Below are positions 1 through 62,826 of a stretch of 62,826 nucleotides of DNA, one piece after another. Origin of the DNA: an uncultured Candidatus Nemicrothrix sp. Its GTDB lineage: Bacteria; Actinomycetota; Acidimicrobiia; Acidimicrobiales; Aldehydirespiratoraceae. The notes beneath the pieces were generated by a model. That model made no database searches and was not told the origin of the DNA. It saw only the letters and a list, made by a program, of their open reading frames with translations. Numbering within the stretch: the first letter of the stretch is position 1; every line of letters begins with the position of its first letter. The stretch spans positions 1-62,826 of the forward strand of contig CAZEML010000003.1 of assembly GCA_964513285.1 (NCBI GenBank), given 5' to 3'. Position numbers and translations under genes: made by a program.

Positions 1-484
1 AGCCCTGCCGCTGGTGGAAGCTCTCCTCCTTGCAGATGCGAACCATCGCCCGGCCGTACGGCCCGTAGGAGCACCGGCAGAGTGGCACCTGGTTCATGAT
101 CGCGGCGCCGTCGACGAGCCAGCCGATCGCGCCGACGTCGGCCCACTCCGGCGTCGGGTAGTTGAAGATGCTCGAGTACTTCTGGGTCTTGTTGTGGAGC
201 CGGTCGAGGAGCTCGCCGCGGTCGATACCGAGGCTCTCGGCCGCGCCGTACAGGTACATCCCGTGACCGGCCTCGTCCTGGACCTTGGCGGTGAGGATCG
301 CCTTGCGCCGCAGCGACGGCGCCCGCGTGATCCACTCGCCTTCCGGCTGCATCCCGATGATCTCGCTGTGGGCGTGCTGCGCGATCTGACGGATCAGGGT
401 CTTGCGGTAGTCGTCGGGCATCCAGTCGTCGGGCTCGATGCGTTCATCGGCCTCGATCAGTGCGTCGAACCGTTCCTGACTCAT
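1..484 (-). CDS. paaA: 1,2-phenylacetyl-CoA epoxidase subunit A (PaaA), N-terminal part, runs off left edge
   Basis: Absent from the ORF track because there is no stop in the window. My translation of the reverse strand from ATG 484-482 reads [52 protein letters not shown]...[12 protein letters not shown]...[11 protein letters not shown], a ferritin-like di-iron PaaA pattern. The ATG overlaps the paaZ stop (ATGA). Confidence 0.8.
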
Positions 485-2508
485 GCGGCACCTCCGGCCG
501 GGTCGCGCTGCGCAACCATGGTCAACACGTCGTAGCTGGCGAGCAGGTTGTCATCTTGATCGACGACCTTGGTGTCCCACCGGACCTCGCCGTAGCCCGC
601 GCCCGCCCGCAGCGACTTCTCCTTGCAGGTGAAGATCACCCGGATCTCGGTGCCCGGGTACGTGGGGGTCGCGAAGCGGAGGTTGTCGACGCCGTAGTTC
701 GCCAACACGGGCCCGGGATCGGGCCACACGAAGAGCCCGGCCGCCATCGACAGCACGAGGTAGCCGTGGGCGACACGACCTTCGAAGATGGGGCTCGCCT
801 TCGCGGCCTCGTCGTCCATGTGGGCGTAGAAGAGGTCGCCGGTGAAGTGGGCGAAGTGCTCGATGTCTTCGAGCGTGATGACGCGAGGCGCGGTGTCGAG
901 GCAATCGCCGACCTCGAGTTCGTCGAAGTAGAGCGTGAACGGATGTCCCTTGTCGCGTCGGGTCGCACCGTCGACCCACACGCCGGTGACGGCGGTGAGC
1001 AGATCGGGCGATCCCTGCACGGCGGTGCGCTGCATGTGATGGAGCACGCTGCGCACGCCGCCGAGCTCTTCGCCGCCACCCGCACGCCCCGGGCCGCCGT
1101 GGACGAGCTGTGGGAGCGGCGAGCCGTGCCCGGTCGAGGCGGCGGCCGACGTGGCGTCGATCGCATGGACCCGTCCGTGGAACGGCGCGATGCCGAGGGT
1201 GATCGCCGCCGACTCCGCAGGGTCGGGCCCGAAGACCGAAGCCACCAGGCTGCCTCGTCCCTTGGCGACGAGGGCGACGGCATCGTCGACGCCGTCGTAG
1301 CCCATGAGGGTGGCGACCGGACCGAAGGGTTCGACGACGTGCGCCAGCGAGGTCGCGGCGTCGTCGGCCTTGAGGAGGGTCGGCGCCAGGAACGCGCCCC
1401 GTTCGGGATCGACCCCGACGAACTCGGTCGAGTCGAAGACCACCTGGCCACCGACCCGAGCGATCGCGGCTCGCACGTCGTCGCGCTGCTCGAGCCCCAC
1501 CAGGGCACCCATGTCGGTGTCGGCGTCGGCGGGGTCCCCGACCACGACGTCGGCCAGCCGCTCGGCCAGGGCCTCGGCGACGGCGTCGAGATGCTGTGCG
1601 GGAACGATGATGCGACGGATGGCGGTGCACTTCTGTCCGGCCTTGGCGATCATCTCGCCGCGCACCGCATCGCAGAAGAGGCCGAACTCCGCAGTGTCCG
1701 GGCCCGCGGAGGGCGCGAGCACGGCGGCGTTGAGCGAGTCCGCCTCCGCGGAGAACCGCACCCCGCGATCGACGAAGGCGCTCTGGGTCGCGAGCCGCCG
1801 AGCGGTGTCGGCCGATCCGGTGAACGACACGGAGTCCTGCTCGTCGAGGTGGTCGAAGATCGGCGAGACGTCGCCGGCGACAAACTGCAGAACACCGTCG
1901 GGCAGCAGGCCGCTGGCGACGATCGACCGAACCACCGCCTCGGCGAGGTACGCGGTGGGCGTGGCCGGTTTCGCGATCGTCGGCACCCCGGCGAGGAACG
2001 CCGGGGCGAACTTCTCGAGCATGCCCCAGACCGGGAAGTTGAAGGCGTTGATCTGCACCGCGACACCCGGCCGGGAGACGTTGACGTGGCGGGCGACGAA
2101 GCTGCCGTCGCGGCTCAACGACTGCACGTCGCCATCGGGCCACACGGTGCTGTTCGGAAGCTCACGACGCCCGATGCCCGAGTAGGCCATGAGCGCGCCG
2201 GCCCCGCCATCGACGTCGATGCCTGAATCGGCGCGAGTAGCGCCGGTGCGCGTGCTCAGCGCGTAGAACTCGCTGGTGTCGGCGAGCAGGTGCTTGCCGA
2301 CCGCTCGCAGGATCGCGGCCCGGTCATGGAAGGTCAGCGCTCGAAGGGCGGGCCCGCCGACGTCGCGGGCGTGGGCATGGGCGGCGGCGAGGTCGACCCC
2401 TCCGCTGCCGACGGTGCCGATGGCCTCGCCGGTGACGGCGTCGGCGACGATGCGGTCACCGTCTCCGGCGACCCAATCCCCCGCGACATAACTCTCGATC
2501 GTGCGCAT
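481..2508 (-). CDS. paaZ: Bifunctional aldehyde dehydrogenase / MaoC hydratase (oxepin-CoA hydrolase, PaaZ type)
   Basis: 675-aa ORF. The N-terminal aldehyde dehydrogenase fold includes [11 protein letters not shown] and FTGSADT. The C-terminal MaoC/hotdog domain includes [16 protein letters not shown]. Length and the paaA neighbour fit PaaZ. Confidence 0.85.
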
Positions 2509-2537
2509 ACGAACCCCTCGAATCTCCTCGCCAAAAT

Positions 2538-2557
2538 ATGATCAAACCTTTGATCAT
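2538..2557. promoter_or_regulatory. AT-rich perfect palindrome ATGATCAAA-CC-TTTGATCAT upstream of paaZ (putative operator)
   Basis: 9-bp inverted arms seen directly, 30 nt upstream of the paaZ start codon, in an otherwise GC-rich intergenic region. Confidence 0.35.
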
Positions 2558-2596
2558 GTCAACGGCTGCGCCCAGCGGCGGCCGAAAAACGCCAAC

Positions 2597-2623
2597 GGCG
2601 GCGGCCCCGAAGGGGCCGCCGCC
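2597..2623 (-). terminator. GC-rich hairpin, likely terminator of the liv-type operon
   Basis: Perfect 12-bp stem GGCGGCGGCCCC/GGGGCCGCCGCC with a GAA loop, about 50 nt downstream of the substrate-binding-protein stop. There is no U tract, which is common in high-GC actinobacteria. Confidence 0.55.
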
Positions 2624-2670
2624 GTGAGCGGATCTTCATCCCGTCACGAGGACGGGTTGGTCAGAGCCGA

Positions 2671-4143
2671 TCAGCCCCCGAAGGAGCCGCCCTGACCCTC
2701 GAAGTCGATGATGTCGGACTGAGCCACGAAGGTCAGACCGCCGTCGACGACCTGGACTTCCTGGATCTGAGCGACCTCGGTCCAGTAGGCGTCGTTCACG
2801 CCGTCGAGCGCCAGCGAGCCACCGAGCAGGTAGGGGCTCGAGGTGTCGATGTTCCACAGGCTCGACATGAAGCCGGTCCGGGTGAGCGGGCCCTCGTCCA
2901 CCGCAGCGCGGAGGGCGGTGACGACCATCTCGCCGTAGATCACACCGGTCGAGAACGAACCGTCGGCGCAGGTCACGTCGCCGTAGTCGGCGAGGATCTG
3001 CTCCATCAGCACGATGGCGGGATCGTCGGCGTACACCGGGTCACCACAGATCTTGTTCGAGTTCGCCATGCGCACGCCCGCACCCTCGTCGGCCAGAAGG
3101 CCAGCAGCGTCCTGCACCGGGGTGAAGAAGCTGGAGAGGTTGTTGCAGGTGTAGGACATGAAGAACCGCGGACGGTAATCCGAAGCGGCGATGGTGCCCA
3201 CGGCCTGCGGGCAGAACGCCGCAGTCGTGCCGGCGACGAAGACGTCGGCACCGCTACCGATGAGCGTGGTCATCTCGTTGGTGACGTCGGGCGCCGCCGG
3301 GTCGTGGTTGGCCTCAGCGACGAGCTCGATCTGGCCGGCGTCGGCGCAGTTCTGCAGCTCGTTCTGGTAGGTCTTGCCGAAGTCGTTGTCCATGATGAGG
3401 GCAGCGACGGTGGCGCCCTCGCCGAACTCGTCGACGATGGCCTGGCACCAGATCTGGGTCTCGGTCACATAGTTGAGGATGTTGCCAACGGTCCACGGGA
3501 AGTTGGCGGGGTCACCCCAGAACGGGAAGCCGGACGAGTTGAAGATCTGCGGGACGCAGGCTTCGTCGGTGATCGGGCGGACCGCCAGGTTGATCGGGGT
3601 ACCGATCGTGTGGGCGAACATGAAGATGTCCTCGGTCTCGAGCATCTCCTCGACGTTGGCAACGGCGCGGCCCGACTCGTAGGCGTCGTCGCGGGTCACC
3701 AGGACCAGCTCCTTGCCGTCGATCGGATCGGTGTCGTTGATGTAGTCGAAGTACATTCCCATGCCTTCGCCGATGGCGCCGAAGGCCGCGAGCTGACCCG
3801 ACTGCGGGCCGGTCCAGCCGATGCGGATTTCGTCGCCGTCCGCGCCGCCGGTGTTGCTCCAGTCCTCGGGGCACTCGCCGACGTCGACGCTGGTGCCGGC
3901 CGCGAGCTCGACGACGCCCTCGACCTCTTCGGCCATGTCGTCGTCGCCGGAGTCGTCCCCGTCGCCGGAGTCGCCGCCGTCGTCAGAGTCGCCGCCGTCG
4001 TCGGAGTCGCCCCCGTCGTCGGTGGAGGCGCCGCTGTCGTCGCCGGAGTCTGCGGTGTCGCCGTCATCGTCATCGCCACACGCGGCGGCGATGAGCGAAA
4101 GCGCGAGCAACACTGCGATCAATCGCAAGAGTCGGTGCTTCAT
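2671..4143 (-). CDS. ABC transporter substrate-binding lipoprotein, branched-chain amino acid (LivJ/K-like family)
   Basis: 490 aa. It has a lipobox (LIAAAC), then a long D/G/S acidic linker, then a periplasmic-binding type I fold. It is the last gene of the livGFHM-like operon. Confidence 0.85.
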   Translation of the reverse strand: MKHRLLRLIAVLLALSLIAAACGDDDDGDTADSGDDSGASTDDGGDSDDGGDSDDGGDSGDGDDSGDDDMAEEVEGVVELAAGTSVDVGECPEDWSNTGGADGDEIRIGWTGPQSGQLAAFGAIGEGMGMYFDYINDTDPIDGKELVLVTRDDAYESGRAVANVEEMLETEDIFMFAHTIGTPINLAVRPITDEACVPQIFNSSGFPFWGDPANFPWTVGNILNYVTETQIWCQAIVDEFGEGATVAALIMDNDFGKTYQNELQNCADAGQIELVAEANHDPAAPDVTNEMTTLIGSGADVFVAGTTAAFCPQAVGTIAASDYRPRFFMSYTCNNLSSFFTPVQDAAGLLADEGAGVRMANSNKICGDPVYADDPAIVLMEQILADYGDVTCADGSFSTGVIYGEMVVTALRAAVDEGPLTRTGFMSSLWNIDTSSPYLLGGSLALDGVNDAYWTEVAQIQEVQVVDGGLTFVAQSDIIDFEGQGGSFGG

Positions 4144-4216
4144 AAAGGTAATCCCTCCCAGGTTTCCTCTGGTCTCCGCTCGTCGGCTGGGGTGCCGGGA
4201 GCGGCCGTACCACTGT

Positions 4217-5437
4217 CTACTCGACGGTGGGATCGGTCTCTTCGATCGCCTCGACGGCGACCTCGGTCATGGGGGCCCCGGCCGGAACCGGGGCTTGGGG
4301 CACGATCGTGATGAATCGGGCCTTGAATCTGCGCCAGCCCGCCGCGACACCGCCGGGCATGAAGAACGTCAACAAGATCAGCATGACGCCGAGCACGAAG
4401 CTGCCGCTCGGCCCCTGGAGCCACCGTTCGGGGATCCCGGGCACGTCCTGGGTCCCGGAGGCCCAGTCGGGGATGACGGCGATGATGACGCCGCCGATCG
4501 CAGCACCCGACAGGGTGCCGACACCGCCGACCACGAGACCGACGATGAAGTTGATGGCGATGAGCTGGGTGAAGTCGTCGGGCGAGGCGATGCCGAGCTC
4601 GGCGACGTAGATCACGCCGCCGACACCACCGAGCGCCGAGGCCACACCGAACGCCAGCGTCTTGGTCTGGGCGAGATCGACACCCGAGACGGCGGCGCCG
4701 GTCTCGTTGTCGCGCACGGCCCGCATGGCACGGCCGGGACGACTCTTGATGAGGTTGGCGACCAGCCAGAAACAGACGGCGGCGATCAACATGAAGAGGA
4801 AGAACTTCCACAGCCGCTCCTCCTGCTTGGCCGGGATCGGCCCATCACCGAAGTAGCCGCCGAGCAGCGGAATGCCCTGGAGGAACTCCGCGAACCCGTC
4901 GAACGGGATCCATCCGGGTGGTTCGAGTTCGGGATCGGCGATCTTGCCGCCCGAACCGTTGGTGTAGGGCTGCAGCGACTCCAGCTTGACGACCGACGGG
5001 AACACCTGGGCCATACCCAACGTGATCAGCGCCAGATACAGGCCTCGAATCCGCAGCGCCGGAAGGCCGAGGACGACGCCGACGATGAAGCAGGCCGGGA
5101 TGACGACCAGAAGGGTCAGCAGGATGTGCCAGTCCTTGTCGGCCACGAGCCATGCCGCGATGTAGGCACCCATGCCGAAGAAGAACGACTGGCCCAAGGC
5201 GAGCTGGCCGGTGTAGCCGACCACGACCTGGAGGCCGAGGATGGCGACGGCGAACGCCACCGCCTTGTTCAAGCGGATGAGGCTGATGTTGTAGGTGTTC
5301 TCGCCGAGCGAGATCGAGCCGACGTCGACGTACGCGAAGGCGATGAGGATGATGGCGAGGACGCCGAGGCCCCAGGTCACCAACTGGTAGGTGCGGTGCT
5401 GACTCGAGCCCGCAGCAATGGTCCAACGTGAATTCAT
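4217..5437 (-). CDS. livM: Branched-chain amino acid ABC transporter permease (LivM type)
   Basis: 406-aa polytopic membrane protein with LivM-like motifs (GQLALGQSFFFGMGAY). Sits in an operon with livH/G/F. Confidence 0.85.
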   Translation of the reverse strand: MNSRWTIAAGSSQHRTYQLVTWGLGVLAIILIAFAYVDVGSISLGENTYNISLIRLNKAVAFAVAILGLQVVVGYTGQLALGQSFFFGMGAYIAAWLVADKDWHILLTLLVVIPACFIVGVVLGLPALRIRGLYLALITLGMAQVFPSVVKLESLQPYTNGSGGKIADPELEPPGWIPFDGFAEFLQGIPLLGGYFGDGPIPAKQEERLWKFFLFMLIAAVCFWLVANLIKSRPGRAMRAVRDNETGAAVSGVDLAQTKTLAFGVASALGGVGGVIYVAELGIASPDDFTQLIAINFIVGLVVGGVGTLSGAAIGGVIIAVIPDWASGTQDVPGIPERWLQGPSGSFVLGVMLILLTFFMPGGVAAGWRRFKARFITIVPQAPVPAGAPMTEVAVEAIEETDPTVE

Positions 5438-5447
5438 GGCGTGCCCC

Positions 5448-6347
5448 TCAGACTCTCTCTACCGCATTGGTGCCGAATAGGCCGGCGGGTCTCACGATCA
5501 GAACGAGCATGAGGACGAACACCGCCGCGGCGAGACTCATCGTGGTCGGGAAGCTCACCCACTCGTTGAGGTACTGCACCAGCACCGACTGCACGAGCCC
5601 GATGGCGAGGCCGCCGACGACGGCGCCCCAGAGACTGTCGAGACCGCCGAGCGCTGCTGCGGCGGCGGCGAAGATCAGCACGCGGAGCATGATCGACGGC
5701 TCGATCTGGCGGATCGGGTTGGCGACGAAGACCGCTGCGGCGAGCGTGCCGACGCCGGCGGCCAGGGCCCAACCGAACTGCAGGGTCGGGCCGACCCGAA
5801 TACCGACGAGCTCGCTCGATTCGAGGTTCGACGAGACAGCACGGAAGGCGAGGCCGATCTTGGTGCGGTTGAGGAGCAGCTGCAGCAGGCTCAGCACCAC
5901 GACCACGGTGATGATCGTGCCAACGGTGTACCAGCCGAGGTTGGCACCACCGATCGAGATTGCGTTGCCATCACCGAACAGGTTCGGGAACGACCGCGGG
6001 TCGAAGCGCCAGACGATCGCGGCCGCGGCATTGATCAAGAGGAACAAGCCCAGTGTGATGATCACCAACGGCAGGTGATCCGCAGGGTCGAACGGTCGGA
6101 TCAGCACCCGCTCGATGCCGGCGGCCAGGATCGCCGAGAGGATCATGGCGATCACCATGGCGATCCACATCGGCACCCCCCACAGCCACATCTGAAGGGC
6201 GAAGAAGGCACCGAGCATGCCCATCTCGCCCTGCGCGAAGTTGATCAGGGTCGTGGCCTTGAAGATCAGGACGAGGGCGACGGCCACGAGGGCGTAGGTC
6301 GACCCGTTGGAAAGGGCGTCGAAGAGACGTTGCAGGAAAAGGTCCAT
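5448..6347 (-). CDS. livH: Branched-chain amino acid ABC transporter permease (LivH type)
   Basis: The track ORF is 5448-6458. I trimmed the start to ATG at 6347 (MDLFLQRLFDALSNGSTYALVA...), a typical LivH N-terminus. Confidence 0.85.
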   Translation of the reverse strand: MDLFLQRLFDALSNGSTYALVAVALVLIFKATTLINFAQGEMGMLGAFFALQMWLWGVPMWIAMVIAMILSAILAAGIERVLIRPFDPADHLPLVIITLGLFLLINAAAAIVWRFDPRSFPNLFGDGNAISIGGANLGWYTVGTIITVVVVLSLLQLLLNRTKIGLAFRAVSSNLESSELVGIRVGPTLQFGWALAAGVGTLAAAVFVANPIRQIEPSIMLRVLIFAAAAAALGGLDSLWGAVVGGLAIGLVQSVLVQYLNEWVSFPTTMSLAAAVFVLMLVLIVRPAGLFGTNAVERV

Positions 6348-6360
6348 GGTCGTTCTCCCC

Positions 6361-7074
6361 TCAGACGCCGAGGTAGGCGCGCCGGATGGCGTCGTCGTTG
6401 ATGAGTTCGTCAGCCGGGCCCTCGACGTCGATTTCGCCAGAGGCCAGCACATAGCCACGGTCGGCGATGCCGAGCGCCAGCTGGGCGTTCTGCTCGACGA
6501 CCAGCAGGGTCGTGCCCTGCTCCTTGTTGAGGGCGGCGAATCGCTCGAAGAGGTCTTCCACGATCAGCGGAGCCAGGCCGAGCGACGGCTCGTCGAGGAG
6601 CAGCAGGCTCGGGCGCGACATGAGCGCCCGGGCGACGGCGAGCATCTGCTGCTCGCCACCCGAGAGCGAGCCGGCGGCTTGGGTGCGACGTTCGTAGAGC
6701 ACCGGGTAGGTCTCGTACCAACGCTCCATGTCGGCCTCGACCTCGTTGTCGGTGCGGGTGTAGGCACCGACTTCGAGGTTGTCCTCGACCGAGAGCTCGG
6801 GGAACGTGCCACGACCCTGGGGGACGTGGGCGACGCCGCGGCGCACGATGTCGGCGCTCTTGGCGCCGACGATCTCGGTGCCGTTCAGCTTCACCGATCC
6901 CGAGGTCTGGATCATGCCGCAGATCGCTCGGAGTGTGGTCGTCTTGCCGGCGCCGTTGGCACCGAGGATCACGACGACCTCGCCCTCGTTGACGTGGAAG
7001 TCGATCCCGTGCAGGACCTGGATGACGCCGTAGCCGGCCTGGAGGCCGCTGACGTCGAGTACTCGTTCGCTCAT
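6361..7074 (-). CDS. livF: Branched-chain amino acid ABC transporter ATP-binding protein (LivF type)
   Basis: 237 aa with Walker A GANGAGKTT, signature LSGGEQQML and Walker B LLLLDEPS. Confidence 0.9.
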   Translation of the reverse strand: MSERVLDVSGLQAGYGVIQVLHGIDFHVNEGEVVVILGANGAGKTTTLRAICGMIQTSGSVKLNGTEIVGAKSADIVRRGVAHVPQGRGTFPELSVEDNLEVGAYTRTDNEVEADMERWYETYPVLYERRTQAAGSLSGGEQQMLAVARALMSRPSLLLLDEPSLGLAPLIVEDLFERFAALNKEQGTTLLVVEQNAQLALGIADRGYVLASGEIDVEGPADELINDDAIRRAYLGV

Positions 7075-7832
7075 GATGACGTCCCCAGGTAGGCGGCGAT
7101 CACTTCGGGGTTCTCCTGCACCTCAGCGGGTGAGCCCTCGGCGATCTTGGAACCGAAGTCCAACACGACGACGTGTTCGGAGATGCTCATGACCATGCCC
7201 ATGTGGTGCTCGACGAGCAGCACGGTCAGATCGAACTGATCGCGGATGCCGCGGATCACGTCGGAGAGTTCGCCGACCTCGGAGTGGGTGAGGCCGGTGG
7301 CGGGCTCGTCGAGCATCAGCAGCTTCGGGCGCCCGATCAGGGCCCGGGCGAGCTCGATGCGCTTCATGGTGCCGTAGGGCAGGCCGGCGCACTGCTTGAA
7401 GGCGTGCTGGGCGAGGCCGAGCTGGTCGAGGACGGCGTAGGCCTCCTCCATCAGCTGCTTCTCCTCCTTCTTGAGGCCGATACGGGCCATCGCGGAGAAG
7501 AAGTTCTGCTTGCTTCGCGTGTGCGCACCGGTCATCACGTTCTCGATGACGCTCATGTTCTGCCAGAGCGCGAGGTTCTGGAAGGTGCGGTACACGCCGA
7601 GCTTGGAGATCTCGTGGGGGGCGTGCGCCAACAGGTCTTCGCCGTTGAACTTCACCGACCCCTCGGTCGGGTCGTAGATGCGGCTGACGACGTTGAACAG
7701 TGTCGTCTTGCCGGCGCCGTTCGGTCCGATGAGGCCCAGGATCTGGCCCTCCTCGATCGAGAACGACAGGTCGCTCAGCGCGGTAATGCCACCGAAGCGA
7801 ACGGTGATACCTCTGACGTCAAGCAGGGCCAT
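7071..7832 (-). CDS. livG: Branched-chain amino acid ABC transporter ATP-binding protein (LivG type)
   Basis: 253 aa with Walker A GPNGAGKTT and Walker B LLMLDEPATG. There is a 4-nt overlap with livF. Confidence 0.9.
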   Translation of the reverse strand: MALLDVRGITVRFGGITALSDLSFSIEEGQILGLIGPNGAGKTTLFNVVSRIYDPTEGSVKFNGEDLLAHAPHEISKLGVYRTFQNLALWQNMSVIENVMTGAHTRSKQNFFSAMARIGLKKEEKQLMEEAYAVLDQLGLAQHAFKQCAGLPYGTMKRIELARALIGRPKLLMLDEPATGLTHSEVGELSDVIRGIRDQFDLTVLLVEHHMGMVMSISEHVVVLDFGSKIAEGSPAEVQENPEVIAAYLGTSS

Positions 7833-7944
7833 AGACCCGAACTCCCCCCGGTCGATTCTGTTCGCCGGAGCCCCCTCCGATGAACGGGCCGCAGTATAGA
7901 CCTGAGTCCGGGGGCCGTCGTCAAGCCGATTCAGCGCAACTCGG

Positions 7945-8730
7945 TCAGGATTTGCGCTCGATCGAGGTCACTCGTTGGAGCCGACGACGTTGCCCGGGGT
8001 AGTCGTTCATGGCGTAGTGGATGGTGGTCCGGTTGTCCCAGATCAGGACCTGGGCCGGTGCCCAACCGACCCGCACCTGGAACTCGGGGCGGGTCTGATG
8101 GCCGTAGAGGAACGCCAACAGGGCATCGGACTCGGCGCGCTCGAGTTCGTTGATCCGGTCGACGAACGCCGGGTTGACGTAGAGGGACGGGCGCCCGGTG
8201 CGCGGGTGGGTCCGCACGACGGGATGCACCGCCGAGGTCTCGGGGCCTTCGGCCATGTCCGGATACACGTGGGTGGCGGTCAGCCCGTCGAGGAAAGACC
8301 GCAACGGCGCGGAGAGGCGATCGAGCGCGCCGACCGTGTCGGCGAACAGGGTGTCGCCGCCGAGCGGCGGGATCTCGAGGCCGTGGAGGATCGACGCCGC
8401 CGCCGGTGGATCGGTGAAGGAGATGTCGCAGTGCCAAAACTCCCCACCGAACGTCTCGGTGTCGGTCGGCTCCTTGAGCACCTCGAGGATCGCGGGATGT
8501 TCGGGGATGGCGGTGAGGAAGGGATGGACCAACGGATCGCCGAACGCCTCGCCGACGCGGATGTGATCGTCGACGCGCAGGCCGGTCTGTCCCGGCAGCG
8601 CGAGTACCTGGTGTTCGTCGAGCAGGGCGTGGAGGGCGTCGAGGTCGGTGTCGGTCGCGGCCGCGAGGTCCACGCCTTCGACCCGAGCGCCGAGCGCCGG
8701 TGCGAGCCGGGTCACGGTCCAGTCGCTCAT
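7945..8730 (-). CDS. TauD/TfdA family Fe(II)/2-oxoglutarate dioxygenase
   Basis: 261 aa. The WHCDISF motif (HxD) and overall TauD-like layout are present. Confidence 0.8.
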   Translation of the reverse strand: MSDWTVTRLAPALGARVEGVDLAAATDTDLDALHALLDEHQVLALPGQTGLRVDDHIRVGEAFGDPLVHPFLTAIPEHPAILEVLKEPTDTETFGGEFWHCDISFTDPPAAASILHGLEIPPLGGDTLFADTVGALDRLSAPLRSFLDGLTATHVYPDMAEGPETSAVHPVVRTHPRTGRPSLYVNPAFVDRINELERAESDALLAFLYGHQTRPEFQVRVGWAPAQVLIWDNRTTIHYAMNDYPGQRRRLQRVTSIERKS

Positions 8731-9224
8731 GCTTCCGCTGCCGCCTTGATGTTCGCGAGCGTTCGCTCGACGCCCTTGCGAATCAACCCCGGTCGGGCCC
8801 CGAGCAGGTCACGGCTGACGCGGTCGAAGCCGGAGTAGGGCGGATAGGCGAACGACTCGGTGAGCTGGGTACCGCCATCGACCGCCTCGAACTCGAACCG
8901 CCAGGTGGTGTAGCCGGCGGAGATGAACTCGAAGACCGCCGCCGGCTCGAACGCCGTGACCTCGGACTCGGTGGTCCAGCGCTTCAGCGGGATCGGGCCG
9001 AGCATCACCTCGTTGTCGCCGGCGAAGCGGGCGCCGGGCGCGGCTTCGGTCGCGCCGTCGAGCCATCGCACCGCTCCGGACTCCGGGCTCCACTCCCCCA
9101 TCCGCTGGAGGTCGGTGACCAGGTCGAAGACGGCTTCAGGCGAGGCCGCGATCGTGACGGTGGCGGAGCCGGTCTGGAGTTCGGGCACGGCGGCAGTCTC
9201 CCGGCCGCGCGCCAGGTGACGCAA
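8727..9224 (-). CDS. SRPBCC (polyketide cyclase/dehydrase-like) family protein
   Basis: 165-aa ORF. ATVTIAASPEAVFDLVTDLQRMGEWSP is a typical SRPBCC N-terminus, so the true start may be internal. Confidence 0.6.
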   Translation of the reverse strand: MRHLARGRETAAVPELQTGSATVTIAASPEAVFDLVTDLQRMGEWSPESGAVRWLDGATEAAPGARFAGDNEVMLGPIPLKRWTTESEVTAFEPAAVFEFISAGYTTWRFEFEAVDGGTQLTESFAYPPYSGFDRVSRDLLGARPGLIRKGVERTLANIKAAAEA

Positions 9225-9227
9225 GGG

Positions 9228-10766
9228 TCAGGTGAGTTGACGGCGGAGGAGCTTGCCGGTCGCGTTGCGCGGCAAGGCGGCGACGAAGTCGACATCGCGC
9301 GGCACGAAGTGGCGGCCGAGCTCGCCTGCGACGTGCGCCTGGACCGCATCGGCGGTCAACACACCGTCGACGACCAGGAAGGCCTTGAGGCGTTGGCCGA
9401 ACTCGGGGTCGTCGACGCCGACGACCGCCGCATCGACGACGGCGGGGTGGGCGAGGAGCAACGCTTCGACCACGTCGGGGAAGACGTTCTCGCCACCGCT
9501 CACGATCATGTCGTCGGCGCGGCCGGTGACGAACAGGCGCCCCTCGTCGTCGAAGTGGCCGACGTCGCCCGACGACAGGAGTCCGTCGATGCGTTCCTTG
9601 TCGCCGCCGCCGGTGTAGTGGTCGAACGACGCGCCCGAGCCGACGAAGATGCGGCCCGTCTCGCCCTCGGGCACCGGTTGCCCGTCGGCACCGAGGATCC
9701 GCACCGTGCTGCCGTCGACGGGTCGGCCGGCGGTTCCGGGTGCGGCGCGCAGGTCGGCCGGCGTGGCGATGCTGGCCTGGCCGACCTCGGTCGATCCGTA
9801 CAGGTTGTAGAGGTGGTCGCCGCAGCGGTCCATCCACTCGAGCGCGACGGGCGCGGGAAGCGCCGAACCCGACGACGCCACGATCCGGAGCTGCCGGAGG
9901 GGACCGAGGTCGACGTCGGCGGCGAGCAACCGTTGCAGCATGACGGGGACGACCGCGAGCACCGTGGCGTCGTTGTCCGCGACCGCGTCGACGGTGGTCG
10001 CGGGGTCGAAGCGTTCGGTCAAGACGATCGTGGCGCCGAGCGAGACGGCGATCGTCAGATGCGCGAGCCCCCACGCATGGAACAGCGGCGCGGGAATCAC
10101 GATCGTGTCGCTGCTGCGGTACGGAATGCGTTCGAGCAGACCGAAGCTCCCGGCCGACGAGCCGAGGCCGAGCTCGCGCCGAGCACCCTTCGGTACGCCG
10201 GTCGTGCCCGAGGTCATCAAGACGGGCGCGACCGTCGACGGGAGCAAGACGTCGAAGCGACCGCGGCCGGCGCTCGCGACCGCGTTCCACTCACGCCCGA
10301 TCGCAATGACCGGACCGGGAACGGCGTCGGCCGGAAGATCGGCGAGGAGTTCGGGGTCGCCGACCAGGGCGCCGATCGACTCGCGCTCGATCACCTCGAT
10401 GAGTTGGGCGGCGGCGCTGCCGGTGTTGAGGTAGATCGGCACCAACCCCGCTTTGGCCGCGGCGACCGATGCCTCGACGAACCCGCGATGGTTGCGGCAC
10501 AGGATGCCGAGCTGGGTGCCTCGACCGACCTTGCGGCTGCGGAGACCCCGGGCGAGCAGCGAGGTCCGATGGTCGAGCTGGCCCCAGGTCGACGAGCCCA
10601 GCTCATCGACGATCGCCGTGCGGTTGCGGAGACGCAGCGCTCCTGCGGCCACGCCGGCAGCGAGCGATGGGCCCCATCGGGTGAGCCCACCGACGAGCGC
10701 GGCGGTGCGCGTCGGGTCGAGTAGACCGGTGCGCCGGATGACGTCGATGGTGGCGCCCACGTCCAT
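9228..10766 (-). CDS. AMP-dependent acyl-CoA synthetase/ligase
   Basis: Track ORF trimmed to ATG at 10766 (MDVGATIDV...). Carries the AMP-binding motifs MTSGTTGVPKG and GDVGHFDDEGRLFVTGR. Confidence 0.85.
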   Translation of the reverse strand: MDVGATIDVIRRTGLLDPTRTAALVGGLTRWGPSLAAGVAAGALRLRNRTAIVDELGSSTWGQLDHRTSLLARGLRSRKVGRGTQLGILCRNHRGFVEASVAAAKAGLVPIYLNTGSAAAQLIEVIERESIGALVGDPELLADLPADAVPGPVIAIGREWNAVASAGRGRFDVLLPSTVAPVLMTSGTTGVPKGARRELGLGSSAGSFGLLERIPYRSSDTIVIPAPLFHAWGLAHLTIAVSLGATIVLTERFDPATTVDAVADNDATVLAVVPVMLQRLLAADVDLGPLRQLRIVASSGSALPAPVALEWMDRCGDHLYNLYGSTEVGQASIATPADLRAAPGTAGRPVDGSTVRILGADGQPVPEGETGRIFVGSGASFDHYTGGGDKERIDGLLSSGDVGHFDDEGRLFVTGRADDMIVSGGENVFPDVVEALLLAHPAVVDAAVVGVDDPEFGQRLKAFLVVDGVLTADAVQAHVAGELGRHFVPRDVDFVAALPRNATGKLLRRQLT

Positions 10767-10871
10767 ATCGGCGCAGTGGATCAGCCCGCGGCTGATTCCC
10801 GCAAATCGTGCGAATCGGCCGGAATTTCGGACCAAATCAGGCTCAGAGCGACCCTGGAGGCGCCGGCGAGA

Positions 10872-12326
10872 TCAGCCGTCGGCGGCGGCCAGGAGGTCGG
10901 CGTAGGCGGCGGCGACGTGGTCGCGCAGCTCGGCCGGGTCGGCGACCGCAGCCGGGTCGATGACGAGCCCGATCTCGAAGACGTCCGCGTTCGACATCGC
11001 GGTGATGTTCATCGCCGTGCCCGACACCGGGCCGAGGGTGATGTTGCGCTCGACCTGAGCGCCGGCGATGTAGGTCGGGAACGGCGCACCGCGCAGGTTC
11101 GAGGTCGCGATGTCGAGCTTGCCGGCGGTGGCGCGTGCGACCTGGGTGACGACCGAGGTCGGCAACAGGTTGGCCATCCCGGCGAAGCCGGCGAGAGCAC
11201 CGTCACCGGCGACGGCCTCACGACGGGCGGCCATGCGCTTCTTGACGTCCTTGAGGTAGGGCTTGGGCTTCCGGTAGCTGCCGGCAAGGGGCAGCATCGT
11301 CGGGGTGAACGAGTTGCCGCCGATGGCGTCGTCGCTGCGGGTGCTGACCACGAAGCTGGCGTTGAGGCCCTCGGGGGTGACGCCATGAGCCTTGTGATAG
11401 TCGATCGCACCCATCGCCAGGCCGGTGACGAACAGGTCGTTGATCGAGGCGTCGAGCGCCTTCCCGGCGGTCTTCAGGTCGGCGATCGAGAGGGTGATCG
11501 TCTCCAGGTGACGACGGCGGCTGCGATCGGTCCACAACGGGGACCCCGGTCGCGATTCGTCGTCGCCGTCGAGCTGGTCGAGTACGGCGCGGATCTGATC
11601 GAGCTGGTCTTCGGCGAAGTCACGAGCGAGAAGCGGGTCGCCCGTCCACGTCGCGACCTCGCCCATCGCCCGGCGAGCCCGGCCGACCTGGCGGCGGGCG
11701 ACGTGGCCGATGCTGCGACGGAGGTTGTCGGCGGGCGAGACGCCGTCGGCGCTGCGCTCCGCGGTCTCCTCGACCGCGATCGCCGCCGCGAGCACGGCAT
11801 CGAGATCGACCGGTGCAGGCTGCTCGGCGTCGGCCTCGAGGTCGAGGTACTTCTCCGACAGCCGAAGGGCGCCGATGCCGTCGGTGATCGAGTGGTGCAT
11901 CTTGGAGAACAGGGCGCCGCGCCCACCCTCGAGACCGTCGACGATGACGAACATCCAGAGCGGCCGGGTGCGGTCGTAGGGATCCTCGTACCAGCTGGTG
12001 GCGAGGTCGTAGAGCTGCCGTTCGGTGCCGGGCGCCGGGAGCGACACGTGGCGGACGTGGTAGTCGAAGTCGAACTCGGGATCGGTCGCCCAGGTGGGGG
12101 GCGACAGCCGCCCGAAGCCGGGGACCACCCGCTCGCGGAGGCGGGGGACCTCCGAGACGGCGTACCGGATGCGCTCGCGAAACATGTCGGGGTCGAGGGG
12201 CCGGTCGAGGATCGAGATCATGGCGCCGTTGGGGCTCAGCCACGGATCCTTCTCGATGTTCCACATCAGGGCTTCGGCATCGGTCATCTTCTGCTCGAAG
12301 CGGAGTTCTCGGGTGCGTTCGCTCAT
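10872..12326 (-). CDS. Wax ester synthase / diacylglycerol acyltransferase (WS/DGAT) family
   Basis: 484 aa with the catalytic HHSITDG (HHxxxDG) motif. The length is typical of actinobacterial WS/DGAT. Confidence 0.85.
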   Translation of the reverse strand: MSERTRELRFEQKMTDAEALMWNIEKDPWLSPNGAMISILDRPLDPDMFRERIRYAVSEVPRLRERVVPGFGRLSPPTWATDPEFDFDYHVRHVSLPAPGTERQLYDLATSWYEDPYDRTRPLWMFVIVDGLEGGRGALFSKMHHSITDGIGALRLSEKYLDLEADAEQPAPVDLDAVLAAAIAVEETAERSADGVSPADNLRRSIGHVARRQVGRARRAMGEVATWTGDPLLARDFAEDQLDQIRAVLDQLDGDDESRPGSPLWTDRSRRRHLETITLSIADLKTAGKALDASINDLFVTGLAMGAIDYHKAHGVTPEGLNASFVVSTRSDDAIGGNSFTPTMLPLAGSYRKPKPYLKDVKKRMAARREAVAGDGALAGFAGMANLLPTSVVTQVARATAGKLDIATSNLRGAPFPTYIAGAQVERNITLGPVSGTAMNITAMSNADVFEIGLVIDPAAVADPAELRDHVAAAYADLLAAADG

Positions 12327-12337
12327 GAGCCAGCTCC

Positions 12338-13786
12338 TCAGGTGTCCGAGCCCGGCCGACGGTCGGCCTCAGCGGTGGGGTCGCCCGAGTAGCCGGGCGG
12401 GTAGGTCGCCATCAACTCTTCGGTGGTCGGCTCGTAGGGTTCGCGCGCCTCGGCGGGAAGCAGGTCGGCGATGGCCGACATGATGCGCTTGGTGTCCTTG
12501 TCGAGGCTCTTGTACTTCAGGGTCACCGGCTCACCGACGACGATGCTGACCTCGGGCGGGTCGACGATGTCGAGATTCGGGAGCCGGGCGCTGCGCGGCC
12601 AGACCTTCTCGGTGCCCCACAGCCCGACCGGGATGACGGTCGCCTTGGTGTCGTGGGCGAGCTTGGCCGCACCCCACCGACCCTTGAGTTCGGGGTCGAA
12701 GAAGGCGGGACCGCGCGGGATGGTTCCCTGCGGCGCCATGGCGACGAGTTCGCCGATCTCGAGCGCTTCGACCGCCTTGTCGAGCGGTTCGTCGCTGCCG
12801 GTACCGCGGTCGACCCGGATGCCCCCGAGCATGCGCCCGATGCGACCGAAGATCGGCACATCGAAGACTTCCTTCTTGCCGAGGAAGCGGGCGTTGCGGC
12901 CGGCACGGGCGAGCAGCAGGTTGACCGCGGTCGGGTCGAAGTAGCTGCGGTGGTTGAAGACGAGGATGACCGCGCCCTCGGCGGGGATGTTCTCGACGCC
13001 CTCGAACGTGAACCGGGCGTTGGGGATGAGCTCGGGCCGGCTGAACGGGCGCAACCACTCCTGGAGCTCGCGGCCGGCGAACTTGGCGACGCCGGGCGAC
13101 TTGTCGAAGTGGCGGATCGGCCAGTCGTTGAGACCGGCGATGACGGTGAGGTGCGGGTCGGGGTTGACGGCGACCGGCTTGCCGACCGCGGTGAGCAGCG
13201 GCACGTCGTAGGCCGAGTCGGAGTAGCCGTAGCTGCCGGAGAGGTTGATGCCCTCGACTTCGGCGAGTTCGACGACGGCGTCGCGCTTGGCGCGCCCCCA
13301 CAGGAACCCGCCGTCGGTTTCGCCCGTGTAGGCGCCCTTGGTCGATTCCCACTTGGTGGCGACCACATGGTCGAAGCCGAGGCGCTCGGCGAACGGGGTG
13401 ACGAACGCCGCGGGGGAGGTGGTGGCGAGCACGAGCCGGCGGCCGGCCTGCTTGTGCTCGTCGAGCAGGGCACGAGCGGGGCCGGGCACCATGTCGACGA
13501 GTTCGTCGGCCGCCGCTTCGGCCGCGGCACGGACGGCCTTGACCGACCAGCCTTCGGAGGTCCGCACGAAGAAGCGGGCGAGCTGCATCATCAGCGGGTT
13601 CTCGCCCAACATCTCGTAGCTCTTCTCATAGACACCCTGACCAGGGATGTGTCGTTCCTCGGTGAGGCCGGCGTCGATGAGATGACGCTGGAAGACCGAG
13701 GCCGACGAGGTCAGCACCAGGGTGCGGTCGAGGTCGAAGATCGCAGCACGAGTCACGAAGATCACTCTAATGTCAGTCACTGACAT
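12338..13786 (-). CDS. HAD-IB hydrolase / lysophospholipid (PlsC-type) acyltransferase fusion
   Basis: 482 aa. The N-terminal HAD motif is FDLDRTLV. The C-terminal acyltransferase motif NHRSYFD is H(x)4D. Confidence 0.85.
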   Translation of the reverse strand: MSVTDIRVIFVTRAAIFDLDRTLVLTSSASVFQRHLIDAGLTEERHIPGQGVYEKSYEMLGENPLMMQLARFFVRTSEGWSVKAVRAAAEAAADELVDMVPGPARALLDEHKQAGRRLVLATTSPAAFVTPFAERLGFDHVVATKWESTKGAYTGETDGGFLWGRAKRDAVVELAEVEGINLSGSYGYSDSAYDVPLLTAVGKPVAVNPDPHLTVIAGLNDWPIRHFDKSPGVAKFAGRELQEWLRPFSRPELIPNARFTFEGVENIPAEGAVILVFNHRSYFDPTAVNLLLARAGRNARFLGKKEVFDVPIFGRIGRMLGGIRVDRGTGSDEPLDKAVEALEIGELVAMAPQGTIPRGPAFFDPELKGRWGAAKLAHDTKATVIPVGLWGTEKVWPRSARLPNLDIVDPPEVSIVVGEPVTLKYKSLDKDTKRIMSAIADLLPAEAREPYEPTTEELMATYPPGYSGDPTAEADRRPGSDT

Positions 13787-13803
13787 GAGTCAATAGCTGA
13801 CAT
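13770..13803. promoter_or_regulatory. Putative TetR operator: palindrome ATGTCAGT-C-ACTGACAT plus a third CTGACAT half-site
   Basis: Perfect 8-bp arms at 13770-13786 overlap the start codon of the HAD-PlsC gene. The extra half-site is at 13797-13803. Located in the divergent region with the TetR gene. Confidence 0.45.
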
Positions 13804-13831
13804 TTCGTTCGGACGCTCGTACAGTGACGCC

Positions 13832-14464
13832 ATGGCCGACCTGACGATCGGCGCCGACGTCCCCGACCTCGACCTGGAGCCGGGGCGACGCGAGCGCAAG
13901 AAGCGACAGACCCGCGACGAGCTGATGCATCACGCCGCCCGACTCTTCGCGCAGCGGGGCTTCGACTCGGTCACCACCGAGGACATCGCCGAAGCGGCCG
14001 ACGTCTCGCAACGCACGTTCTTCCGCCACTTCCCGTCCAAGGAAGCGGTGCTGTACGGACACGTCGACGAACTCCGCGACGCCATGGCCGCGGCGCTCGC
14101 GTCGCGACCACCCGAGGAGCACGTGGTCGACGGGGTCCGCGCCGCGGTCCGCACGATCGCCGACCACTACGCCGAGCATCACGACGAGGCCTACCTGCAG
14201 GCCCGACTCGCCGCGGAATTCCCCTCCGTCGCTGCGCACGCCCGCGCCGTCGTCCAGACCGAATGGGAGCACGAACTCACCGCGGCCATCGCCGCGCGCA
14301 TGCAGGTCGATCCGCTCGCCGACCCGTTTCCCGAGGTCCTCGCCGGCGCCGCGTTCGCCGCCTTCCGCGCCGCGATCCGACGGTGGGGCGCCGACGGCGG
14401 CCGCACCGACTTCGGGGTCCTCCTCGACGAGTCGCTCGCCGTGCTCGCCTCCCTCGCCGACTGA
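13832..14464 (+). CDS. TetR/AcrR family transcriptional regulator
   Basis: 210 aa with N-terminal HTH ...FAQRGFDSVTTEDIAEAADVSQRTFFRHFPSKE. Confidence 0.85.
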   Translation: MADLTIGADVPDLDLEPGRRERKKRQTRDELMHHAARLFAQRGFDSVTTEDIAEAADVSQRTFFRHFPSKEAVLYGHVDELRDAMAAALASRPPEEHVVDGVRAAVRTIADHYAEHHDEAYLQARLAAEFPSVAAHARAVVQTEWEHELTAAIAARMQVDPLADPFPEVLAGAAFAAFRAAIRRWGADGGRTDFGVLLDESLAVLASLAD

Positions 14465-14483
14465 TCGGCCAGACTCTGCGGCG

Positions 14484-15761
14484 ATGACCATCGCCGACCG
14501 CATCGCGGCGACGCTCGACGCACTCGAGCGCGCCGAACCCGACCTCAACGCGTTCATCACGATCGACCGCGAAGGCGCCATGGCGGCAGCCCGTGCCGCG
14601 GATGCTCGCGAGACCCCGCTCGGCCCCCTCGACGGCGTGCCGGTCGCCATCAAGGACAACCTCGACACCGCTGGGCTGCGCACCACCTTCGGCCTCGGGA
14701 TCTTCGACGACCGGGTGCCCGAGACCGACGCCGAGGTCGTCCGACGGCTCCGGGCAGCCGGTGCCGTGATCGTCGGCAAGACCAACATGACCGAACTGGC
14801 CTGCGGCACGGTCGGGGTCAACGAGCACTACGGCGACTGCCGCAATCCGCTCGACGCCGAGCGTTACCCCGGGGGTTCTTCGTCGGGGTCGGCCGCGACG
14901 GTCGGCGCCCGACTCGACGTCGGCGTGCGCCACGCGATCGGCACCGACACCGGCGGGTCGATCCGCCACCCCGCGGCGGCCTGCGGCATCGTCGGCCTGA
15001 AGCCGACCTTCGGGCGGGTCAGCACCGACGGTGGGAGCGTCTGCGCTCGGGCGATGGATCATGTCGGGCCGATGACCGCGACCGTGGCGGAGGCCGCGGC
15101 GCTGCTCGGCGTCATCCAGATCGACGGCGCCGACGACCCGACCCGACTGCTCTCGGCGCGGCCCGACGGGCTGCGCGTCGGCGTGCTTCGAGGCGAGTTC
15201 CTCGATCACGCTGACCCCGACGTCGTCGCCGCATTCGAGCCCGCGATCGGCGTGCTCGAACGCGAGCTGGACGCCACCGTCGTCGACCTCGACCTGGGTG
15301 TCGATCTCCGGGCCGCCGACGACGAGATCGCCAACGTGCTGGGCGCCGACCTGATCACCACCTACGGCGGCACCTTGCACGAGGCCGGCCGCGACCGCAT
15401 CGGTCGGGAACTGTGGTCGTGGGTCGAGCTCTACGAGGACGTCGAGCCCGGCGCCCGTGCGATGGCCCTCCACCGCCAAGCCGACCTGCGCGAGCGCGTC
15501 GCCGCGGCGATGAGCGACGTCGACGTGGTCATCTGTCCGACGACCCGAACCGCCACGGGCACCGTCGCGGACGGGCAGGCGATGGATCGTTTCCGGCGGG
15601 TCGGCAACCTGGCGCTCTGGGACATCACCGGCCACCCCTCGCTCACCATGCCGTTCGGGAGTGCGGACGGGCTCCCCCTCGGCCTCCTGATCACGGGGCA
15701 CCTCGCCGCCGACGCCCGCGTGCTGCAGGTCGCCGCCGCGATCGAGCGCGCCGTCAGCTGA
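14484..15761 (+). CDS. Amidase (amidase-signature family)
   Basis: 425 aa with the GGSSSGSAA signature and a conserved K/S/S context. Confidence 0.85.
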   Translation: MTIADRIAATLDALERAEPDLNAFITIDREGAMAAARAADARETPLGPLDGVPVAIKDNLDTAGLRTTFGLGIFDDRVPETDAEVVRRLRAAGAVIVGKTNMTELACGTVGVNEHYGDCRNPLDAERYPGGSSSGSAATVGARLDVGVRHAIGTDTGGSIRHPAAACGIVGLKPTFGRVSTDGGSVCARAMDHVGPMTATVAEAAALLGVIQIDGADDPTRLLSARPDGLRVGVLRGEFLDHADPDVVAAFEPAIGVLERELDATVVDLDLGVDLRAADDEIANVLGADLITTYGGTLHEAGRDRIGRELWSWVELYEDVEPGARAMALHRQADLRERVAAAMSDVDVVICPTTRTATGTVADGQAMDRFRRVGNLALWDITGHPSLTMPFGSADGLPLGLLITGHLAADARVLQVAAAIERAVS

Positions 15762-16917
15762 CCCAGAAGCGCACGAGACCGTCGCTCGTGCCGGCCGCGT
15801 AGGTGACGCCACCGTCAGGGTGGTCGACGGCGCCGAAGTTCGACGAGAGCCGCTCGCCGAGATCGACGATGAACTCGACCTCCGTGCCCTCCTCGGTGCG
15901 AGCGACGACCCCGAGCGCCCGTCGATCCGAGGTGGGGACGACGACTTCGAGTCGGCCGTCGCCGTCGGGGTCGGCGACGATCGCCAAGTCGAGGTTCCGA
16001 GACCCGAGCACGTGGTTCGTGAAGCCGTCGCGCTGTGCGACCCGGACCAGTTCGTCGCCTTCGAGCCGGAACCACTCGATGGTCCGGCCGAGGTGGGGCG
16101 TGTGCACGTCGATGATCTCGATCTCCCCCGCAGGGCCCACCGGAGCGATGGCGATCTGGCTGCGCCAGCGATTGCCGCGGCCGACCGACGACGACTCGCC
16201 GACGAACTCGCCATCGAGGTCGTAGAGGACGAGACGGGCGCCCGCGCGGTCCTCGCTCTGGGTCACGAGGACCTCCGCGACGCCGTCGCCATCCGCATCG
16301 CCGAGCAGCGCGCTCCGACCCTCGACGACGTCGCCCTCCAACTCGACGCGGGCGGCGAGCGATCCGTCAGCGACGGACCGGATCTCGATCGCTCCCGCCT
16401 CGACGACGTCGCCGAGCACGCCATGGCGATACCGATCGGTCGGGTCGGCCAACACGACGGAAACGTCGCCGGCGGTCACCGCCCGCCCGTCGGGCAGGGC
16501 GGTCGCGTACGACGCGCTCAGATCCCACGTCTCGATGCGGTCAGCGCCGGAGACGACCGGTTCGGTGTCGCCCCACGCCTCCTCGAGCACCTCGACCGTT
16601 CCCGCCGTCGGATCGATCCACACCAGCCGGTCGTCGGCGAGCACCGCGACCCACGGTGCACCGGGTTCCGGGGAGGACGGCACGATCCAGATCGCGGCGC
16701 TGTCGAGTTCGATCTCGATCGCGGGGCCGTCAAGATCGCCCACACCGGTGCTCACCCGGTTGCCGGTCGGGTTGACGTCGGCGCGACCCTCGAAGTCGAC
16801 CGCCGCGGTTCCGCTCAGGTCGATCGGCGTCGGGGCAACGAAGTCTTCGGCCGCGTCACCGCCACATGCGGCGGCCACGACGGCGAGACCGACGAGGAAC
16901 GAGATCCGACGAACCAT
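15754..16917 (-). CDS. Secreted lipoprotein with FG-GAP/VCBS-like repeats
   Basis: Track ORF 15754-17547 trimmed to ATG at 16917 (MVRRISFLVGLAVVAAACGG, lipobox). Contains DADGDGVAEVLV and DPDGDGRLEVVV Ca-binding-like repeats. Confidence 0.65.
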   Translation of the reverse strand: MVRRISFLVGLAVVAAACGGDAAEDFVAPTPIDLSGTAAVDFEGRADVNPTGNRVSTGVGDLDGPAIEIELDSAAIWIVPSSPEPGAPWVAVLADDRLVWIDPTAGTVEVLEEAWGDTEPVVSGADRIETWDLSASYATALPDGRAVTAGDVSVVLADPTDRYRHGVLGDVVEAGAIEIRSVADGSLAARVELEGDVVEGRSALLGDADGDGVAEVLVTQSEDRAGARLVLYDLDGEFVGESSSVGRGNRWRSQIAIAPVGPAGEIEIIDVHTPHLGRTIEWFRLEGDELVRVAQRDGFTNHVLGSRNLDLAIVADPDGDGRLEVVVPTSDRRALGVVARTEEGTEVEFIVDLGERLSSNFGAVDHPDGGVTYAAGTSDGLVRFWVS

Positions 16918-16960
16918 GCCCGGAGTATGGACTCGATCGTCGGACGTGAGACCCTCAGGT

Positions 16961-17326
16961 GTGCTCGACGCGACCAAAACCTGCGCATCCTGCGGACGCG
17001 AGATGGCGTGGCGCAAGGCGTGGGCGAAGAACTGGGACACGGTGCGGTTCTGCTCTGATCGCTGTCGCCGCCGCAAGGTCAAGCCGGTAGACCACGACCT
17101 CGAACGAGCGATGCTCGGTCTGCTCGACCAGCGGACGCGAGCCGCCACGATCTGCCCCAGCGAGGCCGCCAAGGTGGTCAACCCGTCGGCGTGGCGTGAA
17201 CTGATGGAGCCCGCTCGCGCCGCGGCCCGCCGACTCGAGGCGGCCGGGGAGGTCCTGATCACCCAGGCCGGACAGATCGTCGACCCATCGACCGCCAAGG
17301 GACCGATCCGGATTCGGCGGGCATGA
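16961..17326 (+). CDS. DUF2256 zinc-ribbon / DUF3253 domain protein
   Basis: CASCGREMAWRKAWAKNWDTVRFCSDRCRRRK is the DUF2256 pattern. Start is GTG 16961, with an alternative ATG at 16916, so the start is uncertain. Confidence 0.6.
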   Translation: MLDATKTCASCGREMAWRKAWAKNWDTVRFCSDRCRRRKVKPVDHDLERAMLGLLDQRTRAATICPSEAAKVVNPSAWRELMEPARAAARRLEAAGEVLITQAGQIVDPSTAKGPIRIRRA

Positions 17327-17541
17327 ACGAGACCGACCTCTGGGACGACACCGACGAGTCGACCGACGACGATGCCAACGACCGGGTCCACCATCACGCT
17401 CGGGTGGGCGACGAGCACCCACAGGGCGCCGACGGCTCGTTCACGACCTTGTGCGGCCTGCGCATCACGCCCCGCCCCGACGCCGGCCGGCTCCCGTGCT
17501 GCCCGATGTGTGCGCTGGTGATGGGGCGCCCCTGCCGCTGA
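17323..17541 (+). CDS. Small hypothetical protein with an acidic N-terminus and Cys-rich C-terminus
   Basis: 72-aa ORF whose start overlaps the previous stop (ATGA). The C-terminus reads LCGL...CCPMC. There is no recognisable family. Confidence 0.3.
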   Translation: MNETDLWDDTDESTDDDANDRVHHHARVGDEHPQGADGSFTTLCGLRITPRPDAGRLPCCPMCALVMGRPCR

Positions 17542-17590
17542 CCGCACCCGCTCCTCAGCGGCGTCAACCCGGGTCCCCTACGATCGCGCC

Positions 17591-18445
17591 ATGACGATCG
17601 CCGACGCTCTGGCCGAAACGACGGTGGCGGGACTCGACCTGAGTCGCTACGTCGCCGTTGCGCCCGACGCGACCGTGGCCCACACGGTCGACGCGATGCG
17701 AGAGGCGGAGCTCGCCACCGCGTGCGTGCTCGACGACGGCGCACTCGTGGGCATGTTCACCCAGCGCGACGTCCTCCATCGGGTCATCGGCCGCACCCGC
17801 GACTGGAACGGACCCATCAGCGCCGAGATGACCACGACGCTCAAGACGGTGACGGTCGACGACAGCTTGGCCGACGCCATCGATGCCATGACCACCTGGT
17901 GGGTGCGCGACATGCCCGTGCTCGACGACGGCCGGTTCGTCGGGAACCTGAGCTTCTACACCGTCATCCAGACCATGGCCGCGCTGCTCGCACAACAGCT
18001 CGAAGGTCCCCTCGCCGACGACGTCGTTCGAGAAGGCCTCGCGTTCGTCGACTTCACCGGCATCAACCTTCGTCCGCCGGTCACCGTCGAGGCGACCGAC
18101 CCCGTCGAGATGGCGATCCACCACCTCCGCAACCGTGGACTCGAGCAGGTGATGGTCACCGACGAACGCGGGCACCTCGTCGGCGTACTCACCGAGTTCG
18201 CCCTGCAGCAGAAGGTCGGCTGCGAGCCGATCGACCTCACGACCACGCCGACCGCCGACATCATGGTCGCCGATCCGCACGCGATCTCGGTGCGGTCGTC
18301 GATCGCGGACGGCATCGGCGCCCTGCGCGCCGACGAGACCTCGAACGTCACCCTCATCGGCGAGACGGGCCAGCCGGCCGGGGTCGCGTCGTTCCGCCAG
18401 ATCGCGGAGTACGTCGAGGCGAGCCTCGACGCGACGGCGGGCTGA
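17591..18445 (+). CDS. CBS domain-containing protein (two CBS pairs)
   Basis: 284 aa with a repeated CBS-like pattern (e.g. VLDDGALVGMFTQRDVLHRVIG and VTDERGHLVGVLTEFAL). Confidence 0.8.
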   Translation: MTIADALAETTVAGLDLSRYVAVAPDATVAHTVDAMREAELATACVLDDGALVGMFTQRDVLHRVIGRTRDWNGPISAEMTTTLKTVTVDDSLADAIDAMTTWWVRDMPVLDDGRFVGNLSFYTVIQTMAALLAQQLEGPLADDVVREGLAFVDFTGINLRPPVTVEATDPVEMAIHHLRNRGLEQVMVTDERGHLVGVLTEFALQQKVGCEPIDLTTTPTADIMVADPHAISVRSSIADGIGALRADETSNVTLIGETGQPAGVASFRQIAEYVEASLDATAG

Positions 18446-19321
18446 TCAGCCGCAGCGATCGAACGGATTCGGCACCGAGCCGATGTTCGACTCGCGGGCG
18501 AGCGCTCGAGATTCGACCAGCTCGGGGTAGGCCTCGAAGAACGCCATGCGTGGCTGCACGCCCTCGGGCACGTCGAGGTCGAACACGAACGCCGAGTAGG
18601 TCTCGGCGAAGTCTTCTTCGGGTCCGCTGGCGGCGTAGGCGCCGAGGAACCCGGGATCGATCTCGCATCGTTCGACACCGGCCTCTTCGTCGACCGCGTT
18701 GAACGGCAAGGAGCGGAGCTCCTCTTCGCTCCAGAACTGGGAGATCCAGTCATCGAGGTACGAGCCGGGGACGAAGCAGCCGGCCCCGTTCCACAACGTC
18801 GAGCACGAATCGGGGTCGCCGTTCACGTCGAGCTGGTCGTTGCGTTGGGTGAAGACGTGCGCGAACTCGTGGAGCACGGTCAGTCGGAGGCTGGCCGGGT
18901 CGTCGACGGCGGACACGGTGTCGATCGCCATGACGAACCCGGTGTAGTCGTCGTCGACCGGAGCGAGGAACGCCAACGTGTCGGCTCCGCCGTCGAAGCC
19001 GGCGATGAACCGCAGATCGCGGAGCTGTTCTCGAACCGTCACCGCTTCCAGCAACTCGAACGCGCCGGTGACGGCCTCGTCGGGATCACCCCAGCACAAC
19101 CCGGCGAAGAAGCCGTCCTCGATCGCATAGATCGAGGTGACCGGGCCTTCGTCGTCGCCGACAAGGAACGGGTCGCACAGCTCCTCGCTCAGCTGATCGG
19201 CCTCGCTGAAGTCGACCACGAAGTCGTCGACGAGATCGTCGGCGAGTTCGCCGTCGACGTCGTCGGCGCAGGCAGCCACGACGAAGACGGCCACGGTGAG
19301 GAGGAGCAGCAGGCGACGCAC
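18446..19321 (-). CDS. Putative zinc metallopeptidase lipoprotein
   Basis: Track ORF trimmed to GTG at 19321 (VRRLLLLLTVAVFVVAAC, lipobox). An HExxH motif (HEFAHV) is present. Confidence 0.6.
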   Translation of the reverse strand: MRRLLLLLTVAVFVVAACADDVDGELADDLVDDFVVDFSEADQLSEELCDPFLVGDDEGPVTSIYAIEDGFFAGLCWGDPDEAVTGAFELLEAVTVREQLRDLRFIAGFDGGADTLAFLAPVDDDYTGFVMAIDTVSAVDDPASLRLTVLHEFAHVFTQRNDQLDVNGDPDSCSTLWNGAGCFVPGSYLDDWISQFWSEEELRSLPFNAVDEEAGVERCEIDPGFLGAYAASGPEEDFAETYSAFVFDLDVPEGVQPRMAFFEAYPELVESRALARESNIGSVPNPFDRCG

Positions 19322-19362
19322 GGCTGCGCAGCGTAGCGATCCGCCCGAGCCGGTTCGCTCGA

Positions 19363-20625
19363 TCAGCCGCCTCGGGATCGGGCGACGAGCCAGTCCCGTA
19401 CCGCGGCGTCGGCGGTCAGCCCGATCGCTCGGTCGTAGCCGGCCCGGGCCTCGTCGTGGCGGTCGAGCTGATCGAGGACCCACGCCCGCACGGCCCAGTA
19501 CGGCTGGTGGCGCTCGACCCGCTTCGGGTCGAGGCCGTCGAGCACAGCGACCGCGCCGGCGAGATCGCCGGTTCGGCCGAGGGCGGCGGCGTAGCCGATC
19601 GCCGCGCCGAGGGTCGGGTAGGTGCGCATCAACAGGTGGTACGCCTTGGCGATCGACGCCCAGTCGATCGCACCGGTGCGCAGCCGGTCCGCGTGCATCG
19701 ACTGAATCGAGGCTTCGATCTGGAACCGGCCGGACTGGCCCTGTTGCGCGGCCCGCCACAGCGCGATCTCGCCGGACTCGATCAGGGCGAGATCCCACCG
19801 CGTCGGGTCTTGCTCCTCGAGCGGCACGAACCGCCCGGCGGCGTCTCGTCGGGCGGGGCGACGTGCCTCGCTCAGACACAACAGGGCGTAGAGGCCCTTG
19901 GGTTCGGCGTGGTCGGGCAACAGCTTCACCAGCAGACCGGCGAGCCAGATCGCTTCACCCGCGAGACCGGCGGCCGCCTCGGATGCATCGTCGGCATCGT
20001 CGTAGCCAACCCCGTACGCGGCGTAGACCGCGTCGAGCACATGGCCGAGGCGTTCCGAGAGGTGCTCGTCGTCGGGGATCTCGAACGGGATGCCGTCGTC
20101 GGCGATGCGCCGCTTCACCCGCACGAGCCGCTGCCCGATCGTGGCCGGGGCGACGAGCATCGCCGAACCGATCTGTTCCGCGGTCAGCCCGAGGACGGTC
20201 TGCAGCATCAGCGGGGTGCGCATCGCCGCCGGGATGTCGGGGTGCGCACAGGTGAAGAGCAGTTCGAGCCGGCGCTCCGGGAGCCCGGAGCCGAGGGGGG
20301 ATTCGGCGGCCTCGGTGGCGGCGATCGTCAGCTTGATCTGCTCGGCAGTGCGCAGCTTCGTCTCGGCGTCGGCGTGGCGCCCCTGCCGGCGTTGCTCGTC
20401 GACGAGTCGGCGGCGGGCCACGGTCAGCAGCCAGGCTTCGGTGTTGTCGGGCACCCCGTTCGCCGGCCACTGGCGGACCGCTTCGGCGAGCGCCTCGGCG
20501 AGGGCGTCCTCGGCGGTGGTGATCGACCCGCAGCGCGAGGTCAGCCAGGCGAGGAGCCGGCCGTACGACTCGCGTGCGGCCAGCTCCACCTCCAACTCCG
20601 GAGTCACCTCGCCGACCGGGGCCAT
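19363..20625 (-). CDS. ECF-type RNA polymerase sigma factor with a long C-terminal extension
   Basis: 420 aa. The N-terminal sigma-2/sigma-4 regions are followed by an approximately 230-aa helical extension. It lies immediately downstream of a YCII-like gene, which is a recurrent pairing. Confidence 0.8.
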   Translation of the reverse strand: MAPVGEVTPELEVELAARESYGRLLAWLTSRCGSITTAEDALAEALAEAVRQWPANGVPDNTEAWLLTVARRRLVDEQRRQGRHADAETKLRTAEQIKLTIAATEAAESPLGSGLPERRLELLFTCAHPDIPAAMRTPLMLQTVLGLTAEQIGSAMLVAPATIGQRLVRVKRRIADDGIPFEIPDDEHLSERLGHVLDAVYAAYGVGYDDADDASEAAAGLAGEAIWLAGLLVKLLPDHAEPKGLYALLCLSEARRPARRDAAGRFVPLEEQDPTRWDLALIESGEIALWRAAQQGQSGRFQIEASIQSMHADRLRTGAIDWASIAKAYHLLMRTYPTLGAAIGYAAALGRTGDLAGAVAVLDGLDPKRVERHQPYWAVRAWVLDQLDRHDEARAGYDRAIGLTADAAVRDWLVARSRGG

Positions 20626-20626
20626 C

Positions 20627-20980
20627 TCAGCCCATCGGCTCCATCTCGACGGTCGGCCGCAGCTCGACCCGCGCCGACGCCGCCGCCGGGCAGTTGGCGG
20701 CGAGCTCGATCGCCTCGTCCATCGACTCGACGTCGAAGATCATGTAGCCGCCGAGCGCCTCCTTGCTGTCGGCATAGGGGCCGTCCTGGATCTGGCGTTC
20801 GCCGTCGCGCACGGTGATCGTGACGCCGGTCGAGCCGTCGCCGAGGATGTTGCCGCCGACGACCTTGTCGCCGAGGGTGGCGCTGTAGGCCATCCACTTG
20901 CCCCAGTACGCCTCGGCGGCGGGGCCGTTGCGATCGGCGAAGTCTTCGGGGGTTTCCTGGATGAGCATCATGACCTGCAT
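20627..20980 (-). CDS. YCII-related (DGPF) domain protein
   Basis: 117 aa with the DGPYADSKEALGGYMIFDVESMDEAIELA pattern. Confidence 0.8.
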   Translation of the reverse strand: MQVMMLIQETPEDFADRNGPAAEAYWGKWMAYSATLGDKVVGGNILGDGSTGVTITVRDGERQIQDGPYADSKEALGGYMIFDVESMDEAIELAANCPAAASARVELRPTVEMEPMG

Positions 20981-21067
20981 GGTTCTCTGAACTCCTGTCT
21001 CGAGCTCGGCGGTTCCGAGCCGTCGACCACCTACGTCGTAGCAGGCGTGGCGATTTCGACACAGGGG

Positions 21068-21117
21068 TTGACCTTTCTCGACGATCGTGGTTACTTAACG
21101 AGACCGTTATGTAACGG
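21068..21117 (+). promoter_or_regulatory. Putative promoter (TTGACC-N17-TTACTT) plus palindrome CCGTTA-TG-TAACGG upstream of the ArsR gene
   Basis: -35 at 21068-21073, -10 at 21091-21096 and palindrome at 21104-21117. All were read directly from the sequence and are AT-richer than the surroundings. Confidence 0.35.
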
Positions 21118-21128
21118 ATCCGTTAATC

Positions 21129-21506
21129 ATGCCTCCCACGACGACCCTCGAGCCCGAGACCGACGATCACCTCAGCGTGATCTTCTCCGCCCTCGCCCAC
21201 CCCACGCGGCGCGCCATCCTCGGCCGCCTCGCCCAAGGCGAAGCGAGCGTCAGCGAACTGGCCGAGCCGTTCGCGATGTCGATGCCGGCGGTCTCACGAC
21301 ACATCCGGGTGCTCGAACACGCCGGCCTCGTGCAGCAAGGCCGCCGAGCGCAGTACCGCCCGTGCACGCTCGACGCAGCCCCGCTCGAGGCGGTCAGCGC
21401 CTGGACCGAGCAGGTCCGCGAGGTGTGGGAGACGAGCTTCGATCGCCTGGACGACTACGTCCGCCGAATCCAGCAACAGCCTGACGACCAGAAAGACCCG
21501 CAATGA
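21129..21506 (+). CDS. ArsR/SmtB family transcriptional regulator
   Basis: 125 aa with the winged HTH FSALAHPTRRAILGRLAQGEASVSELAEPFAMSMPAVSRHIRVLEHAGLV. Confidence 0.85.
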   Translation: MPPTTTLEPETDDHLSVIFSALAHPTRRAILGRLAQGEASVSELAEPFAMSMPAVSRHIRVLEHAGLVQQGRRAQYRPCTLDAAPLEAVSAWTEQVREVWETSFDRLDDYVRRIQQQPDDQKDPQ

Positions 21507-21979
21507 CCGAGTTCAAGTCCGTTGAGATCGAGCGCACGTTCGACGCCCCGATCGCCACCATCTGGCAGATGTGGACCGAAGCCGAACACTTCGCCTCCTG
21601 GTACGGACCGATGGGTGCGTCGATCCCGACGTGCGAGATGAACGTCGAGATCGGTGGCCGTCGCCACCTCTGCATGGAGATGGAGACCCCGAACGGTCCG
21701 ATGCAGATGTGGTTCGTCGGCGAGTACACCGAGATCTCCCCGATGACCCGCCTCGTCTACACCGAGTCGATGTCGAACGAGGCCGGCGACGTCCTCTCCC
21801 CTGCCGACATGGGCATGCCCGGCGACGGGCCGTCGTCCACCGAGGTCGTCGTCGAACTCACCGAGGCCGGCGATCAGACCCACATGAAGATGCAGCACAT
21901 CGGCATCCCGCACGACTCCCCCGGCGGCATGGGCTGGAACATGGCCCTCGACAAGCTCGAAGGGCTGCTGGCAGCCTGA
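21503..21979 (+). CDS. SRPBCC / AHSA1 (activator of Hsp90 ATPase homologue-like) domain protein
   Basis: 158 aa, translationally coupled to ArsR (ATGA). ERTFDAPIATIWQMWTEAEHFASWYGP is typical. Confidence 0.85.
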   Translation: MTEFKSVEIERTFDAPIATIWQMWTEAEHFASWYGPMGASIPTCEMNVEIGGRRHLCMEMETPNGPMQMWFVGEYTEISPMTRLVYTESMSNEAGDVLSPADMGMPGDGPSSTEVVVELTEAGDQTHMKMQHIGIPHDSPGGMGWNMALDKLEGLLAA

Positions 21980-21983
21980 CCGC

Positions 21984-22328
21984 ATGGCCGGCCCGCTCGC
22001 CTCCCACCGCTCGATCGCCTCGATCGGGTCGGCGTTCTCGGTCCGCTCGATCGGGTCGATGGCCTCGGTCGCGTCGATCGGATCGTTCAACTCGATCGCC
22101 TCGGTCGGCAGCGCCGGCTCGATCCTCTCGATCGGGTCGGCGGGCAGCATCGGGTCGATCGGCAGCGCGGGCTCGATCCTGTCGATCGGGTCGGCCGGGT
22201 CGATCCTGTCGATCCGAAGCAGCGGACGGATCCTCGCGATCGACAACGAGCCGATCGATCGGCAGCGGCTCACCCTCGCCGCCGCGATCACGACCACGGC
22301 GGCGGTCGTGCTTCACCGACTTCGGTGA
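21984..22328 (+). CDS. Hypothetical Ser-X-X repeat protein
   Basis: 114-aa ORF starting 5 nt after the SRPBCC stop. Ser occupies every third residue from S7 to S79 (SIGSAGSIL...), followed by a hydrophobic tail (LAAAITTTAAVVL). The antisense frame is also open, so coding status is unproven. Confidence 0.4.
   Translation: MAGPLASHRSIASIGSAFSVRSIGSMASVASIGSFNSIASVGSAGSILSIGSAGSIGSIGSAGSILSIGSAGSILSIRSSGRILAIDNEPIDRQRLTLAAAITTTAAVVLHRLR
22002..22226 (+). repeat. 9-nt periodic tandem repeat (TCG-ATC-GGN type), extremely GATC/CGATCG-rich
   Basis: 25 consecutive TCG/AGC-led triplet-of-codon units, read directly from the sequence. Confidence 0.7.
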
Positions 22329-22346
22329 TCGGCTAGAACTGCGGCC

Positions 22347-23000
22347 ATGGCCCTCGCTGACGATCTCCTCGCCCTGCGCGGCACCCCTGGCGCCGCGGTC
22401 ATCTTGATGACCTACCGAGGCGATTGGTGACCGTACTGCTGCGGCCAGCTGGTTCGGCTGGCAACGGAGTACGACCGCATCCACGGCGCCGGCGCCGAGT
22501 TGATCGCGATCAGCGTCGACGATGGGGTGCGCCAGGCGGGCATGGCCGAGCGCTGGCTCTCGCCTCACACCCGGTTCGTGTCAGATCCCGGTGGCGAGAC
22601 CTACCTCCAGGCCGCCGACCTGTTCGACCCCGAGGAGCGCGGCGGCATCGCGCTGCCGGGCATGTTGATCATCTCGCCCGAGGGCGAGGAGATCTACCGG
22701 TACCAAGGTCGCGACTTCGCGGACCGCACCAACGACGACGATCTGTGGGAGGCGCTCGCCGGCCTCGACTTGCCCGCCGTCGCTCCGGAGGCGTGGAGCT
22801 ACGACGCCGAGGTCCCCGACGATCTTCGTGGCTTCTTCCGGCCCGCCGACCTCGGCCCGTACTTCCGCGGGAACATGTACGCGGCGATCGCCATCGGTGG
22901 CCGAGTCGAGGACGCCGATTCGCAAGCGATGGCGCGCGAGCACCGCATCATGGCCAAGACCACGCTCGAGGCCTGGGACGTCCTGCGCGGCAAGGGATGA
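22347..23000 (+). CDS. Peroxiredoxin-like (PRX_like2/AhpC-TSA) protein with in-frame TGA at the first CxxC position; candidate selenoprotein or pseudogene
   Basis: ATG 22347 gives MALADDLLALRGTPGAAVILMTYRGDW-TGA-PYCCGQLVRLATEYDRIHGAGAELIAISVDD..., in the same frame as track ORF 22500-23000. The TGA (22428-22430) replaces the Cys of the W-C-P-x-C redox motif. Confidence 0.5.
22437..22471 (+). promoter_or_regulatory. SECIS-like hairpin downstream of the in-frame TGA
   Basis: The apical stem GCCAGC/GCUGGC (22444-22449 / 22457-22462) closes the loop UGGUUCG. A lower stem of 2+4 bp carries an AA bulge and a G-G mismatch. The loop starts 20 nt after the UGA. Confidence 0.4.
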
Positions 23001-23287
23001 TCGTCGTTCTCGGCGACGTCGACGTTCGCCCCGAGGCGATCGATGAGGCGCTCGCCATCAGCCGCGAGCACGTCGAGCGATCGCGATCCGAACCCGGCTG
23101 CATCAGCCACGACGTCCTGACCGACCCCGACCGACCCCACCGCTTGGTGTTCGTCGAGCGCTGGGAGGGCCGCGCGGCCCTCGACCGACACTTCGAGGTG
23201 CCGGAATCGGCGGCGTTCGCTCACGCCCTCGGGCGCATAGCGGCATCACCACCGTCGATGCAGATCCTGCCCATCGTGGCGCGCTGA
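22997..23287 (+). CDS. Antibiotic biosynthesis monooxygenase (ABM) domain protein
   Basis: 96 aa from ATG 22997 (ATGA overlap with the previous stop). Sequence: MIVVLGDVDVRPEAIDEALAISREHVERSRSEPGCISHDVLTD...ERWEGRAALDRH. Confidence 0.75.
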   Translation: MIVVLGDVDVRPEAIDEALAISREHVERSRSEPGCISHDVLTDPDRPHRLVFVERWEGRAALDRHFEVPESAAFAHALGRIAASPPSMQILPIVAR

Positions 23288-23335
23288 TCGGGCCGGGTGC
23301 GCCGACGCCGGTCGACGACCTGCCAACCTTGAGCG

Positions 23336-23689
23336 ATGGCCAGCCGGACCCGACGCGCTCGATACGCCAAACGCCGAGCCAATCGGATGGCGAAGCGCGA
23401 CCACGATCTCACCGACGATCAGTGGGCGGCGCTGCAGGCGCACTGGGGCGGATGCGCCTACTGCGAGAACGACGAGGGGCCGTTCCAGAAGGACACGGTG
23501 CTCGCCATCTCCCGAGGTGGCCGCTACACCCTCGACAACGTCGTGCCGGCATGCCGGTCGTGCAACGCCAGCAAGTGCAACGACGAGGTGACGGGCTGGA
23601 TGCGGCGCAAGAAGCTCGACGAAGAGCGCTTCCTCGTTCGTCAGTACGAGATCAGCCGGGCGCTGCGCACCGACATCACGGTCGACTGA
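23336..23689 (+). CDS. HNH endonuclease
   Basis: 117 aa. CAYC...H-N-type core (DTVLAISRGGRYTLDNVVPACRSCNASK) with two CxxC pairs. Confidence 0.8.
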   Translation: MASRTRRARYAKRRANRMAKRDHDLTDDQWAALQAHWGGCAYCENDEGPFQKDTVLAISRGGRYTLDNVVPACRSCNASKCNDEVTGWMRRKKLDEERFLVRQYEISRALRTDITVD

Positions 23690-23744
23690 CCCATACCTCG
23701 CTGCGATACTCGAGCTGAACGATCGTCCAGCCCGGAGACACCGC

Positions 23745-24548
23745 ATGACCGACACGCTCGATCCCGTCGATCTCGACAAGACCGCCGACGCGATGGACGC
23801 ACCCGACCGCGACCGGTACTCCCCGGCCGAGTGGCAGGCGCGACTCGACCTGGCGGTGCTGTACCGGGCGATCCATCTCTACGGCATGAGCGACGTCGCC
23901 AACGGCGAGATCGCCGCCCGCGTCCCCGATCAGCCAGACCACTACCTGACCCACCCGTACGGCATGTATTGGGAAGAGGCCACGGCATCGAGCTTCATCA
24001 CCGTCACCGCCGACGGCACACCCGTCCACGACGACAAGCGCTGGACCAACGACGGTGCGGTCAACCTCTGCCGTTGGATCTTCGGCCAGCGCCCCGACAT
24101 CAACTTCTTCATCCACGGCCACGAGGTCCCCGTCGCCGCGATCGGGTCGATCGAGTCCGGCTTGCTTCCGGTCAACCAGCCGGCGGTCTACCTCGGCCAC
24201 ATGCTCGGCTACCTCGAGTACGAGTTCGACGAAGACGAGCAGTTCGGGCTGCTCTTCGAGCGCAAGGCGGCCGACCACAACATCCTCATCAGCCACAACC
24301 ACGGCTACTACTCCTTCGGTCGCGTGGCCGCCGAAGCGTTCTTCCGCGCCTACTTCCTGAAGCAGGCGTGTGAGATCCAGCTCGCGGCGATGGCGACCGG
24401 CGACGAACTCCACCTCATCTCCGCCGCCGAGGTCGAGCGGTTCCGCACCGAGATGTACCGGTCGCCGCACTACAACTACGACGGCGCCACCGAATGGCCC
24501 GGCTTGGTACGCAAGGTCGGCCGGGAGTGCCCCGGCTACGACCAGTGA
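23745..24548 (+). CDS. Class II aldolase/adducin family protein
   Basis: 267 aa with aldolase-II fold motifs (FFIHGHEVPVAAIG...ISHNHGYYSFG). Confidence 0.8.
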   Translation: MTDTLDPVDLDKTADAMDAPDRDRYSPAEWQARLDLAVLYRAIHLYGMSDVANGEIAARVPDQPDHYLTHPYGMYWEEATASSFITVTADGTPVHDDKRWTNDGAVNLCRWIFGQRPDINFFIHGHEVPVAAIGSIESGLLPVNQPAVYLGHMLGYLEYEFDEDEQFGLLFERKAADHNILISHNHGYYSFGRVAAEAFFRAYFLKQACEIQLAAMATGDELHLISAAEVERFRTEMYRSPHYNYDGATEWPGLVRKVGRECPGYDQ

Positions 24549-25729
24549 GCGACCCGTTTCTCACCCCCGACTTCGACACTTATCTCACCGACGACCGGAT
24601 CGTCCGAGCCGAGATCCGCGACGAGACGACGATCGAGGTCGAGTGGACCGACGGCCGCATCGACCACCATCACCCCTGGACGCTGCGCGAGAACTCGGTC
24701 GACCCGACGACGACCGCGCCGATCACCCGGGAGCGGCTGACCGACATCGCAGCATGGGGAGACGAAATCGCCGCCGAGTCGGTCACGATCGACGACGGCC
24801 TCACCATCACCTGGCGCCCTGACGGGCTCGTCGCCTCCTATGACCGAGCGTGGCTCCGCCATCTCGGCGGAACCGACTGGCGACCCGACACCGTCCGGCC
24901 CGATCCCGTGCCCTGGGAGCCGAGCACCGACAGCCCGCCCTCCTTCGACGGGGCGGCGTTCCTCCGCAGCGACGACACCCTCGAACGGGCACTCCGCACG
25001 CTCGCCACCCATGGGCTGATCCGACTCCAGCAGCTCTCCACCGACGCAGAGACGGTGCTCGAGGTCGCCGCCCGCATCGGCGTGGTCCGCCCCACCCAGT
25101 TCGGGCCGTCGTTCGACGTCGTCAACCGTGCCGATGCCGACAGCCAGGCGTACACCGCCGACCGCCTCGGGCTCCACATGGACATCCCGACCCGAGAGAC
25201 CCCGGCCGGCCTTCAACTCCTGCACTGCATCGAGAACACCGCGACCGGGGGCGAGAGCCTGATGGCCGACGGGCTCGCCATCATTGAGCACCTCCGAGCG
25301 ACCGAACCAGAGCTGTTCGAGGCGCTCACGACGTGTTCGTGGGTCTGGGCCAACCGCTCGACGACGACCGATGTCCGATGGAGTGCTCCGGTGGTCCGCC
25401 TCGATTCCGATGGCCGCTTCGTCGAGCACCGCCTGGTCAACATCCTGCGGTTGTTCCCCGACATGGCGCACGACCAGGTCGACACCGCATACCGCGCCCT
25501 CCGCCACTTCACCCGAGTCGCCGACGACCCGCGCTTCTCGATCTCGTTCCCGTTCGAACCAGGCGACTGTGTGATCTTCGACAACCGCCGCATGCTCCAC
25601 GGCCGAGAGGCCTTCGATCCCCGCAGCGGCGACCGTCATCTCCGCGGCTGCTATGTCGACCACGACGATCTGTGGTCCCGGCTCCGGATGCTGGCCCGAG
25701 CCCAACGCCACCACGAACGCTGGGGCTGA
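24545..25729 (+). CDS. Gamma-butyrobetaine hydroxylase-like TauD-family dioxygenase (N-terminal DUF971-like domain)
   Basis: Track ORF trimmed to GTG 24545 (GTGA overlap with the aldolase stop). Carries an HMD facial-triad context (LGLHMDIP) and C-terminal ...[10 protein letters not shown]. Confidence 0.75.
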
Positions 25730-25755
25730 AGACGGCGTTCGTAGACTCGACGGCG

Positions 25756-26793
25756 ATGGCCGCCCGCATGATCACGATCGACCCGAACACGATCGACCAC
25801 GCCCTCGTCGCCGACGCCGCCGATCTTCTGCGCGCCGGCGAACTCGTCGCCATCCCGACCGAGACCGTCTACGGGCTCGGGTGCAACGCCCTCGACGCCG
25901 GCGCCGTCGCCGCCGTCTTCGCGGCCAAGGGTCGTCCTGCCACCGACCCCCTGATCGTGCACGTCGACGACGCGGCCATGGTCGCCTCGGTCATCGATGG
26001 CGCCGTCCCCCCGGTGGCCGAACAGCTGATCGCCGCGTTCTGGCCCGGCCCGCTCACGATGGTCCTACCCAAGGGCCCCGAGGTGCCCGACGCGGTGACG
26101 AGCGGCGGGCCGACCGTCGGCGTCCGGTGTCCGGCCCACCCGGTCGCTCGAGCGATCATCCGCGCAGCGGGCGTGCCGGTCGCGGCGCCCAGCGCCAATC
26201 GATTCGGGCGGATCAGCCCGACCTCCGCCGCCCACGTCGACGAGGAGCTCGGCGACCGGATCGCCATGATCGTCGATGCAGGGCGAGCCGACCATGGCCT
26301 CGAGTCGACGGTCGTCGCCATCGAGCACGACCACGTCGTCATCTTGCGGGAGGGCGCGGTCACCCGCGAGGCCCTGGCCGGCCACGTCGAGGTCCGCGAG
26401 ATCGAGAGCGATGCCGACCGCACGGCGGCCCCTGGCCACGACGTCCGCCACTACTCGCCGCACACCCCCACGATCGCCAACGCCACGCCGCCGGCCGACG
26501 CCCCGGCGGGCGACGTGGTCTACGCGGGCTACACAGATCGGCCCCCGATCCTGCCGGCTGGTTGGCGCTTCGAGCCGCTCGGCCATCACGCCGACCTCGC
26601 CCGAGTCGGACACGATCTCTACGACACCCTTCGGCGGCTCGACGCCGTCGCTCCGGCGCTCATCGTCGTCGAGCTCACCGGCGCCGACGGCATCGGGCGG
26701 GCGATCGACGACCGCTTGACCCGGGCCGCATCCGGCATCGTCACGACGACGGCCACGGCGCTCAGCGACGCGGTTCACGCCACGCTGCGCTGA
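25756..26793 (+). CDS. L-threonylcarbamoyladenylate synthase (Sua5/YwlC/TsaC family, long form)
   Basis: Trimmed to ATG 25756. [41 protein letters not shown] is the YrdC signature, followed by a C-terminal Sua5 domain. Confidence 0.85.
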
Positions 26794-26831
26794 CCCCGAC
26801 CGTCCGCAGGGCTCGCACTCCGCAGGACGCT

Positions 26832-28169
26832 ATGATACCAACACCGGTTCTGACGATTACTGGTCAGATGAACGCCATGCTCGAGTGGTTGCCGACCGGT
26901 GCGAACCTGCCGGATGAAGAGTTTGCCCGACGCCATCGGGTGGTGACGCTGGTCCTGCAGCTCCACATCCCGCTGTTGATCGGCGTCGGCCTGGTGAACG
27001 GTTTCAGCGTCGTCCACGTCGGCGCGGATGTCGCCTTCGTCGTCGCTCTGGTCGCGGTCGCCCGGATCGCCAAGGATCGGGTCGTCTCCAGCATGGCGGC
27101 CAGCCTGGGCCTCCTCGCCGGGGCCGCCGGCCTCATCCACCTCACCAACGGCGCGATCGAGGCGCACTTCCACATCTTCGTGCTGCTGGTGTTCGTGGCG
27201 TTGTACCAGGACTGGAAGGCACTCGGCGGCACGATCGTGTTCACGCTGGTTCATCACATCGGCGTCAGCCTCATCAGCCCTGACAGCGCGTTCAGCCACG
27301 ACGCCGCCCAGGCCAAGCCAGTGCTCTGGGCGCTGATCCACGCGGTCTTCGTCGTCTTCGAAGTCATCGGCATCCTCCTGCTCTGGAAGGTCACCGAGGA
27401 CGCCCAGGAGGCCTTCCACACGGCGAACGAAGAAGCCGCGCTCGAGGCGCTCCACGCCGAAGAACATCGCCGCGAGCTCGAGCACGAGCAGGCCGAGGAG
27501 GCTCGCGAGCGGGCCGAGGCGCTCGAGCGGGCGACCGCCTCGCTGCACGAGGAGGCGGCATCGGTCAAGGCCACCGCAACCTCACTCGAAGAGCAGGTGC
27601 TCTCCGTCGAGGCCCACGTGAACGACATGAGCACCGGCCTCGGCCAGATGAGCCACAAGGTGCAGCAGGCGAACGGTGCCGCCGGGGCCGGCGTCGCCTC
27701 CGCGACCGAGGCCGACGCCATCATGGAACGGCTCGCCACCGCCTCGTCGGAGATCGGCGAGATCATCAAGGTCATCTCGACCATCGCCGACCAGACGAAC
27801 CTGTTGGCGCTGAACGCGACCATCGAGGCCGCCCGCGCCGGCGAGTCCGGCCGTGGATTCGGCGTGGTCGCCGGCGAGGTGAAGGCCCTCGCGACCGAGA
27901 CCGGTTCGGCGACCGACGACATCGACACGATGGTCGCCGCTATCCGCGCCGCATCCGAGGACGCCGGCGCGGCCCTCGGCGGCATCCGCGACGCCATCGA
28001 TGAGATCAGCGTGACGCAGACCGAGATCGAGACCGGTTTCGTCGAGCAGGCGACGATCACCGAGAACCTCACGAGCGCGATCGGCCGAGTGTCGTCGGAC
28101 GCCTCTCGCATGTCGGAGACCGCCGACCAGCTCGTCCACCTCGTCGAAGACGCCCTGACCCACCAGTAA
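26832..28169 (+). CDS. Methyl-accepting chemotaxis-type signalling protein with a polytopic membrane N-domain
   Basis: Trimmed to ATG 26832. The C-terminus carries the MCP signalling core [37 protein letters not shown]. The N-terminus has about 5 TM helices rich in His. Confidence 0.8.
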
Positions 28170-28198
28170 CCCCACCCAGTAGGAGAGGGCCGCCGCCG

Positions 28199-29119
28199 TC
28201 AGCCGCGGAGACCCTGCAGCTGCTCCACGTGGGCGGGCAGGTGACGCGTCGCCTGGATGTCGATCGCGACCTGCGCCCACGGCATCGCTTGTTCCATCAC
28301 GACCTCGCCGTCGTGTTCGAAGTGGCCGGGGACCAGATGGGCCCGCTGTTCGTCGTCGAGCCGCCGGGCCGCGGCGATCGCCTGATCGGCGCACCGGCGG
28401 GCGAAGGCGGTCAGCGCCGCTCGATCGTCGAACCGGGCCACCAGCTGGTCGAGGTTGGACCGATCCTGGCAGGCGACGTTGTCGAACGTCGGTTCCCGGC
28501 GATGGATCAACGCATGTGCGACCGCCGTCAGGGCCAGGTCGTTCAACGCGATGTGAGCGATGACCTGATCGGCGGTCCAGCCGCCATCGGTCGGCTCGCC
28601 GAAGCCGCCACCATCCAGCTCGGCGAAGAACGCGGCGTATGACGCCTCCAGCTCATCGAGTCCGTCGCTGCCGACGTGCAGCTCGGCGCCATCGGCGAGA
28701 TGGTCGAGCACGTGACCCCACGCGGAGGGGCCGACATAGTCGCGACGGCGGGCGAGCCCATCCTCGCCGAAGGCCTCCCAGCCCCGATGGGTGACCTCGA
28801 CCCGCGTCCCGCCTTCGAGGGCGGCGAAGCTGATCTCGACCGTGCCGGACGCGCCGAGCTCGCGCCCCGGATGCCACTCGAGCACGAGGCGGTCAGGCGG
28901 CTGCCACACCGCGACCTCAGCCCAGACGCTCTCGCGCCCGTCGGTCGACCACTCGACCAGGCGGCCGTTGTCGAAGTGCACGCCGCCCGCGTCGGCCTGG
29001 AAGACGCTGTGGGTCGTGAGCGGCCACCAGGCCCCGATCTCCTCGGTGAAGATGCGGAAGGTGTCGTCGAGGGATCGAGCCACGACGGCCGAACGCAAGA
29101 CGGGTGGGATGGTGGTCAT
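28199..29119 (-). CDS. SRPBCC/AHSA1 - DinB-like fusion protein
   Basis: Trimmed to ATG 29119 (MTTIPPVLRSAVVARSLDDTFRIFTEEIGAWWP). The C-terminal half is a DinB/mycothiol-transferase-like helical bundle. There is a 4-nt overlap with the upstream ArsR gene. Confidence 0.7.
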   Translation of the reverse strand: MTTIPPVLRSAVVARSLDDTFRIFTEEIGAWWPLTTHSVFQADAGGVHFDNGRLVEWSTDGRESVWAEVAVWQPPDRLVLEWHPGRELGASGTVEISFAALEGGTRVEVTHRGWEAFGEDGLARRRDYVGPSAWGHVLDHLADGAELHVGSDGLDELEASYAAFFAELDGGGFGEPTDGGWTADQVIAHIALNDLALTAVAHALIHRREPTFDNVACQDRSNLDQLVARFDDRAALTAFARRCADQAIAAARRLDDEQRAHLVPGHFEHDGEVVMEQAMPWAQVAIDIQATRHLPAHVEQLQGLRG

Positions 29120-29424
29120 CGTGACTCCTCGTTTTCGGCGTGTTCGGTGAAGGCGGTGAGGACGTCGTCCCAGAACGAGTCGACCCACGCTCGGACCTCG
29201 CTGAGACCGTCGAGATCGACGGCATAGAGGTTGCGCGTGCCGACGGACTCGACGGTGACCAAGCCTGCGTCGCGCAGCACTCGGAGGTGCTGGGAGACAG
29301 CTCCCTGGGTGACCGGGAGCGCCTCGGTGAGTTCGCCGACGCTGCTCGCGCCACCACGCAAGAGGTGGAGCACGGCACGTCGAGTCGGGTTGCCGACGGC
29401 ATCCAACGCCGCTTCATAAGCCAT
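29116..29424 (-). CDS. ArsR/SmtB family transcriptional regulator
   Basis: 102 aa with DAVGNPTRRAVLHLLRGGASSVGELTEALPVTQGAVSQHLRVLRDAGLV. Confidence 0.85.
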   Translation of the reverse strand: MAYEAALDAVGNPTRRAVLHLLRGGASSVGELTEALPVTQGAVSQHLRVLRDAGLVTVESVGTRNLYAVDLDGLSEVRAWVDSFWDDVLTAFTEHAENEESR

Positions 29425-29426
29425 GA

Positions 29427-29450
29427 CTAATGATTAGCAGAAACTAATCA
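29427..29450. promoter_or_regulatory. AT-rich palindrome CTAAT-G-ATTAG with an ACTAAT repeat (putative ArsR operator)
   Basis: Read directly from the sequence. It sits immediately upstream of the ArsR start codon and is the most AT-rich 25 nt in this neighbourhood. Confidence 0.3.
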
Positions 29451-29561
29451 AGTGGGTCAAGAGGACCCCTGCAGGGCCACCGACCCAGGTGGACTAGGCC
29501 GCCGGTCACCTTCTGCTCAAGTTGCTCGCAGAACCGCACACCCGTCCTCCATGATGGGTTC

Positions 29562-30335
29562 ATGGCTGGGTGGGACCACATCCGAACGGACGGGCGGCCG
29601 GATCCGAGTGGCGGATTCCTCGACGCCCCCCTCGGGCTGTCCCGACTCGAAGCGTGGGCCCTCACCTCGGTCCGCCGCTACGGCACCAACGGCCACGTCC
29701 TTCGCGTCAGCATCGCGGTCGTCGCCGCGTCGATGCTGCTGACCGCGGTGATCATGGCGGTGACGTTCGGGCCGAGCTCGCCGTCGTTCTTCCCCGGGCT
29801 CGCGATCGGCACGTTGGTCCCCGCGATGGTCGCGCCGCCGGTCATCACGGTCGTGGCCCGGCTGGTCAGCCGCCTCGACGAAACCGGCCGCATGCTCGTC
29901 AACGCCGCGATCACCGATCCGCTGACCGGCGTCTACAACCGCCGAGGATTCTTCGAGGGGTTCGACGGCTCGATCAACACCGAACGCCTCTCGGTGGCGA
30001 TGGTCGACGTCGACGACTTCAAGCAGCTCAACGATCGCCACGGCCACCCGGAGGGCGACGCCATCCTCCGTCATGTGGCGACCTGGCTCGAGGCTCACGC
30101 CGAAGATCGCGGCACGGTCGCCCGACTCGGAGGCGACGAGTTCGTCATGGTGGCCCCGACCGAGATCATCGGCCGCCTCAACCCCTACGAGACCCTCACC
30201 GCCGCGTCGATCACCTATTCGGCCACCATCGGCATCGCGCCCGTCACCGAGACCGGCTTCCGCACCGCCCTCGCCGAAGCCGACGCCGACCTCTACCGCA
30301 ACAAGGCCCGCCGGCGTCGTCGCGACGAGCCCTAG
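29562..30335 (+). CDS. Membrane-anchored GGDEF diguanylate cyclase
   Basis: 257 aa with N-terminal TM helices, DPLTGVYNRRGF and an intact GGDEF motif (RLGGDEFVMV). The start is uncertain. Confidence 0.8.
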   Translation: MAGWDHIRTDGRPDPSGGFLDAPLGLSRLEAWALTSVRRYGTNGHVLRVSIAVVAASMLLTAVIMAVTFGPSSPSFFPGLAIGTLVPAMVAPPVITVVARLVSRLDETGRMLVNAAITDPLTGVYNRRGFFEGFDGSINTERLSVAMVDVDDFKQLNDRHGHPEGDAILRHVATWLEAHAEDRGTVARLGGDEFVMVAPTEIIGRLNPYETLTAASITYSATIGIAPVTETGFRTALAEADADLYRNKARRRRRDEP

Positions 30336-30362
30336 GTCAGCGCCGGACCCCGCAGGCGACGC

Positions 30363-31142
30363 TCAGCCCGGCTTCTGGGCCCGCAGGTGATGCGGGCAGT
30401 GCTCACCTGAGTCCACGACGATCACCATCGCAGCCCAGGTCTCGATCTGGCGGGCGACCTCTTCGGGCGGCACGATCGATTCGAAGACCGGCCGCTCCGG
30501 CCCCGACAAGCGGGCCAACTCCTCGCGCGCCAACGTGCGATACCAGGCGTTGCGGTTGTCGAGCTCGACGGCGATGAAGCCGGCCGAACGCAGCGCCTCG
30601 CCGTAGGTCGACGGCGATGCCATGCCGAACCCGAGATCTTCCTTGCGCAGGTAGTCCTGCATCTCCGGCGACGGTTCGCCGTCGTGGGCGATCAACCAGT
30701 CCGACGCGATGAACCAGCCACCAGGTCGCAGCACGCGGAACACCTCGGCCGCGAGCGCGACCTTGTCCGGGATGTGGACGATCGAGTCCTTGGAGAACAC
30801 GACGTCGAACGAGTCGTCGTCGAACGGCAGTGGACCTGGCTCGACGAGGCGGATCTCGACGCGGTCACCGACTTCGGCGGCGGCGACCCGAGCAGATGCA
30901 CGTGCGCGCCCCGGCTCCTCGACGTCGATCCCGATGACCTTGCCCGCGCCGTGATCGGCCGCCAGGGCGATCGTCGCGCCGGCCGCGCCGCAACCGATGT
31001 CGAGCACGGTCGCGCCAGCGAGATCGAGGTCGCCGACGATCCGAGCCACCTCGTCGGGCCCGCCCGGCGACATGAACCCTTCACCCCACAGGTGTTCGAG
31101 GAAGGCGATGCTCTCGTCGTCGTAGTGCAGCTCGGCGCTCAT
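30363..31142 (-). CDS. Class I SAM-dependent methyltransferase (phosphoethanolamine N-methyltransferase-like)
   Basis: Trimmed to ATG 31142 (MSAELHYDDESIAFLEHLWGEGFMSPGG). SAM motif VLDIGCGAAG. Confidence 0.8.
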   Translation of the reverse strand: MSAELHYDDESIAFLEHLWGEGFMSPGGPDEVARIVGDLDLAGATVLDIGCGAAGATIALAADHGAGKVIGIDVEEPGRARASARVAAAEVGDRVEIRLVEPGPLPFDDDSFDVVFSKDSIVHIPDKVALAAEVFRVLRPGGWFIASDWLIAHDGEPSPEMQDYLRKEDLGFGMASPSTYGEALRSAGFIAVELDNRNAWYRTLAREELARLSGPERPVFESIVPPEEVARQIETWAAMVIVVDSGEHCPHHLRAQKPG

Positions 31143-31567
31143 GTCAGCTGCGACCTCGGCCGGTACGCGGATTCCCCGGCGAGCACGACCAGGTAGCCGT
31201 CGGGGTCGCGCACCCAGAGCTCCTGTTGCTTGGCGTTCGGGTTCTCGTGCACGTCGCGTTCGACCGGGGCGCCGGCGGCCTTCGCCCGGGCCACCGTCGC
31301 GTCGAAGTCGGCGACCTCGAACCACACCAGCACACCATTCCCCCGCGCCTCCGCGACATCGACCAACGGCCCGTGGTGATCGTCGGTTCCGTCGTCGTGC
31401 AGCTGCATCACGATCTCGCCGTCGTGCAACAACTGCTCGTATTCATCGCCGCCGTGGCCGCTCTCGAGCCCGACGACGTCGCAGTAGAAGCGACTCGACC
31501 GTTCGACGTCGGAGACCACCAACATGTGCTGAGACCAGATCGAAGGCATGGTGCGATGGTCGCGCAC
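31139..31567 (-). CDS. VOC/glyoxalase family protein
   Basis: 142 aa with MLVVSDVERSSRFYCDVVGLE. An alternative start is at 31549 (MPSIW). Confidence 0.75.
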   Translation of the reverse strand: MRDHRTMPSIWSQHMLVVSDVERSSRFYCDVVGLESGHGGDEYEQLLHDGEIVMQLHDDGTDDHHGPLVDVAEARGNGVLVWFEVADFDATVARAKAAGAPVERDVHENPNAKQQELWVRDPDGYLVVLAGESAYRPRSQLT

Positions 31568-31609
31568 CGACCCGGCCCCGACCAGCGCTCACCGGTACGA
31601 TCCGTCGCC

Positions 31610-32428
31610 GTGACCGACACGCTTCGCCTGGCGACCTGGAACCTGTGGTGGCGCCACGGCGATCTCGACGCTCGAGCGCCGGCGATCCTCGAGACGATTC
31701 GATCGGTCGACCCCGACGTCATCGGAATGCAGGAGGTCTGTTCCCGCGACCCCGACCAAGTGGCGTGGCTTCGAGACGAGTTGGGCCTCCACGTCGTGGC
31801 GGCGCCCGGCGGAGACGAGGACCGCTTCACCATCGTGAACGCGATCGCATCACGCTGGCCGATCCTCGAGTCGGACTGGCGCTTTCTCGACGTCGGCGAC
31901 CAACCAAAGCATCGAACCGTGCTCTGGGCCCGCGTCGACACCCCGTATGGCCCGTGGGATGTCTTCACCACCCATCTCTCCCACGGCTTCCACCAGAGCG
32001 CGCTGCGCTCCCGACAGCTCGACGAGATCGCGGGATGGGTCGGCGAGCGACGCCGACTCGACCGCGACCCACTCCTGCCGCCGGTCGTGGTCGGCGACCT
32101 CAACGCCGTCCCCGACAGCGACGAGATCCGCCGCCTCACCGGACGGAGCGATCCTGCGGTCGGCGGCCTGGTCTTCAGCGATGCCTGGGAACTGGTCGGC
32201 GACGGACCGGGCGAGACCTACTCCGAGGCAAACCCGTACGTGAACGATTCGGCCTGGCCCGAGCGTCGTCTCGACTATGTGATGGTGTCGTGGCCCCGGC
32301 GGCGCCCCAACGGCAACCCGATACGCGCCACCCGGTTCGGGTTCGATGCCGTCGACGGCACGGTCCCGTCGGATCACTGGGGCGTGGTCGTCGACCTCGC
32401 CGTCTCCCCTGTCGCACCCGACCGATAG
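31610..32428 (+). CDS. Endonuclease/exonuclease/phosphatase (EEP) family protein
   Basis: Start is GTG 31610 (VTDTLRLATWNLWW...), with an alternative ATG at 31556. Carries GMQEV, GDLN and the C-terminal SDHWGV catalytic motifs. Confidence 0.75.
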   Translation: MTDTLRLATWNLWWRHGDLDARAPAILETIRSVDPDVIGMQEVCSRDPDQVAWLRDELGLHVVAAPGGDEDRFTIVNAIASRWPILESDWRFLDVGDQPKHRTVLWARVDTPYGPWDVFTTHLSHGFHQSALRSRQLDEIAGWVGERRRLDRDPLLPPVVVGDLNAVPDSDEIRRLTGRSDPAVGGLVFSDAWELVGDGPGETYSEANPYVNDSAWPERRLDYVMVSWPRRRPNGNPIRATRFGFDAVDGTVPSDHWGVVVDLAVSPVAPDR

Positions 32429-32437
32429 GTTCCACCC

Positions 32438-33127
32438 ATGCGCCGCGCCGAGAAAGCCGATCGGATCGGGGAGATCCTCGACGACCTCTACCCGAAGCCG
32501 CCGATCCCCCTCGACCACACCGACCCGTACACCCTCCTCGTCGCGGTCGCCTTGTCGGCCCAGACCACCGACAAGAAGGTCAACGAGGTCACGCCCGCGT
32601 TGTTCGCCGCCGCGAGCACTCCCGAGGAGATGGCGGCACTCCCGCCCGACGAGATCCTCGGCTACATCAAAGAGGTCGGCCTCGCCCCGACCAAGGCCAA
32701 GAACCTCTCGACGATGGCGCACCAGATCCTCGACGGGCCCGGCGAGGTCATCCCCGACTGGGAGTTCCTCGAGTCGCTCGCGGGGGTGGGCCACAAGACG
32801 GCGAGCGTCGTGATGGCGCAGTCGTTCGACGTGCCGTCGTTCCCGGTCGACACCCACATCCATCGGCTCGCCGATCGGTGGGGGCTCTCCAACGGCACCA
32901 CGGTCGAGAAGACCGAGCGCGATCTCAAGGCGGTGTTCCCGGAGGAGACCTGGAATCGGCGCCACCTGCAGATCATCTTCTTCGGCCGCGAGTACTGCCC
33001 GGCCCGCAACCACGACATGACGGCTTGCCCGATCTGCGCCTGGGCCGCCACCAAGAAGCGCATCCAGTCCGAGGCCAAAGCTAAGCCGGCCAAGAAGGCG
33101 ACCAAGAAGAAGGCCGCCAAACGCTGA
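32438..33127 (+). CDS. nth: Endonuclease III (DNA glycosylase/AP lyase)
   Basis: 229 aa with HhH-GPD (LAGVGHKTASVVM), catalytic Lys/Asp context, a C-terminal Cys cluster and a Lys-rich tail. Confidence 0.85.
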   Translation: MRRAEKADRIGEILDDLYPKPPIPLDHTDPYTLLVAVALSAQTTDKKVNEVTPALFAAASTPEEMAALPPDEILGYIKEVGLAPTKAKNLSTMAHQILDGPGEVIPDWEFLESLAGVGHKTASVVMAQSFDVPSFPVDTHIHRLADRWGLSNGTTVEKTERDLKAVFPEETWNRRHLQIIFFGREYCPARNHDMTACPICAWAATKKRIQSEAKAKPAKKATKKKAAKR

Positions 33128-33131
33128 ACGG

Positions 33132-33974
33132 TCAGCCGTCCGAGGCGCTCAACCGTGCGGCGATCTCCTGCAGCCGGATCACCTGCTGGATGAACAACGG
33201 GAGAGCGATGATCGCCTCGATGTACTGGAAGACGTAGATGATCGTCGAGAAGGCGAAGCCGTAGTCCGTCTCACCAGGCTCGATGACCTCGAGCGGCGCG
33301 TAGACCAGGAGGGCGATCACGCCCAGCCAGATGACGACATAGTTGACCGTCTCGAGGTCAGACAGGCGACGGTTCCAACGCATCAGCAGGCCGAAGTGCT
33401 GACCAATGGCACGGCGATCGAAGCTGTCGATCACCTCGACCTGTCGCTCGAGCTCGTCGTTGTAGCCGCGGTTCAGATCGAAGTTGCGTCCGGCGGTCAG
33501 CCAGTAGGTGACGATCAACAGCACCAACACACCGAGGCAAGCGAGAAGGACGTTGGCGTTCAGCCCGCCGATGATGATCAGAATGCCGACCGTGCCGATC
33601 GTGGCGCTGATGATCTCTGGCATCGAGTCCTCGAGGAAGTCGACGAGTTCCCCGAGCAAGGACGTCCGAGCAGCGATCCGAGTGGTCTCGGCCCCCCGAG
33701 CCCGCTCCTGCTCGACCATCTCGGCAGACACGATCTCGAACATGCCCGCGTACGCACGCGTGTCAACGAATCGCCGGACACTGCCGATGATGAGCGCGGC
33801 CACACCGAGCCCAGCAAGCGCGATCAGGCCGCGGGTGCGATCCTCGAGGAGATCGTTGATGGCGAACCCGAGGAACAGCGGAAGCAGGACCTCGATCACC
33901 GCTTCCACGAGGACCAGGCCGATCGTCACCCCCACGCGAAGCGGAAACCGGCGGACGAGACCCAGCAGACTCAT
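33132..33974 (-). CDS. ABC-transporter-type six-TM domain protein (no ATPase domain)
   Basis: 280 aa, polytopic, resembling an ABC exporter TMD. Overlaps the upstream TetR gene by 4 nt. Confidence 0.55.
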   Translation of the reverse strand: MSLLGLVRRFPLRVGVTIGLVLVEAVIEVLLPLFLGFAINDLLEDRTRGLIALAGLGVAALIIGSVRRFVDTRAYAGMFEIVSAEMVEQERARGAETTRIAARTSLLGELVDFLEDSMPEIISATIGTVGILIIIGGLNANVLLACLGVLVLLIVTYWLTAGRNFDLNRGYNDELERQVEVIDSFDRRAIGQHFGLLMRWNRRLSDLETVNYVVIWLGVIALLVYAPLEVIEPGETDYGFAFSTIIYVFQYIEAIIALPLFIQQVIRLQEIAARLSASDG

Positions 33975-34555
33975 GTGAGATCATCGAGGCCGGCGAGGAC
34001 GTCGAACGCTTCGCCGATCAGGTCGCCGAGAGACGCCGAGCCATCCGCTCGTTGCCACCGATCGAACGCGACATCGAGGGCACGCATGGCAGCGCCAGCC
34101 AGGATGGGCGCCGCGTGCCGTTGGGCCGGTGACAGCACGAACTCGAGCTCTGCACTGATGGCCTGCGTGTCCCGGTAGTCCGCCTCGGCTGCAGCGGTGT
34201 GGACCGCCTCGGTTTCACAGATGTAGCGCACCCGGCGGAGCTGGAAGTCGAGATCCTTCTCGTACCGGTCCCCCAGCTCCTCGACGAAGACGGCCCGGAG
34301 GGCGCGGAGCGGAGGGAGATCACTGAGGGCCCGAACGAATGCCGCATCGAATGCGTTGTCGTCGTGTTCGTCCCAGAGGACGATGGCTTCCTTGGTCTCG
34401 AAGTGGCGATAGATGGTCGAGGCGGCCATCCCGACCGTTTCGGCGATCTCGGCGACGGTCACCGACTCGAAGCCTTGCGCCTCGAAGAGGTCGAGTGCCG
34501 CACGTTGGGTGGTGCGCATCGCGTTGTGTCGATTGCGTTCCCGAAGTGACCGCAT
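33971..34555 (-). CDS. TetR/AcrR family transcriptional regulator
   Basis: 194 aa with HTH AALDLFEAQGFESVTVAEIAETVGMAASTIYRHFETKE. Confidence 0.85.
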   Translation of the reverse strand: MRSLRERNRHNAMRTTQRAALDLFEAQGFESVTVAEIAETVGMAASTIYRHFETKEAIVLWDEHDDNAFDAAFVRALSDLPPLRALRAVFVEELGDRYEKDLDFQLRRVRYICETEAVHTAAAEADYRDTQAISAELEFVLSPAQRHAAPILAGAAMRALDVAFDRWQRADGSASLGDLIGEAFDVLAGLDDLT

Positions 34556-34579
34556 ACGAAAACGCTATCAAGATCCTAC

Positions 34580-35491
34580 TTGAGAATGATGCTGAATATC
34601 GGAGTCACTCCTATCTTTCAGTTCGTGACTGACATCATCGCAACGACCGCCGAACTCTTCGAAGCCCTGTTCATCCCGATCCTGCTGATCGAGTTCGTGT
34701 GGCTCCAGCGCCGAGGACACCTGCGCTGGGGGCGCATCAAGGAGATGCTCGGCAACGTCGGCGCCTTCCTGCTCTTCATCCCCGCGGCGATCGTCGGCGC
34801 CATGATCTGGCTGGGGATCTTCGGCGCGATCAGCGACGCGCTCCCCTGGTCGATCCCGACGAACGTCGGCACGGCCGTCCTCGCGATCGTCCTGGCCGAC
34901 CTCATCTACTACCTCGAGCACCGCTTCGAGCACGAGCACCGGCTGCCCTGGGACGCCTGGCACTCGGTGCACCACAGCTCCCCCGAGTTCGACCAGACCA
35001 CGAGCCTGCGTCTCGGGATCTTCGACGGACTGATCACCACCGTGTTCAGCCTGCCGCTGGTGCTCGCCGGCTTCTCCCCCGTGCTCGTCTTGGCGGCGAC
35101 CGGCCTGGTCGTGGGCTACCAGACCTGGATCCACACCGAGACGATCACGAAGATGCCCCGCTGGTTCGAGGCCGTCTTCAACACGCCGTCGCATCACCGC
35201 GCTCACCACGGCGCCGACGAGCACTATCTCGACGTCAACTACGGCGGCATCCTGATCATCTGGGATCGCCTGTTCGGCACCTTCCGGGCCGAGACGAACC
35301 GGCCCGAGTACGGCCTGACGACCCAGATCGAGTCGGCCAACCCACTCGACATCCAGTTCTCCCAGCTCAAGCTCCTGGCCCGCGACCTCCGCCGCGACAG
35401 CGACTGGGGCACTCGTCTCCGCCGCCTGTGGAACCGTCCCGGTTGGGAACCGACCGAGAGGGCAACGGCCACCAGCGCTGCGTCGGCATGA
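34580..35491 (+). CDS. Sterol desaturase / fatty acid hydroxylase family membrane protein
   Basis: 303 aa with histidine boxes HRFEHEH, HSVHH and HHRAHH. Confidence 0.8.
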   Translation: MRMMLNIGVTPIFQFVTDIIATTAELFEALFIPILLIEFVWLQRRGHLRWGRIKEMLGNVGAFLLFIPAAIVGAMIWLGIFGAISDALPWSIPTNVGTAVLAIVLADLIYYLEHRFEHEHRLPWDAWHSVHHSSPEFDQTTSLRLGIFDGLITTVFSLPLVLAGFSPVLVLAATGLVVGYQTWIHTETITKMPRWFEAVFNTPSHHRAHHGADEHYLDVNYGGILIIWDRLFGTFRAETNRPEYGLTTQIESANPLDIQFSQLKLLARDLRRDSDWGTRLRRLWNRPGWEPTERATATSAASA

Positions 35492-35559
35492 CAAATCTCA
35501 TGGACGTCTGCTGACGCATCGCACTGGGTCCAGCGTCGCGCACAGCGCACGCTGGACCC

Positions 35560-36480
35560 ATGACAACGACGATTCAACTCCGAGGCCTGCAGAAGCGCTT
35601 CGGCAACGACGCCAACGTTCGGCCGGCGGTCGACGGCATCGATCTCGACATTCGCAGCGGGGAGGTCGTGGCACTGCTCGGCCCCAACGGCGCGGGCAAG
35701 ACGACCACACTCGACATGATCCTCGGCTTCACCGCGCCGACCGCCGGCCACGTCGAGGTCCTCGGGGGCTCGCCTACCCAGGCGATCCGCGACGGTCGGG
35801 TGGCCGCCGTACTCCAGACCGGCGGCCTCCTGCGCGATCTCCGAGTCCGCGAGACCGTCGAACTGATCGCCTCCACCTACCGCATCCACCCTCCGGCCGA
35901 CGACGTGATGGCGCGGGCCGGGATCGACGGCATCGGCGACCAACAGGTCCAGTCCTGTTCGGGTGGCGAGCAACAGCGGTTGCGGTTCGCCCTGGCGCTG
36001 CTCGCCGATCCCGAACTCCTGATCCTCGACGAGCCGACGACCGGGATGGACGTCGGCGCCCGTCAGGAGTTCTGGCAGGCGATGCACGCCGAAGCCGACG
36101 GTGGTCGAACGATCGTCTTCGCCACCCACTATCTCGAAGAGGCCGAGCACTTCGCTCAGCGAACCGTTCTCCTCGCCCGCGGTCGGGTCGTCGCCGACGG
36201 ACCCACCGAGCGCATCCGCAGCCATGTCGGCGGCCGAACCGTGCGAGCGACCCTGCCGGAGTCGAGCCCGTCCACCGCTGTCGACGACCTGCGGTCGCTC
36301 GACGACGTGACCGATCTCCGCATCCACGGCAGTCGCGTGGACATCGTGACCGCCGACTCCGATCGCATCGCTCGGCTCCTCCTCGACGCCGGCGCCCATG
36401 ACCTCGAGATCGAGGCCGCCTCGCTCGAACACGCCTTCCTCGCCCTCACCACCGATACCGACCAGCCCATCGGAGCCTGA
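35560..36480 (+). CDS. ABC transporter ATP-binding protein (ABC-2/DrrA-like)
   Basis: 306 aa with Walker A GPNGAGKTT, signature CSGGEQQRL and Walker B LLILDEPTTG. Confidence 0.9.
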   Translation: MTTTIQLRGLQKRFGNDANVRPAVDGIDLDIRSGEVVALLGPNGAGKTTTLDMILGFTAPTAGHVEVLGGSPTQAIRDGRVAAVLQTGGLLRDLRVRETVELIASTYRIHPPADDVMARAGIDGIGDQQVQSCSGGEQQRLRFALALLADPELLILDEPTTGMDVGARQEFWQAMHAEADGGRTIVFATHYLEEAEHFAQRTVLLARGRVVADGPTERIRSHVGGRTVRATLPESSPSTAVDDLRSLDDVTDLRIHGSRVDIVTADSDRIARLLLDAGAHDLEIEAASLEHAFLALTTDTDQPIGA

Positions 36481-37244
36481 TGATGAACACCACCTACTAC
36501 CGACTCGAGTTGCGTCGGATCTTCCGGGATCGCACGACGCTCTTCTTCACACTGGCGCTCCCCGCCTTTCTCTTCTTCATCATGGGGGCGACTCCGGATT
36601 ACGCCGGCGACGAAGTCCGCGACGGCAACGTCGCCATGTGGATCATGATCGCCATGGCCGCCTACGGCGCCGTCACCGCGACCACATCCATCGGCGGCTC
36701 GTCGGCCCTCGAACGCATGCAGGGATGGAGCCGCCAACTCGGTCTGACCCCACTGCGCGACCACGAGTTCGTGCTGGTGAAGGCCGCGGTCGCCATGACA
36801 CTCGCCGGTGCCGCGGTCGCGTCGGTCTACACCGTCGGCGCGATCAGTGGGGCGGAGGCGCCGCTGCCCGTCTGGCTGATCTCCGCGGTCTTGTTGGTGC
36901 TCGGCGCGGGCACGTTCTCGTTCTACGGCCTGAACTTCGGCCTGGCCTTCCGTTCCGAAGCCGCGGTGTCGGCGGCGGCCGGATCGCTCGTGGTCCTGTC
37001 GTTCCTGGGCAACATCTTCATCCCGCTGAACGGATGGCAACTGACGCTCGCGAAGTTCACCCCGCTGTACGGGTACGTCGCCCTCGCTCGACGGCCGCTC
37101 ACCGGTGGCGCAACCCTCGACCCCGACTCGGGTGACCTGGTGCATGAACCGCTGTGGCAGGTGCTCGCCAATCTCGGCTTCTGGACGCTTGCACTCGGCG
37201 GGCTGGCGGTCATGCTGGTGGCTCGAGGCCGACAGCGGCAGTGA
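36480..37244 (+). CDS. ABC-2 type transporter permease
   Basis: 254 aa with six predicted TM helices. Its start abuts the ATPase stop. Confidence 0.8.
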   Translation: MMNTTYYRLELRRIFRDRTTLFFTLALPAFLFFIMGATPDYAGDEVRDGNVAMWIMIAMAAYGAVTATTSIGGSSALERMQGWSRQLGLTPLRDHEFVLVKAAVAMTLAGAAVASVYTVGAISGAEAPLPVWLISAVLLVLGAGTFSFYGLNFGLAFRSEAAVSAAAGSLVVLSFLGNIFIPLNGWQLTLAKFTPLYGYVALARRPLTGGATLDPDSGDLVHEPLWQVLANLGFWTLALGGLAVMLVARGRQRQ

Positions 37245-37248
37245 GCGA

Positions 37249-38397
37249 ATGACGACGACCCACGATCCAGCATCTCTCGAACGTCGGGCCTGGAGGGCCA
37301 GTTGGTTCTTCGCGAGCGTGTGGGTGCTCTTCGCCGCCTTTCCGCTCCTCGCCCTCTGGACCGCCGACACCTCGACCGTCCGCCAGGTCGTGGCCACGGC
37401 GATCACGGCGTTGTTCGTGGCCGCGTACATCGTCGGGTTTCGACACGTCGCCCGGCGGGAGGTCTTCAGCTCCCCCGGGCCGGTTGCGGACCGGTTCGCC
37501 ATCGGCGTCGTCCTCACCTTGATCGCGCTCTGTGGGCTCGCCTTCGCCGTCGGCGGCTGGGCGATGCTCGGCTTGGTGCCGTTCATCCCGTCGTTCGCCA
37601 CGTTCAACGTTTCGTGGCGCTGGGTCGTGATCATCGGTGCCGTATCGCTCGCCGCCGTTGTCGGCCTGCCGCTCGCCGACGGAGTGTTCGACGACCTCTG
37701 GCCCATCACGCCGGCCGTCGCGACGGCAACGCTGGGAACCGGCCTCGGGCGCCTGACCGAGGAGCGGGGCCGTGAGCGGGGCGCGCTCCAGACCGAGCTG
37801 CTCCTGAGCGATGAACGCAACCGGGTCGCACGCGACGTTCACGATGTCCTCGGGCACAGCCTCACGGCGGTCGTACTCAAGGCAGAGCTCTCGCAGCGAT
37901 TGTTGGGGAAGCTCGATCCGACCGACGACACCGAGCGGGCGATCCTTGAGCGATGCCGGGCGGAGCTCGACGAGCTCCAGAGCCTGAGCCGGCGAAGCCT
38001 CGCCGAGATTCGCTCGACGGTCGGCGGACTCCGCAACCCGAACCTCGCCGACGAGATCGCCGCCGCCCGCACGGTCCTCGCCGACGCCGGGGTCACGTAC
38101 ACCGCAGCGGGCGACGCATCCGCCATCCCACCGGAGTCGCGAGGTGCGCTGGCGTGGGTCGTTCGAGAGTCGATCACCAACGTCGTGCGCCACGCCGGCG
38201 CGTCACACTGCACCCTCACCCTCGCTCCCACCCCAGGCGTGTGGCTCCGCATCGACGACGACGGCGTCGGTCCGGACGGACTCCGCGAGGGCAACGGCAT
38301 CACCGGGCTACGAGAGCGCCTCGAACCACTCGGCGCCGAACCGGTGATCAGCGCCGGACCCGAAGGCGGCACCCGTCTGGAGGTTCGCCATGGCTGA
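37249..38397 (+). CDS. Sensor histidine kinase (HisKA_3 / DesK-NarX type)
   Basis: Trimmed to ATG 37249. Has TM helices, then the H-box ARDVHDVLGHSLT and an HATPase_c domain (GNGITGLRERL). Confidence 0.85.
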   Translation: MTTTHDPASLERRAWRASWFFASVWVLFAAFPLLALWTADTSTVRQVVATAITALFVAAYIVGFRHVARREVFSSPGPVADRFAIGVVLTLIALCGLAFAVGGWAMLGLVPFIPSFATFNVSWRWVVIIGAVSLAAVVGLPLADGVFDDLWPITPAVATATLGTGLGRLTEERGRERGALQTELLLSDERNRVARDVHDVLGHSLTAVVLKAELSQRLLGKLDPTDDTERAILERCRAELDELQSLSRRSLAEIRSTVGGLRNPNLADEIAAARTVLADAGVTYTAAGDASAIPPESRGALAWVVRESITNVVRHAGASHCTLTLAPTPGVWLRIDDDGVGPDGLREGNGITGLRERLEPLGAEPVISAGPEGGTRLEVRHG

Positions 38398-39004
38398 CCC
38401 GATTCGGCTCCTGCTCGCGGACGACCAGGCGCTCGTCCGGGGCGCGCTCGCCGCACTGCTCGGCCTCGAACCCGACTTCGAGGTCGTCGCCGAGGTCGAC
38501 CGAGGCGACGAGGTGCTCGACGCCGTCCGCGCCCAACGGGTCGACGTCGCCCTGCTCGACATCGAGATGCCCGGCCTCGACGGCATCGCGGTCGCCGAAC
38601 AGCTCGCGGCTGAAGCACCAGGCGTTCGATCGCTGATCGTCACCACCTTCGGGCGGCCCGGCTACCTCCGGCGAGCGATGGACGCCGGCGCCGCCGGCTT
38701 CGTGGTCAAGGACACGCCCGCCGACGAGCTCGCCGACGCGGTGCGCCGGGTGCATCAGGGCCTCCGCGTCGTCGATCCCGGACTGGCGACAGAGTCGGTC
38801 ATCGAGGGCTCGAGCCCCCTGACCGACCGCGAGCGGGAGGTGCTCCGGCACGTGCTCTCCGGCGCGCCGATCGCCGACATCGCCGACGTTGTCGCTCTGT
38901 CCGAGGGGACCGTGCGCAACTATCTCTCCACCGCAGCGGCCAAGTCCAACGCCCGATCGAGTGCGGAAGCCGCGGTCATCGCCCGCGATCGTGGTTGGCT
39001 CTGA
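38390..39004 (+). CDS. LuxR/NarL family response regulator
   Basis: 204 aa with a receiver domain (LLADDQ...DIEMPGLDG) and a C-terminal LuxR HTH. Confidence 0.9.
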   Translation: MADPIRLLLADDQALVRGALAALLGLEPDFEVVAEVDRGDEVLDAVRAQRVDVALLDIEMPGLDGIAVAEQLAAEAPGVRSLIVTTFGRPGYLRRAMDAGAAGFVVKDTPADELADAVRRVHQGLRVVDPGLATESVIEGSSPLTDREREVLRHVLSGAPIADIADVVALSEGTVRNYLSTAAAKSNARSSAEAAVIARDRGWL

Positions 39005-39017
39005 ACGCGACGAAGCC

Positions 39018-39043
39018 GGAGACGAGGTGCAGTCCTCGCCTCC
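39018..39043. terminator. Hairpin between the convergent response-regulator and rsr genes
   Basis: GGAGACGAGG / CCTCGCCTCC form a 10-bp stem with one mismatch and a 6-nt loop. Confidence 0.45.
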
Positions 39044-39064
39044 AGCTTCGATCATTGGGTCCGC

Positions 39065-40612
39065 TCAGAACGGCCAGTCGGCGTCACGGCCCTGCTCGAG
39101 CGTCCGCATCAAGCTGAACGTGGCGTCGGAGAATCCGGCCAGCGTGTAGCGGCCCCGACCGCCGCTCGGCATCGACCGAGGCCGGTAACCGGCCAGGTCG
39201 ACCGTGTAGATCAGCGGCACGTGGCTCAGGCTCACCGAGCCCGAGTCGTGCATCTGATCGTCGGTGAACATCACGACTCGGTCGTGACGTCGCCGGTCGA
39301 AGTGGGCGGCGACGGCCGTGTGGCCATAGGTCGAGTGACCGACCGAGCCGACCATCGACACCAGGTCGGCCACGACACCGAGGACCGACGCGCCCTTGCG
39401 GATCCGCACGGCTCGGTTGCTGTGGCCGAAGATGACGACATCGGCGTCGTTCGATCGGGTCGCGGTGACCGCTGCCATGACCGCCGCCACCTCGACTCGA
39501 GTCATCACCGACCGGTTCGCCACCCGCGCCTGCATCGAGCCCGACATGTCGATGACCACCAGGGTTCGATCGAGCGACGGGACGTTGCGAGTCGTGAGGT
39601 CGAGCGTACGGCCGAGCGCCCGCTTCCAGTCATCCGACGGAGCGTGCGAGTACGCCGCCCACACCTGGTACGGGAAGAGGCGAGCCTTCGCCACCTCGTC
39701 CGCGTCGGTGATGCGGTCCAACACCGTCGAGATCGCCGCATCGCTGATGCCACGCTCGTCGAAGTTGCGCAGGTTGCGGATGAGCGCCATCGCACCCATC
39801 GAAGGAATCACCGACTCCCACGCCTCGGCGTCCATGCCGTCCGGCAGCCAGCCCGACAGTCGCTCCCACGAGGTACCGGCCTCGGCCAGCGCTCGCGGTC
39901 CACGCGCGGCGAGCTCGGCTCGTCGCTCCTCGACCGGGACCTTCGCGAGGTTCTCGGCCGCGGCGAGCACCGGAAGCACGTCGGCATCGGCGACGGCGTC
40001 GTCGTGGTGGCGACGGTCGAGCAGCCACGCGAACAGCGCGCTCTGACAGGCATCGCGCGGCTTCGGGTGGGTCAGCTCGATGACGTCGGCCATCCGTACG
40101 CCACGGCTCAGACCGTCGTACCGCAGAGCGGCACGCTCGGTGTAGAGCCGGGTCGCCGCGTCGGCGACGCCCCGCTTGACCGCCATCGGGAGACGGCGGC
40201 CGTGGCGCGAGTGCCAGTAGCCGATCATCTCGGCCGGCTCGTCACCGCGCTGGAGCACGGCGTCGATCACTCGACGGCCCCGCTCGCCGCCGGCCGCCAC
40301 GTACTCGGCGGCCAGGATGATCGACGCCGAACGGATCTTCAGCTCGTTGCGCAGGTACGGCGCGAGCCGGGCGACGAACTCGGGGTTCGATGCCACGGTT
40401 CGCGCGACGAGGTCGACGAACCGCTGCTCGCGGTCCTCGGCCCGCTCGTAGAACGAGTCCTCGCCGGCGAGGTACGTCGCCGCCATGAGGAAGAGCTCCG
40501 ACTCGAGGTCGGCCGCCTGGCCGCGGCCGCCCTCGTGGGTGACGAGGGCGAGCCGACCGGTCCGGAGGGAAGCGATCGGGTTGATTCGGTTGTGCTTGCT
40601 GAACGTGACCAT
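39065..40612 (-). CDS. rsr: Ro60-related protein (Rsr): TROVE domain plus vWA/MIDAS
   Basis: Track ORF 39065-40840 trimmed to ATG 40612, which is preceded by GGAAGGAGG. 515 aa. The TROVE-like N-region reads ...FLMAATYLAGEDSFYERAEDREQRFVDLV...LRNELKIRSASIILAAEY. The C-terminal vWA domain carries DMSGSM (DxSxS). Confidence 0.9.
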   Translation of the reverse strand: MVTFSKHNRINPIASLRTGRLALVTHEGGRGQAADLESELFLMAATYLAGEDSFYERAEDREQRFVDLVARTVASNPEFVARLAPYLRNELKIRSASIILAAEYVAAGGERGRRVIDAVLQRGDEPAEMIGYWHSRHGRRLPMAVKRGVADAATRLYTERAALRYDGLSRGVRMADVIELTHPKPRDACQSALFAWLLDRRHHDDAVADADVLPVLAAAENLAKVPVEERRAELAARGPRALAEAGTSWERLSGWLPDGMDAEAWESVIPSMGAMALIRNLRNFDERGISDAAISTVLDRITDADEVAKARLFPYQVWAAYSHAPSDDWKRALGRTLDLTTRNVPSLDRTLVVIDMSGSMQARVANRSVMTRVEVAAVMAAVTATRSNDADVVIFGHSNRAVRIRKGASVLGVVADLVSMVGSVGHSTYGHTAVAAHFDRRRHDRVVMFTDDQMHDSGSVSLSHVPLIYTVDLAGYRPRSMPSGGRGRYTLAGFSDATFSLMRTLEQGRDADWPF

Positions 40613-40681
40613 GATGCGGCCTCCTTCCGGCCGGGTCGGTTGATGGATAGTTGTTGATGGTTGAGCGAGCGGATCAGGGAA

Positions 40682-40740
40682 CCGGGCGGGCGAGGTCACG
40701 CCCGGCCGAGTTGACGCGGGCGCCACGGAATCGAACCGAG
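40682..40740 (-). other. Orphan T-arm-like element (CTCGG-TTCGATT-CCGTG) followed by a GC hairpin, between the Y RNA and rsr
   Basis: The GGTTCGATTCC T-loop consensus sits at 40724-40740 without a matching acceptor or D-arm. Hairpin CCGGGCG/CGCCCGG lies at 40682-40705. This is possibly a tRNA remnant or the 3' module/terminator of the Y RNA transcript. Confidence 0.35.
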
Positions 40741-40787
40741 AAACACCAGAAGAAACCCCGCCCTTCGCAGCTGATCCGCGAACGGGG

Positions 40788-40944
40788 TGATCGGATCCGG
40801 CCCGAGAACCAGAGCGGCTGGGCTCAAAGCGCTCTACCAACTGAGCTACAGCCCGAAGACGTCGGGCTGACGGGACTCGAACCCGCGACCTCTCACGTTG
40901 CAGGTGAAGAACTCCCGGCCATCACAACGGGCCGGATCCGATCA
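40788..40944 (-). ncRNA. yrlA: YrlA-type Y RNA candidate (circularly permuted tRNA mimic on a 17-bp stem)
   Basis: Hand fold. The closing helix UGAUCGGAUCCGGCCCG (40944-40928) pairs with CGGGCCGGAUCCGAUCA (40804-40788). Inside, at 40886-40831, lie T-arm GCGGG-UUCGAGU-CCCGU, an 8-bp acceptor-like stem CAGCCCGA/UCGGGCUG capped by CGUCU, then UA and D-arm GCUC-AGUUGGUA-GAGC. It lies 175 nt upstream of rsr on the same strand. Confidence 0.7.
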
Positions 40945-41050
40945 GATGTCTCCGAGAGCCAGGCGATGGAACCCCCGCGCGGACATTCAACCGACACGTT
41001 CGCAGAGAAGTAGGTCCCGTCTACGCAACGGAGACAGAAAGAGGAGTGCA

Positions 41051-41258
41051 TCGACCAGACGCGGACCGGCCCGAGAACCAGGCGAGCGAGCGTTGCCCAT
41101 CGCTGGCATCGCGGAAGCGATGCGTCTGCCAGGTCAATTGATCCCCATCTGGCTCCAAGCGGCGCGTTTCCCAGACCGCAGGGTCTCGTCCGAAGACGAC
41201 ATCGGGCGTCGGGAGGAAGTACGCCTGCTCATCGCAGCGGGCCGGCGCGCCTCGTCGA
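41051..41258 (-). ncRNA. Second Y-RNA-like long-stem RNA candidate (paralogous stem, no obvious tRNA module)
   Basis: A hand-folded helix of about 20 bp. UCGAC-g-AGG-CGCG-CCGGCCCG (41258-41238) pairs with CGGGCCGG-uc-CGCG-UCU-g-GUCGA (41073-41051), leaving a 2-nt UC bulge. It shares the boxes CCGGCCCG-yUGyGAUG and CUGGUUCU-CGGGCCGG with the YrlA candidate. Confidence 0.45.
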
Positions 41259-41289
41259 AACACTCCACACCAAGAGACATCGTTGAACG

Positions 41290-41373
41290 CGGAAGGGGTA
41301 GGAGTCGAACCCACAAGGCTTGCGCTCGGCCGGTTAGCAACCAGCTGCCGTCACCGAATCGGCTTGCCCTTCC
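41290..41373 (-). tRNA. tRNA-Ser (anticodon GCU), class II
   Basis: Reverse complement: GGAAGGG-CA-AGCC..GGCA-GCTGG-TTGCTAA-CCGGC, long variable arm, GTGGG-TTCGACT-CCTAC, CCCTTCC. C8 instead of U8. No encoded CCA. Confidence 0.85.
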
Positions 41374-41379
41374 GAGGCG

Positions 41380-41452
41380 TACCCGATGCCGGAATCGAAC
41401 CAGCGCACGCCGGGTGTAAACCGGCCGCTCTCACCAACTGAGCTAATCGGGC
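41380..41452 (-). tRNA. tRNA-Val (anticodon UAC)
   Basis: GCCCGAT-TA-GCTC-AGTTGGTGA-GAGC-G-GCCGG-TTTACAC-CCGGC-GTGC-GCTGG-TTCGATT-CCGGC-ATCGGGT. G1-U72 wobble. No CCA. Confidence 0.85.
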
Positions 41453-41471
41453 AAGGGTCTCGCGACCTGCG

Positions 41472-41545
41472 TAGGGAGGGTTGGATTCGAACCAACGACA
41501 GACCCGCTGTATCAGAACGGCGCTCTACCCCTGAGCTACATCCCT
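41472..41545 (-). tRNA. tRNA-Ile (anticodon GAU), slightly non-canonical
   Basis: AGGGATG-TA-GCTC-AGGGGTA-GAGC-G-CCGTT-CTGATAC-AGCGG-(7-nt variable)-GTTGG-TTCGAAT-CCAAC-CCTCCCT. U6-C67 mismatch. No CCA. Confidence 0.7.
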
Positions 41546-41644
41546 CTGTTCTTTGCTGCGAGTTCGCGACCTGCGGTCGCTCATGCGCAGACCCCACGAA
41601 CCGCTCGCCGGCGAAGCCGGACCGAGCTCCCCGCGAGGTACGAG

Positions 41645-41718
41645 CGCCCAGGATGGGATTCGAACCCACACCCTCTTCCGTGACAGGAAAGTGCTCTGAC
41701 CGATTGAGCTACCTGAGC
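41645..41718 (-). tRNA. tRNA-Asp (anticodon GUC)
   Basis: GCTCAGG-TA-GCTC-AATCGGTCA-GAGC-A-CTTTC-CTGTCAC-GGAAG-AGGGT-GTGGG-TTCGAAT-CCCAT-CCTGGGC. No CCA. Confidence 0.85.
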
Positions 41719-41729
41719 GAGACCATGCG

Positions 41730-41800
41730 AACCGGGAGGAGGACTCGAACCCCCATCTGCGGGTTCAGAGCCCGCCGTCGTGCCGTTTGACCATCCCGGT
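41730..41800 (-). tRNA. tRNA-Gln (anticodon CUG)
   Basis: ACCGGGA-TG-GTCA..CGAC-G-GCGGG-CTCTGAA-CCCGC-AGAT-GGGGG-TTCGAGT-CCTCC-TCCCGGT. The weak A1-U72 pair is typical of Gln. No CCA. Confidence 0.8.
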
Positions 41801-41829
41801 GTGGTTTGCGGCGAGCGCCGCAGCGATGG

Positions 41830-41906
41830 GTTGATCGATCGGAATCGAACCGACGAGTCCCAGGGTCACAACCTGGTGCGACAAACCAGCAGTCGCCTCG
41901 ATCAAC
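41830..41906 (-). tRNA. tRNA-His (anticodon GUG) with encoded G-1:C73
   Basis: G(-1)-TTGATCG-AG-GCGA-(11-nt D loop)-TCGC-A-CCAGG-TTGTGAC-CCTGG-GACTC-GTCGG-TTCGATT-CCGAT-CGATCAA-C73. A8 instead of U8. Confidence 0.85.
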
Positions 41907-41907
41907 A

Positions 41908-41983
41908 TGGAGCCCCGGGCGGGAGTCGAACCCGCTGCCTCTCGATTACGAAACGAGCGCACGTCCACACGTGCGTCCGAGGC
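41908..41983 (-). tRNA. tRNA-Thr (anticodon CGU), CCA encoded
   Basis: GCCTCGG-AC-GCAC-GTGTGGAC-GTGC-G-CTCGT-TTCGTAA-TCGAG-AGGCA-GCGGG-TTCGACT-CCCGC-CCGGGGC-T-CCA. A8. U31-U39 mismatch. Confidence 0.8.
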
Positions 41984-41984
41984 G

Positions 41985-42073
41985 TGGCGGAGAGCGTGGG
42001 GGTCGAACCCACAAGGCTTGCGCTCGACCGTTTTCGAAACGGCTGCCGTCGCCAACTGTCGGCTTGGCTCTCC
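41985..42073 (-). tRNA. tRNA-Ser (anticodon CGA), class II, CCA encoded
   Basis: GGAGAGC-CA-AGCC..GGCA-GCCGT-TTCGAAA-ACGGT, long variable arm CGAGCGCAAGCCTTG, GTGGG-TTCGACC-CCCAC-GCTCTCC-G-CCA. C8. Confidence 0.85.
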
Positions 42074-42078
42074 AGGTG

Positions 42079-42153
42079 TGGTGGGGGCACTGGGATTCGA
42101 ACCCAGGCCTCGCGGGGTAAGAGCCCGCAGCTCTTCCACTGAGCTACACCCCC
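42079..42153 (-). tRNA. tRNA-Lys (anticodon CUU), CCA encoded
   Basis: GGGGGTG-TA-GCTC-AGTGGAA-GAGC-T-GCGGG-CTCTTAC-CCCGC-GAGGC-CTGGG-TTCGAAT-CCCAG-TGCCCCC-A-CCA. Confidence 0.85.
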
Positions 42154-42157
42154 GTGT

Positions 42158-42242
42158 TGGTACTCCCCGTGGGATTCGAACCCACACGCCTCGAGGGCGA
42201 CGGGTTCTGAACCCGCTGCGTAAACCGTTCCGCCAGAGGAGC
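42158..42242 (-). tRNA. tRNA-Leu (anticodon CAG), class II, CCA encoded
   Basis: GCTCCTC-TG-GCGGAACGGTTTACGC..GCGGG-TTCAGAA-CCCGT, variable hairpin CGCC-CTCGA-GGCG, GTGGG-TTCGAAT-CCCAC-GGGGAGT-A-CCA. A37 instead of the usual G37. G1-U72. Confidence 0.8.
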
Positions 42243-42272
42243 GAGTCGCCGCACGGAGCGGCGGGTGTTGTG

Positions 42273-42345
42273 TGGTGCAGGACGGGATCGAACCGCCGAC
42301 GCGCTGCGTTTCAGACAGCCGCTCTTCCGACTGAGCTACCGCACC
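42273..42345 (-). tRNA. tRNA-Phe (anticodon GAA)
   Basis: GGTGCGG-TA-GCTC-AGTCGGAA-GAGC-G-GCTGT-CTGAAAC-GCAGC-GCGTC-GGCGG-TTCGATC-CCGTC-CTGCACC-A. No CCA. Confidence 0.85.
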
Positions 42346-42351
42346 GATGAG

Positions 42352-42426
42352 AGCCCCCGGGAGGATTCGAACCTCCGACCTCCTGGGTCGAAACCAGTTG
42401 CTCCTGATCCACTGAGCTACGAGGGC
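42352..42426 (-). tRNA. tRNA-Arg (anticodon UCG)
   Basis: GCCCTCG-TA-GCTC-AGTGGATCAG-GAGC-A-ACTGG-TTTCGAC-CCAGG-AGGTC-GGAGG-TTCGAAT-CCTCC-CGGGGGC-T. No CCA. Confidence 0.8.
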
Positions 42427-42432
42427 GAGACG

Positions 42433-42504
42433 CGCGGTGGCGAGGATTCGAACCCCGACCTTCGGGTTTGGAAGCCGCTGTGCTGCCGTTGACACCACCA
42501 CCAC
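42433..42504 (-). tRNA. tRNA-Trp (anticodon CCA), weak anticodon stem
   Basis: GTGGTGG-TG-GTGT-CAACGGCA-GCAC-A-GCGGC-TTCCAAA-CCCGA-AGGT-CGGGG-TTCGAAT-CCTCG-CCACCGC-G. Only 3 Watson-Crick pairs in the anticodon stem in my fold. No CCA. Confidence 0.6.
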
Positions 42505-42542
42505 GGTGTGATCGCAGACGGCTCCTGCCGTCAGTGACCGCG

Positions 42543-42615
42543 CTGCGAGGGGAGGGCTCGAACCTCCGCCGACGACGGGTAACAACCGTCCGCTCTGCCG
42601 CTGAGCTACCCCGCA
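42543..42615 (-). tRNA. tRNA-Asn (anticodon GUU)
   Basis: TGCGGGG-TA-GCTC-AGCGGCA-GAGC-G-GACGG-TTGTTAC-CCGTC-(6-nt variable)-GGAGG-TTCGAGC-CCTCC-CCTCGCA-G. U1-A72 and G73 as in bacterial Asn. No CCA. Confidence 0.8.
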
Positions 42616-42648
42616 AGGTTCCGCCGCGGCGAGGGCCGCGGGCGGGCG

Positions 42649-42719
42649 TATCCCGTAGGAGAATCGAACTCCTCTTTCCAGGTTGAGGGCCTGGTGTCCT
42701 ACCGATAGACGAACGGGAC
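42649..42719 (-). tRNA. tRNA-Glu (anticodon CUC), C33 in the anticodon loop
   Basis: GTCCCGT-TC-GTCT-ATCGGTA-GGAC-A-CCAGG-CCCTCAA-CCTGG-AAAG-AGGAG-TTCGATT-CTCCT-ACGGGAT-A. Loop position 33 is C, not the near-universal U. No CCA. Confidence 0.7.
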
Positions 42720-42724
42720 AAGAG

Positions 42725-50997: not shown

Positions 50998-51510
50998 ATG
51001 AACGATCACGTGAACAATCCCTCATTGCGGCTTCGACCGGTCTTCGCCGCGTCCTTCCTGTTCGTGGCGGTGAATGCCGGCGTCTTCCTCTTCCTCGGGA
51101 TCGGCATCGTCCCGTACTGGGAGTCCCTCACCGGGGAGGAGCTGCAGACCTGGTTCGCCGATCACTTCGGCCGGTTCTCGTGGATGATGATCCCGGTCCA
51201 CCTCCTCGCGATCAGCACGACGATCACCGCGTTCGTCCTCGCCCGCCGCCACGACGGCGGTTCAACGGCGACCTGGTGGATCGCACTGGTCGGACTGCTG
51301 TCGTCTCAGGCGTTCAACTTCACCATCTTCGGCAACGTCCTGAATCCCGACCTGAGCTCCCAGACACTCGACCCTGCCGAGGCTCTCGACACGCTCGACA
51401 CATGGCGCACGCTGCACTGGATCCGCACCGCACTCGTCCTCGCCTCGGCCGCCGCCTTCGTGCGGCTGGTCGCGACCCGCGCCGCCGACGGTCAGACGGT
51501 GAGCACCTGA
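50998..51510 (+). CDS. DUF1772 (anthrone oxygenase-like) membrane protein
   Basis: Trimmed to ATG 50998 (MNDHVNNPSLRLRPVFAASFLFVAVNAGVF...). Four TM helices, divergent from MarR. Confidence 0.6.
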   Translation: MNDHVNNPSLRLRPVFAASFLFVAVNAGVFLFLGIGIVPYWESLTGEELQTWFADHFGRFSWMMIPVHLLAISTTITAFVLARRHDGGSTATWWIALVGLLSSQAFNFTIFGNVLNPDLSSQTLDPAEALDTLDTWRTLHWIRTALVLASAAAFVRLVATRAADGQTVST

Positions 51511-52079
51511 GCGACACGTCGCCTGATCGCCGGCAACGCCTCAACTTCGAACCACGGGTTCTTTCGGAGCCAGTGCTGGTTCCGTGGCGACGGGTGCGGC
51601 AGCACGGCTTGACGCGGGAGGTACGCGGCCCAGTTGGCCACAGTCTCGGTGAGCGTTGGCTTGCGGTCGGCGATGTACCGCTTCTGGGCGTAGGTCCCGA
51701 TGATGAGCTCGAGCCGGTCGTCGGGCAGATGCCCGAGCACCCGGTCGTGCCACAGCGGAGCGCACTCCGGGCGCGGCGGCTTGTCACCCGACGATGCCGA
51801 CCCGGGATAGCAGAACCCCATCGGAACCAAGGCCACGAGCGCCGGGTCGTAGAACTGCTCGTCGCTGACCCCGAGCCACGAGCGGAGGGTCCGTCCGCTC
51901 GGGTCGTCCCACGGAACCCCCGACTCGTGGACTCGACGCCCCGGCGCCTGGCCGATGATGACGATTCGAGCGGTGGACCCGACCTGCACGATCGGCCTCG
52001 GACCGTGCTCGAGGTGCTCCTCGCACACCCGACATCGACGGATGTCGGCGAGCAGGTGGTCGAGCGAGGTGCGGGCCAT
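51492..52079 (-). CDS. Uracil-DNA glycosylase superfamily protein
   Basis: Trimmed to ATG 52079 (MARTSLDHLLADIRRCRVCEEHL...). Motifs IVIIGQAPG and ...LPHPSPRN. Confidence 0.8.
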   Translation of the reverse strand: MARTSLDHLLADIRRCRVCEEHLEHGPRPIVQVGSTARIVIIGQAPGRRVHESGVPWDDPSGRTLRSWLGVSDEQFYDPALVALVPMGFCYPGSASSGDKPPRPECAPLWHDRVLGHLPDDRLELIIGTYAQKRYIADRKPTLTETVANWAAYLPRQAVLPHPSPRNQHWLRKNPWFEVEALPAIRRRVAQVLTV

Positions 52080-52205
52080 CGGTGCAGACCTAGCCGGTCG
52101 ATCGCACCGCCGCCAGGCAAGGGACCGGGCGCCGACAGATCGGTCTCCGTTGCTGGTCGAGCGGGAAACGTCGAGACTCGGGGGGTGCTCTCCCCCGACC
52201 CGACC

Positions 52206-53186
52206 ATGCGCGCCATCACCTACCACCGCTATGGAGGACCCGAGGTGTTGTCGGTCGAGGAGGTCGAGCAGCCGACCGCCGGCGACGACCAGATCCTCGT
52301 ACGGGTCCAGGCCGCGGAGGCGTGCAAGTCCGATTGCGAGATGCGCGGCTTCGGTTTCTCGGTCAAGTGGTTCTGGCTGCCGTTGCGATTGGCGCTCGGT
52401 GTCCGTCGGCCGCGCCGGTCGATTCTCGGCCTGTACTTCGCGGGGGTCGTCGACGAGGTCGGGACCGGCGTCGATGGGTTCGCGCCCGGCGACGAGATCT
52501 ACGGCACGACCGGCATGAAGCGTGGTGCATACGGCGAGTACGTGGCGCTCCCCGCGAACGCCGTCGTCGCCGCCAAGCCTTCATCGATGTCGTTCGCCGA
52601 GGCGGCGGCGGTCCCCCTCGGCGCGTTCAACGCGCTTCACTTCCTCCGAGCGGCAGGGTTGTCGAGCGGCGAGCGAGTCCTGATCAACGGCGCGGGAGGC
52701 GTGATCGGCGCCTACGCCGTGCAGCTGGCCTCGGCGTGGGGCGCGGAGGTCACCGCGGTCGACGCGGCCCACAAGGAGGCGTTCGTCCGCCGGATGGGCG
52801 CGACCGAGTTCGTCGACTATCAGCGCCAGGACGTCACCGAACTCACCGAACGGTTCGACGTGATCTTCGACATGGTGCCGTCGACATCGGTGCGCGGCAT
52901 GTTGCGCTTGCTGCAGCCGGGCGGCCGGTACGCCAACGGCAACCCGCGCCTCTCGACCCTGCTCCGCGCTCCGTTCGTGTCTCGGTTCACCGACAAGCGC
53001 ATGGTGGTCGCCTTTGCCGATGAAACGCGCGAGCTCCTCGAGGAGCTGGCGACGATGATCGACGACGGCACGCTCGGCCCGATCATCGATCGAGTGCTTC
53101 CGATGGAGGAGGCGCCGGAGGCCCATCGGCTGGTCGAGTCCGAAGAGCGGATCGGGGCCATCGCGCTGGCGATCGGTTCGGCCTGA
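52206..53186 (+). CDS. NADPH:quinone oxidoreductase / MDR-family zinc-type alcohol dehydrogenase-like protein
   Basis: Trimmed to ATG 52206 (MRAITYHRYGGPEVLSVEEVEQP...). Rossmann motif INGAGGVIG. Confidence 0.85.
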   Translation: MRAITYHRYGGPEVLSVEEVEQPTAGDDQILVRVQAAEACKSDCEMRGFGFSVKWFWLPLRLALGVRRPRRSILGLYFAGVVDEVGTGVDGFAPGDEIYGTTGMKRGAYGEYVALPANAVVAAKPSSMSFAEAAAVPLGAFNALHFLRAAGLSSGERVLINGAGGVIGAYAVQLASAWGAEVTAVDAAHKEAFVRRMGATEFVDYQRQDVTELTERFDVIFDMVPSTSVRGMLRLLQPGGRYANGNPRLSTLLRAPFVSRFTDKRMVVAFADETRELLEELATMIDDGTLGPIIDRVLPMEEAPEAHRLVESEERIGAIALAIGSA

Positions 53187-53201
53187 CGCGGCCGACCCCG
53201 G

Positions 53202-53855
53202 TCAGCGGTCCGCGAGCCGCTCGAGCCCGTCGAGGATGAGGTCGAGTACGAGTTCGAAGCTCGGACTGGTGTCGCCGTCGAGGTGCTGTTGCACGTGGGC
53301 GATCGAGTGGGCGTGGCGGTCCGTGTCGAGCGACTCGACGAACTCGCGAGCGAGGTCCTCCATCGCCCGGTCGTCGGTGCTCGTCGCCATCTCCTGAGCC
53401 TGGAGCGTGTAGCCGAGCACGTGGTTGTTGACCGCGTGGAAGCCGTGGTGCGCGAGGTCGTCGGGAAGACCCGAGCGAGCGAAGGCGGAGAGCAGGTACT
53501 CCATGTGGTCGATCCGGGCCGGCCCGGGAAGCACCCGCAGCCACAGCGTGGGTACCCACGGGTGACGCACGAAGGCGTCGTGGGTGGCGACGGTGAAGTC
53601 CCGGATGCTCGCCAACGGTGCCCGGTCGGGCGGCGGTGCCGGGATCGTGGCGGCGACGGCATCCACCATCTGCTTGAGCAGTTCGTCCTTGTTGGCGACG
53701 TGGCGGTACAGGGCCATGACCTTGTAGCCGAGCTCGTCGGCCAGACGGCGCATCGTCAGCGCGCCGACACCTTCCGCGTCAGCCAACGCGATGCCAACGG
53801 CCACGATGCGCTCGGCATCGAGCGGTTCGCGGGAAGTGCTCGTGGTCTCGGCCAA
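53202..53855 (-). CDS. TetR/AcrR family transcriptional regulator
   Basis: 217 aa with HTH IALADAEGVGALTMRRLADELGYKVMALYRHVANKDE. Confidence 0.85.
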   Translation of the reverse strand: MAETTSTSREPLDAERIVAVGIALADAEGVGALTMRRLADELGYKVMALYRHVANKDELLKQMVDAVAATIPAPPPDRAPLASIRDFTVATHDAFVRHPWVPTLWLRVLPGPARIDHMEYLLSAFARSGLPDDLAHHGFHAVNNHVLGYTLQAQEMATSTDDRAMEDLAREFVESLDTDRHAHSIAHVQQHLDGDTSPSFELVLDLILDGLERLADR

Positions 53856-53891
53856 CCGGTGTGATCCGTTTCACTCGAACAGGCCTTGACA

Positions 53892-53939
53892 GCGTACAAC
53901 GTACGCACGATGATGGCCAGCACTGCGTACGTTGTACGC
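53892..53939. promoter_or_regulatory. 16-bp perfect inverted repeat GCGTACAACGTACGCA-N16-TGCGTACGTTGTACGC (putative TetR operator)
   Basis: Read directly from the sequence. It lies in the divergent region between the TetR gene and the MDR oxidoreductase. Confidence 0.5.
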
Positions 53940-53965
53940 ATCACCGAATCCCCCACCCCGAACGA

Positions 53966-55021
53966 ATGAAGAAGACGATGACGATGACCAACGAAACCCA
54001 CCCGCTCCCCCACGACGCCGAAGCGCCCGCCATCCCCCAGCGCATGCCCGCCGCGGCCCACCGCACCTACGGCACCGGCGACGCGATCACCGTGACCGAG
54101 CTCGATGTGCCGCAGCCCGACCGGGGCGAGGTCCTCGTCGAGGTCAAGGCCGCCTCGCTCAACGCGCTCGACTGGCACTTCCTGACCGGCACCCCGTACG
54201 TGCTGCGTGCCCAGGCAGGCATCCGCCGGCCGAAGCGCATCGTCCCAGGCGCCGACGTCGCGGGTCGCGTCGTCGCCCTCGGACCCGACGTCACCGAGTT
54301 CGCCGTCGGCGACGAAGTGTTCGGCGAGGGCAACAGCGGGGGATGCTCGCCCTACGCCGTCATGAAGACGAAGGGTCTCGTCGCCAAGCCGATCGGCGTC
54401 ACCTTCAACGACGCGGCCGCCACGCCCGTCGCCGGCCTCACCGCCGTGCAGGGGCTTCGCACGCACGCCGAGCTCCAGCCCGGCGAGCACGTCCTGATCA
54501 ATGGTGCTGCCGGCGGCGTCGGTACGTTCGCGGTGCAGATCGCCAAGGCGCTCGGCGCCGAGGTCACCGCGGTCTGCAGCGCCCGCAACGTGGAGATGGT
54601 TCGGGCGCTCGGCGCCGACACGGTCGTCGACTACACGAGCGAGGACGTCACGGTCGGCGGTGCCCGCTTCGACGTGATGCTCGACAACGTCGGCAACCAC
54701 TCCCCCACGCAGGTGCTGTCGATGTTGAAGCCCGAGGCTCGTTTCGTCGCGGTCAGCGGCCCGAAGGACGGCAAGTGGCTCGGCCCGATCACGCACGTGG
54801 CCAAGACCTGGCGGGCGTTCCGCAAGGCACCGCAGTCGTTCCATCAGTTCGTCGCCGAACCGAACCACGACGACCTCGATCAGCTCGGCGCCTGGCTGGC
54901 CGATGGCACCCTCGTTCCCCAGATCGATCGAGTGATCGGCCTCGACGATGTTGCCGCGGCGATCGACGAGATCGGCGGCGGCCACACCCGGGCGAAGATC
55001 CTCGTCGACCCCACCCGCTGA
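53966..55021 (+). CDS. NAD(P)-dependent MDR-family oxidoreductase (quinone reductase-like)
   Basis: Trimmed to ATG 53966 (MKKTMTMTNETHPLP...). GEVLVEVKAASLN and INGAAGGVGTFAVQIAK. Confidence 0.85.
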   Translation: MKKTMTMTNETHPLPHDAEAPAIPQRMPAAAHRTYGTGDAITVTELDVPQPDRGEVLVEVKAASLNALDWHFLTGTPYVLRAQAGIRRPKRIVPGADVAGRVVALGPDVTEFAVGDEVFGEGNSGGCSPYAVMKTKGLVAKPIGVTFNDAAATPVAGLTAVQGLRTHAELQPGEHVLINGAAGGVGTFAVQIAKALGAEVTAVCSARNVEMVRALGADTVVDYTSEDVTVGGARFDVMLDNVGNHSPTQVLSMLKPEARFVAVSGPKDGKWLGPITHVAKTWRAFRKAPQSFHQFVAEPNHDDLDQLGAWLADGTLVPQIDRVIGLDDVAAAIDEIGGGHTRAKILVDPTR

Positions 55022-55089
55022 GCCAGAACGCGAAACGGCCGCCGGCGAAACCGGCGGCCGTTTCAGCGTCTGTTCGAGTCAGCGATCGA

Positions 55090-56304
55090 TCACTCGATGC
55101 GCATGCCGGAGAGGGCCCGGCTGATCACGAGCTGCTGGATCTGCTCGGTGCCTTCGAAGATGTCGTGGATCTTGGCGTCGCGATGCCAACGCTCGACCGG
55201 GTACTCACGGGTGTAGCCGTAGCCGCCGAGGATCTGGATCGCCCGCTCGGTGGTCCACGTGGCGACCCGACCGGCCTTCATCTTGGCCATCGAGCCTTCG
55301 GCGTTCTTGAACGCACGCTGCTTGCCGAGATTGGCGGCCTTCCAGATGAGGGCACGGGTGGCCTCCACCTCGGTGGCCATGTCGGCGAGCATGAACGCGA
55401 TGCCCTGATTCATGATGATCGGGCGACCGAACGCGTGGCGTTCCTTGGCGTATTCGGTGGCGTACTCGGTGGCGGCACGAGCGATGCCGAGGGCCTGGGC
55501 GCCGACGGCAGGGCGGGTGGCCTCGAAGGTCTGCATGGCGGCCTGGGCGTTGCCCTTCTCACCACGACGGACCTTGGCGAGACGCTCGTCGAGCTTCTCC
55601 TTGCCGCCGAGGAGGCAGCGACCGGGAACCCGCACGTCGTCGAGCACGACCTCGGCGGTGTGGCTCGCACGGATGCCGTGCTTCTTGTACTTCTGGCCCT
55701 GGCTGAGGCCGGGGGTACCGGGCGGAACGATGAAGCTGGCGTGACCCTTCGAGCCGAGCTCGGGGTCGACGACGGCAACGACGACATGGATGTCGGCGAT
55801 GCCGCCGTTGGTGATCCAGGCCTTGGTGCCGTTGAGGACCCACTCGTCCTTGGCCTCGTCGTACTTGGCGGACAGGCGGTAGCCGTTGACGTCAGAACCG
55901 GCGTCGGGCTCCGACGCGGCGAAGGCGCCGGTGGCGATCTTGTCGGGCGTGCCGTAGCACTGGGGCACCCACTCCATGACCTGCTCGGGGGTGCCCGACG
56001 CGGCGATGCCGGCGGCGGCGAGACCCGAACCCATGATGGCCATGCCGATGCCGGCGTCGCCCCAGAAGATCTCTTCGATGGCCATGACCATGGAGATGCC
56101 CGTGGGGTCGTTCATCATCATCTCGGCCATGAACTCCCAGCTGTAGAGGCCGATTTCGGCGGCCTGCTGGACGATCGGCCAGGGGAACTCTTCCTTTTCG
56201 TCCCACTCTTCGGCGTTGGGACGCATCACGTCGACCGCGAATTCGTGCAGCCACTTCTGCAGTGTCAGCTGGTCTTCGTTGAGCGACATCGAGAACTCGG
56301 ACAT
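55090..56304 (-). CDS. Acyl-CoA dehydrogenase
   Basis: Trimmed to ATG 56304, with GAGGAG 7 nt upstream. 404 aa with ACAD N/M/C domains (...AASEPDAGSD...WITNGG...YGYTREYPVERWHRDAKI..IFEGT). Confidence 0.9.
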   Translation of the reverse strand: MSEFSMSLNEDQLTLQKWLHEFAVDVMRPNAEEWDEKEEFPWPIVQQAAEIGLYSWEFMAEMMMNDPTGISMVMAIEEIFWGDAGIGMAIMGSGLAAAGIAASGTPEQVMEWVPQCYGTPDKIATGAFAASEPDAGSDVNGYRLSAKYDEAKDEWVLNGTKAWITNGGIADIHVVVAVVDPELGSKGHASFIVPPGTPGLSQGQKYKKHGIRASHTAEVVLDDVRVPGRCLLGGKEKLDERLAKVRRGEKGNAQAAMQTFEATRPAVGAQALGIARAATEYATEYAKERHAFGRPIIMNQGIAFMLADMATEVEATRALIWKAANLGKQRAFKNAEGSMAKMKAGRVATWTTERAIQILGGYGYTREYPVERWHRDAKIHDIFEGTEQIQQLVISRALSGMRIE

Positions 56305-56443
56305 CAGGGGCTCCTCGCCTTCAGTTACTCGTCGGTAACAAACCCGTACGTTATCCATCGGCAAAACCGGGACCAACTTCAGCGACTGGCTTCCGTCCCC
56401 AAAACGACGCTCAGGTTTCGAAGCGAATGTTCGATAGGACGAG

Positions 56444-57679
56444 ATGGAGTTGGAGGACGCCGAGCCGATCGGGCTCTCGATGCGCATGCTCATGCTCGCC
56501 GTGTTCGGCGGCATCGCGGCCGTCGCCCTCGCGGCGTCGTTCGTCCCCGAGCCGTACCAGTGGGGCGCGATGATCCTGCTCCCCGCAGCGCTGATGGCGG
56601 TCGTGCTCCCGCCGGCGATCCAACGTTGGACGATTCGCCCGGTCGAGGCCGAGATCAACCGCGCCACCGAAGGCGCCCGCCTCGCCCGACGTGAGCTCCA
56701 CCAGGAGCGGACCGCACGAGCGGCGCTACGCGAACTCGACCGCGCCCTCGATCAGACCCCGGACGAAGGCGAGGCGATGGACGTCATCCATCAGGCACTC
56801 GTCCGCCTCCAACTCGACCGCGCCTGCGAACTCCATCTCGTCGAGCCGGTCGACCCGGTCATGACGCTCCGGGTCGCCACCAGCGCCAACGCCCTGCCGG
56901 GTGAGCGCACGTCGCCCTGGGACTCGATCGCCGCTCGCAACGGCACGACCCTGTGTTACGAGTCGACCGAGCGGCTCGACGTCTGCGCTCATCTCCGCGC
57001 CCGGGTCGGGCAGCCTCAGAGCGCGATCGCCGTCCCCGTCCAGGCCACGGGCCGACTGCTCGGCGTGCTCTACCTGTTCGACCGTGAGGGCACCGTGTTC
57101 ACCGCCGAGGAGGTCGCCGACCTCGAGGACGTCGCCAGCATCGTCGCGGCTCGCATCGCGGTGCTCCGGGCCGCGGCGCCGCCGAAGCACGCGGATGCCT
57201 CGGATCGCCTGACCGGCCTTCCCGACCGGGCGGCGATGCAGGACCGGATGATCCGCCTCCTCGAGACCCGCCAGCCCTTCAGCCTCGCCGTCGCGGACAT
57301 CGACGGGTTCGGCACGTTGAACGCCACCTTCGGCCGCCAGGCCGGCGACCGGGTCCTGCAGACCACCGCCCACGTCGCCCGCCGGGTTCTGCGCCCGGAC
57401 GACCAGGTCGGCCGCATCGGCGGCGACGAGCTGCTGCTCGTCTTCCCTCGGACCACGACCGACGACGCGACGAAGGCGTTGGAACGGCTACGTGAGGAGT
57501 TGGCGATCGCCCAGTCCGGAACCGAGGACCCGACCATCACGATGTCGATCGGCGTCATCGGTTCGTCGAGCGGCGGGACGATCGAGGCCCTGCTCCAGCG
57601 GGCGGCCGGAGCGTTGAACCACGCCAAGACGCAGGGCGGCAACCGGGTGATCGTCGCCCAGCCGGTCCCGCGGGCCTGA
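56444..57679 (+). CDS. Membrane-anchored GAF-GGDEF protein (GGDEL variant)
   Basis: 411 aa with two N-terminal TM helices, a GAF-like middle region and a C-terminal DRLTGLPDRAAM...RIGGDELLLVF (GGDEL in place of GGDEF). Confidence 0.8.
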   Translation: MELEDAEPIGLSMRMLMLAVFGGIAAVALAASFVPEPYQWGAMILLPAALMAVVLPPAIQRWTIRPVEAEINRATEGARLARRELHQERTARAALRELDRALDQTPDEGEAMDVIHQALVRLQLDRACELHLVEPVDPVMTLRVATSANALPGERTSPWDSIAARNGTTLCYESTERLDVCAHLRARVGQPQSAIAVPVQATGRLLGVLYLFDREGTVFTAEEVADLEDVASIVAARIAVLRAAAPPKHADASDRLTGLPDRAAMQDRMIRLLETRQPFSLAVADIDGFGTLNATFGRQAGDRVLQTTAHVARRVLRPDDQVGRIGGDELLLVFPRTTTDDATKALERLREELAIAQSGTEDPTITMSIGVIGSSSGGTIEALLQRAAGALNHAKTQGGNRVIVAQPVPRA

Positions 57680-57712
57680 GCGCGTCCGAGCTGCCCGAGC
57701 CTCAGGCTCGGC

Positions 57713-58447
57713 TCACAGCACCCAGGCGAAGATCAGCCGCAACGCGCCGGCGGTCACGGCGACCTTGAACAGCCGGGTGAGCAGCGCAGGGTCGAACCGG
57801 CGCAGCCAGCGGGATCCGACTCGGGTGCCGACGACGACACCGACGGCGCCGACCACGATCATGCCGAGGTTGTCCGCCCACGCGTACCCGGCCACGGCGA
57901 ACACCGCGACCTTGACGACGTGGCTGAGGACCTGGCCCACGGCGAAGGTCCCGACGAAGGACACGTGATCCTTCGTCGCGGTACGGAAGGCCGGCGCGAG
58001 AAGCGGTCCGGCGGCGCCGACGGTCGGGTTCACGAACCCCGAGAACGCGCCGACGATCGCGAACCGCGACCCACGGCCCGGCTTCGGCGCCAGCCAGGCC
58101 GTCATGGCCGGCCACCACACCGCCAACAGGGCGAAGCAACCGATCACAGCCCGACCCGACGATCGCGGGATGGCATCGGCCACGAAGTAGCCGAGGACCG
58201 TGAACGGGATCAACGGAACGACGAACGGCGCGAGCAACCCGCGGTCGACATCGGCGCGCAGGGTGACCGCTCGGGTGCCGTTGCTGAACAACTGGATGAC
58301 CCCATGGGCGGGGATGGCGACGAGGGGATCGACGAACTGCAGGATGACGATCAGCAGGATCATCCCGCCGCCCGCGCCGGCCACCGCCGTCAGCGCCGCG
58401 GTGGCCACCGCGGCGACGAAGAGGATGAGCAGTTCGACCTCAGACAC
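57713..58447 (-). CDS. TauE/SafE (DUF81) family sulfite/anion exporter
   Basis: Trimmed to GTG 58447 (VSEVELLILFVAAVATAALTAVAGAGGGMILL...). Polytopic. The start is uncertain. Confidence 0.7.
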   Translation of the reverse strand: MSEVELLILFVAAVATAALTAVAGAGGGMILLIVILQFVDPLVAIPAHGVIQLFSNGTRAVTLRADVDRGLLAPFVVPLIPFTVLGYFVADAIPRSSGRAVIGCFALLAVWWPAMTAWLAPKPGRGSRFAIVGAFSGFVNPTVGAAGPLLAPAFRTATKDHVSFVGTFAVGQVLSHVVKVAVFAVAGYAWADNLGMIVVGAVGVVVGTRVGSRWLRRFDPALLTRLFKVAVTAGALRLIFAWVL

Positions 58448-58549
58448 GACTTGTATCGTACTTGTATTGTCGAGTCTCGTCGAGACCTCATCGCTCCAGC
58501 GCCGAAACACCGGTTGGCCAGCGGCCACCACCGGTATCCTCGGCGGTCT

Positions 58550-61147
58550 ATGAGCGCGTCCCGCATCCCCGACAAGCCCGACCTTTCCGGCCTCGAGGAC
58601 AAGTGGGACGCGGTATGGGACGAGGCGGGCATCTACCACTTCGACACCGACACCACGCGCGATCAGGTCTTCTCGATCGACACGCCGCCGCCCACCGTCT
58701 CCGGCTCACTCCACGTCGGCCACGTCTTCAGCTACACCCACACCGACACCGTCGCCCGCTACCAGCGCATGGCCGGCAAGAACGTCTTCTACCCGATGGG
58801 GTGGGACGACAACGGCCTGCCGACCGAGCGCCGGGTCCAGAACTACTTCGGTGTCCGCTGCGACCCGTCGCTCCCCTACGACCCCGACTTCACCGCGCCC
58901 GACGACGCCGGCGACGAGAAGGCGGTCGGCAAGCGGCCGACGATCTCGGTCAGCCGCCCCAACTTCATCGAGCTGTGCGTTCAGCTGACCGTCGAGGACG
59001 AAAAGGCGTTCGAGGGCCTCTTCCGTCGCCTCGGCCTGTCCGTCGACTGGACCCGCACCTACGAGACGATCAACGACCACTGCCGTCGCATCTCCCAGCT
59101 CGCCTTCCTCGACAACCTCGCCGCCGATCAGGCGTACCAGGTCGAGGCGCCGTCGCTGTGGGACGTCACCTTCCAGACCGCGGTCGCCCAGGCCGAGCTC
59201 GAGGACAAGGAGATGCCGGGCGCGTACCACAAGCTCCGGTTTGCGGGCGTTGGCGACACCCCCGACATCTGGATCGACACGACCCGACCCGAGCTGGTTC
59301 CCGCGTGCGTCGCACTGGTCGCGCACCCCGACGACGAGCGCTACCAGCCGCACTTCGGCGGCACCGTCTCGTCGCCTCTGTTCGACGTCGAGGTCCCCGT
59401 CGTCGCCCACGAGCTGGCCCAGCCCGACAAGGGCACCGGCATCGCGATGATCTGCACCTTCGGCGACACCACCGACGTCACCTGGTGGCGCGAACTCGAC
59501 CTGCCGGTCCGCACCGTCATCCAGCGCGACGGCAAGTTCCAGGCCGAGACGCCCGAGTGGATCGCCGACGGCGCGCCGGCCGAGGCCTACCAGCGCCTCG
59601 CCGGCCTCCGCTCGAAGAACGCTCAAGCCGAGATCGCGACGATGCTCGCCGAGGCGGGCGAGATGGACGGCGAACCTCGCCCCATCACCCACCCGGTCAA
59701 GTTCTTCGAGAAGGGCGACAAGCCGCTCGAGATCGTCAGCTCCCGCCAGTGGTACATCCGCAACGGCGGCCGCGGCGCCGACCTCAACCAGGCGTTGATC
59801 GACCGCGGCGACGAGATGAACTGGGTCCCGAGCTACATGCAGACCCGCTTCACGTCATGGATCGAGGGGCTCAACGGCGACTGGCTGATCAGCCGCCAGC
59901 GGTTCTTCGGTGTCCCGATCCCGCTCTGGTACCGCCTCGACGACGCCGGCGAACCGATCTGGGACGAGATCCTCACGCCCGACGAGTCGGCGCTCCCGGT
60001 CGACCCGTCGACCGATGTTCCACCTGGCTTCGACGAGGCCCAGCGGGGCCAGCCCGGCGGCTTCTTCGGCGAGACCGACATCATGGACACCTGGGCCACG
60101 TCGTCGCTCACCCCGCAGATCGCCTGCGGCTGGCGCACCGACGAGGAGCTCTACGCCCAGACGTTCCCGATGGACGTCCGACCCCAGGCGCACGACATCA
60201 TCCGGACGTGGCTGTTCTCGACGGTCGTCCGCGCCCACTTCGACGCCGACACCGTCCCGTGGAAGAACTGCGCCCTCAGCGGCTGGATCCTCGACCCCGA
60301 CCGCAAGAAGATGTCCAAGTCGAAGGGCAACGTCGTCGTCCCGACCGAACTGCTCGAGCAGTACGGCTCCGACGCCGTCCGATACTGGGCATCGTCGGGA
60401 CGACCCGGCACCGACACCGCGTTCGACGAAGGACAGATGAAGATCGGCCGCCGTCTGTCGATCAAGCTGCTCAACGCCAGCAAGTTCGTCCTCGGCTTCG
60501 GCGACGCGAGCGAGGGGATCGACCCGAGCAAGGTCACCGACACCCTCGACCGCTCGATGCTCGATCGTCTGGCCGATCTCGTCGACGAGGCGACGACCGC
60601 GTTCGACGCCTTCGACTACGCCCGCTCGCTCGAACGCACCGAGACGTTCTTCTGGTGGTTCACCGACAACTACATGGAGCTCGTCAAGGCCCGCGCCTAC
60701 GGCGAGTACGGCGAGGATCGCGCCGCCTCAGCCCACCACGCGCTCCGCATGGCCCTCTCCACCCTGCACCGCCTGTTCGCCCCGTTCCTGCCCTTCGTCG
60801 CCGAAGAGGTCTGGGACTGGTGGCAGGACGGCTCGATCCACCGGGCTGCGTGGCCGACCTCGGCCGAGCTGCGAGCACCCGCGGCGGCTGCTGGCAGCGC
60901 CGCGAGCGAGGTCGCGACCAACGCCCTCGTCATCGTCCGCCGCGAGAAGAGCGAAGCGAAGCGCAAGCTCCGCACCGCCGTCCTCGAGGCGACCTTCTCG
61001 GGCCCGGCGGACCAGCTCGCCCTCCTCGATGAGGTCATCGACGACGTCAAGGCAGCCGGCGTCATCCACGAGGTCCTTCCCCACGGACCCGGCGACGAAC
61101 TCACCGTCTCGGTCGAGCTCGAACCCGACCCCGAAGCCGAGGCCTGA
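58550..61147 (+). CDS. valS: Valine--tRNA ligase
   Basis: Trimmed to ATG 58550. 865 aa with the HIGH-type motif SGSLHVGH, the KMSKS motif (KKMSKSKGN), and editing and anticodon-binding domains. Confidence 0.95.
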   Translation: MSASRIPDKPDLSGLEDKWDAVWDEAGIYHFDTDTTRDQVFSIDTPPPTVSGSLHVGHVFSYTHTDTVARYQRMAGKNVFYPMGWDDNGLPTERRVQNYFGVRCDPSLPYDPDFTAPDDAGDEKAVGKRPTISVSRPNFIELCVQLTVEDEKAFEGLFRRLGLSVDWTRTYETINDHCRRISQLAFLDNLAADQAYQVEAPSLWDVTFQTAVAQAELEDKEMPGAYHKLRFAGVGDTPDIWIDTTRPELVPACVALVAHPDDERYQPHFGGTVSSPLFDVEVPVVAHELAQPDKGTGIAMICTFGDTTDVTWWRELDLPVRTVIQRDGKFQAETPEWIADGAPAEAYQRLAGLRSKNAQAEIATMLAEAGEMDGEPRPITHPVKFFEKGDKPLEIVSSRQWYIRNGGRGADLNQALIDRGDEMNWVPSYMQTRFTSWIEGLNGDWLISRQRFFGVPIPLWYRLDDAGEPIWDEILTPDESALPVDPSTDVPPGFDEAQRGQPGGFFGETDIMDTWATSSLTPQIACGWRTDEELYAQTFPMDVRPQAHDIIRTWLFSTVVRAHFDADTVPWKNCALSGWILDPDRKKMSKSKGNVVVPTELLEQYGSDAVRYWASSGRPGTDTAFDEGQMKIGRRLSIKLLNASKFVLGFGDASEGIDPSKVTDTLDRSMLDRLADLVDEATTAFDAFDYARSLERTETFFWWFTDNYMELVKARAYGEYGEDRAASAHHALRMALSTLHRLFAPFLPFVAEEVWDWWQDGSIHRAAWPTSAELRAPAAAAGSAASEVATNALVIVRREKSEAKRKLRTAVLEATFSGPADQLALLDEVIDDVKAAGVIHEVLPHGPGDELTVSVELEPDPEAEA

Positions 61148-61149
61148 TC

Positions 61150-61713
61150 ATGGCGGTCGGCGACCGGGACCGCTGGAACGACAAGTGGGCCGAAGCCGGC
61201 CGCGGAACCTCCCACGGCTCCTCGCTCGTCGATCTGGTGAGCCCGTGGCTTCCCGAGTCGGGAGCCCTCCTCGACGTCGCCGGCGGCGGATCCCAGGACT
61301 CGCTGCACTTCGCCCGGCTCGGGCTCGACGTCACCGTCGCCGACGTCAGCGATGTGGGGCTGATCCAGGCCCGCCAGCGAGCGTTGGCCGAGGATCTCAC
61401 CATCACCACCGTCGAGGTCGACCTGGAGGAGCAGGCCCTTCCGCCCGGCCCGTTTCGGGTGATCACGGTCGCCAACTACCTGCAGCGCGACCTGTTCCCG
61501 TCGATGATCGAACGGCTCGACGAGGGCGGGATCCTCGCCGTCGTGATCGCCACCGAGTCCAACCTCGAGCGCAACGAGAACCCTCGACGTGAGTTCCTGC
61601 TCGAGTCCGACGAGATCACGAGCCTCGTCGGTGGACTGGAGGTCGTCCACCACTCCGAGGAGTGGCGAGACAACGGCCGCCACGAAGCCCAGCTCGTCGC
61701 CCGGTTCGGCTGA
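61150..61713 (+). CDS. Class I SAM-dependent methyltransferase
   Basis: 187 aa with motif I LLDVAGGGSQDS and an acidic residue after beta-2 (VTVADVS). Confidence 0.75.
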   Translation: MAVGDRDRWNDKWAEAGRGTSHGSSLVDLVSPWLPESGALLDVAGGGSQDSLHFARLGLDVTVADVSDVGLIQARQRALAEDLTITTVEVDLEEQALPPGPFRVITVANYLQRDLFPSMIERLDEGGILAVVIATESNLERNENPRREFLLESDEITSLVGGLEVVHHSEEWRDNGRHEAQLVARFG

Positions 61714-61732
61714 CGACGAGCCCCGCCGACGT

Positions 61733-62155
61733 TCAGTCGGCGTACTCGTCGACGGTGTCGTCGGCGATCCGCCGCAAGGCACCCCGATGGATCCGAGCGG
61801 CCACGGTCGAGTTGGTGTTCATGAGCGCTGCGAAGTTCAGCGGTGAGAACATCAACGCCTCGACTTCGCTGACGGCGGTGACGGTCGCGGTCCGGATGCG
61901 GTCGTCGCCGTCCATCAGGAGGGCGACTTCGCCGACCACCGAGCCGGGACCGAGCTCTTCGAGCACCTCGCCATGGCGTTCGACCACGACCGTGCCGGAC
62001 ACGATCACCAGACACTCTCGCCCGCGCGCCCCTTCCTCCATGAGACGCCGCCCGGGGCGGAAGGTGGCGGGGAGGAAGAGGCGACGGACGTGTCGGCGCT
62101 CGCGCCAGCTCAGGCCGGCGAACAGGTCGTAGTCCTCGATGGCGATTGCGGTCAT
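61733..62155 (-). CDS. Cyclic nucleotide-binding domain protein (stand-alone cNMP domain)
   Basis: Trimmed to ATG 62155 (MTAIAIEDYDLFAGLSWRERRHV...). Phosphate-binding-cassette-like GEVALLMDGDDRIRTATV. Confidence 0.75.
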   Translation of the reverse strand: MTAIAIEDYDLFAGLSWRERRHVRRLFLPATFRPGRRLMEEGARGRECLVIVSGTVVVERHGEVLEELGPGSVVGEVALLMDGDDRIRTATVTAVSEVEALMFSPLNFAALMNTNSTVAARIHRGALRRIADDTVDEYAD

Positions 62156-62239
62156 GGCACAGTCCCTTCGGCGGTGTCTGCGGGTTGCTTCAACCGTGCC
62201 GAACCCGGCCCCGGATGTCTGCGTCCCCGGACCCGACCA

Positions 62240-62259
62240 GGTGGGTACGTGTACCCACC
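62240..62259. promoter_or_regulatory. 20-bp palindrome GGTGGGTAC-GT-GTACCCACC between divergent cNMP-domain genes
   Basis: Perfect 9-bp arms read directly from the sequence. A candidate Crp/Fnr-family operator, although it does not match the TGTGA-N6-TCACA consensus. Confidence 0.35.
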
Positions 62260-62278
62260 GCTGGACCATGACACGCCG

Positions 62279-62826
62279 GTGGCGGAGACTGGTGAGGTGC
62301 TCAGCCCGTCGTCCTGGCTCTCAGAGAGCGACGCCGACGCCCTGCGTTCGGTCGGCTCTCGCCGGTCCGCGCCGCCGGGAGCCACACTCGTCAGCGAAGG
62401 CGACGAGCCGCACGACGTCCTGTTGATCACCCAGGGCCGGGTGAAGATCGTCTCGACCGCACCGAGCGGCACCGAGGTCGTTCTGGCCGTCGTCGGCGCC
62501 GGGGCGATCGTCGGCGAGTTGTCCGCGATCGACGGCGCCCCCCACTCGGCCTCGGCGGTGGCCGTCGACGACGTCGAAGTCGTCGCCGTGCACGGCCGGG
62601 CGTTCCTCGACTTCCTCGATCAGAATCCGAGCGCCATGCAGGCGCTCCTGCGGCTCACGGTGGGTCGGCTTCGCCACTCGAGCGACCGGCAGCTGGAGTT
62701 CGCCGCGATCGACGCCCTCGGTCGGGTCTGTCGCCGGCTCACCGAGCTCGCCGACGACGCATCCGGGGGCGGCGAAGCGACGATCCAACTGGGCCTGACA
62801 CAGCACGAGTTCGCCCAGTGGTGCGG
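62279..62826 (+). CDS. Crp/Fnr family transcriptional regulator, N-terminal part, runs off right edge
   Basis: Absent from the ORF track because there is no stop. My translation reads ...VLSPSSWLSESDADALRSVGSRRSAPPGATLVSEGDEPHDVLLITQGRVKIVSTAPSGTEVVLAVVGAGAIVGELSAIDG...LGLTQHEFAQWC. The start is GTG 62279 or 62297. Confidence 0.75.
   Translation, partial: MAETGEVLSPSSWLSESDADALRSVGSRRSAPPGATLVSEGDEPHDVLLITQGRVKIVSTAPSGTEVVLAVVGAGAIVGELSAIDGAPHSASAVAVDDVEVVAVHGRAFLDFLDQNPSAMQALLRLTVGRLRHSSDRQLEFAAIDALGRVCRRLTELADDASGGGEATIQLGLTQHEFAQWC

Follow-up and report, generated by a model that had tools for sequence, protein, structure and literature searches.

The forward-strand locus at positions 22347..23000 of the window (the whole stretch of 62,826 nucleotides analysed) encodes, with a probability of about 0.88, a 217-residue Prx-like selenoprotein (AhpC/TSA, thioredoxin fold) whose internal UGA is decoded as selenocysteine (Sec) in a SelB- and SECIS-dependent way. 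The coding sequence comprises 217 sense codons, including one Sec codon, followed by a terminator; it was delimited by translation and by tblastn homology across the TGA in 80 loci. More tentatively, at a little under even odds, the gene represents a distinct and apparently obligately Sec-containing subfamily, marked by a short N-terminus and by a helical hairpin unique to it at the C-terminus, and distributed across Acidimicrobiales/Ilumatobacteraceae metagenome-assembled genomes (MAGs) from soil, freshwater and marine sources.

The open reading frame starts at ATG 22347, which no other start codon separates from the nearest upstream in-frame stop (22326-22328). It runs through MALADDLLALRGTPGAAVILMTYRGDW to the internal TGA (22428-22430, forward strand, residue 28) and continues with PYCCGQLVRLATEYDRIHGAGAELIAISVDD and onwards to a genuine TGA terminator (22998-23000, forward strand), which overlaps the ATG (22997-22999) of an ABM-domain gene (22997-23287). 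Translation gave the same interrupted frame from ATG 22347 that the first-pass annotation had described. The 166-aa open reading frame that it had placed at TTG 22500 is likewise an entry of the mechanical ORF list (22500..23000, 166 aa, TTG start), in which no longer ORF is given for the locus. The initiating Met of the orthologues is placed 23-31 codons upstream of the TGA. According to the translation and the orthologue alignment, U28 and C31 form a U-P-Y-C redox motif, which is followed by C32 (22428..22439, forward strand); WUPYC is shared with the sequences headed 'Prx-like 1' in the portion of the GOS selenoprotein dataset considered.

A fetch from the genome collection returned 151 relatives, and 80 loci were kept for orthologue comparison. 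These are MAGs of distinct species, nearly all labelled Acidimicrobiales, Ilumatobacteraceae, Acidimicrobiaceae or unclassified Actinomycetota; the 81 nucleotide rows (window and 80 loci) are all distinct. tblastn homology extends from query residue ~1-8 to ~210-216 and crosses the stop. An in-frame TGA in at least two distinct orthologues is a criterion for selenoproteins; here all 80 orthologous loci, with identities down to 56%, have TGA at the corresponding codon. The first-pass annotation had proposed an orthologue alignment as a check on whether this position carries Cys or TGA, and Cys is never found in these loci. The base after the TGA is C in all 80. The conserved in-frame flanks read ..L-M-T-Y-R-G-D-W-*-P-Y-C-C-[GA]-Q-L-V-[RK]-L-A... 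Over the eight codons upstream of the TGA, codon positions 1/2/3 have variabilities of 0.09/0.03/0.29, a pattern which argues that the upstream region is translated, in frame with the downstream part. Judging from the alignment, both flanks of the TGA are under purifying selection in one frame, and downstream of the TGA no decay of the frame is seen in the orthologues.

Homologues that lack the TGA were sought exhaustively among 50%-identity representatives. Uninterrupted homologues have identities <=54%. Nine full-length ones that were fetched (31-39% identity; P0140, P0148, P0151, P0162, P0173, P0174, P0187, P0196 and P0218) carry W-C-P-[FY]-C or W-C-S-[WY]-C at the TGA position (for example WCPFC, WCPYC or WCSWC), the Cys codon being either TGT or TGC. 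Ser (AGC) is found at this position in two others, P0125 (54% identity) and P0139 (36%). Sec/Cys pairing is a criterion for true selenoproteins (PMC1088965), and Cys homologues do align to the TGA of this family.

A long, interrupted hairpin is the predicted fold of the RNA at 22425-22485 (-29.8 kcal/mol; z = -2.95 relative to dinucleotide shuffles, 2/200 of which were as stable). Its conserved part is a SECIS-like hairpin at 22445..22461 (forward strand): 5' arm 22445-22450, loop 22451-22455 with invariant G22452 and U22453, 3' arm 22456-22461. The distance from the UGA is 14 nt to the start of the stem and about 20 nt to the loop. Conservation was assessed on a gap-free alignment of 84 nt around the TGA (window and 80 loci). 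Columns 27-32 pair with columns 38-43, i.e. C22445-U22450 with G22456-G22461, a helix of 6 bp in which 486/486 cells are standard pairs in 81/81 sequences. Compensatory changes occur at two pairs of the helix. Pair 30-40 is GC in 62 sequences, AU in 8 and GU in 11, and A-C is absent; pair 31-39 is CG in 80 and UA in 1; pair 32-38 is UG in 65, UA in 15 and CG in 1. No shuffle reached the observed pairing or covariation score, pairing falls to 5-51% when the 3' partner is shifted by 1 to 3 columns, and unguided RNAalifold predicts the identical helix. The 5-nt loop is C-G-U-G-[CA], its G and U being invariant. In the window and three relatives it is G-G-U-U-C; G22451 and C22455 then extend the stem to seven pairs, and the loop shrinks to GUU. 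A bacterial SECIS element is a stem-loop that directly follows the UGA and has a G in its small apical loop (PMC1088965), and a stable stem-loop of this description is present here. The hairpin reported in the first-pass annotation is a real fold whose apical stem (22445-22450/22456-22461) is conserved. Its outermost pair G22444-C22462 and the lower stem are not conserved: the extended lower stem (22432..22473, forward strand) belongs to the minimum free energy fold of the window and its closest relatives, and its outer pairs vary across orthologues.

The helix overlies a conserved peptide, Q-L-V-R-L-A, and freedom of codon choice was therefore tested. In the hairpin, Arg is never encoded by CGC (0/66, vs 41% of Arg codons elsewhere in the same genes). 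Leu is never CTC in the 3' arm (0/81 vs 45.5% of Leu codons elsewhere in these genes), and Val is never GTC in the loop (0/81 vs 55% of Val codons elsewhere). Just past the stem, Ala is GCA in 51/70 cases, vs 8% of Ala codons in the rest of these genes. The hairpin codons are strongly constrained: synonymous codons that are normally preferred, but whose use would disrupt the stem or the loop, are excluded. The DNA of six non-Sec (Cys or Ser) homologues served as a negative control. The six-pair helix is intact in one of them, the Cys form L093, vs 81/81 Sec forms. The Ser form L088 retains 5/6 pairs, has an internal C-C mismatch and uses the CTC that is absent from the Sec forms; the remaining four retain 4/6, 3/6, 3/6 and 2/6 pairs. 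That the helix is mostly lost in non-Sec homologues argues that the hairpin is selected as RNA, and specifically in genes that have the TGA. L093 itself carries a perfect 7-bp copy of the hairpin, which indicates that the conserved Q-L-V-x-L peptide is able to produce the hairpin without Sec. Taken with the complete pairing, the compensatory changes, the invariant loop GU and the synonymous constraint, the loss in most non-Sec homologues supports the earlier reading of the hairpin as a bacterial SECIS.

Recoding of the UGA to an amino acid other than Sec is the best surviving competitor, and an unlikely one. The UGA would be read either by a Cys-charged tRNASec-like tRNA delivered via SelB/SECIS or by hairpin-stimulated, near-cognate Trp or Cys read-through; both are existing ideas. 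Sequence data do not distinguish the inserted amino acid, and genes for Sec biosynthesis are absent from the window and the loci. tblastn with E. coli SelA, SelB and SelD found no selA, selB or selD in the window (62.8 kb) or in the ~500 kb that flank the orthologues (80 loci); SelB-like matches in L037 and L045 were rejected, being EF-Tu in a fusA-tuf-rpsJ cluster (NCBIfam). Of the 17 tRNAs found by ARAGORN at 40861-42799, none has a UCA anticodon, and Rfam found no tRNA-Sec in the window at the gathering threshold, in agreement with the first-pass observation that the nearby tRNA array has no tRNA-Sec (UCA). Four tRNAs of the array that score 29-35 bits on the Rfam tRNA-Sec model (cut-off 47) were rejected as candidates; their anticodons are those of Ser, Pro and His tRNAs. 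Loci L001-L060 also contain no tRNA-Sec. Against recoding to another residue, the position is that of the nucleophilic Cys of a CxxC centre, and Sec/Cys pairs are the rule in the catalogued families (PMC1088965, PMC2398784). TGC would be simpler for Cys, yet 0/80 orthologues use it. Relatives in the same class have the full Sec machinery: selA, selB, selC and selD are reported from all Actinomarina genomes, and the machinery is described as universal in Actinomarinales, another order of the class Acidimicrobiia (bioRxiv 10.64898/2026.04.03.716425). This 2026 preprint was the only report found in a literature search on Sec use in Acidimicrobiales or Ilumatobacter. Insertion of Sec is the preferred reading.

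The protein with U replaced by C was compared with Pfam. AhpC-TSA (PF00578) scores 42.8 bits (cut-off 26) over residues 14-113 (22386..22685, forward strand), and Redoxin scores 33 (cut-off 26.6) over the same residues. Since the AhpC-TSA match covers residues 14-113, the domain spans the TGA, which bears out the earlier statement that the gene runs through the stop. An NCBIfam search gave no curated model above its cut-off. A PDB sequence search gave no close solved structure, only weak ResA and spurious repeat-protein matches. An AlphaFold2 model of residues 29-217, i.e. without the first beta-strand and Sec, has a pLDDT of 85. It consists of a Trx/Prx beta-alpha core, then long helices at model residues 138-158 and 162-188. 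These form a predicted C-terminal two-helix extension (about residues 166-216; 22842..22994, forward strand), which lies outside the Pfam domain and is conserved in the subfamily, with the conserved columns YFRGN...REH.M...AW. The best Foldseek matches of this model in the PDB are PrxQ/BCP, with weak E-values (0.04).

The protein-database search returned 430 relatives. The best 120 of the 430 are nearly all of ~183 aa, start with M/V-[RK]-L-A at a Val/Met codon located 7 codons after the TGA, and align with ~82% of the query. This common start indicates that the family is systematically shortened by gene callers. The public gene calls of the relatives have 152-183 aa; among the best 120 of 430, the catalytic residues are missing and most proteins have no domain assignment. 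The orthologues do commonly have a GTG or ATG seven codons past the TGA, and its choice by gene callers would agree with translation in two pieces, in which a leader of 27 residues stops at the TGA and re-initiation at GTG 22449 yields a protein of 183 residues. This arrangement is very improbable. A protein begun at GTG 22449 would be missing beta-strand 1 of the Trx fold together with its two redox residues. The 27 codons ahead of the TGA correspond, in the alignment, to the beta1-W-C region that Cys homologues encode without interruption. Pfam recognises AhpC-TSA in the joined sequence alone, and the 152-aa public calls have no Pfam match.

The first-pass annotation had given as its alternative a pseudogene, created by a recent TGC-to-TGA nonsense mutation in a Cys-type Prx-like gene. 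A single in-frame stop at the catalytic codon and a window without visible Sec machinery are what such a mutation would leave. Hardly any probability attaches to it, because the TGA is shared by 80/80 orthologues down to 56% identity, the rows compared are distinct sequences and not assembly duplicates, the frame is intact and selected on both sides without downstream decay, the hairpin is conserved with synonymous constraint, and the Cys homologues stand at a greater distance. On these sequence comparisons the locus is judged an intact gene and the pseudogene reading excluded. Genome-wide reassignment of TGA to sense (code 4 or 25-like) is the least credible of all: nothing speaks for it beyond the in-frame TGA itself, and TGA terminates 41/44 long high-GC3 ORFs of the window, the selenoprotein gene included, and 55/79 of the orthologous genes themselves. 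A scan of the window for TGA flanked by high-GC3 coding sequence returned only ordinary gene junctions; these were rejected both as TGA-interrupted frames and as further selenoprotein genes.

For the selenoprotein, the following mechanism is proposed. By analogy with the established bacterial Sec pathway, SelB.GTP.Sec-tRNASec would bind the hairpin at 22445-22461 during translation, and through this binding the UGA at 22428-22430 would be decoded as Sec rather than end the chain. Sec28 would be the N-terminal attacking residue of a Trx-type U-P-Y-C centre located where the first helix begins, as in UxxC/CxxC enzymes. Sec28 and Cys31 may cycle between selenol/thiol and selenenylsulfide and thereby reduce either disulfides or peroxides. 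Such cycling would give the protein its predicted role, thiol:disulfide oxidoreductase or thiol-dependent peroxidase.

The gene is preceded by an ArsR-type regulator (21129-21506), an AHSA1/SRPBCC protein (21503-21979) and a 114-aa Ser/Ile/Gly-repeat ORF (21984-22328); the ABM-domain gene follows, then an HNH protein (23336-23689). Outside the window, this order (ArsR, AHSA1 and repeat ORF on one side, ABM and HNH on the other) recurs only in the closest relatives, L001-L003, and in near-identical metagenome contigs, whose annotation gives the gene as a protein of 152 aa that lacks a Pfam match. Conserved operon partners were therefore rejected. A gene order limited to the closest relatives allows no functional clue or partner to be inferred.

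In public databases the gene family is carried only as a shortened hypothetical protein without its catalytic residues, and correction of this annotation is part of the value of the finding. The gene would indicate use of Sec in Acidimicrobiales, which are abundant in soils, lakes and oceans. The hairpin is a well-supported example of a bacterial SECIS with covariation from a high-GC actinobacterial lineage; it could help to train selenoprotein predictors and to build an Rfam-type model. If the subfamily is truly obligate for Sec, Sec decoding would extend beyond Actinomarina as a general trait of Acidimicrobiales that has so far gone undocumented, and the gene would be a convenient marker of this trait. 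The understanding of Sec decoding and of Prx-like proteins is left unchanged.

The hairpin resembles the SECIS of the E. coli fdhF type in lying within the coding sequence a short way past the UGA, in the G-U of its apical loop and, presumptively, in its dependence on SelB. It differs in the lack of a bulged U; only the 6-bp stem and the 5-nt loop (CGUGC/A) are conserved here. The fdhF stem starts 11 nt after the UGA, vs 14 nt for the conserved stem of this family. To our knowledge, there is no Rfam model for scoring fdhF-type bacterial SECIS elements.

At the protein level, PrxQ/BCP (PDB 5iiz, 4gqf, 3hjp) are the closest solved folds (TM 0.42-0.59 over ~100-115 residues). Identity to them is 17-20%, and they have no counterpart of the C-terminal helices. 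Peroxiredoxins have their peroxidatic Cys in PxxxTxxC; the window protein has Sec at the position of the Thr, which gives a Trx-like UxxC. PrxU (NF040737) has TxxU and scores 16.7 bits (cut-off 270), vs UxxC in the window protein. The best NCBIfam match is the SelL-related model NF040769 (Prx-like2 group), also a thioredoxin-fold, Prx-like protein with Sec in a CxxC-type motif. Its score of 23.6 bits (cut-off 120) makes the window protein a non-member, and SelL has UxxU instead of UxxC.

The nearest known class is the 'Prx-like protein' of the Sargasso Sea survey (PMC1088965) and Prx-like 1 (pfam00578, UxxC) of the GOS survey, recorded there with 225 selenoprotein reads and 2,740 Cys homologues (PMC2398784). 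The likeness lies in the AhpC/TSA domain (pfam00578), in UxxC rather than TxxU, in a hairpin just after the UGA whose small apical loop contains G and in the existence of Cys homologues. Both features of Prx-like 1, the pfam00578 domain and UxxC at the Trx position (W-U-P-Y-C), are present in the window protein. The GOS selenoprotein dataset contains WUPYC 67 times, in the portion considered beneath the heading Prx-like 1, where supplementary sequences read ..FYRGHWUPYCRRQLV.. and ..ADWUPYCKAQLV..; the signature shared with the window gene in that portion is [YH]RGxW-U-P-Y-C-x-x-Q-L-V. The one Prx-like 1 member of this portion that was compared has 41% identity (E = 1e-10) over 46 active-site residues only. 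The window subfamily differs from the GOS sequences in its short N-terminus (~27 residues before U), which lacks the first beta-hairpin of the Cys homologues, and in a conserved C-terminal two-helix extension of ~90 residues with the motifs DFADRT and YFRGN; DFADRT is absent from the portion of the GOS dataset considered. The subfamily appears confined to Acidimicrobiales-type Actinomycetota. WUPYC, AhpC-TSA, the conserved TGA and the Cys homologues together uphold the original identification as a UxxC Prx-like selenoprotein. Such proteins have been catalogued since 2005 (PMC1088965, PMC2398784), so that the finding will not surprise a specialist. The features of the class are shared, yet the N- and C-terminal features are separate; the window gene is thus a new, mis-annotated subfamily of a known class.

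The full coding sequence of the predicted selenocysteine (Sec)-containing peroxiredoxin-like protein (22347-23000, forward strand) includes a mechanically called ORF at 22500-23000 (+). In the public contigs that carry the window locus (L083-L087), the gene is called as a 152-aa product without a Pfam match. Most of the best 120 of 430 matches of the protein search are about 183 aa long with no Pfam domain on record, and no NCBIfam model covering the family of this gene was found in a search of the NCBIfam profiles.

Homologues with another residue at the Sec position differ in what they keep of the SECIS-like hairpin. The Ser form P0125, which is 54% identical and is encoded by L088 (Logan SRR27067945, 299-997), has a Ser codon (AGC) at the Sec position (WSPYCC); its hairpin is disrupted by a CTC Leu codon, found there in none of the 81 Sec forms. 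In a second Ser form, P0139 (L090), the hairpin is wholly lost. A distant Cys form, L093 (ENA ERZ25039602 contig_27939, 501-1142; Cys codon TGT; ADWCPYCNGQLVELA), retains a perfect 7-bp copy, CCAGCUC GUG GAGCUGG, followed by GCA. Either a Sec-to-Cys conversion left this copy behind as a fossil, or it arises as a by-product of the codons for Q-L-V-E-L.

On a single 1.28-Mb contig of an Acidimicrobiaceae MAG (CAVZHK010000008.1), the TGA-containing gene occurs twice (L027 and L031), at sites about 690 kb apart; the subfamily can therefore be paralogous within a genome. Two other TGA-carrying loci, L025 and L054, belong to MAGs labelled Gammaproteobacteria and Chloroflexia, yet their gene copies are typical of the Acidimicrobiales type, and errors of binning or labelling seem a likelier explanation than gene transfer.

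Immediately upstream of the selenoprotein gene lies a 114-aa ORF (21984-22328, +) made of degenerate tandem repeats of 9/27/54 bp that encode ...SIGSAGSILSIGSAGSIGSIGS.... No Pfam family was found for this ORF, and its only NCBIfam match, a weak one, is to the His-Xaa-Ser repeat protein HxsA4. The gene call is present in related contigs, and the ORF is conserved in the orthologous loci L001 and L003.

On the reverse strand, ARAGORN detected a 1.9-kb array (40861-42799) that comprises 17 tRNA genes. Four of its tRNAs (Ser-GCU, Pro-UGG, His-GUG and Ser-CGA) score higher with the Rfam tRNA-Sec model than with the tRNA model, all below the cut-off of the former, a preference that hints at unusual structures. 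The array directly adjoins a Ro60/TROVE-vWA gene (39065-40840, -). Because the ARAGORN 'tRNA-Cys' (40861-40934) overlaps a sub-threshold Rfam match to YrlA, a Y RNA-like family (40828-40893; 39.3 bits for a cut-off of 69, E = 1.5e-6), it may be not a tRNA but the tRNA-like module of a Y RNA that partners Ro60.

What the first reader, a model, noticed from the sequence alone, without database searches (positions are those of the whole stretch)
40788..40944. Circularly permuted tRNA-like module on a perfect 17-bp stem: YrlA-type Y RNA
Seen in the sequence:
- The reverse strand contains a canonical T-arm (GCGGG-UUCGAGU-CCCGU).
- The T-arm is followed directly by an 8-bp acceptor-like helix (CAGCCCGA / UCGGGCUG) that is closed by a CGUCU loop instead of having free ends.
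- Next come U-A and a canonical D-arm (GCUC-AGUUGGUA-GAGC).
- The whole module (40886-40831) is embraced by a perfect 17-bp helix: UGAUCGGAUCCGGCCCG (40944-40928) with CGGGCCGGAUCCGAUCA (40804-40788).

Established background: this permuted topology is the described architecture of bacterial YrlA Y RNAs. Their ends sit in the stem where an anticodon stem would be, and that stem carries the Ro60 binding site. YrlA genes are encoded next to rsr.

The region between the 17-bp stem and the tRNA-like core did not fold convincingly by hand.
Basis: partly seen in the sequence, partly recalled or inferred. Interest (0 to 1): 0.75.

Follow-up and report, generated by a model that had tools for sequence, protein, structure and literature searches.

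The report
YrlA-type Y RNA beside Ro60 gene
This is a genuine but ordinary example of a known bacterial non-coding RNA: a Y RNA whose middle mimics a circularly permuted tRNA, encoded just upstream of its partner protein Ro60/Rsr, here as one of about four tandem Y-like RNAs following a 16-gene tRNA array.

Summary
On the minus strand, 40944-40788 folds into a 17-bp perfect closing stem, a conserved internal loop, a 7-bp inner helix, a small variable-arm hairpin, then T-arm, closed acceptor-like hairpin and D-arm.

A Ro60/Rsr gene (39065-40612, same strand) starts 176 nt downstream. Thirteen homologues from Acidimicrobiia genomes show strong covariation: 93% of cells paired against 33-48% in slid controls. 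The tertiary 15:48 pair also covaries without exception.

A covariance model built without the window finds the RNA full-length at 124.5 bits (E 3.5e-24). The same model finds equivalents beside Ro genes of actinophages. Rfam's YrlA model matches only the tRNA-like core (39.3 bits, gathering score 69), as it does for the phage RNAs, so routine annotation misses it. ARAGORN miscalls part of it as tRNA-Cys.

Beyond the finding, three sibling Y-like modules flank it (Yd well supported, Yb moderately, Ya tentative). The whole set directly follows a same-strand array of 16 tRNA genes, and this layout recurs in most related loci.

Verdict: a new member of a known kind. Rsr binding, RNA ends and function are inferred, not shown.

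The parts
40788..40944 (-). YrlA-type Y RNA, the finding: the complete module from the 5' strand to the 3' strand of the closing stem
   Evidence: Fold z -4.6. Leave-out covariance model R1: 124.5 bits, E 3.5e-24, model positions 1-146. Covariation in 13 homologues.
40928..40944 (-). Closing stem, 5' strand UGAUCGGAUCCGGCCCG
   Evidence: Perfect 17-nt inverted repeat. The proximal 12 bp are 93.9% paired, and 9 of 12 pairs have double-sided changes. In L014 the terminal U-A pair becomes C-G.
40788..40804 (-). Closing stem, 3' strand CGGGCCGGAUCCGAUCA
40921..40927 (-). 5' internal-loop motif UUGUGAU (lineage consensus YUGYGNA, followed by GG); putative Rsr contact site
   Evidence: U26, G27, G29 and G32 are invariant in 13 homologues. 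It sits where the published GNCGAA(N0-1)G motif sits (PMC4201824).
40914..40920 (-). Inner helix, 5' strand GGCCGGG (anticodon-stem analogue)
   Evidence: 93.4% paired; 3 of 7 pairs have double-sided changes.
40892..40908 (-). Variable-arm (V) hairpin UUCAC-CUGCAAC-GUGAG
   Evidence: Present in the homologues with different sequences. It is the weakest helix, 73% paired in the MAFFT alignment. ARAGORN takes it for a Cys-GCA anticodon arm.
40870..40886 (-). T-arm GCGGG-UUCGAGU-CCCGU
   Evidence: 100% paired. G53, U54, U55, C56, R57, A58 and C61 are invariant. Matches the Rfam YrlA consensus.
40849..40869 (-). Closed acceptor-like (AS) hairpin: 8 bp with a CGUCU loop. In tRNA numbering this is a 7-bp acceptor stem plus a U(-1):A73 pair
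   Evidence: 94.7% paired; 6 of 8 pairs have double-sided changes.
40831..40848 (-). U8-A9 linker and D-arm GCUC-AGUUGGUA-GAGC
   Evidence: The D stem is invariant in all 13. U8, A14, G18G19 and A21 are invariant. Position 15 covaries with position 48.
40816..40822 (-). Inner helix, 3' strand CCCAGCC
40805..40815 (-). 3' internal-loop motif GCUCUGGUUCU (lineage consensus GCYYUGGUUCY)
   Evidence: Invariant G142, G143, C146 and C148. Also present in the actinophage homologues.
40669..40779 (-). Yd: second Y-like RNA (YrlB-like). Same stem architecture with CUGCGAAGG; reduced apical domain with a T-loop-like hairpin CGG-UUCGAUU-CCG
   Evidence: Motif scan. R1: 44.7 bits, E 1.2e-7. Ten homologues: 95.7% paired against 29-54% when slid; 8 of 17 pairs double-sided.
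40947..41036 (-). Yb: short Y-like module. Outer stem GUCUCCG/CGGAGAC, UUGCGUA, inner helix GACGGGA/UUCCAUC
   Evidence: Motif scan. Conserved in L014, L002 and L008 with two compensatory swaps in the outer stem. Fold z only -0.9. Not found by R1.
41060..41249 (-). Ya: tentative fourth Y-like module. 12-bp outer stem with a 2-nt bulge, CUGCGAU, then ...GCCUGGUUCUC
   Evidence: Motif scan. R1: 31.1 bits, E 8e-5, full length. No homologue was found and fold z is -0.8.
39065..40612 (-). rsr: Ro60 orthologue, 515 aa, with GGAGG 7 nt before the ATG
   Evidence: TROVE plus vWA_Ro60. PDB TROVE proteins at 1e-36 and Xenopus Ro60 at 9e-5. Phage Ro-like proteins.
41289..42799 (-). Array of 16 tRNA genes on the same strand, ending 40 nt before Ya
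   Evidence: ARAGORN. Rfam tRNA reaches its gathering score for 12. Same-strand arrays lie upstream of rsr in 12 of 14 informative related loci.

Best explanation
The element is the gene for a YrlA-type Y RNA, the non-coding partner of the Ro60/Rsr protein encoded 176 nt downstream.

Shown here:
- The RNA has two modules.
- The first is a long stem formed by pairing the two ends. Its inner end, together with the adjacent internal loop, is conserved (5' YUGYGNAGG, 3' YUGGUUCYC, flanked by GGCCYG/CRGGCC).
- The second is a tRNA-like domain in circularly permuted order: variable-arm hairpin, T-arm, acceptor stem closed by a loop, then D-arm. It keeps every nucleotide that builds the tRNA elbow and L-shape.

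Inferred from the characterised family (Deinococcus, Salmonella, M. smegmatis):
- The Rsr ring binds the conserved stem and loop.
- The tRNA-like domain is recognised by tRNA enzymes (TruB, Dus).
- That domain serves as the effector or gate module. It tethers Rsr to a partner such as an exoribonuclease and controls access of misfolded RNAs to Rsr.

It is probably transcribed with its sibling Y-like modules (Ya, Yb, Yd), and perhaps with the upstream tRNA array and rsr, as one precursor that is then cut into separate RNAs. This is what happens to YrlA and YrlB in M. smegmatis.

Its 7-bp acceptor stem makes it a possible RNase P substrate, like M. smegmatis YrlA.
For: - Anatomy at the exact coordinates.
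- rsr lies immediately downstream on the same strand.
- Rfam YrlA is the best family match to the core, at E 4.8e-7.
- The permuted core is found upstream of rsr in 13 of 15 informative related loci.
- Covariation in an unfitted MAFFT alignment: 93.0% of cells paired against 33-48% when slid, 21 of 41 pairs with double-sided changes, and 0 of 500 shuffles reach the covariation score.
- The tertiary Levitt pair 15:48 is G:C in 9 sequences and A:U in 4, without exception. All tRNA tertiary nucleotides are invariant.
- The leave-out model R1 scores the window RNA at 124.5 bits, E 3.5e-24, full length.
- R1 also finds full-length counterparts beside Ro genes of phages VanLee, BRock and Atuin and of an IMG/VR contig.
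- Literature precedent covers tandem YrlA/YrlB upstream of rsr from one precursor, the permuted-tRNA topology, long variable loops and RNase P cleavage with a 7-bp acceptor stem (PMC4201824; bioRxiv 10.1101/312249).
- No promoter-like site, and no terminator above chance, lies between the array, the Y modules and rsr.
Against: - The Rfam YrlA score (39.3 bits) is well below the gathering score (69) and is a local match to model positions 24-84 only. The actinophage Y RNAs behave the same way.
- The window RNA's 5' motif UUGUGAUGG departs from the published GNCGAA(N0-1)G and from the lineage's commoner CUGCGAAGG.
- There is no expression, end-mapping or binding data of any kind. The source is known only as a relative of uncultured Acidimicrobiia genomes.
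- No RtcB or PNPase gene lies next to rsr, so the effector is unknown.
- The promoter scan uses an E. coli-type consensus that may not apply to this phylum.
Confidence: 0.87

Rival explanations
1. The Y-like modules are not released as separate small RNAs. They stay as a structured 5' leader of the rsr mRNA and act in cis, for example as Rsr-binding sites that autoregulate rsr translation or stability.
For: All four modules lie between the tRNA array and the rsr start codon on the same strand, with no promoter-like site or terminator above chance in between. Yd ends only 56 nt before the ATG.
Against: In M. smegmatis the equivalent upstream YrlA and YrlB are processed from the precursor and immunoprecipitate with Rsr as discrete RNAs (PMC4201824). 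In phage Atuin the homologous module lies downstream of Ro (L019 4505-4654), where it cannot be a leader. Conservation of a full tRNA fold is not needed for a cis operator.
Confidence: 0.08
2. It is a real tRNA gene, or a decayed one: the tRNA-Cys(GCA) that ARAGORN calls at 40861-40934, as the last member of the adjacent tRNA array.
For: ARAGORN makes the call. The element adjoins 16 tRNA genes. The V hairpin has a 5-bp stem and a 7-nt loop CUGCAAC that resembles an anticodon arm.
Against: Rfam tRNA scores 21.4 bits, below its gathering score of 29, with four non-standard acceptor pairs and no D-arm in that register. The real D-arm lies 3' of the T-arm. This permuted order, the closed acceptor hairpin and the outer stem are conserved and covary in 13 genomes. 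The V loop is not conserved as GCA in the homologues.
Confidence: 0.02
3. It is a repeat or mobile-element remnant, with the 17-bp inverted repeat as terminal repeats, or debris from tRNA-array rearrangement with no function.
For: The perfect 17-bp inverted repeat is unusual. Modules are gained and lost between close relatives: Ya is absent and Yd truncated in L014.
Against: The pairs are maintained through G-U wobbles and compensatory changes, which indicates selection at the RNA level. The motifs are strand-specific. The stem module occurs nowhere else on either strand of the window. It is always next to rsr.
Confidence: 0.02

Closest known systems
YrlA (Y RNA-like A; Rfam RF02553), as defined in Salmonella Typhimurium and found in more than 250 bacteria and 22 phages (Chen et al. 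2014, PMC4201824; crystal structure PDB 6cu1 described in bioRxiv 10.1101/312249)
   Same: - Ends paired in a stem that carries the putative Ro60 site.
- tRNA-like domain in the order V, T, closed acceptor stem, D.
- D and T arms nearly identical to the family consensus.
- UA linker and Levitt-pair covariation.
- Located within 4 kb of rsr on the same strand.
   Different: - Scores below Rfam's gathering threshold, and only the core aligns.
- Has a variable-arm hairpin and a much longer closing stem (17 bp).
- The 5' motif is UUGUGAUGG rather than GNCGAA(N0-1)G.
- A 3'-strand motif (YUGGUUCYC) is also conserved in this lineage. The 2014 paper states that only the 5' strand is recognisable in the Salmonella and M. 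smegmatis RNAs.
- It lies upstream of rsr, not downstream as in Salmonella, and no rtcBA is adjacent.
Mycobacterium smegmatis YrlA and YrlB (Chen et al. 2014)
   Same: - Actinobacterial.
- Two or more Y RNAs in tandem upstream of rsr on the same strand.
- The second RNA keeps only a T-arm-like hairpin, as Yd does here.
- YrlA of about 147 nt with a 7-bp acceptor stem.
   Different: - Here there are up to four modules, and a 16-tRNA array lies directly upstream.
[quoted passage not shown]
Actinophage Y RNAs beside 'Ro-like RNA binding protein' genes (mycobacteriophages in Chen et al. 2014; VanLee, BRock and Atuin examined here)
   Same: - Full-length matches to the model built from the Acidimicrobiia RNAs, at 49-89 bits.
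- Two modules per locus.
- The Ro gene is embedded among tRNA genes.
   Different: - Phage genomes, with Rsr only about 35-37% identical.
- The window is a chromosome with housekeeping genes on both sides.
Deinococcus radiodurans Yrn1 and metazoan Y RNAs
   Same: Ro60-bound RNAs with a terminal stem that carries the binding site and an apical effector module. Yrn1 keeps a T-arm.
   Different: They belong to a different lineage. Yrn1 has no full D-arm and a different arm order. Metazoan Y RNAs have no tRNA-like domain (PMC4201824).

Membership tests
YrlA-type bacterial Y RNA | T-arm and D-arm nearly invariant in sequence, with a stem-loop (AS) between them. The order is T, AS, D, i.e. a circularly permuted tRNA with a closed acceptor stem. 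| tested here: met
   Sequence. Alignment to the Rfam YrlA consensus across T, AS and D. The D stem is invariant, the T stem is 100% paired and the AS hairpin covaries at 6 of 8 pairs.
YrlA-type bacterial Y RNA | Nucleotides for tRNA tertiary interactions are conserved, and the Levitt pair 15:48 shows compensatory G:C / A:U changes. | tested here: met
   U8, A14, G18G19, A21, G53, U54, U55, C56, R57, A58 and C61 are invariant. The 15:48 pair is G:C in 9 sequences and A:U in 4, with no exception.
YrlA-type bacterial Y RNA | Encoded within 4 kb of a Ro60/TROVE gene on the same strand. | tested here: met
   rsr is at 39065-40612(-), 176 nt downstream of the RNA's 3' end. The same holds in 13 related loci.
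YrlA-type bacterial Y RNA | 5' and 3' ends pair in a stem (anticodon-stem position) that leads to the Ro60-binding module. | tested here: met
   Outer stem: 9 of 12 pairs compensatory. Inner helix: 3 of 7. The true RNA ends are not known.
YrlA-type bacterial Y RNA | GNCGAA(N0-1)G motif near the 5' end (putative Rsr contact). | tested here: inconclusive
   At the homologous position the window RNA has UUGUGAUGG. The lineage consensus is YUGYGNAGG. Sibling Yd and several homologues have CUGCGAAGG, which contains CGAAGG but has U where the first G is expected. BRock has GAUGCGAAG.
YrlA-type bacterial Y RNA | Reaches the Rfam RF02553 gathering score (69 bits). | tested here: not met
   39.3 bits, a local match to model positions 24-84 of 114. 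The Y RNAs beside actinophage Ro genes also score only 32-47 bits, so this reflects the breadth of the seed. It is a curators' threshold, not a biological feature.
YrlA-type bacterial Y RNA | Bound by Rsr in vivo; pseudouridine 55 and dihydrouridine introduced by TruB and DusA. | not testable with these tools
   Needs immunoprecipitation or gel shift, and modification mapping.
tRNA | Cloverleaf in the order acceptor, D, anticodon, T, acceptor, with a paired 7-bp acceptor stem formed by free ends. | tested here: not met
   Rfam tRNA scores 21.4 bits (gathering score 29), with mispaired acceptor and D regions. The ARAGORN tRNA-Cys call uses the V hairpin as the anticodon arm.
YrlB-like second Y RNA (for module Yd) | A second RNA between YrlA and rsr with the Rsr-binding motif and at most a T-arm. 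| tested here: met
   Yd at 40669-40779: CUGCGAAGG, covarying outer and inner helices, and a hairpin CGG-UUCGAUU-CCG. YrlB is defined functionally, not by sequence, so this is an analogy.

The most novel reading that the evidence does not exclude
The conserved unit is not the single Y RNA. It is a whole operon: an auxiliary tRNA array, then a battery of two to four Y RNAs, then rsr, transcribed as one precursor and cut up by the tRNA-processing machinery.

On this reading Ro60 and its tRNA-mimicking Y RNAs are functionally tied to the array tRNAs, for example in quality control or turnover of these tRNAs under stress. The unit is shared between Acidimicrobiia chromosomes, actinophages and, according to the literature on TROVE genes, archaeal tRNA clusters.

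A corollary is that the permuted tRNA-like domain arose inside such arrays from a tandem duplicate of one tRNA gene, read from anticodon arm to anticodon arm.
Probability: 0.2. Interest if true: 0.6.

Novelty: new member of a known kind. Interest (0 to 1): 0.35.

Why it matters
- The locus shows that YrlA-type Y RNAs extend into Acidimicrobiia, a poorly studied and mostly uncultured actinobacterial class.
- It shows that the current Rfam threshold misses these RNAs, and that tRNA finders mis-call them. The window gets a false 'tRNA-Cys', and phage VanLee's annotated 'tRNA-Arg(tct)' lies inside a Y RNA.
- The lineage alignment defines a two-stranded conserved stem/loop element. This is a concrete candidate Rsr-binding site for mutagenesis.
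- The recurrent layout of tRNA array, several Y RNAs and rsr is not mentioned in the bacterial tRNA-array papers I could search. It offers a testable link between Ro60/Y RNA and tRNA metabolism.
- None of this overturns current understanding.

Tried and rejected
- **Rfam at gathering thresholds:** no YrlA in the window or in 15 related loci. Only a permissive local search found the core.
- **Megablast of the locus against 50,697 phage records:** only an 80-nt hit to Microbacterium phage FuzzBuster, which I did not pursue.
- **Phage or prophage origin of the window:** rejected, because the flanking genes are ordinary chromosomal metabolism and regulation genes and none matched a phage or mobile-element family. 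The closest relative is syntenic beyond the array.
- **Sigma-70 promoter and intrinsic terminator scans:** uninformative, with 0 promoters and terminators at the chance level.
- **Supplementary tables of Chen et al. 2014:** not held, so I could not check whether any Acidimicrobiia were in their list.
- **Literature searches linking tRNA arrays to Ro60 or Y RNA:** these returned only the archaeal tRNA-cluster paper.
- **Thermodynamic z-scores for Ya and Yb:** not significant, so these two modules rest on motif architecture and, for Yb, on homologues.
- **The regex core search:** missed L005 and L016. L005 appears to have only a reduced Y-like module without a tRNA-like domain, and L016's rsr start was misplaced. 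Neither was resolved.

Full report
**1. Observation**

- T-arm GCGGG-UUCGAGU-CCCGU: 40886-40870.
- An 8-bp hairpin CAGCCCGA/UCGGGCUG closed by CGUCU: 40869-40849.
- U-A linker: 40848-40847.
- D-arm GCUC-AGUUGGUA-GAGC: 40846-40831.
- A perfect 17-bp helix between 40944-40928 and 40804-40788.

The repeat finder reports this pair as 17 nt, 100% complementary, with 123 nt between the arms. It is the longest perfect spaced inverted repeat in the window. The 157-nt RNA folds at -81.6 kcal/mol, z = -4.6, and none of 200 shuffles folds as well.

**2. Surroundings**

- The window is about 68% GC.
- Third-position GC gene calling and Pfam scans show ordinary chromosomal genes on both sides. These include WS/DGAT, acyl-CoA metabolism, a class I aminoacyl-tRNA synthetase, ABC transporters and a two-component system. 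None of the 20 flanking proteins scanned matched a phage or mobile-element family.
- Directly downstream on the same strand, after GGAGG and an ATG at 40612, lies a 515-aa ORF.
  - It hits TROVE (2e-15) and the Ro60 vWA domain (3e-8), both above Pfam's cut-offs.
  - It matches solved TROVE-domain proteins at 1e-36 and Xenopus Ro60 at 9e-5.
  - It matches actinophage 'Ro-like RNA binding proteins' at up to 4e-78, with about 37% identity.
  - This is rsr.
- Directly upstream on the same strand lies an array of 16 tRNA genes, 41289-42799. ARAGORN calls all 16, and 12 reach Rfam's tRNA threshold.

**3. Database identity**

- At curated thresholds Rfam reports nothing at the locus.
- A permissive search gives YrlA (RF02553) as the best match: 39.3 bits against a gathering score of 69, E 4.8e-7. 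The match is local, covering model positions 24-84, which are the T-arm, the closed hairpin and the D-arm.
- ARAGORN calls a 'tRNA-Cys(GCA)' at 40861-40934. Rfam tRNA gives only 21.4 bits there, with mispaired acceptor and D regions. That call mistakes the variable-arm hairpin for an anticodon arm.

**4. Homologues**

A scan of one genome per species with the Rsr protein returned 16 loci. All come from Acidimicrobiales/Acidimicrobiia MAGs, with Rsr 52-90% identical.

The permuted core (T-arm, hairpin, D-arm) lies 100-330 nt upstream of rsr in 13 of these loci as well as in the window.

After the outer stem the order is:
- a conserved 5' motif, YUGYGNAGG;
- a 7-8-bp inner helix;
- a conserved GGGRUUNCUUC;
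- a small variable-arm hairpin;
- the tRNA-like core;
- the 3' strand of the inner helix;
- a conserved YUGGUUCYC;
- the 3' strand of the outer stem.

The outer stem differs in sequence between loci and ranges from about 7 to 19 bp. Only its inner 6-7 bp (GGCCYG/CRGGCC) are conserved.

**5. Covariation**

On a plain MAFFT alignment of 13 sequences (A1), I counted the proposed 41 pairs.

| Measure | Result |
|---|---|
| Cells forming a standard pair | 93.0% |
| Same, with 3' partners slid by 1-3 columns | 33-48% |
| Pairs with double-sided changes | 21 of 41 |
| Shuffles reaching the covariation score | 0 of 500 |

| Helix | Pairs with double-sided change | Comment |
|---|---|---|
| Outer stem, proximal 12 bp | 9 of 12 | 93.9% paired |
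| Closed acceptor-like hairpin | 6 of 8 | 94.7% paired |
| Inner helix | 3 of 7 | 93.4% paired |
| T stem | 1 of 5 | always paired |
| D stem | 0 of 4 | invariant |
| V hairpin | 2 of 5 | weakest, 73% paired |

The closest relative, L014, keeps the full 17 bp. Its terminal U-A pair is replaced by C-G.

The tertiary Levitt pair 15:48 is G:C in nine sequences and A:U in four, without exception. U8, A14, G18G19, A21, G53, U54, U55, C56, R57, A58 and C61 are invariant. This is the signature reported for YrlA (PMC4201824; bioRxiv 10.1101/312249).

**6. Independent detection**

I built a covariance model from ten homologues, leaving out the window and L014 (A4 and R1). Searched against the window, it gives:
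- the RNA at 40794-40939(-): 124.5 bits, E 3.5e-24, model positions 1-146;
- 40667-40782: 44.7 bits, E 1.2e-7;
- 41063-41249: 31.1 bits, E 8e-5;
- beyond these and a few weak hits at E 0.9-8 elsewhere in the window, only partial matches across or within the adjacent array tRNAs.

The same model finds full-length counterparts beside Ro genes elsewhere:

| Source | Hits (bits) |
|---|---|
| Phage VanLee | 89.4 and 58.7 |
| Phage BRock | 61.8 and 49.4 |
| Phage Atuin | 59.4 |
| 101-kb IMG/VR contig | 88.1, flanked by 26.4 and 34.3 |

Rfam's YrlA model scores those phage RNAs at only 32-47 bits, again locally. The sub-threshold Rfam score therefore reflects a narrow seed, not a peculiarity of this locus.

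**7. Sibling modules**

I defined the stem module formally as a 5' motif, a 3' motif, at least 6 contiguous outer pairs and at least 6 of 7 inner pairs. A scan with this definition finds exactly four hits on the two strands of the window. All four are tandem on the minus strand between the array and rsr:
- Ya, 41246-41065;
- Yb, 41036-40947;
- the finding, 40944-40788;
- Yd, 40779-40669.

Background in the other loci was about four weak hits in 230 kb. The patterns were derived partly from these same sequences, so the count is not fully independent.

Support differs between the siblings.
- **Yd** is well supported. It has homologues in nine loci and covaries (95.7% paired against 29-54% when slid; 8 of 17 pairs double-sided). 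It keeps CUGCGAAGG and a T-loop-like hairpin but no D-arm. [quoted passage not shown]
- **Yb** is moderately supported. It is conserved in L014, L002 and L008, with two compensatory swaps in its outer stem and changes in its inner helix.
- **Ya** is tentative. No homologue was found, and Ya and Yb have unremarkable folding z-scores.

Modules are gained and lost between close relatives: Ya is absent and Yd truncated in L014.

**8. Mechanism**

Shown here:
- the sequence and structure;
- selection on the structure, including the tRNA tertiary fold;
- constant linkage to rsr on the same strand.

Inferred from the characterised family:
- Rsr binds the conserved stem and loop.
- The tRNA-like domain is modified by tRNA enzymes and acts as the effector or gate module.
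- The RNAs are cut from a common precursor, as in M. smegmatis.

Consistent with co-transcription, only 40, 28, 2, 8 and 56 nt separate the array, Ya, Yb, YrlA, Yd and the rsr ATG. No terminator above chance lies between them. That scan uses an E. coli-type consensus.

In tRNA numbering the acceptor-like hairpin is a 7-bp stem plus a U(-1):A73 pair. RNase P cleavage as in M. smegmatis is therefore possible but untested.

**9. Comparison and novelty**

The RNA meets these YrlA features:
- topology;
- tertiary nucleotides;
- Levitt-pair covariation;
- pairing of the two ends;
- linkage to rsr.

It does not reach the Rfam threshold, and its 5' motif only partly fits the published GNCGAA(N0-1)G.

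It is best filed as a new member of a known kind, in a class (Acidimicrobiia) where I could not confirm earlier reports because the supplementary tables are not held.

Lineage features worth noting:
- the conserved 3'-strand motif;
- the long closing stem;
- up to four tandem modules.

**10. Side observation**

Same-strand tRNA arrays lie directly upstream of rsr in 12 of 14 informative Acidimicrobiia loci. The window shares the proximal order Asp, Ile, Val, Ser(GCT) with L003 and L004. Ro genes of three actinophages sit inside tRNA clusters.

A paper on archaeal tRNA clusters notes TROVE genes in 20 of 29 clusters (PMC6333295). The bacterial tRNA-array papers I could search do not mention Ro, TROVE or Y RNAs.

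The viral contig L020 has the tandem Y modules but no tRNAs within 5 kb, so the array is frequent but not obligatory.

**11. Verdict**

The finding is real and correctly interpreted, and it is biologically ordinary for a specialist. Interest is modest (0.35). It rests mainly on the annotation gap, the defined candidate Rsr-binding element, and the layout of tRNA array, Y RNAs and rsr.

Noticed in passing
window 41289-42799 (-); L003, L004, L007, L009, L012-L016 upstream of rsr: A same-strand array of 16 tRNA genes (15 amino acids; no Ala, Gly, Cys, Met or Tyr) ends 40 nt before the first Y-like module. Comparable arrays of up to 21 tRNAs precede rsr in 12 of 14 informative Acidimicrobiia loci. 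Ro genes of phages BRock, Atuin and VanLee also lie among tRNA genes. The bacterial tRNA-array papers searched do not mention Ro or Y RNA.
   Followed up: partly
window 40861-40934 (-); L014 3775-3848; L017 2135-2206: tRNA finders mis-call Y RNAs. ARAGORN reports a 'tRNA-Cys(GCA)' inside the YrlA of the window and of L014. The GenBank annotation of Gordonia phage VanLee has a 'tRNA-Arg(tct)' that lies inside an 89-bit YrlA-type hit, where Rfam tRNA scores only 26.9 bits (gathering score 29).
   Followed up: partly
window 41827-41905, 41908-41983, 41985-42073, 42724-42799 (-): Four array tRNAs (His-GTG, Thr-CGT, Ser-CGA, Pro-TGG) are called by ARAGORN but do not reach Rfam's tRNA gathering score. 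They may be atypical or decaying members of the array.
   Followed up: no
L013 2807-2901; L015 2760-2853; L010 3144-3272: Additional full-length but weak (31-37 bits) matches to the Y RNA model lie inside the tRNA arrays of other loci. Y-like modules may be interspersed among array tRNAs.
   Followed up: no
L020 4416-4962 (IMG/VR UViG_3300050013_000165): A 101-kb viral contig with an Rsr 53% identical to the window's carries three tandem Y-like modules (26, 88 and 34 bits) directly upstream of rsr. It has no tRNA gene within 5 kb.
   Followed up: partly
window 40625-40668 (-); L001 upstream of rsr: The 56-nt leader between Yd and the rsr start codon is C/A-rich and predicted to be unstructured (CUCAACCAUCAACAACUAUCCAUCAACC). 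L001 has a similar CA-rich stretch. It may be a translation-enhancing leader.
   Followed up: no
L003 about 2090-2125 and L004 about 3932-3967: In these two loci the position of Yd, between YrlA and rsr, is occupied by a long perfect hairpin (GAACAGUUAGGGAC...GUCCCUAACUGUUC).
   Followed up: no
window 53892-53907 / 53924-53939: A perfect 16-nt inverted repeat (GCGTACAACGTACGCA / TGCGTACGTTGTACGC) with a 16-nt spacer lies at the junction of divergently oriented ORFs 53202-53855(-) and 53861-55021(+). It may be an operator.
   Followed up: no
L005 about 3800-3895: This related locus lacks the tRNA-like core. It has a short element with the stem motifs (GCGCAGUGGGCUACUUC ... CACUGGUUCUCUGG), so it may carry a Y-like RNA without a tRNA-like domain.
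   Followed up: no

Follow-up and report, generated by a model that had tools for sequence, protein, structure and literature searches.

Bacteria in which Y RNAs have been characterised have at least two of them, encoded near rsr, and a 5' motif of the form GNCGAAN0-1G is the likely contact with Rsr (Chen et al. 2014, PMC4201824). The YrlB gene of M. smegmatis is situated between YrlA and rsr, and its RNA has a T arm and is cut, together with YrlA, from a shared precursor; the presence of several Y RNAs in one rsr locus and their derivation from a single precursor are documented, and homologues of the Salmonella YrlB are confined to S. enterica (PMC4201824). Y RNAs follow a modular plan in which a stem with the Ro60 site is combined with an effector-binding head (Wang et al. 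2018, bioRxiv 10.1101/312249). PNPase in Deinococcus is the one characterised head partner, Salmonella YrlA co-purifies with PNPase, and the partner of the tRNA-like YrlA head was not identified in that study (Wang et al. 2018, bioRxiv 10.1101/312249).

The DNA analysed here (62,826 nucleotides; hereafter, the window) is one entire contig (C3) of a 4.5-Mb metagenome-assembled genome (MAG) in 397 contigs. It encodes on its minus strand a 515-aa Rsr (Ro60 orthologue; positions 39065 to 40612, with the ATG at 40612), which was recovered with the Pfam TROVE (2.1e-15) and vWA_Ro60 (3.2e-8) profiles, and, upstream of it, an array of 17 tRNA genes (42799 to 41289, minus strand; ARAGORN). Four tandem Y modules lie between them, and the order along the minus strand, read 5' to 3', is tRNA array, Y2, Y3, YrlA, Y4, and rsr. 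The sequence-only reading of this DNA had proposed a YrlA candidate, a second Y-like RNA that shares its helix and boxes, and a third, degenerate copy of the box at about 40951 to 40964. The picture of two Y RNAs and a scar is superseded by that of four modules, as recovered by the covariance model described below, and the supposed third box, at about 40952 to 40965, is the 3' box of the complete module Y3. The second Y-like RNA, here termed Y2, extends over 224 nt (41043 to 41266, minus strand, with a model-defined core at 41066 to 41245 and outer pairs from RNAfold); it is encoded on the same strand as rsr, and its 3' end at 41043 is 430 nt upstream of the rsr ATG. We read 41266 to 41043 as probably a genuine additional Y RNA gene of the Rsr (Ro60) system, at the head of a row of four tandem genes, and place the probability of this reading at roughly three in four.

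The general layout of such modules was read from the DNA upstream of rsr in loci fetched from species-representative genomes, metagenomes, and assemblies; these loci or contigs are designated by L numbers (L003, L072, and so on), and the relatives from which they come are labelled as Acidimicrobiales or Actinomycetota MAGs. Each module consists of a closing stem, the box YUGYGA(A/U)G, a 7-bp helix 2, (A/U)NCUUC, a variable head, the 3' strand of helix 2, GGUUCY, and the 3' strand of the stem. The usual order in the fetched loci is a tRNA array, sometimes a small module, YrlA with its T and D arms, a module with a T arm only, and rsr. The inner 8 bp that Y2 shares with YrlA are not the part conserved across the family, since stem sequences covary freely across Y modules; what is conserved family-wide is the 5' box UGCGA(A/U)G, helix 2, the CUUC tract, and the 3' GGUUCU, with [A/T]NCTTC found in every Y module listed.

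We then aligned 27 non-YrlA Y modules from other genomes (alignment A1), with no sequence from the window among them, and ran the covariance model generated from it (R1) on the entire 62.8-kb window with filters off. R1 recovered Y4 with 78 bits, YrlA with 51.9, Y2 with 48.1 (E = 5.7e-10), and Y3 with 42.8, and the next match, outside the four tandem modules and the rsr locus, scored 17.5 bits; the score of Y2 is thus comparable to that of the adjacent YrlA. Within A1, the T and both Gs of YUGYG do not vary, and G-T-[TC]-C-[CT] is conserved at the 3' box. Helix 2, which was not a criterion in selecting the modules, is 83% paired, with four of its seven pairs changed on both sides, and a shift of the partner by one column lowers the pairing of the two helices from 92% to 44 to 59%. 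A descriptor that combines regular expressions with a stem returned six matches in the 4.5-Mb genome, four of which are the tandem array, although it was partly derived from the window and is for this reason weaker evidence than R1. When R1 was run on the whole genome, with 150 of 6,383 candidates scored, only Y4 and YrlA were returned, which falls short of a full control. The helix and the shared boxes of Y2 are far beyond chance. The view that Y2 is a chance product of a GC-rich spacer could draw on the modest folding z-score of the whole molecule (-2.2); it is refuted by the E value of the independent model and by homologues in three other contigs, and the adjacency of four of the six genome-wide descriptor matches at this locus also speaks against it.

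The Y2 RNA is closed by a rod, P1, of 27 bp in three segments with three small bulges (RNAfold), in which the 5' strand GGAGUGU-u-UCGAC-g-AGGCGCGCCGGCCCG (41238 to 41266, minus strand; its inner 8 nt constitute stem 1) pairs with the 3' strand CGGGCCGG-uc-CGCGUCU-g-GUCGA-u-GCACUCC (41043 to 41073, minus strand). The helix of about 20 bp proposed by the sequence-only reading is recovered within it: UCGACGAGGCGCGCCGGCCCG at 41258 to 41238 pairs with CGGGCCGG-UC-CGCGUCU-G-GUCGA at 41073 to 41051, with the UC bulge in place. Its position was right and its extent too short, as the helix continues outward to 41266 and 41043 through the pairing of GGAGUGU (41266 to 41260) with GCACUCC (41049 to 41043). 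The duplex has a predicted energy of -53.8 kcal/mol as against -25.5 +/- 4.0 with the 3' strand shuffled, and at 27 to 31 bp the Y2 rods exceed the contiguous closing stems of the Y modules of these loci, which measure 5 to 17 bp. The innermost 8 bp, CCGGCCCG/CGGGCCGG, are, as had been noted, also present in the YrlA of the window. The flanking boxes are likewise shared with it, but the 5' one is longer than described and runs from the stem through CUGCGAU and helix 2 to UACUUCC.

Proceeding inward on the minus strand, the 5' box CUGCGAU (41231 to 41237), which aligns to cUGCGAA of the R1 consensus, is the local form of the putative Rsr-contact motif. It lies at the correct position for the published GNCGAAN0-1G, and the match is imperfect, as the local sequence is CUGCGAUG and the consensus of the lineage YUGCGAAG, with U for the first G and, in the window copy, U for the second A. 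It is followed by the 5' strand of helix 2 (P2; GAGCAGG, 41224 to 41230), six of whose seven positions pair with CUCGCUC (41090 to 41084), and by the pyrimidine tract UACUUCCUCCC (41211 to 41221), in which the CUUC common to all Y modules is extended to CUUCCUCC and whose CTTCCTCC is invariant in all four Y2 copies. The 3' strand of P2 and the 3' box GCCUGGUUCU after it occupy 41074 to 41090, and GTTCT of the latter is likewise invariant in four of four copies. Beyond this stem, as in the Y RNA plan, lies a distal module of about 135 nt with four internal hairpins: P3, UCGUC-UUCG-GACGA (41186 to 41199; pair probability, 0.91 to 0.93), the stem of which is invariant while the loop differs among the homologues (UUCG, UCCG, CAUG); P4, GCGGU...GCCGC (41159 to 41179), predicted by RNAalifold, with a variable loop and an invariant stem that carries no covariation evidence; P5, GCCAG-AUGGGGAUCAAUUGAC-CUGGC (41128 to 41153), with a 16-nt loop that contains the self-complementary UCAAUUGA; and P6, GCAUCGC-UUCC-GCGAUGC (41106 to 41123; base-pair probability, >0.97).

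The sequence-only reading had described an interior of small hairpins, among them the one here designated P6, with neither a T nor a D arm, and this holds. No T arm, D arm, or acceptor-like stem was found in 41043 to 41266, where the Rfam RF02553, tRNA, and ARAGORN searches gave zero matches, and the motifs GGUUCGA and UAGCUCA are absent from Y2. Rfam searches at permissive E values of the window and the homologues recovered no family that covers the head, and comparison of the head with those of YrlA, Y3, and Y4 revealed no similarity.

The neighbouring modules differ from Y2 in their heads and lengths. Y3 (40947 to 41036, minus strand; E = 1.3e-8 with R1) is a small module of 90 nt, GUCUCCG-UUGCGUAG...CUGGCUCU-CGGAGAC, whose equivalents upstream of YrlA are found in L039, L045, L051, L054, L055, L071 to L077, and L081 to L084. 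Its head varies freely among relatives, and its helix 2 shows compensatory change (GACGGGA/UUCCAUC in the window versus GGUGGGG/UUCCGCC in L003). YrlA (40788 to 40944, minus strand) has tRNA-like T and D arms and is matched by Rfam RF02553 with 39.3 bits (gathering score, 69). A tRNA-Cys(GCA) called by ARAGORN at 40861 to 40934 (minus strand) is the tRNA-like head of this RNA and not a tRNA gene; the same holds for L003 and L051. Y4 (40668 to 40781, minus strand), the best R1 match (E = 1.8e-17), has the sequence CGCGGAUCAG-CUGCGAAGGGCGGGGUUUCUUC ... CCCGGUUCC-CUGAUCCGC with a lone T arm, GGUUCGAUUCC, in its head, and most loci retain it between YrlA and rsr. It has the T arm and the place of the YrlB of M. 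smegmatis and is its positional equivalent.

The earlier naming of Y2 as a YrlB-like paralogue stands in part. It is, as judged by R1, a paralogue of YrlA with the same docking module and a different, non-tRNA-like head; the name fits if taken loosely, as in Salmonella, for a second Y RNA that has no tRNA-like domain, but the module that corresponds to the actinobacterial YrlB is the one at 40781 to 40668. Like the YrlB of S. Typhimurium and the Yrn2 of D. radiodurans (PMC4201824), Y2 would be a further Y RNA whose gene adjoins rsr and has the same orientation; the two ends of the RNA pair in a long stem, the 5' strand carries a candidate for the purine-rich motif of the GNCGAA type, and a full tRNA-like domain is lacking. 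Unlike these, it has a head of four hairpins and about 135 nt with a near-invariant 72-nt core, shares no sequence similarity with them, and is known here from its sequence, whereas Rsr binding has been demonstrated for YrlB and Yrn2. With the YrlB of M. smegmatis it shares the phylum and the operon logic, in that Y RNAs lie upstream of rsr and a single precursor would be made, but that RNA has a T arm and a place between YrlA and rsr, whereas Y2 precedes both Y3 and YrlA and is devoid of a T arm. With YrlA it shares the docking module and, in the genome of the window, the inner 8 bp and flanking boxes, but it lacks the T arm, D arm, and acceptor-like stem. Its location, its stem, the homology of its docking module, and its modular build together mark Y2 as a predicted Y RNA that is neither a YrlA, given its head, nor a YrlB of the M. 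smegmatis type. It is best regarded as a rare, new subtype within an established class of RNA, as opposed to a system of a new kind.

We found homologues of Y2 in three metagenome contigs (L073, positions 56 to 287; L072, 387 to 610; L081, 1932 to 2166; blastn E values from 1e-26 to 1e-33), all in the same position, between Y3 and a conserved CTCTTGG motif that follows the last tRNA. They came from contigs that encode the closest Rsr proteins (78 to 82% identity); blastn and nhmmer searches of the first 37 rsr loci with Y2 gave matches to the boxes only and no similarity in the head. The sequence-only reading had held that boxes absent or variable in related genomes would be scars of duplication; in L072, L073, and L081 the boxes are retained in conserved form, and so is the head. 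A core of 72 nt from P3 to P5 is 89 to 92% identical between the window and these homologues, whereas rsr DNA is 79 to 81% identical in the same loci, the rest of the Y array with its leader 67 to 69%, and the strands of the P1 rod 65 to 69%. The 72-nt core is the most conserved stretch of the locus, exceeding rsr itself. In alignments of the four Y2 copies (A2 and A3; window, L072, L073, and L081), the long invariant runs are GGACGAGACCCUGCGGU and GCGCCGCUUG.AGCCAGAUGGGG.UCAAUUGACCUGGCA. P5 has a single substitution across the four copies (A41142 of the loop to C in L081), with its stem and UCAAUUGA invariant. The alignment gaps are 1, 2, 3, 4, and 8 nt long and hence not all multiples of three, so that Y2 is not coding.

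RNAalifold and the folds computed individually for L072, L073, and L081 concur on P1, the box loop, P2, the CUUCCUCC junction, and P3 to P6, and P5 belongs to the minimum-free-energy fold in L072 and L073 and partly in L081. The P1 rods of the homologues have 27 to 31 bp and different sequences, and their strands still pair, with duplex energies across the copies of -42 to -54 kcal/mol versus about -20 to -26 kcal/mol when shuffled. P2 is 96% paired in the four copies, with one double change. P6 has 7, 9, or 12 bp and a wholly different sequence from copy to copy, and is always paired, with two pairs changed on both sides. Over A3 as a whole, 92.8% of the cells pair and four pairs are changed on both sides, which 3 of 500 shuffles equal. 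Covariation, to which the sequence-only reading had pointed as a check, is seen, in statistics that are thin, as there are only four sequences, two of them near-identical 3' of P3; the stems of P3, P4, and P5 are invariant and their folds are predictions. In the window copy, the family fold is less stable than the minimum-free-energy fold by 14 kcal/mol, and the copy's own thermodynamic ensemble gives P2, P4, and P5 probabilities of about 0 to 0.04. The minimum-free-energy structure of the whole molecule (-101.7 kcal/mol by RNAfold) contains the terminal helix.

Y2 is rare. Of 401 genomes sampled from the class, 5 have rsr, and a 97-nt Y2 core was not found in 400 sampled genomes of the order or in 60 relatives. 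Viral contigs yielded no exact match to the P5 core. Even the closest relative, a genome of the same genus (G004; locus L003, near-identical to L051), has no Y2. At the corresponding site it retains flanks of the form GGAGUG...CACUC around only a 19-nt insert that resembles the 5' rod strand. Such sites with a hairpin only, of 13 to 18 bp corresponding to the outer rod and with a short loop, follow CTCTTGG in three relatives (L003, about 940 to 975 on the minus strand, or L051, about 4630 to 4665; L075, about 313 to 360; L083, about 2812 to 2852). They suggest either repeated internal deletion or a hairpin with a role of its own. Many other loci have neither rod nor hairpin, and in L039, L045, and L054, Y3 directly follows CTCTTGG.

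In the tree of Rsr proteins, the window, with its full Y2, is sister to L048/L051, with the hairpin only (support, 100/99), and L072/L073, with the full Y2, are sister to L075, with the hairpin only (88/87); L081 (full) and L083 (hairpin only) fall in the same group of 12 rows alongside loci with neither. Either Y2 is thus old in the clade and has repeatedly been reduced or lost, or modules move between rsr cassettes by recombination. We read the Y2 gene as probably old within one Acidimicrobiales rsr clade. A recent gain was considered and rejected, given the remnant of the 5' rod strand retained in G004/L051 and the two occurrences in the Rsr tree of a full Y2 as sister to a hairpin-only site. 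Since neither the closest relative nor most of the clade has Y2, and since it was not found in the 400 genomes of the order, it is not essential to the system, and the relatives that are reduced to a bare hairpin or have no such gene indicate that it is dispensable.

Two observations bear on how these arrays change. The Rsr proteins of L072 and L073 are identical, and the two contigs hardly differ beyond the start of P3, while in the 5' 90 nt of Y2 and upstream of it the 5' rod strand and the spacer are strongly different; this mosaic favours some recombination within the Y array. In a more distant rsr locus (L035; 49% Rsr identity), there are four Y modules, of which one of 160 nt (1232 to 1391 of the reverse complement in its own coordinates; reverse strand) adjoins rsr, lacks both T and D arms, and has a head of several hairpins whose sequence is unrelated to Y2. 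Long heads that are not tRNA-like would therefore have arisen more than once.

Were Y2 a cis-acting element for the processing or stability of the tRNA-Y-rsr precursor, and not a stable trans-acting RNP, it would be the rod at the junction of the tRNA and Y arrays that functions, e.g., as a site for a double-strand RNase or as a protective 5' stem, with the Y-like portion inside a passenger. The retention of the outer-rod hairpin alone in L051/L003, L075, and L083, at the exact site after CTCTTGG, speaks for this, as does a rod that is unusually long beside the closing stems of the other modules. Yet this explanation leaves unaccounted for both the complete docking module inside the rod and the 72-nt core as the most conserved stretch of the locus, and the many loci in which Y3 directly follows CTCTTGG do without rod and hairpin altogether; we regard it as unlikely. 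Repeated loss and reduction would also suit a decaying, non-functional duplicate of a neighbouring Y RNA, that is, a duplication scar, as would the thermodynamics of the window copy, which do not favour the family fold; the inner 8 bp identical to those of YrlA could mean a recent copy or gene conversion. Against decay stand the identity of the core (89 to 92%) where rsr DNA has 79 to 81% and the spacers about 68%, the divergence of the rod and P6 in sequence with their pairing kept, and a head without similarity to those of YrlA, Y3, and Y4. This reading appears quite improbable.

As an extra Y RNA of the Rsr system, Y2 may act in three steps. It would be transcribed with the tRNA array, the Y array, and rsr as one precursor and be excised at the base of the 27-bp rod, as are YrlA and YrlB of M. 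smegmatis. By homology of its docking module to those of its neighbours, it would then be bound by the Rsr ring in the same way, via the 5' box. Finally, the four-hairpin, non-tRNA head would give the Rsr particle a partner or property different from that conferred by YrlA, for instance another protein, or the pairing of two particles through the palindromic UCAAUUGA loop. The narrower proposition, that Y2 constitutes a distinct Y subfamily whose 72-nt core docks another partner or whose UCAAUUGA kissing-loop joins two Rsr-Y2 particles, is possible but doubtful; if true, it would amount to a second, separable function of the Ro60 ring in these Acidimicrobiales. Another idea, that the head mimics the 3' end of 16S rRNA (L073: CCUGCGGUAUGGAUCA), was rejected because the UGGAUCA, part of a variable loop, does not recur in the other three copies. 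A search of the genome for a complementary target of the Y2 core found none, in a MAG that does not include the 16S 3' end for comparison.

Few head partners of bacterial Y RNAs have been characterised, and the Y2 head offers a route to another: not being tRNA-like, being more conserved than rsr, and sitting on a standard docking stem, it should serve as a clean bait for a new Rsr partner. The locus also displays the evolution of such arrays, with heads swapped on a covarying stem and whole modules trimmed to a hairpin. The gain is incremental, as four copies were found, the bacteria are uncultivated, and multi-gene arrays were already documented in the class.

The scan of the DNA between the tRNAs and rsr for promoter and terminator consensus sequences gave nothing exceeding background. 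Directly 5' of the first Y module, many rsr loci carry the motif GATGYCTCTTGG irrespective of the type of that module (window, 41270 to 41281, minus strand; L073, 41 to 52; L072, about 374 to 385; also L081, L075, L083, L051, L054, L045, and L085). It has no match to a promoter consensus and may mark a site of processing or belong to a promoter. The conserved upstream CTCTTGG...TTGC was tried as a sigma-54 promoter and rejected, since the spacing is off by one and TTGC is absent in the window; moreover, Actinomycetota are not known to have RpoN. In several rsr loci, a gene for an HNH endonuclease lies between the tRNA array and the Y RNAs or just upstream of them (L040/L041, about 730 to 1180; L042, about 830 to 1290; L081, 659 to 955). 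Finally, L045 (JAHDDY010000108.1), labelled as a Rhodobacteraceae MAG, has a tRNA, Y RNA, and rsr cassette of the Acidimicrobiales type with 80% Rsr identity; the mismatched label is probably a binning error, or possibly the cassette was transferred.
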